Positions 1-24,725 of a stretch of DNA of 24,725 nucleotides are shown one piece after another; positions within the stretch are counted from its first letter, which is position 1, and the number at the start of each line of letters is the position of its first letter. The notes beneath the pieces are model-generated. The model searched no databases and was not told the origin of the DNA. It was given only the letters and a program-made list of their open reading frames with translations. Source of the DNA: Candidatus Micrarchaeaceae archaeon. Its GTDB lineage: Archaea > Micrarchaeota > Micrarchaeia > Micrarchaeales > CABMGC01. The position numbers were made by a program, and so were the translations under genes. The stretch spans positions 1-24,725 of the forward strand of contig JAVYWZ010000011.1 of assembly GCA_038877255.1 (NCBI GenBank), given 5' to 3'.

Positions 1-357
1 CCAGCCATTTGCATGCTGAGCCTCATCTATTACCACAACTCTTGGGCCTTTTGGATCTATCGCTGTCATATAGGCATCCAATGCGTCCATAAGTGTGCTA
101 CTATCGAGATTAGCCGGCAGGCGCGGATCTTCCAAATTCACTATAAGTGCCTCTTTTCCCATGTTTTTATCCGCCAAGTACTTTAGTATTAAACTTGACT
201 TGCCAGACCTCCTCACTCCCTTTACTATCGCTATAATGCCTGCGCCAAGATTTTTTCCTAGCTTATCTTCGTACTTGCTTCTTTTCAGCAGCTTCTTTTT
301 GAAGCTGCCCCAGTAGTTGTAGTCGCTCAGTATCTCAAGCAAAATTCGGCGTTCCAT
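1..357 (-). CDS. AAA+ ATP-binding protein (AAA_14/DUF4143-type archaeal ATPase), N-terminal part, runs off window start
   Basis: Not in ORF track. Manual translation from ATG at 357: MERRILLEILSDYNYWGSF...IVKGVRRSGKSS (Walker A)...VNLEDPRL...VVVIDEAQHANGW (Walker B, DEAQ). Confidence 0.85.
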   Translation of the reverse strand, partial: MERRILLEILSDYNYWGSFKKKLLKRSKYEDKLGKNLGAGIIAIVKGVRRSGKSSLILKYLADKNMGKEALIVNLEDPRLPANLDSSTLMDALDAYMTAIDPKGPRVVVIDEAQHANGW

Positions 358-384
358 GTTATTAGTATGCAAGCAAGGATATAT

Positions 385-434
385 AAAAGTGACTGATGTA
401 CAATTCATATATGTTAAAAAGTGACTGATTTACA
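385..434. repeat. 18-bp direct repeat AAAAGTGACTGAT(G/T)TACA x2 in the ATPase promoter region
   Basis: Copies at 385-402 and 417-434, one mismatch, 32-bp period, adjacent to a TATA-like stretch at about 380-388. Confidence 0.75.
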
Positions 435-567
435 TATAGATTCTTGCTGCCTTTGAGCATAAATGCAAGGAGCTTTGCCAGAAGCAGGCCAACGACGCCA
501 GCGCTACTATCCATGCCATTCCATTGCATCAGAAATATTAAGAAGCCGCCAATATATAAAAATGAAG

Positions 568-2148
568 CTAAGAAACAGAGCCGAAGCTGACGCTTGGCAT
601 TACGCCATTTGGTGGGTAGGCACGGGTGCGGACATATTGGATAAACTGCGAATTGCCTGTTGTAGTTGAATATGTATAAAATCCAATATAGCCAGATGTT
701 AATGCTGTTGTGGAAGCTGTTAGCTTATTTCCATTATCTATTGCTGTAAGCCCTGTTGCGTTTTGCTGGAAGCTTTCCATAGAAGTGTAGGGGTAGGTTA
801 TAGCTGATGGAGTTGATGATGCTAATAAAGTGCTACCTTCATAAATGTTATAATAAGGACCATGATTACTAAGTCTAAACATATAGTTTGTTCCGCCTGG
901 TTGTCCCCCTGTATTCTGCCCTACGATTGTGTTGCTGTCTATTACAAGCCCTTCTTGAAAGTTGCTTGAACCACCTGCATTTTGTGCTGTAACTAAACTT
1001 TCAAATATGAAAGGCGTTGTTTCCTGCTGGTTAATCATAGTGTAAAAAGTATCACCGACAGTAGATACAGCTAATTGCAGCCCGTTATTCTGTGTTGCTG
1101 TTATACCGCTTGCAGTAGAAATTAGGGGAGATAGCGTTGTGCCTGCGAAGTTATTATAAAATGAGAACACGCTTGCCCCGTCGTCGTATTGGGCGTAAGT
1201 GCTTGAGAGCTGCGGGGCTTCCCCTATTCCTGTCGTGCCTGAGCTTGAGAGCAGGTTTGTGGTCTTTGAGGCAAAACCCAAGTAAACGGTGATGGCGTTT
1301 GCCGATCCTGGATTGATCCCGCTTGCAAGATTGAGCCATGCTGTTATTGTTCCTGAGCTGTTGCTCTCTATCCATGCAGGTATTATTGCTCCTGATGACG
1401 TGAAAAACTCAAAGTTTGCGATGTTGCCGTTGTATGTAAGGTAATTTTGATACGTAGATTCTGGAAACTGCACCATCTGCTGGAAAGGCGCTGGCGTTGC
1501 TGTGGTCTGTGAATTCGTAAGTGTTATTGGCACATAACTTTGTATGCCTGATGGCACAGTGACAGGTGCTTGTTGCAGTGTCAAAACTGCTGTGCTCGTC
1601 ACTTTTGTGGTAATGGTCGCTACCTCTGTCGTGGACTGTGTGCCGTATACATTCGTATAGGTCAAGTATATGTACCCAGTAATGGGCGTGCCAAGCGCAT
1701 AAGAAGATGGAAACGGCGCGATTGTAGGAAGTTGCAGTGTTACTGTATACTCCTCTCCAGAAGTTAGCGTGCCTATTACAGCAGAAGCGCCTTGCGAGAG
1801 ATTCGCACCAAACGGCACAAAAAGCACTTTTGTATTAGTAAAAGTTGTTCCTGTTGCTTGGCCTATTGTCAATTGAAGCCCGCCGCTTGTTGAAAGCGTC
1901 ACTCCTGCGCAGTAGAAGCCGCTCTGCGCTATGCAAGAACTGCCAATAAATGACGATGCACTGAATAAACCAAGGCTGAACAACGCACCGAGCACTACTG
2001 CGATTATGAGTATGGCCCAGCCGTAGGTCATCAGGTACTCCATCGCACTCTGCGCTTTTACTGACTTATTTGTCTTTGCGCTTTTCTGCGAAACCCTACG
2101 CGTTTTATCAGATAGCGCATTTGCCTCTGTTAATGCGTTTTCCGGCAT
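568..2148 (-). CDS. Class III signal peptide (type IV pilin-like) surface protein with DUF2341-like C-terminal region
   Basis: KAQ/SAMEYLMTYGWAILIIAVVLGALFSLG prepilin cleavage motif and hydrophobic helix; S/T/G/N-rich beta-type body; YVPITLTNSQ...PAPFQQMV...GEAPQLS...RTRAYPPNGVMPSV blocks. Start taken at ATG 2148 (ORF track extends to 2199). Confidence 0.8.
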   Translation of the reverse strand: MPENALTEANALSDKTRRVSQKSAKTNKSVKAQSAMEYLMTYGWAILIIAVVLGALFSLGLFSASSFIGSSCIAQSGFYCAGVTLSTSGGLQLTIGQATGTTFTNTKVLFVPFGANLSQGASAVIGTLTSGEEYTVTLQLPTIAPFPSSYALGTPITGYIYLTYTNVYGTQSTTEVATITTKVTSTAVLTLQQAPVTVPSGIQSYVPITLTNSQTTATPAPFQQMVQFPESTYQNYLTYNGNIANFEFFTSSGAIIPAWIESNSSGTITAWLNLASGINPGSANAITVYLGFASKTTNLLSSSGTTGIGEAPQLSSTYAQYDDGASVFSFYNNFAGTTLSPLISTASGITATQNNGLQLAVSTVGDTFYTMINQQETTPFIFESLVTAQNAGGSSNFQEGLVIDSNTIVGQNTGGQPGGTNYMFRLSNHGPYYNIYEGSTLLASSTPSAITYPYTSMESFQQNATGLTAIDNGNKLTASTTALTSGYIGFYTYSTTTGNSQFIQYVRTRAYPPNGVMPSVSFGSVS

Positions 2149-2310
2149 CGTACCTGGCACTATAATAGAAGATAAAAAATAAAAATGGCATGTTTTCATA
2201 GGTTGTTGACTTTTACATCAGCACGCATTTCGCCTTTTTGTTTTTTTATTACACTACGCAATAATTATCTCGCACATCTAATCCAATACGCACCGAAGAT
2301 ACGGCTCTTT

Positions 2311-2324
2311 GCCATAATTATGGC
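2311..2324. promoter_or_regulatory. Perfect 14-bp palindrome GCCATAATTATGGC, candidate transcription-factor site
   Basis: Self-complementary 14-mer in the roughly 480-bp intergenic region upstream of the pilin-like gene. Confidence 0.3.
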
Positions 2325-2630
2325 CGTGACTATAATCTCTATTGTTCTATTTTGCTATGTGCATTGTTGCCGCAGAAGAGAGAAGGCAATTCTGTTGTAG
2401 TAATTTAATTTTCTCGAAGAATACGCATTTAAAAATTCAACATGCTTTTACTTTTGTTTGTTGTATTCTTTGCATCTACTTTTATCACTTTACCTCATCG
2501 AGGTCTTTTGATTGCAGTGTGACCATCTTATTTGCCTATTTGCTTATTCTTCTTGCGGTTTTCGCATTATCGCAATTTTTCTTATTTGAAGAATTTTGGT
2601 TTCTCTGAGCCTATATTTCAGCTATCTTCG

Positions 2631-3608
2631 TTATTTCTTGCTTTCTTCTTTCATTTTTGCGAGCATAAGTATGCGCTTGTATGTCGGCGGGTGCGTTGTC
2701 AGTATTGAGCCGAAGAATGAGAAAGGATCTGTGCGTTCATGCGCGAGCGCCATTCTAAAGCGCTCTATGTTTAGGTCTGGAAATGCTTTCTTTATTTCTT
2801 TCATATACTGCTCCATACCCTTAACATCTTTTGCCGCTGATATAGAATCGGCGATGTAAAAAGAGCGCGCGACTGCACTTGTGCTGGGCTTTGTGTTTGA
2901 AAGCGAATAGGTTATCTTTGCAAGTGCGCTGGCTAGATCTCCAGGCTTCTTAGTCGCATCAGCAGAGTAAGAATCTGCATAGAGCTCTCTAGTTCTTGAA
3001 AGTGCAAGCATCAGCAATTCAGAGAGAAAGTAAGCTACAAAAGCGAATATGCCTATAAGTGCGGCGTATGCGCCTGTATTCCTGCTGTTGCCTATGCCGC
3101 CAAAGAGCGATGATATGGCAACAAAATACGCAATCATAGGTATGAACGCCACAAAGGTCATCACCACAACATCGTTATGCTTCAAATGGCCTATTTCATG
3201 TGCAAGTACTGCATAAAGTTCATCATCAGTAACCATACTGAGAAGACCTTGGTGCACCACGAGCGTTGCACTCTTCCTGCTCCTGCCAAACACGAACGCG
3301 TTGGGCTCTTTTGAAGGGCTTATTGCTATTCTTGGCATAGGCACTTTTGCCTGCGACGCAAGAACATAAACCATGTTATAAAGCTTCGGCTGCTCTTCTT
3401 TTGTAACGTATTTAAGATGTGATATATGACTTAGAAGCGCCGGCGACACATACCACTGCATAATGAAGAATAACACTGCAAAGACAGCTATTCCTAAGAA
3501 TGAAACGCCTAGAGCGCCGAGCAGCACCACAAGTATGGCAAAGGCAACTGCTATTACTAGGAAAAGCGTAATGTACATGCGGAGCCTTAGCTCAGCAACT
3601 TCAGACAT
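2631..3608 (-). CDS. htpX: Membrane zinc metalloprotease HtpX (peptidase M48)
   Basis: N-terminal TM helices, PNAFVFG, HEIGH zinc motif, SRTRELYAD, THPP motif; GAGGTGA SD upstream. Confidence 0.93.
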   Translation of the reverse strand: MSEVAELRLRMYITLFLVIAVAFAILVVLLGALGVSFLGIAVFAVLFFIMQWYVSPALLSHISHLKYVTKEEQPKLYNMVYVLASQAKVPMPRIAISPSKEPNAFVFGRSRKSATLVVHQGLLSMVTDDELYAVLAHEIGHLKHNDVVVMTFVAFIPMIAYFVAISSLFGGIGNSRNTGAYAALIGIFAFVAYFLSELLMLALSRTRELYADSYSADATKKPGDLASALAKITYSLSNTKPSTSAVARSFYIADSISAAKDVKGMEQYMKEIKKAFPDLNIERFRMALAHERTDPFSFFGSILTTHPPTYKRILMLAKMKEESKK

Positions 3609-3693
3609 GCAATCACCTCAACAATACATATGTTGCTTAAATTTATTAGGCTTAGTAAGAAACGATTGTGAAGAAATGCGATGAAAATGCGTA

Positions 3694-4080
3694 TCATGGT
3701 TTAAGCAAAACAATATGCAAAGGCTCTATTTTTAATACGACCCTGTTGCCATGCTGTCTGTAGTTCATGCCTATGTATTTTTGCGCAAGCTTGTCTATAT
3801 GCTCCTCGGCGCCTTCTTTTATAACTTCTACCACCTTTCCCCTGATGAAAAGGGCGTCGTAAGGATCGTTCATATCAAACACACTAATTGCTACGCGCGG
3901 GTCTCTAACTACATTTTTATACTTCACCCTGTCGTTTGTTGTATTTATCAATATGTAATCGCCATCTCTGTCCACCCACGTGACTGCTATGTGTGGCGAA
4001 CCGTCGCGCATAAGCGTAGCTATATTTGCAAAATTTTTGCCATCAATGAGCTTCTTTGCTTTGTCAGGTAGCGCCATCAT
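3694..4080 (-). CDS. PPOX-class (pyridoxamine 5'-phosphate oxidase-like) F420/FMN-binding split-barrel oxidoreductase
   Basis: ATLMRDGSPH...W...K.KNVVRDPRVAISV...HIDKLAQKY...RVVLKIEP pattern. Start at ATG 4080 or 4077 after AGGTAA; own TATA-like TTATAAA about 45 bp upstream. Confidence 0.85.
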   Translation of the reverse strand: MMALPDKAKKLIDGKNFANIATLMRDGSPHIAVTWVDRDGDYILINTTNDRVKYKNVVRDPRVAISVFDMNDPYDALFIRGKVVEVIKEGAEEHIDKLAQKYIGMNYRQHGNRVVLKIEPLHIVLLKP

Positions 4081-4169
4081 GATATTACCTACACTGTATA
4101 GCATATTTAGTAGAAAAATTTATAATGCAACTGCTAACCGATTTTGTATATGCAAAAGCAAAGTAACAA

Positions 4170-4244
4170 GTTTCATCGGGCGGCTTTCGCCGCCCGCAGC
4201 AGCTTTCGCTGCCCATTTCTGGGTGATGCCGGCCTTCCCGGCAA
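4170..4244 (-). ncRNA. Candidate novel structured small RNA (about 75-90 nt)
   Basis: Minus strand reads GCCGG-GAAGG-CCGGC, CAUC-A-[CCCA-GAAA-UGGG][CAGC-GAAA-GCUG]CUGC[GGGCGGC-GAAA-GCCGCCC]-GAUG, i.e. three GAAA tetraloops closed by CAUC/GAUG. TATAAAT at 4269-4263 lies about 27 nt upstream of G4242, and a U-rich tract follows. Confidence 0.7.
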
Positions 4245-4262
4245 TACTATTAGAGTATTAAG

Positions 4263-4309
4263 ATTTATATTCTTTTACTTTGCTACAAGAAACATAGCAA
4301 GATATAAAT
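4263..4309. promoter_or_regulatory. Back-to-back TATA boxes with central inverted repeat TTGCTA-N9-TAGCAA
   Basis: TATAAAT on minus (4269-4263) and on plus (4303-4309), each preceded by purine-rich BRE-like bases; inverted repeat arms 4280-4285 and 4295-4300. Confidence 0.6.
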
Positions 4310-4399
4310 ATTTTACTAAAGTAAAATAATCAGGAAAAGCGAAGCCAGCGCTATACAAAATGGCCAGCAGCAATTGCTGTTCTATTTCTGGGTGATACC

Positions 4400-4729
4400 G
4401 TGGAAGAACAACGTAAACGCGAGCTGAAAGAAGCTTTGTTAGGCAGGCAGGCACAGTTGGACAACGAACAGGAATTTATACAAGAAGAACTTGAAGAAAG
4501 CCAGCAAACAGTTGAAAGTGAAGAAGCGAAAAACCACTACGCAAGCGAAAAAGAAGAATTGCTTGACATTGCTAAAAACACAGAGCGGCTAAGGGCAAAA
4601 AACGAGAAAAGGAATGTGGAGAAGGTAGTGCACAGTTACCTATACAGAAAAACCGGCCCAAAGACATGGTATGAAATAGTGGTATATACGAATGCAAGAG
4701 GAGCAGTCTGCCAGGTAATAAAGCATTGA
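4400..4729 (+). CDS. Hypothetical 109-aa protein, acidic coiled-coil N-terminus and basic/aromatic C-terminal beta-rich segment
   Basis: GTG start 4 nt after GGGTGA SD, own TATA box, downstream hairpin; E/Q/K-rich helical sequence. No family recognised. Confidence 0.7.
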   Translation: MEEQRKRELKEALLGRQAQLDNEQEFIQEELEESQQTVESEEAKNHYASEKEELLDIAKNTERLRAKNEKRNVEKVVHSYLYRKTGPKTWYEIVVYTNARGAVCQVIKH

Positions 4730-4731
4730 TT

Positions 4732-4751
4732 GAGGCGGCGCATGCCGCCTC
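4732..4751. terminator. GC-rich hairpin GAGGCGGC-GCAT-GCCGCCTC between convergent genes
   Basis: 8-bp perfect stem 2 nt after the stop codon of 4400-4729 and just before the end of the convergent transcarbamylase gene. Confidence 0.55.
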
Positions 4752-4783
4752 TCGGCTCGCACTTCCACGGTATTATGCTCGTT

Positions 4784-5797
4784 TCAGGCAAGCAGCGCGA
4801 GCAGCGCAGCCCTTACATAAAGCAGGTTTTCTGCCTGGTCGTATATCACGCTGCGGGCACTATCCATAACTTCATTATCTGCCTCTTGGCCACGGAACAC
4901 TGGAAGCACGTGCGTTATTATCGCATTACTGCTCATTCTGTCTACAAGCTTCTGGGTGAGGCGCCAATCCTTGTATTGCTCATGAAGCTTTACTTCGTTG
5001 TCGGAGCCGAACCTGTTCATGCCCGAAGTCACACATGCATGGCTGGCCCAGCTCCTTGGAAATACTACATCAGCGCCATCTAACGCTGAGCCCATGTCGT
5101 GCATTATTTCGAGCTCTGTTCCGGCTGCTTCTGCATTGGCCCTTGCCTGATCAACAATCCTTTCATCAAGATCGAAGCCTTGAGGGTAAGCCAAAACGAC
5201 ATGCATACCAAACTTGCTTGCAATTAGCATCTCGTCTTGCACGCTGCCCCAGCTCCTTACATGATTGCTGTAGGCCCAGCTTATCACATATTTTTTGTTC
5301 TTGTAATTGCCTTGCAGTTTTTCGTCGATAGTAAGCATGTCCGCAATTGCTTGCGTAGGATGGTACATATCGTCTGCCATGTTAATGACAGGAATATTGG
5401 CGTGCTTTGCGTACTCGCGTATCAACGCATCTCCAGCCCCATAAACATAATCAACTGCTTCTTCGAGAATGCGTATGCCGAGCACGTGGCCCAAACGCTC
5501 ATACATGTGCGCAGTATCTGCAATGCTCTCGCCTTCAGAGCCGCGCGTAGTCTTGAAATCTATGAATTGGGCATGGCCGCCAAGAAGCGTTGCCGCAGAT
5601 TCGAAGCTTGATCTTGTTCTCGTACTCGTATTGTAAAAGAGCATGAACATTGTCTTGTTCTTGAAAAGCTCAGGCACATTGCCAAGGTATTTCATGCGCT
5701 TTATCTCCTTTGCAGATTCTATTACAAATTTGAGCTCTTCAAGGCTCCAATCCTGAGTTGAAATAAGATCCTTTCCAGAAATGTTTATTGCGGACAT
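4784..5797 (-). CDS. Transcarbamylase (OTCase/ATCase superfamily), resembling the knotted YgeW/ArgF'-like group; substrate uncertain
   Basis: STRTRSSFE carbamoyl-phosphate motif, HPTQAIAD, ISWAYS, ADVVFPRSW, HVLP (HCLP equivalent). Start at ATG 5797. Confidence 0.85.
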   Translation of the reverse strand: MSAINISGKDLISTQDWSLEELKFVIESAKEIKRMKYLGNVPELFKNKTMFMLFYNTSTRTRSSFESAATLLGGHAQFIDFKTTRGSEGESIADTAHMYERLGHVLGIRILEEAVDYVYGAGDALIREYAKHANIPVINMADDMYHPTQAIADMLTIDEKLQGNYKNKKYVISWAYSNHVRSWGSVQDEMLIASKFGMHVVLAYPQGFDLDERIVDQARANAEAAGTELEIMHDMGSALDGADVVFPRSWASHACVTSGMNRFGSDNEVKLHEQYKDWRLTQKLVDRMSSNAIITHVLPVFRGQEADNEVMDSARSVIYDQAENLLYVRAALLALLA

Positions 5798-5865
5798 TTT
5801 GTCACAGAAATAATTGCACAATAAGCAATAAGATTCTTGCAGCTGGCTCGTTTTTGGGTGGTATT

Positions 5866-7458
5866 TTGAAAAACGAAATAGTGATTGGAAATGTTGTAAA
5901 AGAGCTTAAACTGTGCAGAGGGATTTTTGACCGCAGGCTAAGGTGGCGCTGGAAGCGAAGGCATATGCTAAAGCTGAAGATAAGCCCAAGCAATGCAATG
6001 AATAGAAACATTGTAATAACAGGGCAGACAGGCACAGGCAAAAGCAGCGCGTGCAAAACCATAGTTAAGGGCCTTGCTTCACTTGGCTATTCTCTTTTGA
6101 TTCTCGACTTCCACAATGAATACATAGGCCTTGCAGGCGAGATAGGCGTGAAGGTATATGATGCAGACATGCTGCAGATGGACATTATGCAGCAAGATGG
6201 CAGTAATGAGGAAAAGGCTGCAGACGTTGCAGAGACTTTGAGAAAAATACTGAAGCTTGGCTACAGGCAGTACAACGAACTATATAAACTCGCATTGTAC
6301 ACTTATTCTGTTTGCGAAAGAACAGGAAAAGAGCCGAGCATTGCCCAGCTGCTTTACTCGCTTGCCGTGTTTAGCAAAAACGCAAAGGGGACAGAGGCAA
6401 ATATACTTGATGTGCTAAAGACAAGGCTTGTGCTGCTTGCGCACAAAACAAATGCGGTTCATGTTGATTTTGAAAAGACAATAGAGACAGGCGCTGTGTT
6501 CGCGCTTGCAGGAATGCACAACAATGAGACACAGACGGCATTCGCAGAATCGTTCATAAGGCGCTTGTACCAGCAAGTTCTGAGGAAAAGGCCAAGTAAG
6601 AATATCTACCTTGTTGTAGAAGAGGCAGGCAAGCTGCAAAACAGCGTTACGCTTGATAGGCTTATTGCAGAAGGCAGGAAGTATGGCGTTGGCATAATAG
6701 CAATAGCGCAGCGCGCAAAGGCAATAAGCAGCGAGATAAGGAGCAACGCAGAGCTTTTCATTGCCTTTTATCAGAGAGAGCCTGAGGAGCTTAATTACTT
6801 GACAAACATGCTTGCAGCAGGAAACGAGCTAGAACGCTTCATAGAAGTAAAGAAGGCGCTTAGGAGCCTGCAAAGGGGCACTGCGCTCGTACTTAGGAAT
6901 GGCAACATAGAGATGGCAAGGTTCAACACCACTACGACAAGGCAAAACTGGGAATACACAATAATGCATATTTCAAAGAAGCCAATAAGCAGAGAAGAAT
7001 TGCTTGATAAGTTAAGTCAATGTAGAGAAACAGAGGAGCTTATAGCCCAGAAGCTTGCAAGTAGGGAAATTAGCGAATACAGGATAAATAATGGTATATA
7101 CGCAGGCTTGTACTACATCGCAACGTCTTCTTTAAGGAACAGCGCAGAGCACGACATAATGCTAGAGCTCATAGCAAAGCACATAAGGAGCAAGGGAATA
7201 AGCTGCAAGGTGCTGAACAGGGCATACGCTCCTGACATAGTGGCTTACGAGAATGGCAAAGAAGTAGCAATAGAATATGAGACAGGCAAGAAGCAACTTG
7301 ATGACACAAAGCAGATGCTGGAAAAGAGAAAAGGCAATTATGCGAAGACAATAGTAATTGTAAACAACAGCGCCTTAGAGCGCTACAAAGCGCTAGAAAA
7401 TGGCAATATAAAAGTTATTTCTGAAAAGGAATTCTTTGAAAATCAGCAGCCCCTATAA
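5866..7458 (+). CDS. HerA/FtsK-family (DUF87) ATPase with C-terminal PD-(D/E)xK nuclease-like domain
   Basis: Walker A GQTGTGKS, ILDFHNEY, Walker B LVVEEA, EGRKYGVGIIAIAQR; C-terminal SAEH...APDIVAY...VAIEYETG. TTG start at 5866 after GGTGG SD; the ORF-track start 5788 overlaps the divergent gene. Confidence 0.85.
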   Translation: MKNEIVIGNVVKELKLCRGIFDRRLRWRWKRRHMLKLKISPSNAMNRNIVITGQTGTGKSSACKTIVKGLASLGYSLLILDFHNEYIGLAGEIGVKVYDADMLQMDIMQQDGSNEEKAADVAETLRKILKLGYRQYNELYKLALYTYSVCERTGKEPSIAQLLYSLAVFSKNAKGTEANILDVLKTRLVLLAHKTNAVHVDFEKTIETGAVFALAGMHNNETQTAFAESFIRRLYQQVLRKRPSKNIYLVVEEAGKLQNSVTLDRLIAEGRKYGVGIIAIAQRAKAISSEIRSNAELFIAFYQREPEELNYLTNMLAAGNELERFIEVKKALRSLQRGTALVLRNGNIEMARFNTTTTRQNWEYTIMHISKKPISREELLDKLSQCRETEELIAQKLASREISEYRINNGIYAGLYYIATSSLRNSAEHDIMLELIAKHIRSKGISCKVLNRAYAPDIVAYENGKEVAIEYETGKKQLDDTKQMLEKRKGNYAKTIVIVNNSALERYKALENGNIKVISEKEFFENQQPL

Positions 7459-7532
7459 GGCATTGTGTTTGTTTGGTGCACTTTTCTCTAGTGGCGCTTC
7501 ACAATAAGCCTTAAATTTTTGAAGTACAAAAT

Positions 7533-8081
7533 ATGCACATGAACGTAATAGTATTTGGATTTTCCCTTAGGAAGGAGTCCTTCTCAAAGGCAATAGCAAA
7601 CGCGTGCAAAGAACTTGCCCCGGCTGGCATGGAAATTTCGCTCTACGACGTAGCAAGCATACCCATATTCAACCAGGACCTTGAACACAGCATGCCCGAT
7701 TCTGTGATCAAATTCAAAGACGCGATAAGGCAGAGCGACGGCATACTGATAGTTATGCCCGAGTACAACTATTCCGTGCCAGGGTATTTGAAGAATGCAA
7801 TAGACTTCGCATCGAGGCCTTACACAGACAACGTATTTGACAAGAAGCCAACTGGCATAGTTTCAGAGTCAATAGGCTTGCTTGGCGGAGCTCGCGCGCA
7901 GTACCACTTGCGCCAGTCGCTGCTGTTTCTAAATGCAAACGACATGAAGAAGCCAGAGGTATTTGTTGCTTTCGCTGACAAAAAGATAAGGGAAGGCAGG
8001 CTTGTAGACGAAGAAACAAGAAAGCGCTTGGCAGACTATCTTTCTGCTTTCAACGACTTCATTTCCAGTTCTAAGAAATAG
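7533..8081 (+). CDS. NAD(P)H-dependent FMN reductase (ChrR/SsuE flavodoxin-like family)
   Basis: SLRKESFS, PIFNQD, PEYNYSVPGYLKNAIDFASRP, GGARAQYHLRQ motifs. Confidence 0.92.
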   Translation: MHMNVIVFGFSLRKESFSKAIANACKELAPAGMEISLYDVASIPIFNQDLEHSMPDSVIKFKDAIRQSDGILIVMPEYNYSVPGYLKNAIDFASRPYTDNVFDKKPTGIVSESIGLLGGARAQYHLRQSLLFLNANDMKKPEVFVAFADKKIREGRLVDEETRKRLADYLSAFNDFISSSKK

Positions 8082-8205
8082 GCGCTATTGCAAGCCTGCC
8101 AATGGTCTGCAACTCAAAAAGCCGTGAGACACTTTGCGATAACTATACTCGGCTAATAGCAGAACAGTAATAAATAAAGAATAAACAAAAACAGAAAAGG
8201 CAAGG

Positions 8206-8796
8206 TCAGAGCTTGCCTATGTCGTTGACTATGTCTATCTCCATGGGCTTCTGGCCTTGTTTCCAGTTGGCAGGAATTATGCATATATGGCCCTGCTCAA
8301 CAGGCGTGTCGTGTATTATGCGCAAGCCGTTCAGCGCGTTTATTATGTGGTCTATATCCTTGCCAAGCGCATCATTGAACACGGCGTAGTACTGTAGCCT
8401 GCCCTCTGGATCTATTATGACTAGGCCGCGCCTTGCGGCGCCTGTTTCGCTGTTGAGGAAGCCATATACACTGGTTATCTCTTTGTTGAAGTCCTCTATT
8501 AGAGGCACTGGGCTCTTGCTCACTCTTGGCGAGGTATCGCTCCATGCTTTGTGCGAATACACGCTATCAGTGCTTATTGCAAAAACCTGTGCATTTGCCT
8601 TCTTGAAGTCGTCATAGCGCTGTGTTATTGCTTCTAGGTCAGTAGCGCAGACAAAGGTAAAATCGCCAGGATAGAATGTAAGAACTACCCACTTGCCTTT
8701 GTACTGACTCAGATTTATTTCCTTTATCTCCTTAGTTTCTGGGAAGTACACCTTCGCATGAAAGTCCGGAGCTTCCTTGCCTATTTCATTTGTCAT
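8206..8796 (-). CDS. ahpC: Peroxiredoxin, AhpC/Prx1-like
   Basis: GKWVVLTFYPGDFTFVC (PxxxTxxC), STDSVYSHKAW, RGLVIIDPEG, C-terminal C..PANW. ATG 8796 after AGGTGG SD. Confidence 0.9.
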   Translation of the reverse strand: MTNEIGKEAPDFHAKVYFPETKEIKEINLSQYKGKWVVLTFYPGDFTFVCATDLEAITQRYDDFKKANAQVFAISTDSVYSHKAWSDTSPRVSKSPVPLIEDFNKEITSVYGFLNSETGAARRGLVIIDPEGRLQYYAVFNDALGKDIDHIINALNGLRIIHDTPVEQGHICIIPANWKQGQKPMEIDIVNDIGKL

Positions 8797-8829
8797 ATTA
8801 TCCACCTTTAACATTATCATGCTAAAAAG

Positions 8830-8853
8830 TAAATATTTAGTAATATATATTAC
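8830..8853. promoter_or_regulatory. Adjacent AT-rich palindromes TAAATATTTA and GTAATATATATTAC in the divergent peroxiredoxin/Lrp promoter
   Basis: Perfect palindromes at 8830-8839 and 8840-8853, followed by BRE/TATA-like CGAAAAGTTTATTAA. Confidence 0.4.
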
Positions 8854-8905
8854 GAAAAGTTTATTAATATTGCCGAATTATATAGGTAGTGCTTAAGGCG
8901 GTTGC

Positions 8906-9322
8906 ATGCTAGACCTGACAAATGAAAAGTTGCTCTACTTGCTAGAAAGAAAAGCAAACATGACTAATCAGGAGATTGCTAATAAAATAGGTCTAACAGA
9001 AGGCGCGGTAAGGAAGCGCATAAAGAAACTTGAGAATGAGCACATAGTCATAGGCTACAAGGCAAGGATACGCTATCAAATAGTGGATAAAACGATGCTA
9101 ATCGTTGGATTGGACATAGCACCAGAGCATTTTAACGACGTGATAAACAGGCTGAAGGAGAGAAAGGAGATTGCTGAGCTATATGCCACTACAGGCGACC
9201 ATGCTGCAATCTTTGTTGCAGCAACAGGCTCAGGTAACGCAAGTGCTTTCATAAAAGAGATTGAGCGCATGCAAGGCATGAGGCACGTCTATCCTGCGTT
9301 CGTGCAGGACATTATTAAGTGA
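8906..9322 (+). CDS. Lrp/AsnC family transcriptional regulator
   Basis: HTH EIANKIGLTEGAVRKRIKKLE...IVIGYKA; RAM domain ELYATTGDH. Confidence 0.92.
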   Translation: MLDLTNEKLLYLLERKANMTNQEIANKIGLTEGAVRKRIKKLENEHIVIGYKARIRYQIVDKTMLIVGLDIAPEHFNDVINRLKERKEIAELYATTGDHAAIFVAATGSGNASAFIKEIERMQGMRHVYPAFVQDIIK

Positions 9323-9440
9323 CATCCTATCCCAACTGAAGGTTGGGAGCTTCAAGGGGCCTGATTGATCGTCATGATGCAATAAGTATAGTTCCTGATG
9401 CTCTGTTGCAGAACTATCGCGTGATTCCTCTTGTGCTTTG
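9319..9440 (-). mobile_element. Degenerate IS200/IS605-family (tnpB) right-end/omegaRNA-like remnant
   Basis: Minus strand ...CATCAGGAACTATAC...GAAGC-TCCCAAC-CTTCA-GTTGGGA-TAGGATGTCAC resembles the GAAGCCC-hairpin-GGGAGGATGTCAC right ends of tnpB elements (from recall). No tnpA or tnpB ORF is present. Confidence 0.55.
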
Positions 9441-9531
9441 TTATCTTCGCGTTTTAACATATGGTGTTATCTGAAATTACATGCTTTTCTATGCCAAGAT
9501 TGATATGCATTTCAAGTTTCACTCGAAGCCA

Positions 9532-9993
9532 CTATGACAAGCTGCGCAAAAGCGCTCTTGCTTCTGCTATGCCTAGGGCTAAAAGAATTATGAGAATAAC
9601 ATCGATGCTTGAACAGTAGATGCATACCTTGCCGAGCATGTACATAGAATAGGCAGAATATGCTACTGCAAAAATTCCTGCTATGTTCAAATATGCAGAA
9701 AGCATGCCGATAAGCATATGATGGCGTTGAAATATTGAGAGCATAAGCAAAATTACAAACCATGCAGCAGCAAGGTCAGCCAAAGGCGCTCCAAATACAT
9801 AGGAGTATTTGCTAGTAAGAACTGCTGAGCAGTTGACTATGCCAAATGCGCCTTGATCAGGACAAAGCAACAATGAGGTGCTGAAGCTGTTAAGTCTGCT
9901 CGGCTCAGCTATGATCAAATAAATGGCTATTGCAAGTCCTATGGCATAGAGCACAATCTTTGCGCGCTGAATATTTGTGTAAGGAGCACGCAT
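9532..9993 (-). CDS. Vitamin K epoxide reductase (VKOR) family membrane protein
   Basis: C...VNCSAVLTSKYSYVFGAP loop motif, four TM helices, CIYC redox motif. Confidence 0.9.
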   Translation of the reverse strand: MRAPYTNIQRAKIVLYAIGLAIAIYLIIAEPSRLNSFSTSLLLCPDQGAFGIVNCSAVLTSKYSYVFGAPLADLAAAWFVILLMLSIFQRHHMLIGMLSAYLNIAGIFAVAYSAYSMYMLGKVCIYCSSIDVILIILLALGIAEARALLRSLS

Positions 9994-10005
9994 GTAACAA
10001 CCGGG

Positions 10006-10239
10006 CTATTTGTCGCTGACAAGTATTGTATCTGAAATTTTCTTTACCCTGTCGTATTTTATGCTGGACTTAAATATGCCTTTTAGCATCTCATCGTTCT
10101 TTGCAGTATCTATTTTCTGCAAAAGCAGGTGCGAAACGCTTGCTGACTCTAGGTCAAGCACTACATGCTGCACCTCGCCAAGCCAGTGACCAGAAGTCGA
10201 AATTATTCTCTTGCCGTAAAGCTCTGAAACGCTTACCAT
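10006..10239 (-). CDS. PRC-barrel domain protein (possibly CdpB-like cell-division factor)
   Basis: SELYGKRIISTSGHWLGEVQHVVLD...IKYDRVKKISDTILV is a typical stand-alone archaeal PRC barrel. ATG 10239. Confidence 0.85.
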   Translation of the reverse strand: MVSVSELYGKRIISTSGHWLGEVQHVVLDLESASVSHLLLQKIDTAKNDEMLKGIFKSSIKYDRVKKISDTILVSDK

Positions 10240-10243
10240 TAGA

Positions 10244-10798
10244 TCAACTCTCAATCTTTTTCACTTCAAGCTTAAATATCTTTTTCATTGCGAAGATTCT
10301 TAATATCGTAGCCTGCAACTTTTTTGAAAAGGCTTCTGCGTCTGCTTGCAGCTCTTTAAGCTCGTCAGGCTCGAAAAGCTCAGTGGCGTTGCCAACAAGC
10401 GAAAACAAGAATTCGTTATTCATTGAATAGTATCTGGTCATGCACGAAGTGCATATATATATGGGCACAACAGGAACGTTCGTTATTTTAGAAGGGGGCA
10501 TCATGTCTAGTTCTCGTACAATCTCGCCGCCGCACTTTTTGCATGTGGTATTGACCTTAACGCGGTCATACGGAGCGTATGTTTTCACCAACAAAGTTTC
10601 TTTGCAAATGAAGTCGCTTAGTTCGCGCTGCACCTGATTGCTGTGCCTATACTCTTGCCGCAACACCTCGCCATCTTCAGAAAACTCTGTAAGCAACGTT
10701 CCTATTGCAGTTGGCTCGGCAATACTGAAACGAGGTTTGCCTTTTGCAGAATACGGCTCAGTGCGCATGCGTTTGTCAAGGCTTTCATAAACACGCAC
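10244..10798 (-). CDS. Hypothetical zinc-ribbon protein
   Basis: CKKC and CTSC pairs; co-oriented and tightly packed between the histone and PRC-barrel genes. Start uncertain (GTG 10798 or ATG 10768). Confidence 0.7.
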   Translation of the reverse strand: MRVYESLDKRMRTEPYSAKGKPRFSIAEPTAIGTLLTEFSEDGEVLRQEYRHSNQVQRELSDFICKETLLVKTYAPYDRVKVNTTCKKCGGEIVRELDMMPPSKITNVPVVPIYICTSCMTRYYSMNNEFLFSLVGNATELFEPDELKELQADAEAFSKKLQATILRIFAMKKIFKLEVKKIES

Positions 10799-10814
10799 AT
10801 ATGCTTCTGACGTT

Positions 10815-11027
10815 CTATGCGCCTTTTTTGAATATGTATTCTTGTATGTCTTCCTTTGTCACGCTGACGCGCTTCTTTTTCTTGGCGTTTTTAACCGCGT
10901 ATCTGGCAATTTCTCGCGCCTTTCTTTCAAGCATCGCCGCCATTGCAGCGGCAGCATCGTCGGTTATCTTTGCGTGTGCATACCTAGCGACAATCTTCTT
11001 TATTGCTTCTTTTGACAGGCTTGCCAC
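10815..11027 (-). CDS. Archaeal histone-fold protein (HMf-like, divergent)
   Basis: KITDDA...LE...AREIA..A...A....R.SV..EDI aligns without gaps to HMfB. GTG start at 11027 after GGTG SD. Confidence 0.88.
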   Translation of the reverse strand: MASLSKEAIKKIVARYAHAKITDDAAAAMAAMLERKAREIARYAVKNAKKKKRVSVTKEDIQEYIFKKGA

Positions 11028-11159
11028 TAAAACACCAAAACGCCAATTCAGCACTCAAGATCTTCATCACTTATCAGAAAAATGCCTCATCACGCATGCA
11101 TATAATGCAAAACAAATATATATGTATATGCGCAAGACTTTACGCATAAAGATGGTAGC

Positions 11160-11474
11160 ATGCAAGAAGTGAAAAGTGACGATTTTGAAAAGGAAGTTCT
11201 TAAATCAGATAAGCCTGTGATAGTGGATTTTTGGGCCGAGTGGTGCGCACCATGCAGAATCTTTAGCCCAATAATAGAAGAGGTTTCAAAAGACTATGTG
11301 AACAAAGTGAAATTCTGCTCCTTAAACACTGATGAGAACCAGGACATCGCTATGAAATATAACATAATGAGCATACCTACAGCTATGCTTTTTGAGAAAG
11401 GCATACCAAAAGCAATGTCTGTTGGCGCAATACCTAAGGAAGAATTCAAAAAATGGCTAGAAGAAAACTTGTGA
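11160..11474 (+). CDS. trxA: Thioredoxin
   Basis: VIVDFWAEWCAPC active site, cis-Pro SIPT, 104 aa. Confidence 0.95.
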   Translation: MQEVKSDDFEKEVLKSDKPVIVDFWAEWCAPCRIFSPIIEEVSKDYVNKVKFCSLNTDENQDIAMKYNIMSIPTAMLFEKGIPKAMSVGAIPKEEFKKWLEENL

Positions 11475-12872
11475 CTATTCCTCTTTCTTTTTATATTTTG
11501 AATAGTTGAAAAGCGCGGTCAGCGCTTTTACTGCCGAAGCTGGCGAATCATAAACAGGCACGCCTGTTGATTCCATCATGATTTTATGCATTTGTGTATA
11601 GGCAGAGCCTGGGCTTATTACCACTAGCGGCTTCCCTATGCTGTTTTTCTGCTTTATTATTTCTGCAGCAACAGATGAATCGGCTCCTGGAGTCTGGAAG
11701 AGCACTATCGCTATAAGCATGTCTGTGCCTGGATCGCTGCCCACGATTGAAAGCGCATCTGCATACCTTTTTGCATCTGCGTCGCCGGCAATGTCGAGAG
11801 GCTGCGCTATATTTACAATATCAGGCATAACTTTTCTGAGGCTTTTCTTTGTGGCATCAGAATAAGAAGCAAGCTTAAGAACGCCGCTATCTGCTATTGC
11901 ATCTGCAGTAAGCACGCCTGTGCCCCCGCCGTTTGTTATTATTGAAACCCTGTTACCGAGAGGCGCAATCTCGCTGTTGAATATCTTGGCATAGGTAATT
12001 AGGTCGCTAAGATCGTTTGCAATCGTGAAGCCGCACTGCCTGAAGAGTGCCTCATGCACTGCGTAATTTCCGGCAAGCGAAGCAGTATGAGAATGTGCAG
12101 CAGTGATGCCTGCCTGTGTGCGGCCTGCTTTCAGCACAATAACTGGCTTCTGCTTTGTTATCTCGCTAGCAACGGCCCTGAAGTCGCTGCCTCGCCTTAT
12201 TCCCTCTAGATAAAGCATAACGACTTTTGTATCTTTGTCACGACGCAGGTAATCCAATATATCGGTTTCGTCTATAACAGCAGCGTTGCCGTAAGAGAAG
12301 AACTTTGACAAGCCGAAGCCTTCGCCGGTTATGACGTCCAATACTGTGCTGCCTACTGCTCCGCTCTGCGAAACAAAGCTTACGCCACCAAGCTCAGGAT
12401 TGCTCATTTTATAAGTCGGAAGGAAAAGCGTGTTTATTCTTGAGCGCGTATCAAGCACGCCGAGGCAGTTGGGGCCTAGCACAGGCATTGCGTATTTCTT
12501 GGAAATATTTACAAGCTGCTCCTGCAAATCAGTATTGCCGACTTCTGCAAAGCCGCCGCTCACTACTATGGCGCTCTTCACATGGCTTTTGCCGCATTCG
12601 TCAAGCACAGTAGGTACCACTTGCGCGGGCACTGCAATTACTGCAAGGTCTATGGGCTTTTTTATTTGGGTTACGCTCTGGTATACCTTATAACCCAATA
12701 TTTCGCCTGACGCATTCTTATTTATAGGATAAAGCTTGCCAGAATAGCCTGTGTTTATGTAATTCTGCAATATCACTCTGCCTACTTTCGATGGATCGCG
12801 TGAAACGCCGATGATCGCTACGCTGCGCGGATTCATCATACTATTAAGCGAGTGCATCATGCGATTATTCAC
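11475..12872 (-). CDS. acdA: Acetate/acyl-CoA ligase (ADP-forming), alpha subunit
   Basis: PRSVAIIGVSR CoA-binding fold, GPNCLG, SQSGA, SHTASLAG phospho-His, TNGGG.GV...D; GTG start with AAGGTG SD. Confidence 0.92.
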   Translation of the reverse strand: MNNRMMHSLNSMMNPRSVAIIGVSRDPSKVGRVILQNYINTGYSGKLYPINKNASGEILGYKVYQSVTQIKKPIDLAVIAVPAQVVPTVLDECGKSHVKSAIVVSGGFAEVGNTDLQEQLVNISKKYAMPVLGPNCLGVLDTRSRINTLFLPTYKMSNPELGGVSFVSQSGAVGSTVLDVITGEGFGLSKFFSYGNAAVIDETDILDYLRRDKDTKVVMLYLEGIRRGSDFRAVASEITKQKPVIVLKAGRTQAGITAAHSHTASLAGNYAVHEALFRQCGFTIANDLSDLITYAKIFNSEIAPLGNRVSIITNGGGTGVLTADAIADSGVLKLASYSDATKKSLRKVMPDIVNIAQPLDIAGDADAKRYADALSIVGSDPGTDMLIAIVLFQTPGADSSVAAEIIKQKNSIGKPLVVISPGSAYTQMHKIMMESTGVPVYDSPASAVKALTALFNYSKYKKKEE

Positions 12873-12891
12873 TGCAACACCTTCTTGTTAC

Positions 12892-13521
12892 TTATATCAT
12901 GAGCCTAAGGTCAACAGCATCGTAGCTGTTGCGCCTAACTATTATCGGATTAAGATCTACTTCTTTCAGCTCTGCTCTTTCATAAAACATTTTTGAAAAT
13001 TTAATAAGCAGGTCAACAAGCATGTTAGTCGCAGCGCCATCATAAGTTATAACGCTAGCAGATTTGAGCTGGTAGAGCATCTCCTTTGCGTCATAGCGCG
13101 TTATTGGGCAAAGCCTCATTGCAACGTCTTTAAATGTCTCTACGTATATGCCACCGAGGCCTATGAGAACGGTCTTGCCAAACTGAGCATCGACAGAGCC
13201 GCCTAAAATTATTTCTATTCCGTTAGCGCTCATTTTCTGCGCAAGTATTTTGTAAGGCGCAAATTTGCTTGCTGCACGCTGCAAAGACTTGTATGCTGCT
13301 GCAATTTCTTCTTGGCCGTTAAGATTCAGTTTTACTAATCCGGCTTTCGATTTGTGAATTGCCTTATCTGAAATTGCCTTTAGTATGATGGGCTCTTTTT
13401 CTGAGAACGTTATTGCCTCTTCTGCAGAATTGACATAAGTGCTTTTTATGCTTTTTATGCCATACTGATCTAAAAGCCTTTGAGCTTTAAAATATTCAAT
13501 AAGCATAGAAACACTACACAT
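12892..13521 (-). CDS. acdB: Acetate/acyl-CoA ligase (ADP-forming), beta (ATP-grasp) subunit
   Basis: HKSKAGLVKL, EIILG...DAQFG....IGLGGIYVE...DV, EVDLNP, AVD; adjacent to the alpha subunit. Start 13521 or 13506. Confidence 0.9.
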   Translation of the reverse strand: MCSVSMLIEYFKAQRLLDQYGIKSIKSTYVNSAEEAITFSEKEPIILKAISDKAIHKSKAGLVKLNLNGQEEIAAAYKSLQRAASKFAPYKILAQKMSANGIEIILGGSVDAQFGKTVLIGLGGIYVETFKDVAMRLCPITRYDAKEMLYQLKSASVITYDGAATNMLVDLLIKFSKMFYERAELKEVDLNPIIVRRNSYDAVDLRLMI

Positions 13522-14250
13522 TCAGCGCGTTATTATAACTGCTATTATCACGATTACAAGTATCACCAAAAGCACAACCAATAGCTTTTTGCCTCCCTTA
13601 GGCTTCGGCTTCTGCAGCTCATTCTGCAACTGCGAAATATCGCTTGCCTGCTGCTCTGCTGTTGGTGCTTGCGCTTGTTGCTGGCTTGTTTGAGCGGCAA
13701 AAGACACTGCACCCTCTTGCGCGCCTGTTCCTGCTTGGCTCGCCTGCATAGCAGCTTGAGGCTGCGCTACGCCTGCCTGCGCTTTTGGAGACTTGACACG
13801 CAGAAAGCCCTGCTCAGTAAGCAGCAGCTCGACGTTGCCGTTCTTGAGCTCATAGTTGAGCATATTCTGCTTGTAAAGCTTGTAAATTCTATAAGCAAGG
13901 TCCTTAGGAACCACGCTGAGCGCACTTTGCAACTCTACTGGCACGCGCTTGCCACCGGCAAGCTGCTGCAGTATCTCGTCATCGAGGTTGTCGAGCGGTT
14001 CTGTGCTGCGCGCAGTTACATCATTAAGCAAATTCTTTGCGGCATCAGTAAGCTGCATGCCCGTAGGACCTGGAAACCCGGAGGAAAAGGTAATAAGTCC
14101 TTTCTGCTTAAGCGTGCCTGCGATGTTTGCGGCATCGAAGACGCTGGCATTTATTATGCCGCCAAACTTTTCAAGAGTCGAATCAGGGGTTATCTTAAAA
14201 ATACATGCTAAATCGAGAAAGTTTACAGTATTAAGAGCGTTTTCAGCCAT
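13522..14250 (-). CDS. Hypothetical protein: putative tandem winged-helix domains, Q/A-rich linker, C-terminal transmembrane anchor
   Basis: Two wHTH-like ends (LKQKGLI...MQLTDAA; LYKQNML...LLLTEQG), low-complexity QAGVAQPQAA linker, KPKPKGGKK followed by an approximately 18-residue hydrophobic tail. Confidence 0.75.
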   Translation of the reverse strand: MAENALNTVNFLDLACIFKITPDSTLEKFGGIINASVFDAANIAGTLKQKGLITFSSGFPGPTGMQLTDAAKNLLNDVTARSTEPLDNLDDEILQQLAGGKRVPVELQSALSVVPKDLAYRIYKLYKQNMLNYELKNGNVELLLTEQGFLRVKSPKAQAGVAQPQAAMQASQAGTGAQEGAVSFAAQTSQQQAQAPTAEQQASDISQLQNELQKPKPKGGKKLLVVLLVILVIVIIAVIITR

Positions 14251-14330
14251 TTGATCGCTAATACTTCAAATAAAACAAATATAAAGCATAAAGGTTGAAA
14301 TAGTTAGCCAACAACATAAGAGTTGACCTT

Positions 14331-15581
14331 ATGCAAATAAGCTTTTTAGGAGGAGCCGGAGAAGTGGGCAGGTCTGCAATTCTTCTAAGTGGCGATAAGC
14401 GTTTTTTGCTCGATTACGGAATAAAGATTGATGGCAAGACAGACTATCCGCAAAGGCTGCAGAAAAGGGTAGACGCGTATGTATTGAGCCATGCACATTT
14501 AGACCATAGCGGATTCGCACCTGCGCTTTACACAAATAACTACGTGCCTGCATATGGCACTCTACCTACAATAGAGCTTTCGCGTCTTCTCATAGAAGAT
14601 TCGATAAAAATAAACATGCGCAAAAAAGCCAAACAAGAATTTTCAAAGGGCGACCTCAGGCGCTTTGAACGCGCATATGTACCATTAGAGTATGGCTCTG
14701 AAATAGACATCGGCAACTATACGTTGAGCCTTTTTGACGCTGGCCATATAACAGGCAGTGCCATAACGCTTATTATCAATAGGGAAACTGGCAGAAGGCT
14801 CGTTTATACTGGCGACTACAAGCTAGAGCCACAGCTCCTTCAGAAAGGAGCTGAAATAGTGAAAAGCGATATTCTTATAACCGAATCGACTTATGCAGAC
14901 AGAGAGCATCCGGATAGGAATGCACTGATAAAGAGCTTTGTTGATGAAATAAGAAAAATAGTAGAGAACAACGGCATAGCGCTTCTGCCAGTATTTGCAG
15001 TAGGCAGAGCTCAGGAAATATTGACAGTTCTTTATAAAAATAATCTTATCGATTACGCCATTATTGATGGCATGGCGCAAAAGGCAAGCGAGATAGTAAT
15101 GCATTATCCTGAATATAGCATAAACAAGAACACGCTCTTCGCTGCTATGAAGAACACAACGTGGATAGGAGCAGAGCGGAGCAGGAAAAGCGTAACAGGC
15201 CCTTCGATAATAGTGACAACAGCGGGCATGCTCACAGGCGGCCCTGTGCTCGACTATGTTCGCATGCTAAACCAAAAGTCTAAGATATTTTTAACTGGAT
15301 ACCAAATACCTGGAACAAACGGCAGGAACCTGCTCGACGGCAAGCCTTTGATAATTGACGGCAAAAAATATGTTATAAAAACGCCAGTGGCGTATTATGA
15401 CTTTTCGGCCCACGCGGGCAGGAAGGACCTTTATGAGTACATAAGGAAAAGCAACCCAAAAAAGATAATTTGCGTGCATGGCGATGCTAACGTAGCAAGC
15501 AGTTTTGCAGAGAGTCTCAAGCTAGAGGGCTTTGACGCAGTGGCGCCAAAGATCGGAGAAACGATGACTGTAGATGTATAA
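14331..15581 (+). CDS. Metallo-beta-lactamase/beta-CASP ribonuclease (aCPSF-like, without KH domains)
   Basis: LGGAGEVGRS, SHAHLDHSG, AGHITGS, YTGD, TESTY, PVFAVGRAQE, FSAHA, VHG motifs. Confidence 0.93.
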   Translation: MQISFLGGAGEVGRSAILLSGDKRFLLDYGIKIDGKTDYPQRLQKRVDAYVLSHAHLDHSGFAPALYTNNYVPAYGTLPTIELSRLLIEDSIKINMRKKAKQEFSKGDLRRFERAYVPLEYGSEIDIGNYTLSLFDAGHITGSAITLIINRETGRRLVYTGDYKLEPQLLQKGAEIVKSDILITESTYADREHPDRNALIKSFVDEIRKIVENNGIALLPVFAVGRAQEILTVLYKNNLIDYAIIDGMAQKASEIVMHYPEYSINKNTLFAAMKNTTWIGAERSRKSVTGPSIIVTTAGMLTGGPVLDYVRMLNQKSKIFLTGYQIPGTNGRNLLDGKPLIIDGKKYVIKTPVAYYDFSAHAGRKDLYEYIRKSNPKKIICVHGDANVASSFAESLKLEGFDAVAPKIGETMTVDV

Positions 15582-15675
15582 GTATGTTAACTGCACTGCA
15601 CTAACAAGCAAGCGCAAGCGCCTATTGTAAAAAGAAATAGCAATAATGCACTGCAGAAAAATAATTAAAAAGCGG

Positions 15676-15981
15676 TCAGGCTTCGTTTGACTTCTTTATT
15701 ATCTCTATTTTGCCATATTTGCCAGGCGATAGCTGTGGATTGCCTCTGAATTCATTGACGTAGCCATTTGTTATTTTTATTTGGTCGCCAACGTTTATGT
15801 TTGCGGCATAGTCTTCCCAAAGAGAAATTGAAATGCTTCCGCTGTCGTCGCTCAGCACAGCGTCTGCTACATTGAGCCTCTTTCCAAACTTAGTTATTAC
15901 CTCTCTTGGTTCGCTTTTCTCAGTTATAGTGCCTTCAACCTCGACGTTGCTAGCACCTGCTTTTAGGTCTATTATTTTCAT
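15676..15981 (-). CDS. Single OB-fold single-stranded DNA-binding protein (SSB/RPA-like)
   Basis: KIIDLK...NVEVEG.I.EKSEPREV...VADAVLSDDSGSISISLW...NGYVNEFRG..QL; GGTGA SD. Confidence 0.9.
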   Translation of the reverse strand: MKIIDLKAGASNVEVEGTITEKSEPREVITKFGKRLNVADAVLSDDSGSISISLWEDYAANINVGDQIKITNGYVNEFRGNPQLSPGKYGKIEIIKKSNEA

Positions 15982-16045
15982 TTATTCACCAAAACAAACT
16001 AGACTTTAGAGATTTATATTCAATAAGGTATAATAATTTTTGCTT

Positions 16046-17137
16046 TTATCGCGCAAGCCGCAGCATGCGCTTAATTGTTAGCAAAACGCTGTCCATGTCT
16101 CCATATTTACTCAGCTTAGCACCAAAGCCCAAGCCTGCAAGTACCTTTATAAGAAAGGCCATTGAGACAGGGCCCAGCGACGAATAAAGCGATCGGACAA
16201 GCCTATGCAGGCGCATGTCAGCGCCGAATGATTTTGAAAATGAATCAGCATAAACAGCGAGCGGTGCGCCATGCTTAACATGCTCATATATGGCTTTTGC
16301 CGCAATAAGCGCTGCGTTGCCCCCATAGATTATGCCACCGCCGGTGCTTGCCTTTACCTGACCTGCTGCGTCGCCTACTAATAGCACTTCGCGCTCCTCA
16401 TCTACTATGCGCTTTGCTGCGCTTATTGGGATTATGCTTGCGTATGCGTTCAGCATTTTTGCATCGCCAAGCACTTGCCTTGCATATTTGACCATGAACC
16501 TGTTGAATGCGAATTTTGCATTGCCGCGCGTGGAATCTACACCTATTCCTGCTTCTACTTCATATTTTGAAACAGGGCAAAGCCATGCGAAAAAGCCAGG
16601 CGCAACGCTGTTGTCGAAATACAGATCAACAGAATGCTCATCATTAGGCATTTCAAAAACAGCCTTGTAGGTAAGCACATACTTGCTTATTGTGCCCATT
16701 CCGAAATGCTTGGATACTGTAGAAACGGCGCCGTCTGCACCTACTATTATGCATGACTTTGAAAAATCATCAAGATCGTGCGCGGTTATGCGCTTGTTCA
16801 GTACAATCTTGGCTCCGTTCTTTTCTGCAACGCTCCTAAAAATATCGTTTAGTGTTGGCCTGTCTACCACATATGCTTGTTTCTCCTTTGAAAGCACAGT
16901 AAGCACCGCATTGCCCGAATGTATTCTAGCTCCGTAAAGCGTATCTCGCACAGCGTTCATGTAAGGCATTCTAAGGCTGTTGAGGCCTTTTATTGAAAGT
17001 ATGCCGCTTGCGCTTGGCGGCATGCCCGGCTTGACCTTTGTATCGTACACAGTTACCTTAAGACCCATCTTAGCAAGAGAGCTTGAAAGCAGAAGGCCTG
17101 CTGTGCCTGCGCCCACTACGCATATTTCGCTTTTCAT
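16046..17137 (-). CDS. Geranylgeranyl reductase-family FAD-dependent oxidoreductase
   Basis: VVGAGTAG Rossmann motif, VVDR, IVGADGAVS, PGFFAWLCP, LVGDAAGQVKASTGGGI; ATG 17137 after GAGGTGA SD. Confidence 0.88.
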   Translation of the reverse strand: MKSEICVVGAGTAGLLLSSSLAKMGLKVTVYDTKVKPGMPPSASGILSIKGLNSLRMPYMNAVRDTLYGARIHSGNAVLTVLSKEKQAYVVDRPTLNDIFRSVAEKNGAKIVLNKRITAHDLDDFSKSCIIVGADGAVSTVSKHFGMGTISKYVLTYKAVFEMPNDEHSVDLYFDNSVAPGFFAWLCPVSKYEVEAGIGVDSTRGNAKFAFNRFMVKYARQVLGDAKMLNAYASIIPISAAKRIVDEEREVLLVGDAAGQVKASTGGGIIYGGNAALIAAKAIYEHVKHGAPLAVYADSFSKSFGADMRLHRLVRSLYSSLGPVSMAFLIKVLAGLGFGAKLSKYGDMDSVLLTIKRMLRLAR

Positions 17138-17151
17138 CACATCACCTCGCA

Positions 17152-17188
17152 AGGAGACCCCATGCGTGAGCGTGGGGAGGAATTGAGC
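17152..17188 (+). mobile_element. Possible IS200/IS605-type terminal hairpin remnant
   Basis: GGAGA-CCCCATGC-GTGA-GCGTGGGG-AGGAATTGAG: 8-bp stem (one U-G) followed by AGGA, same layout as the 9319-9353 element. Confidence 0.35.
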
Positions 17189-17283
17189 ATAAATATTATA
17201 TATCTTTGCAACTGACTCTCAAAGCTTTCTGATGACAGATATTCAGATTGTGTGAAATTGTATTCCATGTTGACAGTCTCAAT

Positions 17284-17313
17284 GAAGCCTCTTACATTAG
17301 AGGGGTAGTTTAC
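17284..17313 (+). mobile_element. Possible IS200/IS605-type right-end remnant
   Basis: GAAG-CCTCT-TACATT-AGAGG-GGTAGTTTAC resembles GAAGCC-hairpin-GGGGTAGTTCAC right ends (from recall). Confidence 0.4.
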
Positions 17314-17369
17314 TGTTTATTAACCTTTGCGCAAAAGTATTATTATTTCTAAACGAGAAACAGGTTCCT

Positions 17370-20300
17370 ATGTCTATCCTTGCAGCATATTTAATAGCGA
17401 TACTTGCAATAATAGCCCCAGGCTTTGCACTTGCATATGCGTTGCTTGGCAAGACAAAACTGCACCTATTCGAGATACTTGTTATTGGTTTTGTTTTTGG
17501 CCTGATATTTCCACCAACACTTACATGGTTTGAAAGCTACTTCATGAATTATATTCATGCGTTCACGTTTTCTGCTGGGCTCTTTGAAGCAAACGCCTTT
17601 GTTCTTACGCTCATAGGCGTAGGCCTTATCTGGTATCAGGGATTGTTAAAATTGCCAAAAAGGAAGAGCGAACTTGCTAAGGAAGAAAGAGAGAGGCTTC
17701 ATGATATAAAGGAGGTAAGGCAGCGGATTCAGGAGCTTGGGCTCGACATGAAGTTGATAAGACAGCACGAAGCTGAAGAGCAGCAGCTTGCAGAGAGGCA
17801 CGCCAAGGAAATGGAGACGCTTGCGCAGGCTGGGCCCGAGGAGCGCGATCGTATAAGGCAACTGCACGAACAAGAGGAGAAAAAGCTGCTTGAGGAGCAT
17901 GAGCACGAGGAGCGCATGCTTCTGATGCCTGAGAAGCCTGAAAAAGAAAAAGTAAAGAATATGAAACTAGTGTGGCTTGCACTTGGGCTGCTCATGCTAA
18001 TAGCATTTACAAGCAGAATAGCTAACATAGGCAATGCACCTACGTATTTTGAGTTTGACCCTTATTTTGACATGCTCAGCAGCAAGTCAATACTTACTTT
18101 CGGCTATCAGTACCTGCATGACTTTGCGGCATGGCCCACGCTTACAAGCGGCGCTGCACATAGGATGGAACCGCTTATACCTTATTTAGAAGCGTTTTGG
18201 TATTCAATTGCGAATCCGCCAAGCAGCGGCATAAGCAATACGCTACTTAGTTATGTAAGCAGTTTCTACCCGCCAATAACCGCTGCATTGCTTGTATTTG
18301 CAGTGTTCATGTTTCTTTATTATGAATTTGGCGAAAAGCCTGCGCTTATAGGGGCTGTGCTTGCCGCTTCAATGCCCGTGCTAATTACAACGTTCATTGC
18401 AGGCGAGCAGCTTTTGGAGCCGTGGGGCATATTTTCAATGTTCTTCTTCTACGCCACTTATCTGCTTGCAATGAACAATAACAAAGAACTGAGATACTCA
18501 GTGCTTGCAGGCATAGCCTTTGCCTCTACGTTCCTTGGAGCCCATTACTTCACTGTTGATGCAGGCGTTCTGGCGCTTTACATAGTCTCACAGGGAGTAA
18601 TCGACGTTTTAAGAAAGAAAGAACTGCGCGATTTTTACAAGGCAAACGCAGTTATTATAGGAATAATTGCATTCACATATGCAATTTTTGACCCTTACAA
18701 GTCATCGCTTTTCCATCGCATACCAAGCATGCTTGGCATACCTGTTATAGTCTCATTTCCGCTCATTGCCCTGATTTTAGTATTGGTGTTTGAATATGTG
18801 CCTAAGTTCCTGAAGAAGCGGGGCATAATTAGCCAGGTAACAAGAAGAACTTATTACATGTGGCTTGCGCTGCTTGTTGTTTTGGCGCTTATAGCTGTTT
18901 TTGCAACTCCCATTGGCAACCCTATAAAGTCATACATTGCTTTGAGCCTCCACTTTACTACACCTTCAAGCCCGCTCTTTATGACTGTGCAGGAATTTGA
19001 GCCAACAGGCATCGGCTACAATTTTGCATCTGCAGGTTTCGGAATAATAGGGATAAACGCACTCGTTTGGATTATTTTGATATTATTTGTAATAGTGTCA
19101 CTCTACGCCGTATTCTACAGGAATTCAAATGCAAGCATACTTGCGTTCTGGATTGTAATACCTCTTGCATTTGCCGCAATGACAGAGGTCAAGTACCTGC
19201 CTCACTTTGGCGTTGCTTACATAATTGCTTTATCTATGCTAATTGGCGAGCTCTTTATAGTGCTAGATAAGAAATTCAGCAAAAGAGCCATGTACACTGT
19301 TTATGCAATAATTGCAATAGTGCTGCTTGCTGAAGCTGTGCCCGCGTTTGCCGGCGTAATAGGCGGCTATATAAATGCAAACAACTGCGCTACAGTACTT
19401 GACAACGGCAATGCCGTAGGCTATGATATGTTCTGCAACCAAGTGCCAGGCTATTGGCTAAATGCCACTGCGTGGATGAGCAGCAACGTTGGTCCTTATG
19501 GGCCTAGAATACTCTCGTGGTGGGACTATGGCGATTGGATCAATTGGTTTGGCAACAGCAACGCGGTATTAAGAGGCGACAACGCAGTGCCGCAGCTCGA
19601 TTATGAAACCGCAGCACGGTATGTTCTTGGACCGCAAGACGGCTTCGGCCCTGCAAACCTCGCAAACTTCTCAAATTCAGTGCAGGCAAAATACGTGCTT
19701 TTTGACAATGCACTTACGCAGAAGTGGGGCGCGCTTGACTTTCTAGCATGCATAGACATAAATCAAACAAGCATGGCGTTTGCAAAAGCAGCTGCAAACG
19801 GCACAGGCTATCTGCTAGGCACATCAGAGTGCGAGATAAAGCACGACCCTGCAGTGTTGCTTATTCCTGAAAACACAAGCTCCATAAGCAGCTACTGCGC
19901 GCCGATAAAGAGCCTTAAGAACGAAACCCTGCTTAAGGGAATCGTACTTGTAGGCGATACGCTTACAAACACCACATACTGCGTGCCTTTGCGCAGCAAC
20001 TCTTCAGCAGAAACGCTGTACTATCCAAACGGAACAGCATCAAATGCAAGACTCGTTGCAACAGAGCAATTTTTCCAGGGCTCTGTTAGCGTTCAAGGCG
20101 TGCCGTTCCTAGCGTTCATGCTGCTTTACCTACCTAACAAGAATGGCACCGTTATTGCTCCCTCAGAGTTTTACAACTCGAATTACTACAATGCATTCTA
20201 CCTTGGCAAACTTCCTGGATTTACATTAGTATATCCTAGCAACTTCACAGGCATAAACTACATAAACGGCACGCACCAGATAATGATTTATCAAGTAGAC

Positions 20301-20375
20301 AACTTCACAGGCACGCTGCCAAGCCACACGCCAAAGCCAGCATGGGTGCACAACAACTACACAATGCCTGGCTAA
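17370..20375 (+). CDS. aglB: Oligosaccharyltransferase AglB (STT3 family) with N-terminal extension
   Basis: EFDPYF, many TM helices, TVQE (TIXE-like), ILSWWDYGDWI, DN motif; numerous N-x-S/T sequons in the C-terminal domain. Confidence 0.92.
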   Translation: MSILAAYLIAILAIIAPGFALAYALLGKTKLHLFEILVIGFVFGLIFPPTLTWFESYFMNYIHAFTFSAGLFEANAFVLTLIGVGLIWYQGLLKLPKRKSELAKEERERLHDIKEVRQRIQELGLDMKLIRQHEAEEQQLAERHAKEMETLAQAGPEERDRIRQLHEQEEKKLLEEHEHEERMLLMPEKPEKEKVKNMKLVWLALGLLMLIAFTSRIANIGNAPTYFEFDPYFDMLSSKSILTFGYQYLHDFAAWPTLTSGAAHRMEPLIPYLEAFWYSIANPPSSGISNTLLSYVSSFYPPITAALLVFAVFMFLYYEFGEKPALIGAVLAASMPVLITTFIAGEQLLEPWGIFSMFFFYATYLLAMNNNKELRYSVLAGIAFASTFLGAHYFTVDAGVLALYIVSQGVIDVLRKKELRDFYKANAVIIGIIAFTYAIFDPYKSSLFHRIPSMLGIPVIVSFPLIALILVLVFEYVPKFLKKRGIISQVTRRTYYMWLALLVVLALIAVFATPIGNPIKSYIALSLHFTTPSSPLFMTVQEFEPTGIGYNFASAGFGIIGINALVWIILILFVIVSLYAVFYRNSNASILAFWIVIPLAFAAMTEVKYLPHFGVAYIIALSMLIGELFIVLDKKFSKRAMYTVYAIIAIVLLAEAVPAFAGVIGGYINANNCATVLDNGNAVGYDMFCNQVPGYWLNATAWMSSNVGPYGPRILSWWDYGDWINWFGNSNAVLRGDNAVPQLDYETAARYVLGPQDGFGPANLANFSNSVQAKYVLFDNALTQKWGALDFLACIDINQTSMAFAKAAANGTGYLLGTSECEIKHDPAVLLIPENTSSISSYCAPIKSLKNETLLKGIVLVGDTLTNTTYCVPLRSNSSAETLYYPNGTASNARLVATEQFFQGSVSVQGVPFLAFMLLYLPNKNGTVIAPSEFYNSNYYNAFYLGKLPGFTLVYPSNFTGINYINGTHQIMIYQVDNFTGTLPSHTPKPAWVHNNYTMPG

Positions 20376-20520
20376 TCTAGAAAGACTCACCTTTTTCGAT
20401 CAAAAACCAGAAACTCAAAATATTGAAGGCAGGACAAACGGCAAACGAAAAGGCAAGATAATCAAGCGCAGAGCGGATCTGTGCGCAAAGCATAATATAG
20501 CATTTGTGCTATTTTTCCTT

Positions 20521-20847
20521 GTGAAAAACAAAAACGTTGTCAGGGAGCTTGCGAGCGACAGGATTTCACGCCTATTAGGGCTTGCCGAAGCTATGGCAAG
20601 ACAAAACACTGAGCTAAGCAGAGACCTTGAGAAACGTTATGTAAGGCTTGCAAGTCGCATAAGCGCCCACTACAAAGTCAAGATGCCTAAGGAGCTTGAG
20701 CAGAAAATATGCAAAAAATGCAATAATTTTTTGGTGCCTGGAATAAACTGCACAGTAAGGCTTGCAAGTGGCAGGAAGTATATTGTTTATAAATGTGAAT
20801 GTGGCGCTGAAAGGCACATCTTTTACGGCAACAAAAGAACACAGTAG
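20521..20847 (+). CDS. rnp4: Ribonuclease P protein component 4 (Rpp21)
   Basis: A.DRI..L...A, RYVRLA.RI, ICKKCNNFLVPGINCTVRL, CECG zinc ribbon. GTG 20521 chosen as start. Confidence 0.9.
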   Translation: MKNKNVVRELASDRISRLLGLAEAMARQNTELSRDLEKRYVRLASRISAHYKVKMPKELEQKICKKCNNFLVPGINCTVRLASGRKYIVYKCECGAERHIFYGNKRTQ

Positions 20848-21034
20848 CAAAAATATAAGCAAACAGTGCAGCACAAGCACAACAAAATATAATGTACAAT
20901 GCATATTGGCGCAATCGGCAAGATGGTCTGAGTAAAATAGATTGTGCGAGCAAGCAGTGCGTGTTTCAAAATAGCCTTTAACTAACTATGCTCTCTATTT
21001 TTATTGGCCGCGCAGCACCCTGCAGCTTGGAATG

Positions 21035-21559
21035 CTAGCTAACGCCAAGCGCATCTGCAAGAGCATCAATCAAAGCCTGCATCTGTGAGTTGCTGCTTGC
21101 CGATATTATTCTTGAATCGCTGACAAGCTGAGCTTCATCTAAAATGCCTTTGTATAGACCTACAAGTCTCTTAGTCTCAGCATCATCGCTGCTTGCAAGC
21201 TTTATACCTTTTATTATGTTTGCCTTTGCAACTGCTTTCATGGCATTGCCAATTGCTACAATGACCTTTTTGTTTTCATGTGCAACTTTAAGCCTATCAA
21301 GCAACTGCCTGTTCTCATAAAGCCGTGTAGACTCTATTCCAGGGCCGTCTATTATCAGAATAGCGTCAGAATACACCGGCTCAAACTCGTCAGCGCGACC
21401 ATCTTGTTTTATAGTAGCACCGTGATAGCCCTTGCACTCCTTATCTGCAAAACTTAATATTTCATGCTTTATGCCCTTCTTGTCCAGCAGTAACAGTGCC
21501 TGCGATAGCGTTTCGTCTTTGAAATCGTAAGGCGCAATTATTATAGAAACTTTTGCCAT
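21035..21559 (-). CDS. DJ-1/PfpI family protein lacking the nucleophilic Cys
   Basis: KVSIIIAPYDFKDE, GYHGATI, DAILIIDGPG, K.IVAIGNA (normally AAICH/xG), LVSDSRIISA. Confidence 0.8.
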   Translation of the reverse strand: MAKVSIIIAPYDFKDETLSQALLLLDKKGIKHEILSFADKECKGYHGATIKQDGRADEFEPVYSDAILIIDGPGIESTRLYENRQLLDRLKVAHENKKVIVAIGNAMKAVAKANIIKGIKLASSDDAETKRLVGLYKGILDEAQLVSDSRIISASSNSQMQALIDALADALGVS

Positions 21560-21579
21560 TTTATCCCTATTATTTTTAT

Positions 21580-23547
21580 TTAGCTAGATTTCATATTTCT
21601 TTCTTTCCAAATCCACACAGGAAGTAAAATACAAATAAGCACTAACACAATGACAACGAGCAGGCTGCTGGGCGAGACAAAAATAAGCGACACTGGCCTG
21701 CCCTGCTGCGTTGAGAAGCCTTCGCTGAATAAGTAAGAGGCATCGCCTGAAGCATAGCCATAAGGTATATTACTCAGGTAAATTTCGCCAAAAGCGCCAG
21801 AAGAGCGCAGAACAGAAGTTCCATTTTCAAACTTAATGCGCAGAGTGGCGTTTACAGGCAAGCCGAAGATATCCTTTGTGCTTATGCTTAAGCTGTATAC
21901 GGGAAGGGTTATATTTACCGTCTCTGGGCTTGTCACACTCAGTACATAGCTTGTGTTAATTGGCGTGCCCTTGTAAAAGGCCGTGCTTATCTGGTACGTG
22001 CCTTGCTCAAGATAGCTTGTGCTGTTTATTCTTGTGCCATTGGCAATATAGTAAACAACATCTATCGGAGTGCCACTTGAATTTCTGCCGATTATATTTA
22101 CCTTGTACTCTTTTGAAAAAAGCGCATCTATACTTACTGGTTTATTAACAATAATTGAAAGCGTTTGCTGCCTGCTGCCATTGCTCCATGAAACAAATGC
22201 ATAGCGCTCGTTATTTGATATATTCTCAATTGGATTTAGAACTGTTATGTTATCTCTGCTACCTTGCGCAAACCAGCCTGCGCCGCTTACATTACCATAT
22301 TGCGTTGCAGCGCTTATAAGCAACTGGTGGGTGTATTCTGCTACAAAATGCATAGGCGCATTTACAATCACAGTGCCGTTTGCAGCTGTACTGCCACTAT
22401 TCCACGATGTGAAAATGAATCTCGAATTGTTGCTTATATAAATTGAAGTTTTTGAAACACCGTACTTTGCAATGCTGCCTGCGGCATACCAACCCGTGCC
22501 ATATGTAGAGAAGTTTGAAGTAACGTTAACAAAGTACTCTAAAGTATACGCAGCATATTCTGTTATATTGGAATTCATGCTTATCACTGTGCTGTTTGAT
22601 GTGCCAGTATAAGAGCCAATGCCTGTGCCAGTCCAATGCGAAAAGACTTCACGCGCAGTACTGTTTAAATATAGCACTTGCGGAGCAGAAATACTTACCT
22701 GAGAATATGCATCGTACTCAACGCTACTGTTTAAAGCACTGTATTGTGAAGATATTTTTAGAAAATAGCCCAGATGCCAGAGCTGTGTTCCATTTACATC
22801 AGTAGGTAGTTTAGAACCCACTTCAAAATAGTTTACCCTGTTGCCTATTTCTTCTACGCCATAAGGATTTTGTACATTTGTCATGCTGCCCACACCATAA
22901 GAAACAACGCCGTATGCATTTTCTACGGGCAAAAAGGTGTCGTACTTGTACGCTGAAAGATTAGAGAAGATAACAGGCAGCATATAGCTTGTTATGCCAC
23001 TGCTGTTTGCCAGCTCTCCTATTGCCACTGGCGGATTTGGCCCAGAGCTATCTGTGCCTAGGTTTACAGCACCTACCTGCTTGCCGTTGAAAAGCAAGTG
23101 CCATATGTTGCCTAACGAATAGAAACCATAGGTGTTAAAAGTACCGTTCACTCCGGCAGAGCCATCAGGTCCTATTGCACCAAGAAAAGTGCTATTATCG
23201 CTTGGCAGAAAATACTCGTAGAACCAGGCAGGTCTTCCTGCTGTAAGATAAACTGTGCTGGAGCATCCTGAGATGGTGCAGTTTGTAGGGTAGTAGCCGC
23301 TCTGGTTTTCAATAGTATAACCAATCTGTATGAAAGCGCCATTTTGCAAGTCTTCGCCAACCCAGAAAGCCATTGACCCGCTCGCAGCAGGCCTCTGGTA
23401 GATAGTTTCTATGCTTGCCATTGCCCCGTTATTCTGCGCGGCTGAATTGCCAGCGCGGGCACCTGACTGAAACCAATACTGCGCATTAGCTATGCCTGCG
23501 ATCAAGAAGCCGCATAAAAGCAATGGCAAAACGCTATGCCCTTTCAT
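21580..23547 (-). CDS. Secreted, C-terminally anchored surface glycoprotein with N-terminal glutamic-peptidase-like domain and repeated beta modules
   Basis: Signal peptide ending IANA/QY; FWVG...FIQIGY...WFYEY...IGE; three repeats with R.(V/I/A)F..W and G.GW(Y/F)..GS; many sequons; C-terminal TM plus basic tail. Confidence 0.75.
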   Translation of the reverse strand: MKGHSVLPLLLCGFLIAGIANAQYWFQSGARAGNSAAQNNGAMASIETIYQRPAASGSMAFWVGEDLQNGAFIQIGYTIENQSGYYPTNCTISGCSSTVYLTAGRPAWFYEYFLPSDNSTFLGAIGPDGSAGVNGTFNTYGFYSLGNIWHLLFNGKQVGAVNLGTDSSGPNPPVAIGELANSSGITSYMLPVIFSNLSAYKYDTFLPVENAYGVVSYGVGSMTNVQNPYGVEEIGNRVNYFEVGSKLPTDVNGTQLWHLGYFLKISSQYSALNSSVEYDAYSQVSISAPQVLYLNSTAREVFSHWTGTGIGSYTGTSNSTVISMNSNITEYAAYTLEYFVNVTSNFSTYGTGWYAAGSIAKYGVSKTSIYISNNSRFIFTSWNSGSTAANGTVIVNAPMHFVAEYTHQLLISAATQYGNVSGAGWFAQGSRDNITVLNPIENISNNERYAFVSWSNGSRQQTLSIIVNKPVSIDALFSKEYKVNIIGRNSSGTPIDVVYYIANGTRINSTSYLEQGTYQISTAFYKGTPINTSYVLSVTSPETVNITLPVYSLSISTKDIFGLPVNATLRIKFENGTSVLRSSGAFGEIYLSNIPYGYASGDASYLFSEGFSTQQGRPVSLIFVSPSSLLVVIVLVLICILLPVWIWKERNMKSS

Positions 23548-24337
23548 AGTCAATACCTAATTCATTCATCTTTTTAATCATTTCTTGCCTTTCAACAGCG
23601 TTGAACGAATGCCAGTCAATTACTGCAAGCTCTGGCTTCTGCCTGCTTCTCTCAAATGCCTGATCAAGCATAAAGGAATTGTTAGTACCATCTTCGTTTC
23701 CAAAGGCATACTTAGGCATTATGTGCGCAAAGGCGTATCCTTTTGAGAATGCCAACTGTGAAAATTTAGCAGGGTAATGGTTTGAACCTATGCCTATTAC
23801 TACCTTATTGTATTCTGCTGCTGAGCCTAGCGAGTCGATAAGCGCAGCGCCGAGAACCCCTGCAAGCTCCTTGCTTGCTACTGTTTTGTCATTGCCGCCT
23901 ATTTCGACGAATAGGCATGGAGTTTTCAGCAAAGGGCCATGGTGTGTAGCTTCGTAAGTAAGCTCGATCTTTATTTCCTTATCGAGCATTGCTTTAGCAT
24001 GCTGCAAAACGCCAAGCATCTCAACCGGCGACGCAACAGAAAGTTCGTGGGGCTTGCCGCCAAGCTCAGCCTTGTCGTTCCAATTGCCAGTCGCGTGTAC
24101 TGTAAATGCGCTAACGCCAGCGGCGCTTACGTGCTTGCTGAGCATGTAAGCAATGTCAAAGCCCATAGAGTCTACAAGCTCCGCATTGATGAGCGGCACG
24201 CTGCTCTCAACAAGCATAGCATTGAGCTCTTTTGAAAAACTGCCTTTGTTCGTTTCCTCGAAATCCGCATGCGTTGAAACGTATTCCGCAAGATTCATTG
24301 AAGCCTCATCATTCTTGTTGAAAATTATGCCAATCAT
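23534..24337 (-). CDS. dtdA: D-aminoacyl-tRNA deacylase, archaeal DTD2/GEK1 type
   Basis: D.AS.N, LSKHVS, FTVHATGNW, GG.P..L, EATHHGP, FVEIG, HY, HIMPKY. True start ATG 24337; the ORF-track hydrophobic extension is unlikely to be real. Confidence 0.92.
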   Translation of the reverse strand: MIGIIFNKNDEASMNLAEYVSTHADFEETNKGSFSKELNAMLVESSVPLINAELVDSMGFDIAYMLSKHVSAAGVSAFTVHATGNWNDKAELGGKPHELSVASPVEMLGVLQHAKAMLDKEIKIELTYEATHHGPLLKTPCLFVEIGGNDKTVASKELAGVLGAALIDSLGSAAEYNKVVIGIGSNHYPAKFSQLAFSKGYAFAHIMPKYAFGNEDGTNNSFMLDQAFERSRQKPELAVIDWHSFNAVERQEMIKKMNELGIDYERA

Positions 24338-24510
24338 AAAACAATATAAAACATGAAGAAATAAATAAGCAAGATAAGCAAGAGAGAACAGATCAGAAGC
24401 GGCAGCTAAAGCAGTAGCAAGAATAGTGATGAATATAGCTACCAGCAAAACAAAATAAGGTTGCTAGGCAAACAAATTAAAAGGAATGCTTTATGTGCTG
24501 TTTTGTCACT

Positions 24511-24725
24511 TTAGTCCCTCAGCATTCCAAATAACCTATTTATGTCCCCAAAGTCCATTCTAAATATATTATTTATTAACTCAATGTCTCCACGCATCAT
24601 CTTTATAATCTCACCGTCTTGCGATTCAGGATACCCCAGTGCGCCTATCTCAATCGTGCGCGCCCTTTTGTAATAGCGTAGATAATACAGAACTTCCTCT
24701 CCACCTGTTTTTATTTTAAAGTCCA
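24511..24725 (-). CDS. Hypothetical protein, C-terminal part (runs in from window end)
   Basis: Open frame DFKIKTGGEEVLYYLRYYKRARTIEIGALGYPESQDGEIIKMMRGDIELINNIFRMDFGDINRLFGMLRD* ending at TAA 24513-24511. Confidence 0.6.
   Translation of the reverse strand, partial: DFKIKTGGEEVLYYLRYYKRARTIEIGALGYPESQDGEIIKMMRGDIELINNIFRMDFGDINRLFGMLRD

Follow-up and report, generated by a model that had tools for sequence, protein, structure and literature searches.

Divergent, non-overlapping type I toxin-antitoxin loci are represented in enterobacteria by tisB/istR-1, zorO/orzO, shoB/ohsC, and dinQ/agrB, and soluble exceptions among type I toxins include SymE and RalR. The genomes of DPANN archaea are tiny and contain few regulators that can be recognised, and experimental genetics hardly exists for these organisms. 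A passage of a bioRxiv preprint (10.1101/2025.10.28.685009) names the hok/sok family and symE/symR, and sRNA162 of Methanosarcina mazei is presented, in a passage of PMC3510493, as an archaeal trans-acting small RNA that masks ribosome-binding sites. According to one passage of a 2026 preprint (10.64898/2026.06.17.732947), Archaea have so far yielded no type I system, and the literature that we searched described no regulatory small RNA in DPANN archaea.

Here, we describe a locus within a 24,725-nt stretch of DNA (hereafter the window) from a Candidatus Micrarchaeaceae archaeon, in which a putative small-RNA gene on the minus strand and a small protein gene on the plus strand diverge from each other at one locus of a 713-kb genome. 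We consider it probable that the whole is a conserved Micrarchaeota module in which a minus-strand antisense RNA hides a ribosome-binding site and blocks the initiation of translation. In the proposed mechanism, the single strand of the small RNA and the 5′ half of its next hairpin would pair with the mRNA leader, along a complementary stretch that begins with the 3′ half of a leader hairpin and extends across the ribosome-binding site GGGUGAU; with this site hidden, translation could not be initiated. The in silico support for control of translation by an antisense RNA is good, and we infer that the pairing represses rather than activates.

Layout of the locus and its repeat pair

The coordinates of all features are collected in Table 1. 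Two archaeal promoters lie back to back and would give two transcripts; we infer both RNAs and their ends from the sequence. The mRNA is predicted to begin at about position 4332, without overlap with the small-RNA gene.

Table 1. Coordinates of the predicted features of the module, numbered from the first letter of the window
Feature	Position	Strand	Remark
Putative small RNA gene, ~90 nt	4154-4243	-	R1 match 4166-4249(-), E 1.1e-19; both ends predicted
Hairpin A	4242->4228	-	Part of small RNA
Anti-leader/anti-SD core, single-stranded	4227->4213	-	Part of small RNA
Hairpin B1	4212->4199	-	GAAA loop 4207->4204
Hairpin B2, terminal GC	4195->4178	-	GAAA loop 4188->4185; T-rich tail follows
TATA-like octamer ATATAAAT, preceded by purine-rich BRE-like stretch	4263-4270	-	Putative small-RNA promoter
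Repeat copy 1	4197-4231	+	On the minus strand, the small-RNA part complementary to the mRNA leader
Repeat copy 2	4365-4400	+	Leader hairpin 4365-4379, U-rich linker, ribosome-binding site GGGTGAT 4390-4396, first base of GTG
Putative mRNA promoter	4302-4326	+	TATA ATATAAAT 4302-4309, then palindrome TTTTAC-TAAA-GTAAAA 4311-4326
Leader element, probable H-type pseudoknot	4338-4364	+	Covariation in S2
Pseudoknot S1	4338-4341 AGCG with 4349-4352 CGCT	+	One pair flanks invariant GCG/CGC
Pseudoknot S2	4344-4347 GCCA with 4361-4364 TGGC	+	Covaries
Conserved A-rich loop ATACAAAA	4353-4360	+	In leader pseudoknot
Gene for 109-aa soluble protein, GTG start	4400-4729	+	Long helix and C-terminal beta-hairpin, motif WYE..VY....G...Q..KH
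GC hairpin GAGGCGGC-GCAT-GCCGCCTC	4732-4751	+	Shortly after stop codon
3′ fold-back segment	4752-4776	+	Inverted repeat I6

A preliminary description of this DNA, made from its letters, had noted a direct repeat whose second copy covers the ribosome-binding site and start of the protein gene, and both points were confirmed at the same positions. The repeat has two parts, D2 (4197-4211 versus 4365-4379, 80% identity) and D3 (4215-4231 versus 4384-4400, 94% identity), and a 13-mer identical in the two copies (4215-4227 and 4384-4396) has no other occurrence in the genome. Local alignment of 4140-4260 with 4330-4415 gave a score of 41, which was reached by none of 2000 shuffled leaders (mean, 15.1; maximum, 26) and by none of 3340 other windows of the genome (maximum, 37). 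The repeat is real and beyond chance. A dispersed element was ruled out by the occurrence of the repeat at a single locus.

The aligned copies share 29 matches and differ by three C-to-T changes, the same number as counted earlier, one G-to-A change, two transversions, and one gap. Cofolding of the minus-strand RNA (4243->4166) with the leader (4332-4415) predicted 29 intermolecular pairs, three of them G-U, between 4227->4197 and 4365-4396, with a gain of -23.2 kcal/mol over the two monomers; the pairing proposed in the preliminary description is thus reproduced, with a count below the approximately 32 pairs given there. As had also been anticipated, the leader ranked as the best non-self target of the RNA when 47,464 windows of its own genome were scanned for duplexes at a coarse step (-52.4; next, -44.1), against a background with a mean of -20.1 and SD of 5.2. 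Within the ribosome-binding site, GGTGAT is the complement of the 3′ tail of 16S rRNA from the same genome, an rRNA that was located with the Rfam SSU model.

The module was found again in other Candidatus Micrarchaeota (DPANN) genomes. R1, a covariance model of the minus-strand RNA, matched 72 of the 151 genomes of the order; counted by family, matches were obtained in 62 of 75 genomes in that of the window, 0 of 1 in f2, and 9 of 74 in f3. Most genomes had one copy, with occasional extra copies in the form of a tandem RNA pair in G148 and two loci each in G009 and G123, and the protein gene stood alongside the R1 RNA in all but one of about 44 inspected loci. Positions 4177-4429 showed 68-79% identity in 13 of 40 related genomes (E<1e-4), and the interior of the ORF was unalignable as DNA. 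A DNA pattern scan returned 110 loci, mainly chance AT-rich matches in bacteria, of which 17 held the module. The bordering genes differ among genomes (HtpX, EamA-type, MBL-fold, endonuclease IV, HerA-like, and others), and within the genus the same HtpX gene adjoins the module. The module is self-contained and is kept while its flanks change.

Co-change of the copies and the strand of the putative small RNA

In 21 modules, the repeat copies co-varied between genomes, with ATTTCT, GTTTCT, CTGCTTCT, and CTACTTTT among the variants found in both copies alike. Within genomes, the copies differed by 29 C>T and 13 A>G changes, which are G-U compatible for a minus-strand RNA pairing with a plus-strand mRNA, versus 2 T>C and 6 G>A changes, which are incompatible (42 versus 8; because the genomes are related, these and the following transition counts overstate independent events). 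Sixteen of the 21 modules leaned toward the compatible changes, one leaned the opposite way, and four were ties; transversions between copies amounted to 24. A second set of 20 loci was picked by R1 alone, and a complementary leader lay beside the start codon in 18 of them, as the preliminary description had expected of homologous loci; compatible changes (23+8) again exceeded incompatible ones (5+3), that is, 31 versus 8. Cognate RNA-leader duplexes had a mean of -64.5 kcal/mol versus -53.2 kcal/mol for non-cognate ones (0 of 20,000 permutations), and the proposed orientation of pairing was better than the reverse in 13 of 13. Gene conversion between the copies could contribute to their likeness.

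The repeats might instead act as DNA, either as two transcription-factor operators that flank a divergent promoter or as remnants of a duplication kept by gene conversion. The two copies do lie in direct orientation on both sides of the promoter, the promoter region holds repeated TATA-plus-palindrome units, and the TTTAC-N4-GTAAA palindrome is strongly conserved among modules, as an operator might be. However, a protein site should hold one consensus, whereas this repeat drifts between genomes and its copies change together, and the directional differences (42 versus 8; 31 versus 8) are predicted neither by DNA binding nor by gene conversion. The repeat also extends into covarying hairpin stems, with GNRA loops on one strand only. 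We regard a role as DNA as very unlikely.

These stems belong to hairpins A and B, which covary across genomes (92.5% of cells paired, 7 of 12 pairs compensatory, 0 of 500 shuffles). The small RNA of the module is predicted to consist of a hairpin, a single strand of 15-20 nt, and one or two GC hairpins with GNRA caps. Among 51 loops located after the core, 27 GNRA and 2 UNCG tetraloops were counted when the minus strand was read, versus a single such loop among the 51 when the plus strand was read. Of 41 parsed modules, 18 have a TATA-like octamer on the minus strand whose start lies 43-49 nt upstream of the core; the other 23 comprise 7 that were mis-anchored, 15 missed by the regular expression, and 1 without a core. 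A search of the window against Rfam 15 gave no match at the gathering score and chance-level matches only (E >=2.5), and a tRNA search of the window found none. The minus-strand RNA seems to represent a new small RNA family. Of the elements that the preliminary description had placed on this strand, the GAAA loops and the TATA (4270->4263) were recovered, but what it called a "U tract" amounts to no more than a weakly T-rich region (4176->4151). Its central proposal, a divergent minus-strand RNA antisense to the ribosome-binding site of the neighboring gene, gained support from co-variation, the direction of the G-U changes, the tetraloops, the TATA, and the target rank.

Copy 1 could alternatively work on the plus strand, either closing an upstream gene, as its terminator or 3′ end, or serving as a decoy ribosome-binding site that draws the ribosome or an RNA-binding protein away from copy 2. 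In about half of the modules, a plus-strand gene upstream ends just short of the terminal GC hairpin, by a few bases, and this hairpin may therefore also serve that gene; read on the plus strand, a hairpin with a U-rich tract behind it looks like a terminator, and the equivalent site at 4365-4379 was flagged as one. Folding energy, which was better for the minus than for the plus strand in 10 of 22 modules, and the pair counts in the modelled hairpins (5 G-U cells versus 7 A-C cells, an A-C cell being G-U on the other strand) are compatible with either strand. On the other hand, the upstream gene is on the opposite strand in the window and at least eight other modules, so that no plus-strand transcript is expected there over copy 1. 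Stable tetraloops are far more frequent on the minus strand (29/51 versus 1/51), the TATA box stands at a fixed distance on that strand, and under a decoy model C>T and A>G would not be expected to outnumber T>C and G>A. A function of copy 1 on the plus strand is accordingly given little credence here.

Leader, predicted 3′ fold-back, and protein of the mRNA

The mRNA promoter is the most conserved DNA of the module. The combination of palindrome and TATA occurs once in the genome, and the palindrome may be an operator. Further downstream, the leader probably holds a conserved pseudoknot. Helix S2 has 29 distinct 5′ strands among 40 modules, and the pair beside the invariant GCG/CGC was A-U in 22 of them, U-A in 3, U-G in 4, and unpaired in 11. 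Junction loop L2 varies among modules. Because S2 covaries, the leader is taken to be an RNA under selection, and the mRNA is therefore not leaderless, which agrees with the preliminary description. No Rfam family matched the leader. The likeness of the pseudoknot to the preQ1-I riboswitch is limited to shape; a preQ1-I-like riboswitch was considered, and an 81-nt search gave no match to the Rfam model of that family even at E up to 10. The only upstream mini-ORF in the leader (4360-4395) was ruled out as a conserved element by its absence in G004.

At the other end of the mRNA, the GC hairpin after the stop codon is conserved, with a compensatory change in G004. The segment behind it could fold back onto the start of the gene: 4762-4773 is perfectly complementary over 12 nt to 4395-4406, where the 3′ half of the ribosome-binding site and the start codon lie, the stem reaches 4392-4406/4762-4776 when G-U pairs are included, and codons 7-9 (4417-4425) are the predicted partner of 4752-4760. 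Both the MFE and the centroid fold of 4332-4780 (z -3.99) contain the stem. A strong fold-back was found in 12 of the 33 modules tested (8/14 and 4/19), roughly a third, and is built from unrelated sequences in G000, G004, G024, G046, G011, G019, G062, G035, and G034; shuffled sequences never reached its length in 8 of 9 genomes and did so in 3 of 300 cases in G019. In these modules, including the present one, the full-length mRNA would also be self-locked, with its 3′ segment lying on the start codon. Neither the fold-back nor the leader pseudoknot had appeared in the preliminary description. A bulge-helix-bulge splice site at the 5′-3′ stem was also considered but set aside, because the stem forms one uninterrupted helix.

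The fold-back bears on whether the small RNA could be an activator or stabiliser, which by pairing at 4365-4396 would open the fold-back or protect the mRNA from decay. The small-RNA site and the fold-back stem share 5 nt (4392-4396), and the two interactions would therefore be mutually exclusive. However, the predicted duplex covers the entire ribosome-binding site and would keep ribosomes off for as long as the small RNA stays bound, and the approximately two-thirds of modules without a clear fold-back still keep the small RNA. Activation or stabilisation is, in our judgement, improbable, and repression through the hidden ribosome-binding site is the reading that we retain.

The start context of the protein gene is conserved across modules, and coding is supported by the pair G005/G003, in which 18 synonymous versus 7 non-synonymous codon differences were counted (by codon position, 5/3/21). 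The preliminary description had called the gene an orphan, a term that no longer fits, because the protein belongs to a family of 29 cluster representatives and the RNA occurs in most genomes of the taxonomic family (62/75). The relatives were located via the conserved DNA rather than with a protein query, which found no clear homologue among 60 relatives (best E 2.7e-4, in an unrelated 612-aa frame); the protein changes fast within the conserved RNA flanks. An AlphaFold2 model of the 109-aa protein (pLDDT 86.6) showed an amphipathic long helix plus a beta-hairpin. Hydrophilic in composition (GRAVY -1.14, pI 5.7), the protein has no predicted membrane helix, in accord with the earlier statement that it is not a classic hydrophobic type I toxin. 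It had no match in Pfam, NCBIfam, PADLOC, PHROGs, or PDB sequences, and none in the PDB by Foldseek (best E 1.4); the best score in the ESM Atlas, 0.76, is under the useful range. The family is a narrow, new one of small proteins without known relatives. In the G016 group, a 157-aa ORF compared with that of L052 showed 12 synonymous and 25 non-synonymous changes, without a coding signature, and lacks the WYE motif, and the identity of the protein in this branch is uncertain.

Comparison with known antisense systems

The locus points to a dedicated RNA off-switch of a kind undescribed in this archaeal group. An RNA regulator and its target were here defined purely by co-variation, and the register, strand, promoter positions, and fold-back are predicted precisely enough for oligonucleotide and reporter tests. 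The architecture, present in most genomes of the family that were searched, would contribute a new small RNA family, a new leader with a probable pseudoknot, and a new family of small proteins. Should the protein be toxic, type I toxin-antitoxin systems would extend to Archaea; if it is not, the "type I" RNA architecture would also ration an ordinary protein.

The first of these outcomes supposes a true type I pair, in which the free protein is harmful, the small RNA is the antitoxin, and the fold-back keeps a pool of mRNA that is stable and inert, as in hok/sok. The divergent, non-overlapping small RNA with leader complementarity via a direct repeat, the ribosome-binding site occluded in the predicted duplex, the 3′ end that folds back onto the start codon, the occasional extra copies (G148, G009, G123), and a protein that changes fast inside conserved RNA flanks all agree with such a pair. 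Of the features of type I systems, pairing of an RNA with the mRNA that would prevent its translation is predicted in silico (29 pairs, 42 versus 8, top target), whereas the typical small (<~60 aa) hydrophobic peptide with a membrane helix was not found; the product is a hydrophilic protein of 109 aa with no similarity to any toxin, defence, or phage family in Pfam, NCBIfam, PADLOC, and PHROGs. Furthermore, the presence of the module in 62 of 75 family genomes, mostly in single copy, with the protein gene alongside and the same HtpX neighbor within the genus, looks vertical and resembles a tightly regulated core gene more than a selfish cassette. We consider a type I pair unlikely, and we hold it similarly doubtful that this is the first archaeal type I toxin-antitoxin system, with a hok/sok-like double lock (antisense RNA on the ribosome-binding site, 3′ fold-back on the start codon) on a new kind of soluble toxin passed vertically through a whole DPANN family.

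In architecture, the module is closest to tisB/istR-1, zorO/orzO, shoB/ohsC, and dinQ/agrB, in which the RNA gene likewise stands back to back with its target without overlap, a short direct repeat provides the complementarity, and pairing with the 5′ leader blocks translation. The toxins of those loci are short hydrophobic membrane peptides, whereas the proteins here are predicted to be soluble, with a helix and a beta-hairpin in 82-157 aa. IstR-1 covers a standby site well upstream, whereas here the ribosome-binding site itself is predicted to be covered, and the hosts of those loci are bacteria, as opposed to a DPANN archaeon with TATA-box promoters.

In hok/sok of plasmid R1 and its chromosomal relatives, the 3′ end of the mRNA pairs with the 5′ translation-initiation region, in addition to the action of an antisense RNA, and the predicted fold-back strengthens the architectural likeness of our locus to hok/sok-type loci. 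Sok, however, is encoded on the other strand of the very DNA that it targets, with full complementarity, and works by way of the overlapping mok frame and RNase III. When the locus was compared with this scheme, the long-range 3′-5′ pairing was predicted, but a cis-overlapping antisense gene and a coupling frame were not found; the module has a separate RNA gene, partial complementarity with G-U pairs, and no conserved coupling ORF, and its fold-back occurs in only part of the lineage. In symE/symR of E. coli, as predicted here, an antisense RNA masks the start and ribosome-binding site of a gene whose product is soluble and approximately 110 aa long, but SymR overlaps its target in cis, and SymE, which is induced by the SOS response, adopts an AbrB-like fold, whereas the present protein has no detectable relative of known fold. 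With sRNA162 (PMC3510493), the module has in common that a small RNA of an archaeon pairs, here by prediction, with the 5′ part of an mRNA; RNAs of that type came from transcriptomics in a euryarchaeon and have targets elsewhere, whereas here the putative RNA and its target form a dedicated pair of neighbors, which is supported by co-variation in dozens of DPANN genomes.

Repeat, module and conservation

Region 4105-4783 contains the direct repeat reported in the preliminary description: 4197-4211 is 80% identical to 4365-4379, and 4215-4231 is 94% identical to 4384-4400. The local alignment of the two copies scored 41, compared with a maximum of 26 in 2000 shuffles and 37 for the best other genome window (n = 3340), and the 13-mer shared by 4215-4227 and 4384-4396 has no further occurrence in the genome (713 kb, 30 contigs). 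Copy 2 ends with GGGTGAT (4390-4396), followed by the GTG start at 4400. The 16S rRNA of this genome has ATCACC, the complement of GGTGAT, in its 3' tail; copy 2 therefore carries a genuine ribosome-binding site, as had been proposed. The stop codon of an 11-codon upstream ORF (4360-4395, ATG...TGA) lies 4 nt ahead of the GTG start; this ORF is not conserved in the genome G004. The module region gave no match to Rfam families or tRNA.

Features of the small RNA, its target and the flanking genes in the window
Feature	Position	Strand	Remark
PNPOx-family gene	3694-4104	minus	one flank of region 4105-4783
Inferred small RNA	~4243 to ~4154	minus	ends inferred
Hairpin A	4242 to 4228	minus	
Core	4227 to 4213	minus	single-stranded
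Hairpin B1	4212 to 4199	minus	GAAA loop
Hairpin B2	4195 to 4178	minus	GAAA loop
T-rich tail of small RNA	after B2	minus	
Small ORF	4400-4729	plus	109-aa protein
Carbamoyltransferase gene	4784-5821	minus	other flank of region 4105-4783

A DNA search (E < 1e-4) showed that bases 4177-4429 are kept at 68-79% identity in 13 of 40 related genomes; the ORF interior gave no DNA-level alignment in the same search. Modules were pooled from the DNA-search loci, seven fetched stretches and the module-bearing matches of a promoter-pattern scan, and the 24 collected all have one anatomy. In the window's orientation, one or two GC hairpins, copy 1, a hairpin and a TATA box are followed by a second TATA box, the palindrome TTTAC-N4-GTAAA, the leader, a hairpin and copy 2 with the ribosome-binding site; the start codon lies 4-8 nt after copy 2, and the small ORF is followed by a GC hairpin. 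Public records with the module bear the title Candidatus Micrarchaeota archaeon or uncultured archaeon. Both the upstream neighbours (HtpX, EamA-type, MBL-fold and other genes) and the downstream ones (endonuclease IV, HerA-like, GGDEF-like and other genes) vary from genus to genus, which leaves the RNA region together with the ORF as the conserved unit. In the window, a HerA/DUF87-type ATPase gene (5788-7458) is close to the module, and similar genes lie directly downstream of the module in two other genera (loci L015 and L083), making this ATPase a recurring neighbour. In one branch (L014, L045 and L082), an endonuclease IV gene directly follows the small ORF, and some gene calls (proteins P0015 and P0028) are in-frame fusions of the two.

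Twenty sequences were used to build a covariance model for the minus-strand RNA. Its hairpins have 92.5% of cells paired and compensatory changes in 7 of 12 pairs, and none of 500 shuffles reached its covariation score. The model matched 72 of the 151 genomes of the order, a tally that takes in the unpublished genome G085, with 62/75 in the window's family, 0/1 in a second and 9/74 in a third; the RNA is usually single per genome. The genome G148 has tandem copies (C9:6892-6959 and 7047-7110) in a partly N-masked locus, L137, identical at 55/55 bases over the aligned stretch.

Strand of the putative small RNA and predicted pairing with the leader

In the minus-strand reading, 27 of 51 loops after the core are GNRA and 2 are UNCG, whereas the plus-strand reading gives either type in only 1 of 51; four modules that resisted parsing were left out. 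A minus-strand TATA-like octamer, preceded by a purine-rich stretch and starting 43-49 nt upstream of the core, was found in 18 of 41 modules; of the others, 7 were mis-anchored by the script, 15 missed by the regular expression and 1 was without a core. Two other comparisons did not discriminate between the strands: the minus strand folds better than the plus strand in 10 of 22 modules, and the hairpin cells hold 5 G-U versus 7 A-C. About half of the modules have a plus-strand gene whose end lies immediately ahead of the terminal hairpin, so this hairpin may double as its terminator.

The repeat drifts between genomes, and the two copies alter alike. Aligned copies within 21 modules (two near-duplicates and G046, whose copy 1 lies beyond the stretch used, were omitted) gave 409 matches, 16 gap positions and 24 transversions, mostly in hairpin loops. 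Copy 1 C/copy 2 T occurred 29 times and A/G 13 times, compared with 2 T/C and 6 G/A. When a minus transcript of copy 1 meets a plus transcript of copy 2, C/T and A/G are preserved as G-U pairs, whereas T/C and G/A are A-C mismatches. The lean was in the compatible direction in 16 modules, opposite in 1 and tied in 4 (binomial p ~1e-6, with independence overstated because the genomes are related). The bias is not a plain GC effect, since C>T and A>G shift GC content in opposite ways. Cognate RNA-leader duplexes were more stable than non-cognate ones (-64.5 versus -53.2 kcal/mol; 0/20,000 permutations), and the proposed orientation was more stable than the reverse in 13 of 13. As an independent test, we took 20 loci picked by the covariance model alone. 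In 18 of these, the sequence that best matched the RNA region over the following 300 nt was again a leader with a ribosome-binding site and start codon at its end; the complementarity, whose absence had been named as evidence against the proposal, is present in these loci. The differences were 23 C/T and 8 A/G against 5 T/C and 3 G/A. The exceptions were G148, where the best match was the tandem second RNA copy, and G121, where it was a promoter repeat. Two leaders, at L022 (G023) and L107, have the target motif twice, once upstream and once at the ribosome-binding site.

Cofolding the window's small RNA with leader 4332-4415 retained hairpins A and B2 and predicted 29 intermolecular pairs (3 G-U) between 4227->4197 and 4365-4396, with a gain over the monomers of -23.2 kcal/mol. 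The proposed pairing over the ribosome-binding site is thus predicted, with somewhat fewer pairs than the ~32 first counted. In a whole-genome scan of 47,464 windows, the leader of ORF 4400 ranked first, as anticipated, at -52.4, the RNA's own template aside (runner-up -44.1; mean -20.1, sd 5.2). Hairpin A followed by AUCACC (4222-4227, minus strand) resembles the last hairpin and anti-ribosome-site tail of 16S rRNA in this genome (C9:14520-14552), a likeness that may just reflect a shared pairing site. This 16S match (L157, C9:12577-14552) spans 1976 nt against a 1478-position model and therefore has a ~500-nt insertion, perhaps an intron. The evidence is best explained by an antisense small RNA dedicated to its neighbour, whose ribosome-binding site it would cover.

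Promoter, leader and predicted fold-back of the mRNA

A perfect palindrome, TTTTAC-TAAA-GTAAAA (4311-4326), separates the mRNA TATA box from the inferred start site. Across the genera, almost every module retains TTTAC-N4-GTAAA, and the combination of the palindrome with the mRNA TATA box occurs once in the window's genome; the palindrome looks like an operator for a conserved regulator. Six near-identical ~70-nt copies in the same genome (contigs C2, C4, C7, C8, C9 and C29), each with a TATA box (GCATATAAATTTTGAGA...) and then ...ATGATCGTCATGA, represent either a small element or a repeated unit of promoter plus start.

The leader starts with an invariant GCG...CGC interleaved with helix S2 (4338-4364), a conserved A-rich loop, UAUACAAAA, lying between them. 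S2 (4-5 bp) covaries strongly, with 29 distinct 5' strands in 40 modules, and the pair beside GCG/CGC is A-U in 22, U-A in 3, U-G in 4 and unpaired in 11. This element is a probable H-type pseudoknot; its shape is like that of small pseudoknot riboswitches, but it has no Rfam match. The covariation of S2 requires that the leader be transcribed, and the mRNA is therefore not leaderless, contrary to a possibility named against the small RNA.

Positions 4395-4406, spanning the start codon, are perfectly complementary to 4762-4773, just 3' of the 3' GC hairpin. Folding of 4332-4780 extended this stem to 4392-4406/4762-4776 in both MFE and centroid structures (z -3.99), joined by a second stem, 4417-4425/4752-4760. 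Unrelated sequences form fold-backs of 11 nt in G004, 13 in G024, 18 in G046, 13 in G011, 10 in G019, and 9 in G016 and G023, and, in a second set, of 11 nt in G062 and G035, 14 in G034 and 9 in G091. Strong fold-back was found in 8/14 and 4/19 modules of the two sets and is absent in branches with a downstream gene close behind. In part of the lineage, the antisense RNA would be combined with this self-lock of the mRNA.

The encoded protein and known systems

Described as an orphan, the ORF instead belongs to a small family: a profile of 10 members against 1.84 billion proteins found only 29 cluster representatives, two of which are read-through fusions with endonuclease IV. Members have in common a helical region and, after it, the motif WYE..VY....G..YQ..H. 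Between G005 and G003, 18 codon differences are synonymous versus 7 non-synonymous, and third positions hold 21 of 29 base changes, which marks the ORF as coding. The AlphaFold2 model has a helix (2-81) and a beta-hairpin (91-98/101-108), with pLDDT 86.6 and pTM 0.40, and protein family, structure and atlas searches returned no neighbour. The protein is hydrophilic (GRAVY -1.14, pI 5.7), in line with the earlier view that it is not a classic hydrophobic type I toxin.

We found no such module in the literature searched on Micrarchaeota, Micrarchaeum or DPANN small RNAs, transcriptomes and antisense RNA. One paper limits the known type I systems to three bacterial phyla (PMC12390103), and a preprint states that none has yet been discovered in Archaea (bioRxiv 10.64898/2026.06.17.732947). 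Two points argue against calling the module a type I toxin-antitoxin system: the protein is no hydrophobic peptide, and the family-wide, mostly single-copy distribution looks vertical. By analogy, a small RNA over the ribosome-binding site would act as in the type I toxin-antitoxin loci of divergent layout, and the mRNA fold-back would act as in hok/sok.

Follow-up and report, generated by a model that had tools for sequence, protein, structure and literature searches.

Several type I toxin-antitoxin pairs of bacteria have an antitoxin RNA gene divergent from the target gene, among them timP/TimR, tisB/IstR-1, shoB/OhsC, zorO/OrzO and dinQ/AgrB. As far as the cited sections on timP/TimR (PMC11295053) and tisB/IstR (PMC4147584) describe them, these enterobacterial pairs have short complementarity to the 5' leader of the target, a Shine-Dalgarno (SD) sequence hidden in the primary transcript and a pseudoknot near the 5' end; the antitoxins bind upstream of the SD, and the toxins are membrane peptides of 26-38 aa. 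For aapA1/IsoA1 and hok/Sok, the passages cited report that the mRNA's own 3' end silences the full-length form, that trimming activates it, and that an antisense RNA overlapping the mRNA in cis blocks the active form (PMC5416894, PMC3874152); in aapA1/IsoA1 a 3' fold-back is combined with 3' processing (PMC5416894). The symE/SymR pair, in the excerpts used here, consists of a 113-aa non-hydrophobic protein and a cis-overlapping antisense RNA over the ribosome-binding site (PMC4147584, PMC3874152). In arfA/brfA nonstop mRNAs a stem-loop lies in frame before the stop codon and the residues beyond it are unconserved, according to the sections cited (PMC8012679). Small RNA control coupled to defence is described, in the portions cited, for EcoRI and Eco29kI, whose cis-encoded antisense RNAs arise from reverse promoters inside the restriction-modification (R-M) locus (PMC3874152), and for CreTA, an RNA-antitoxin module in archaea in which CreA acts via Cascade on transcription of an RNA toxin (PMC8501985, PMC9458426). 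According to the cited part of PMC12390103, type I systems are reported from only three bacterial phyla, and Methanosarcina sRNA/antisense pairs at different loci were likened to such systems in the cited part of a preprint (bioRxiv 10.1101/2025.10.28.685009).

The locus described here lies in a 24,725-nt stretch of a Candidatus Micrarchaeaceae archaeon genome (contig JAVYWZ010000011.1), called the window below; its features are collected in Table 1. We lean towards reading the module as a switch that works like a type I toxin-antitoxin pair and is linked to restriction-modification. It resembles the divergent enterobacterial pairs, in particular the tisB/IstR and timP/TimR group, in its divergent genes and its 5' leader pseudoknot, but its promoters are archaeal, its small RNA (sRNA) covers the SD at the core gene (57/57 loci with a trusted start), its protein is a ∼100-aa soluble predicted dimer, and its leader is reused at R-M genes, where alone the pairing lies upstream of the initiation site as in tisB and timP. 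Silencing by the mRNA's own 3' end is shared with aapA1/IsoA1 and hok/Sok as a prediction only and at part of the loci, and the sRNA, unlike their antitoxins and SymR, is encoded by a separate gene. An arfA/brfA-type arrangement is present, given the presumed 3' ends, in 33/40 loci of the window's family (f1) and absent from the window and most loci of family f3; neither sequence nor fold connects the orphan protein with rescue factors. In contrast to EcoRI, Eco29kI and CreTA, a single chromosomal sRNA gene matches leaders at unlinked R-M loci, whose types are I, II, IIG and III. The module was not described in the titles and abstracts that we searched on Micrarchaeota antisense RNA, toxin-antitoxin and R-M regulation, on DPANN small RNAs and on archaeal pseudoknots with R-M; these covered few subscription papers, and supplementary motif tables of RNA-discovery screens could hold it.

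Table 1. Features of the module and its surroundings (positions in the window)
Feature	Position	Strand	Remarks
Predicted small antisense RNA, ∼70 nt	4177..4246	-	5' end estimated from TATA spacing
sRNA 5' hairpin GCC...GGC	4228..4242	-	Conserved; covariation at pairs 4-5
Antisense part of sRNA	4197..4231	-	Core AUCACCCAGAAAUGGG (4212-4227) mimics 16S anti-SD; pairs with 4365-4400
sRNA 3' GC hairpin GGGCGGC-GAAA-GCCGCCC	4177..4196	-	Likely 3' end/stabiliser
sRNA promoter, BRE + TATA-like	4263..4279	-	Motif
Small-gene promoter, BRE + TATA-like	4295..4309	+	Motif; back-to-back with sRNA promoter
Palindrome TTTTACT-AA-AGTAAAA	4311..4326		Between TATA and estimated start site; candidate operator
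H-type pseudoknot in leader	4338..4364	+	AGCG/CGCU, GCCA/UGGC, A-rich linker
sRNA target in leader	4365..4400	+	Includes SD GGGUGAU at 4390-4396
109-aa orphan protein gene, GTG start	4400..4729	+	Two helices + C-terminal beta-hairpin (model)
mRNA 3' GC hairpin	4732..4751	+	Just past stop here; inside frame in most relatives
3' fold-back segment	4752..4778	+	Predicted to pair with 4390-4406 + 4419-4427 (SD, start, first codons)
HerA/DUF87-like ATPase gene	5846..7458, likely start 5866	+	SD region 5846-5865 matches sRNA seed

An earlier note had read the GC-rich island at 4170-4244 as a minus-strand RNA with a 5' hairpin and a four-way junction closed by CAUC/GAUG, whose arms all carry GAAA loops. 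The minus strand does fold stably, at -42 kcal/mol and with a z of -5.2 relative to 200 dinucleotide-shuffled sequences. The 5' hairpin GCCGG/CCGGC has a pair probability of 1.0, and the three GAAA-capped arms of 4, 4-5 and 7-8 bp are present at 0.83-1.0, apart from one outer pair at 0.4. The GAAA triplet is as unusual as had been supposed: in the whole 713-kb genome 221 stems of 4 bp or more carry a GAAA cap, and no other three of them lie within 60 nt. The junction itself did not survive. Its closing helix has a pair probability of 0.001-0.006 and competes with the 5' hairpin for a base, since the first C of CAUC is the last C of that hairpin, and the minimum-energy and centroid folds are both open chains of hairpins. 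Among 61 parsed homologues, the triple GAAA loop is found only in the window's own copy, at least two GAAA loops in three, and a four-way multiloop in the minimum-energy fold in two; the loop of the 3' hairpin is of GNRA type in 30 and reads GAAA in 17. Arm 1 and the closing helix had been built from a conserved unpaired linker, and the fold and the likely role given in the note are wrong; arms 1 and 2 fall within the antisense part of the sRNA.

The proposal of a conserved, non-coding minus-strand RNA of Micrarchaeota that belongs to no annotated family has stood up. Rfam gave no match at the site (E ≤ 5), and the Rfam 15 covariance models gave none over the module in 16 homologous loci (E ≤ 1). 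ARAGORN found no tRNA at the island, in line with the note, and homologues with a covarying 5' hairpin were collected across one order of the phylum. The element is very unlikely to be an insertion sequence end either: the genome holds one full module copy, and no transposase family was found among 77 flanking ORFs. A split SRP or RNase P RNA was considered and rejected, RNase P RNA being encoded elsewhere in the genome, SRP RNA giving no match in this 92%-complete genome and no motif linking the island to either, as was a riboswitch of the upstream PPOX gene, the neighbours on that side differing between loci.

We examined 70 loci, of which the automatic parser resolved 61; the nine dropped by it show the same plan by eye, one of them degenerate. 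The plan consists of a TATA-like box, starting mostly 26-30 nt upstream of the 5' hairpin, then a GCC...GGC hairpin, an unpaired linker and a GC hairpin. The predicted sRNA length is 43-75 nt (median 52). Misplaced hairpins in a MAFFT alignment kept RNAalifold from returning a consensus, and hairpins and pseudoknot were assessed by anchored permutation instead. The 5' hairpin could be anchored without folding in 49/61 loci, and its observed pairing was matched in 0/5000 permutations. In the window the linker is AUCACCCAGAAA, which mimics the 16S tail of this genome, GAUCACCUCC. By comparison of loci, the conserved unit is a predicted TATA-driven RNA made of a 5' hairpin, an anti-SD linker and a 3' hairpin. 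An additional match to the sRNA part lies ∼100 nt from the module at G148:C9:7053-7101 and at L135:922-970, possibly a tandem sRNA copy.

A repeat scan of the window revealed an imperfect second copy of the sRNA middle at 4365-4400, which is the leader and SD of ORF 4400-4729. The SD can be taken as real, since the same genome carries the 16S tail given above. Pairing between the sRNA and the leader of the same locus comes to -27.7 kcal/mol, compared with -20.1 for leaders of other genera. Against the 1322 ORF start regions of the genome, the neighbour's start is the best partner at -53.3 (next best -43.2, mean -23.0, sd 5.6). Across the 61 loci, in which four start codons were mis-called, pairing with the own leader reached z < -2 against shuffled leaders in 60. 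The own leader was the best of all partners in only 16 loci, because many loci share one core, and ranked in the top tenth in 40. Several distant loci were fetched later and played no part in forming the pairing idea; six of them could not be parsed. In G044, G087, G043, G094 and G085b the match is kept in other letters (z -3.1 to -7.1), and it is weaker in G084 (z -1.9) and in G038 (z -1.1), where it lies further upstream.

Transitions between the two copies left G·U in 71 cases and A·C in 14, under a scoring that did not favour G·U. With one locus per genus the ratio was 36:3 (p = 3.6e-8, the genera not being fully independent). The excess of G·U over A·C fixes the strand and indicates RNA-RNA pairing, and the combination of minus copy and plus leader beats the reverse strand pair in 55/61 loci. 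This bias is the main evidence, and it points to selection acting on an RNA duplex between the minus copy and the plus leader. The orientation given in the note thus holds for the minus strand, although on other grounds: the GAAA loops are no proof of it, and the evidence comes from the promoter and the G·U bias. The role as a tRNA mimic or tetraloop scaffold is not upheld, since the conserved core is a single-stranded middle complementary to the SD region of the neighbouring gene. Base-pairing with the target mRNA, as in type I antitoxins, is what the comparison of loci indicates, and the sRNA very probably exerts antisense control of the neighbouring gene.

On the mRNA side, the palindrome between TATA and start is self-complementary at 10/14 positions or more in 34/70 loci, compared with 3.2 in shuffles; the alignment seed favoured the palindrome. 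A scan of this genome for an operator regulon came back negative. Stem 1 and the A-rich linker of the leader pseudoknot are nearly invariant across loci, and stem 2 varies in concert (GCC/GGC, GUC/GAC, ACC/GGU and GCU/AGC). Tested with one locus per genus (31 genera), stem 2 forms 3.74 bp with its own partner and 3.03 when permuted, and 0/5000 permutations reached the observed value; an earlier wide-window test had been weak (own 11.0 vs. swapped 10.3). Two tandem sRNA target sites were seen in the leaders of L057, L061, L065, L078, L084, L088, L090, L094 and L099.

The repeat scan also showed that 4762-4773 is complementary to the start of ORF 4400-4729. The 3' end is predicted to fold back over the SD and start codon at -39.8 kcal/mol, with an unpaired probability for this region of 0.10 in the full-length mRNA and 0.49 when it is trimmed to the 3' hairpin. 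The fold-back was locus-specific in 14/58 loci when scored by ungapped helices, and in 17/45 and 5/21 when scored by duplex energy with several hairpins mis-called; it is therefore common in one family and not general.

In f1, 33/40 scored loci have no stop codon ahead of the 3' hairpin; five loci were skipped for lack of a profile match, and four had been left out earlier, having no start or meeting the contig end. Within f1 a stop does come before the hairpin in the window and at four further loci, and in f3 the stop lies at the end of the protein core in 20/21. From the hairpin to the next in-frame stop the median is 66 nt, vs. 54 nt in the other frames (p 0.49). Should the hairpin mark the transcript end, the majority of f1 mRNAs would be stop-less. 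Some stop-less frames extend into the next gene: at L104, L106, P0117 and P0098 they run in frame into an endonuclease IV or HerA-like ATPase gene, so that the database entries are fusions of 400-670 aa, which are probably artefacts. In genera g4 and g5 several loci (L049, L050, L052, L111 and L112) have ACG after the SD where a start codon would be expected.

Nucleotide differences in the small ORF fall on codon positions 1/2/3 as 538/452/1088, and dN/dS is 0.06-0.40 in 34 within-genus pairs; by these measures, the orphan protein is real and under purifying selection. Its profile matched in 29/36 f1 and 34/56 f3 genomes and, in the 208 other genomes of the class, gave two borderline rows only. 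The five genomes without a match to the broader module profile R2 (see below) yielded one weak protein row. Among 1.84 billion representatives, 124 clusters were found, at least one of them spurious. The models show two helices and a C-terminal beta-hairpin (pLDDT 84). For the orthologue from G024 the homodimer score was 0.72 vs. 0.02 for the best control; the mark was attained by 20/30 solved pairs and 1/23 single chains. The dimer runs agreed in at least 79% of contacts with pLDDT of at least 66, and in the modelled dimer the two first strands pair with one another over the long helices. A homodimer is therefore predicted, with support from modelling of this orthologue. A hydrophobic 19-residue window of at least 1.6 was found in only 2/61 proteins, which are not membrane-like as a family; with a core of 85-110 aa they differ from the small hydrophobic membrane peptides of type I toxins. 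The family has a median net charge of 0 and a mean column identity of 20%.

Searches for relatives of the protein gave little. A single-sequence search returned the protein itself only; Pfam, PHROGs, PADLOC and NCBIfam gave no family common to more than one member; the PDB sequence search gave helical designs and weak rows only; ESM Atlas gave no usable match; and Foldseek found nothing at E ≤ 0.001 in PDB or BFVD. VIA-align matches with a best Z of 8.6 (rmsd 2.2, 87 aligned, long helices) and with Z 5.6 (rmsd 4.0, 86 aligned) were rejected as a common helical arrangement only, and the rows for MADS-box (E 3.4) and GnsA (E 3.2) as not significant. SymE has an AbrB-type fold, to which the orphan protein gave no match. 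None of the family or fold searches hinted at toxic activity, and whether the protein is toxic or growth-arresting is a close call that we put slightly on the doubtful side. At L095, L098, L101, L111 and L112 (genera g28, g12 and g5) the ORF behind a normal leader falls outside the family profile; these ORFs look all-helical, and the cassette may carry another protein there. At L105 (G083:C35) and L214 (G068:C13) there is a second module, whose sRNA is degenerate and whose ORF is unrelated and starts with a Cys-x2-Cys motif.

The leader also occurs alone, with the same promoter, pseudoknot and UGUUUCUGGGUG target, and with no sRNA gene upstream. Stem 2 of these pseudoknots is often flipped to GGC/GCC. 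A model of the leader-only copies (R3) found further ones in the order and none in 81 genomes outside it. The first gene after the copy is a DNA methyltransferase or R-M gene at 24/40 sites (D12, N6/N4, HsdM + HsdS, Eco57I-type, mod + res, and Vsr + C5 methylase), a HerA/DUF87 ATPase at two (in G018 and G045), another methyltransferase at one, and none or unassignable at 13. Sites unused for R3 have an R-M gene at 12/20. The own genome's leader-only copy (C10:27304-27391) precedes its only D12 methylase; leader and gene together span G000:C10:27304-28105 (L283), and the Dam-like gene runs off the contig end, with no partner endonuclease visible. The sRNA pairs with the D12 methylase leader over 15/16 nt at -28.0, which exceeds 97% of foreign sRNAs.

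In the R-M leaders the target lies ∼40-75 nt ahead of the start codon, and 21/33 parsed leaders have a UUAGC further downstream that could pair with stem 1. Given the upstream target and the UUAGC/stem 1 pairing, sRNA binding could switch the leader fold either way. The sRNA-complementary motif is kept in 20/33 leaders by a strict pattern. Where it is kept, the own sRNA pairs at z < -2 in 10/15 sites; the failing five are in G087 (two), G094, G048 and G082, four f3 genomes with drifted sRNAs. On average the own sRNA (-20.6) does no better than foreign ones (-20.0), and the target site may be kept for another reason. On balance we think that the sRNA acts on R-M leaders too.

The HerA-like gene downstream of the module has the second-best start-proximal seed match of 950 in the genome (-25.6 vs. 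a mean of -9.6), and is possibly a further sRNA target. Its homologues lie downstream on the same strand in 10/70 module loci; the nine other loci with that gene gave no clear sRNA site before it. The ATPase (5866-7458, plus strand) presumably carries a C-terminal nuclease-like motif.

BLAST against 61 related genomes turned up four clear homologues, and the layout is the same in each. With profile R1 the module was matched in 124/151 genomes of the order (E ≤ 0.01), mostly once, the weakest matches being promoter-only. The broader profile R2 matched 24/24 and 41/46 genomes of the two main families, and elsewhere in the phylum gave five weak partial matches (E about 1e-4) among 80 genomes; judged by match range, about 61/70 R2 matches are full modules and the rest leader-only or partial. 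A leader pattern run over 185,579 species genomes gave 54 matches, 35 of them with the module by R1, in records titled Micrarchaeota or a subgroup (29), uncultured archaeon (4) or Marsarchaeota (2). This distribution also suggests Micrarchaeota as the phylum of the window itself. No bacterial-titled record among the pattern matches had the module, apart from a partial match on a 1-kb contig, and viral contigs held no exact match to the pattern. L146, L165, L172 and L179, archaeal-titled matches without a full module, are probably more leader-only copies. Flanking genes differ among loci and the protein tree mostly follows the genera (61 rows, weak deep support), so the module appears to be inherited vertically with local shuffling. 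Multiple copies and an adjacent transposase, as expected of IS200/IS605 or MITE ends, were not found in the genome and flanks scanned.

Comparison across genera shows the frame of the switch: two TATA promoters placed back to back, a predicted RNA with a hairpin on either side of its linker, and a complementarity of linker and leader in which both partners change in concert. A newly made mRNA would not be translated while its 3' end covers the SD and start codon, and trimming to the 3' hairpin would open it. The 5' pseudoknot may stabilise the mRNA or aid ribosome loading, and the sRNA would capture the opened SD. The soluble dimeric protein would harm or arrest the cell when made, which would explain why it is silenced in three ways. 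For most members of the family a trimmed, stop-less mRNA could add a fourth brake through ribosome rescue. A short-lived sRNA would be lost, for instance, when a virus or host-cell loss shuts transcription down; this loss would free the small protein and reset the methylase and restriction leaders together, giving a defence or dormancy switch.

Two readings would dispense with the antisense RNA as we describe it. A stand-alone four-way-junction RNA, acting through its three GAAA loops as a scaffold or tRNA mimic, would suit the stable fold and a loop triplet unique in the genome, but with a closing helix below 0.01 and with the triple loop and four-way fold confined to 1/61 and 2/61 homologues we give it hardly any credence. 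The second reading takes the resemblance of 4197-4231 to 4365-4400 for a relic DNA duplication or for the ends of a mobile element, with the hairpins as terminators or transposase sites and no RNAs pairing; this would be in keeping with two copies that are direct repeats on DNA, with similar GC hairpins at either end of the module and with neighbours that vary between genera. Such a relic is expected to show equal G·U and A·C, against the observed 71:14, and the two copies change in step throughout the order. Together with the single copy per genome, the 77 neighbours free of transposases, the absence from viral contigs by pattern and a tree mostly by genus, this largely refutes the relic, which we consider very improbable.

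The other two readings keep the antisense RNA and change what it serves. The protein could be a regulator rather than a toxin, a dimeric DNA/RNA-binding controller of methylase and restriction timing in the manner of the C proteins of R-M systems, with the dimer binding the palindrome or the pseudoknot leaders and the sRNA setting the protein level. The homodimer support, the palindrome in 34/70 loci and the promoter and pseudoknot shared with R-M genes agree with this, as does near-universal, single-copy, vertical retention in genomes of 0.5-1.3 Mb, which together with the tree would suit a housekeeping regulator better than a selfish pair. A net charge of 0 is not what such a factor would lead one to expect, sequence change as fast as 20% column identity is odd for a fixed-site factor, and the palindrome count is seed-biased, with R-M promoters lacking a clear copy and no regulon in this genome; we regard the regulator as rather unlikely though deserving of weight. 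Improbable to a further degree is a leader that senses a ligand such as SAM or SAH and gates methylase and restriction genes, the antisense RNA being a second input mainly at the small gene. We take the pseudoknot topology to resemble preQ1-I or SAM-II type riboswitches; a compact H-type pseudoknot with invariant linker adenines, SAM-using enzymes behind 25/40 leader-only sites and the alternative UUAGC/stem 1 fold, typical of switches, would all suit a sensor. Against it, no Rfam riboswitch matched in the window or the 16 homologous loci, the letters of stem 2 and the loops change freely, which a ligand pocket would not do, and the sRNA-complementary motif is retained in many R-M leaders.

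Returning to the toxin-antitoxin-like switch, its widest form would be an order-wide defence regulon in DPANN archaea, in which one vertically inherited anti-SD sRNA gates both a conserved toxic dimer, whose mRNA is stop-less in most lineages, and, in trans, incoming R-M systems of four types that share the promoter-pseudoknot-target leader. We consider this extended form less likely than not. If true, archaea would have their first type I toxin-antitoxin-like system, and no host sRNA before it would have plugged into unlinked R-M loci. Nearly all genomes of the order keep the module even though they are reduced and host-dependent, so it probably serves the life cycle, as dormancy off the host or as defence. 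To our knowledge, S1 protein and RNase III are not expected in archaea, and we know of no archaeal tmRNA. The module offers testable cases of antisense control in archaea without Hfq or RNase III, of stop-less mRNAs as a programmed feature where tmRNA is lacking, and of host timing of newly acquired R-M systems. Both the sRNA and the pseudoknot leader are new RNA motifs that Rfam could take up, and the leader marks R-M genes in these genomes.

In the window the module is flanked on the minus strand by a PPOX-family gene (3694-4104), a carbamoyltransferase gene (4784-5821) and the ORF at 568-2199, which we take from its motif to be a pilin-like protein with a class III-type signal peptide; pilin-like genes adjoin the module in genus g4 too. 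Archaea_SRP RNA gave no match in this genome, in which RNase P RNA is present, and divergence, loss or a gap could explain this, the genome being 92% complete. At 11047-11096 on the minus strand lies a likely archaeal C/D box sRNA with boxes C, D', C' and D; it matched Rfam sR5 at 25.9 bits (E 0.025, under the gathering score), and a quick search with its D guide returned only the self-match. The candidate is situated just upstream of a histone-like ORF (10815-11054).
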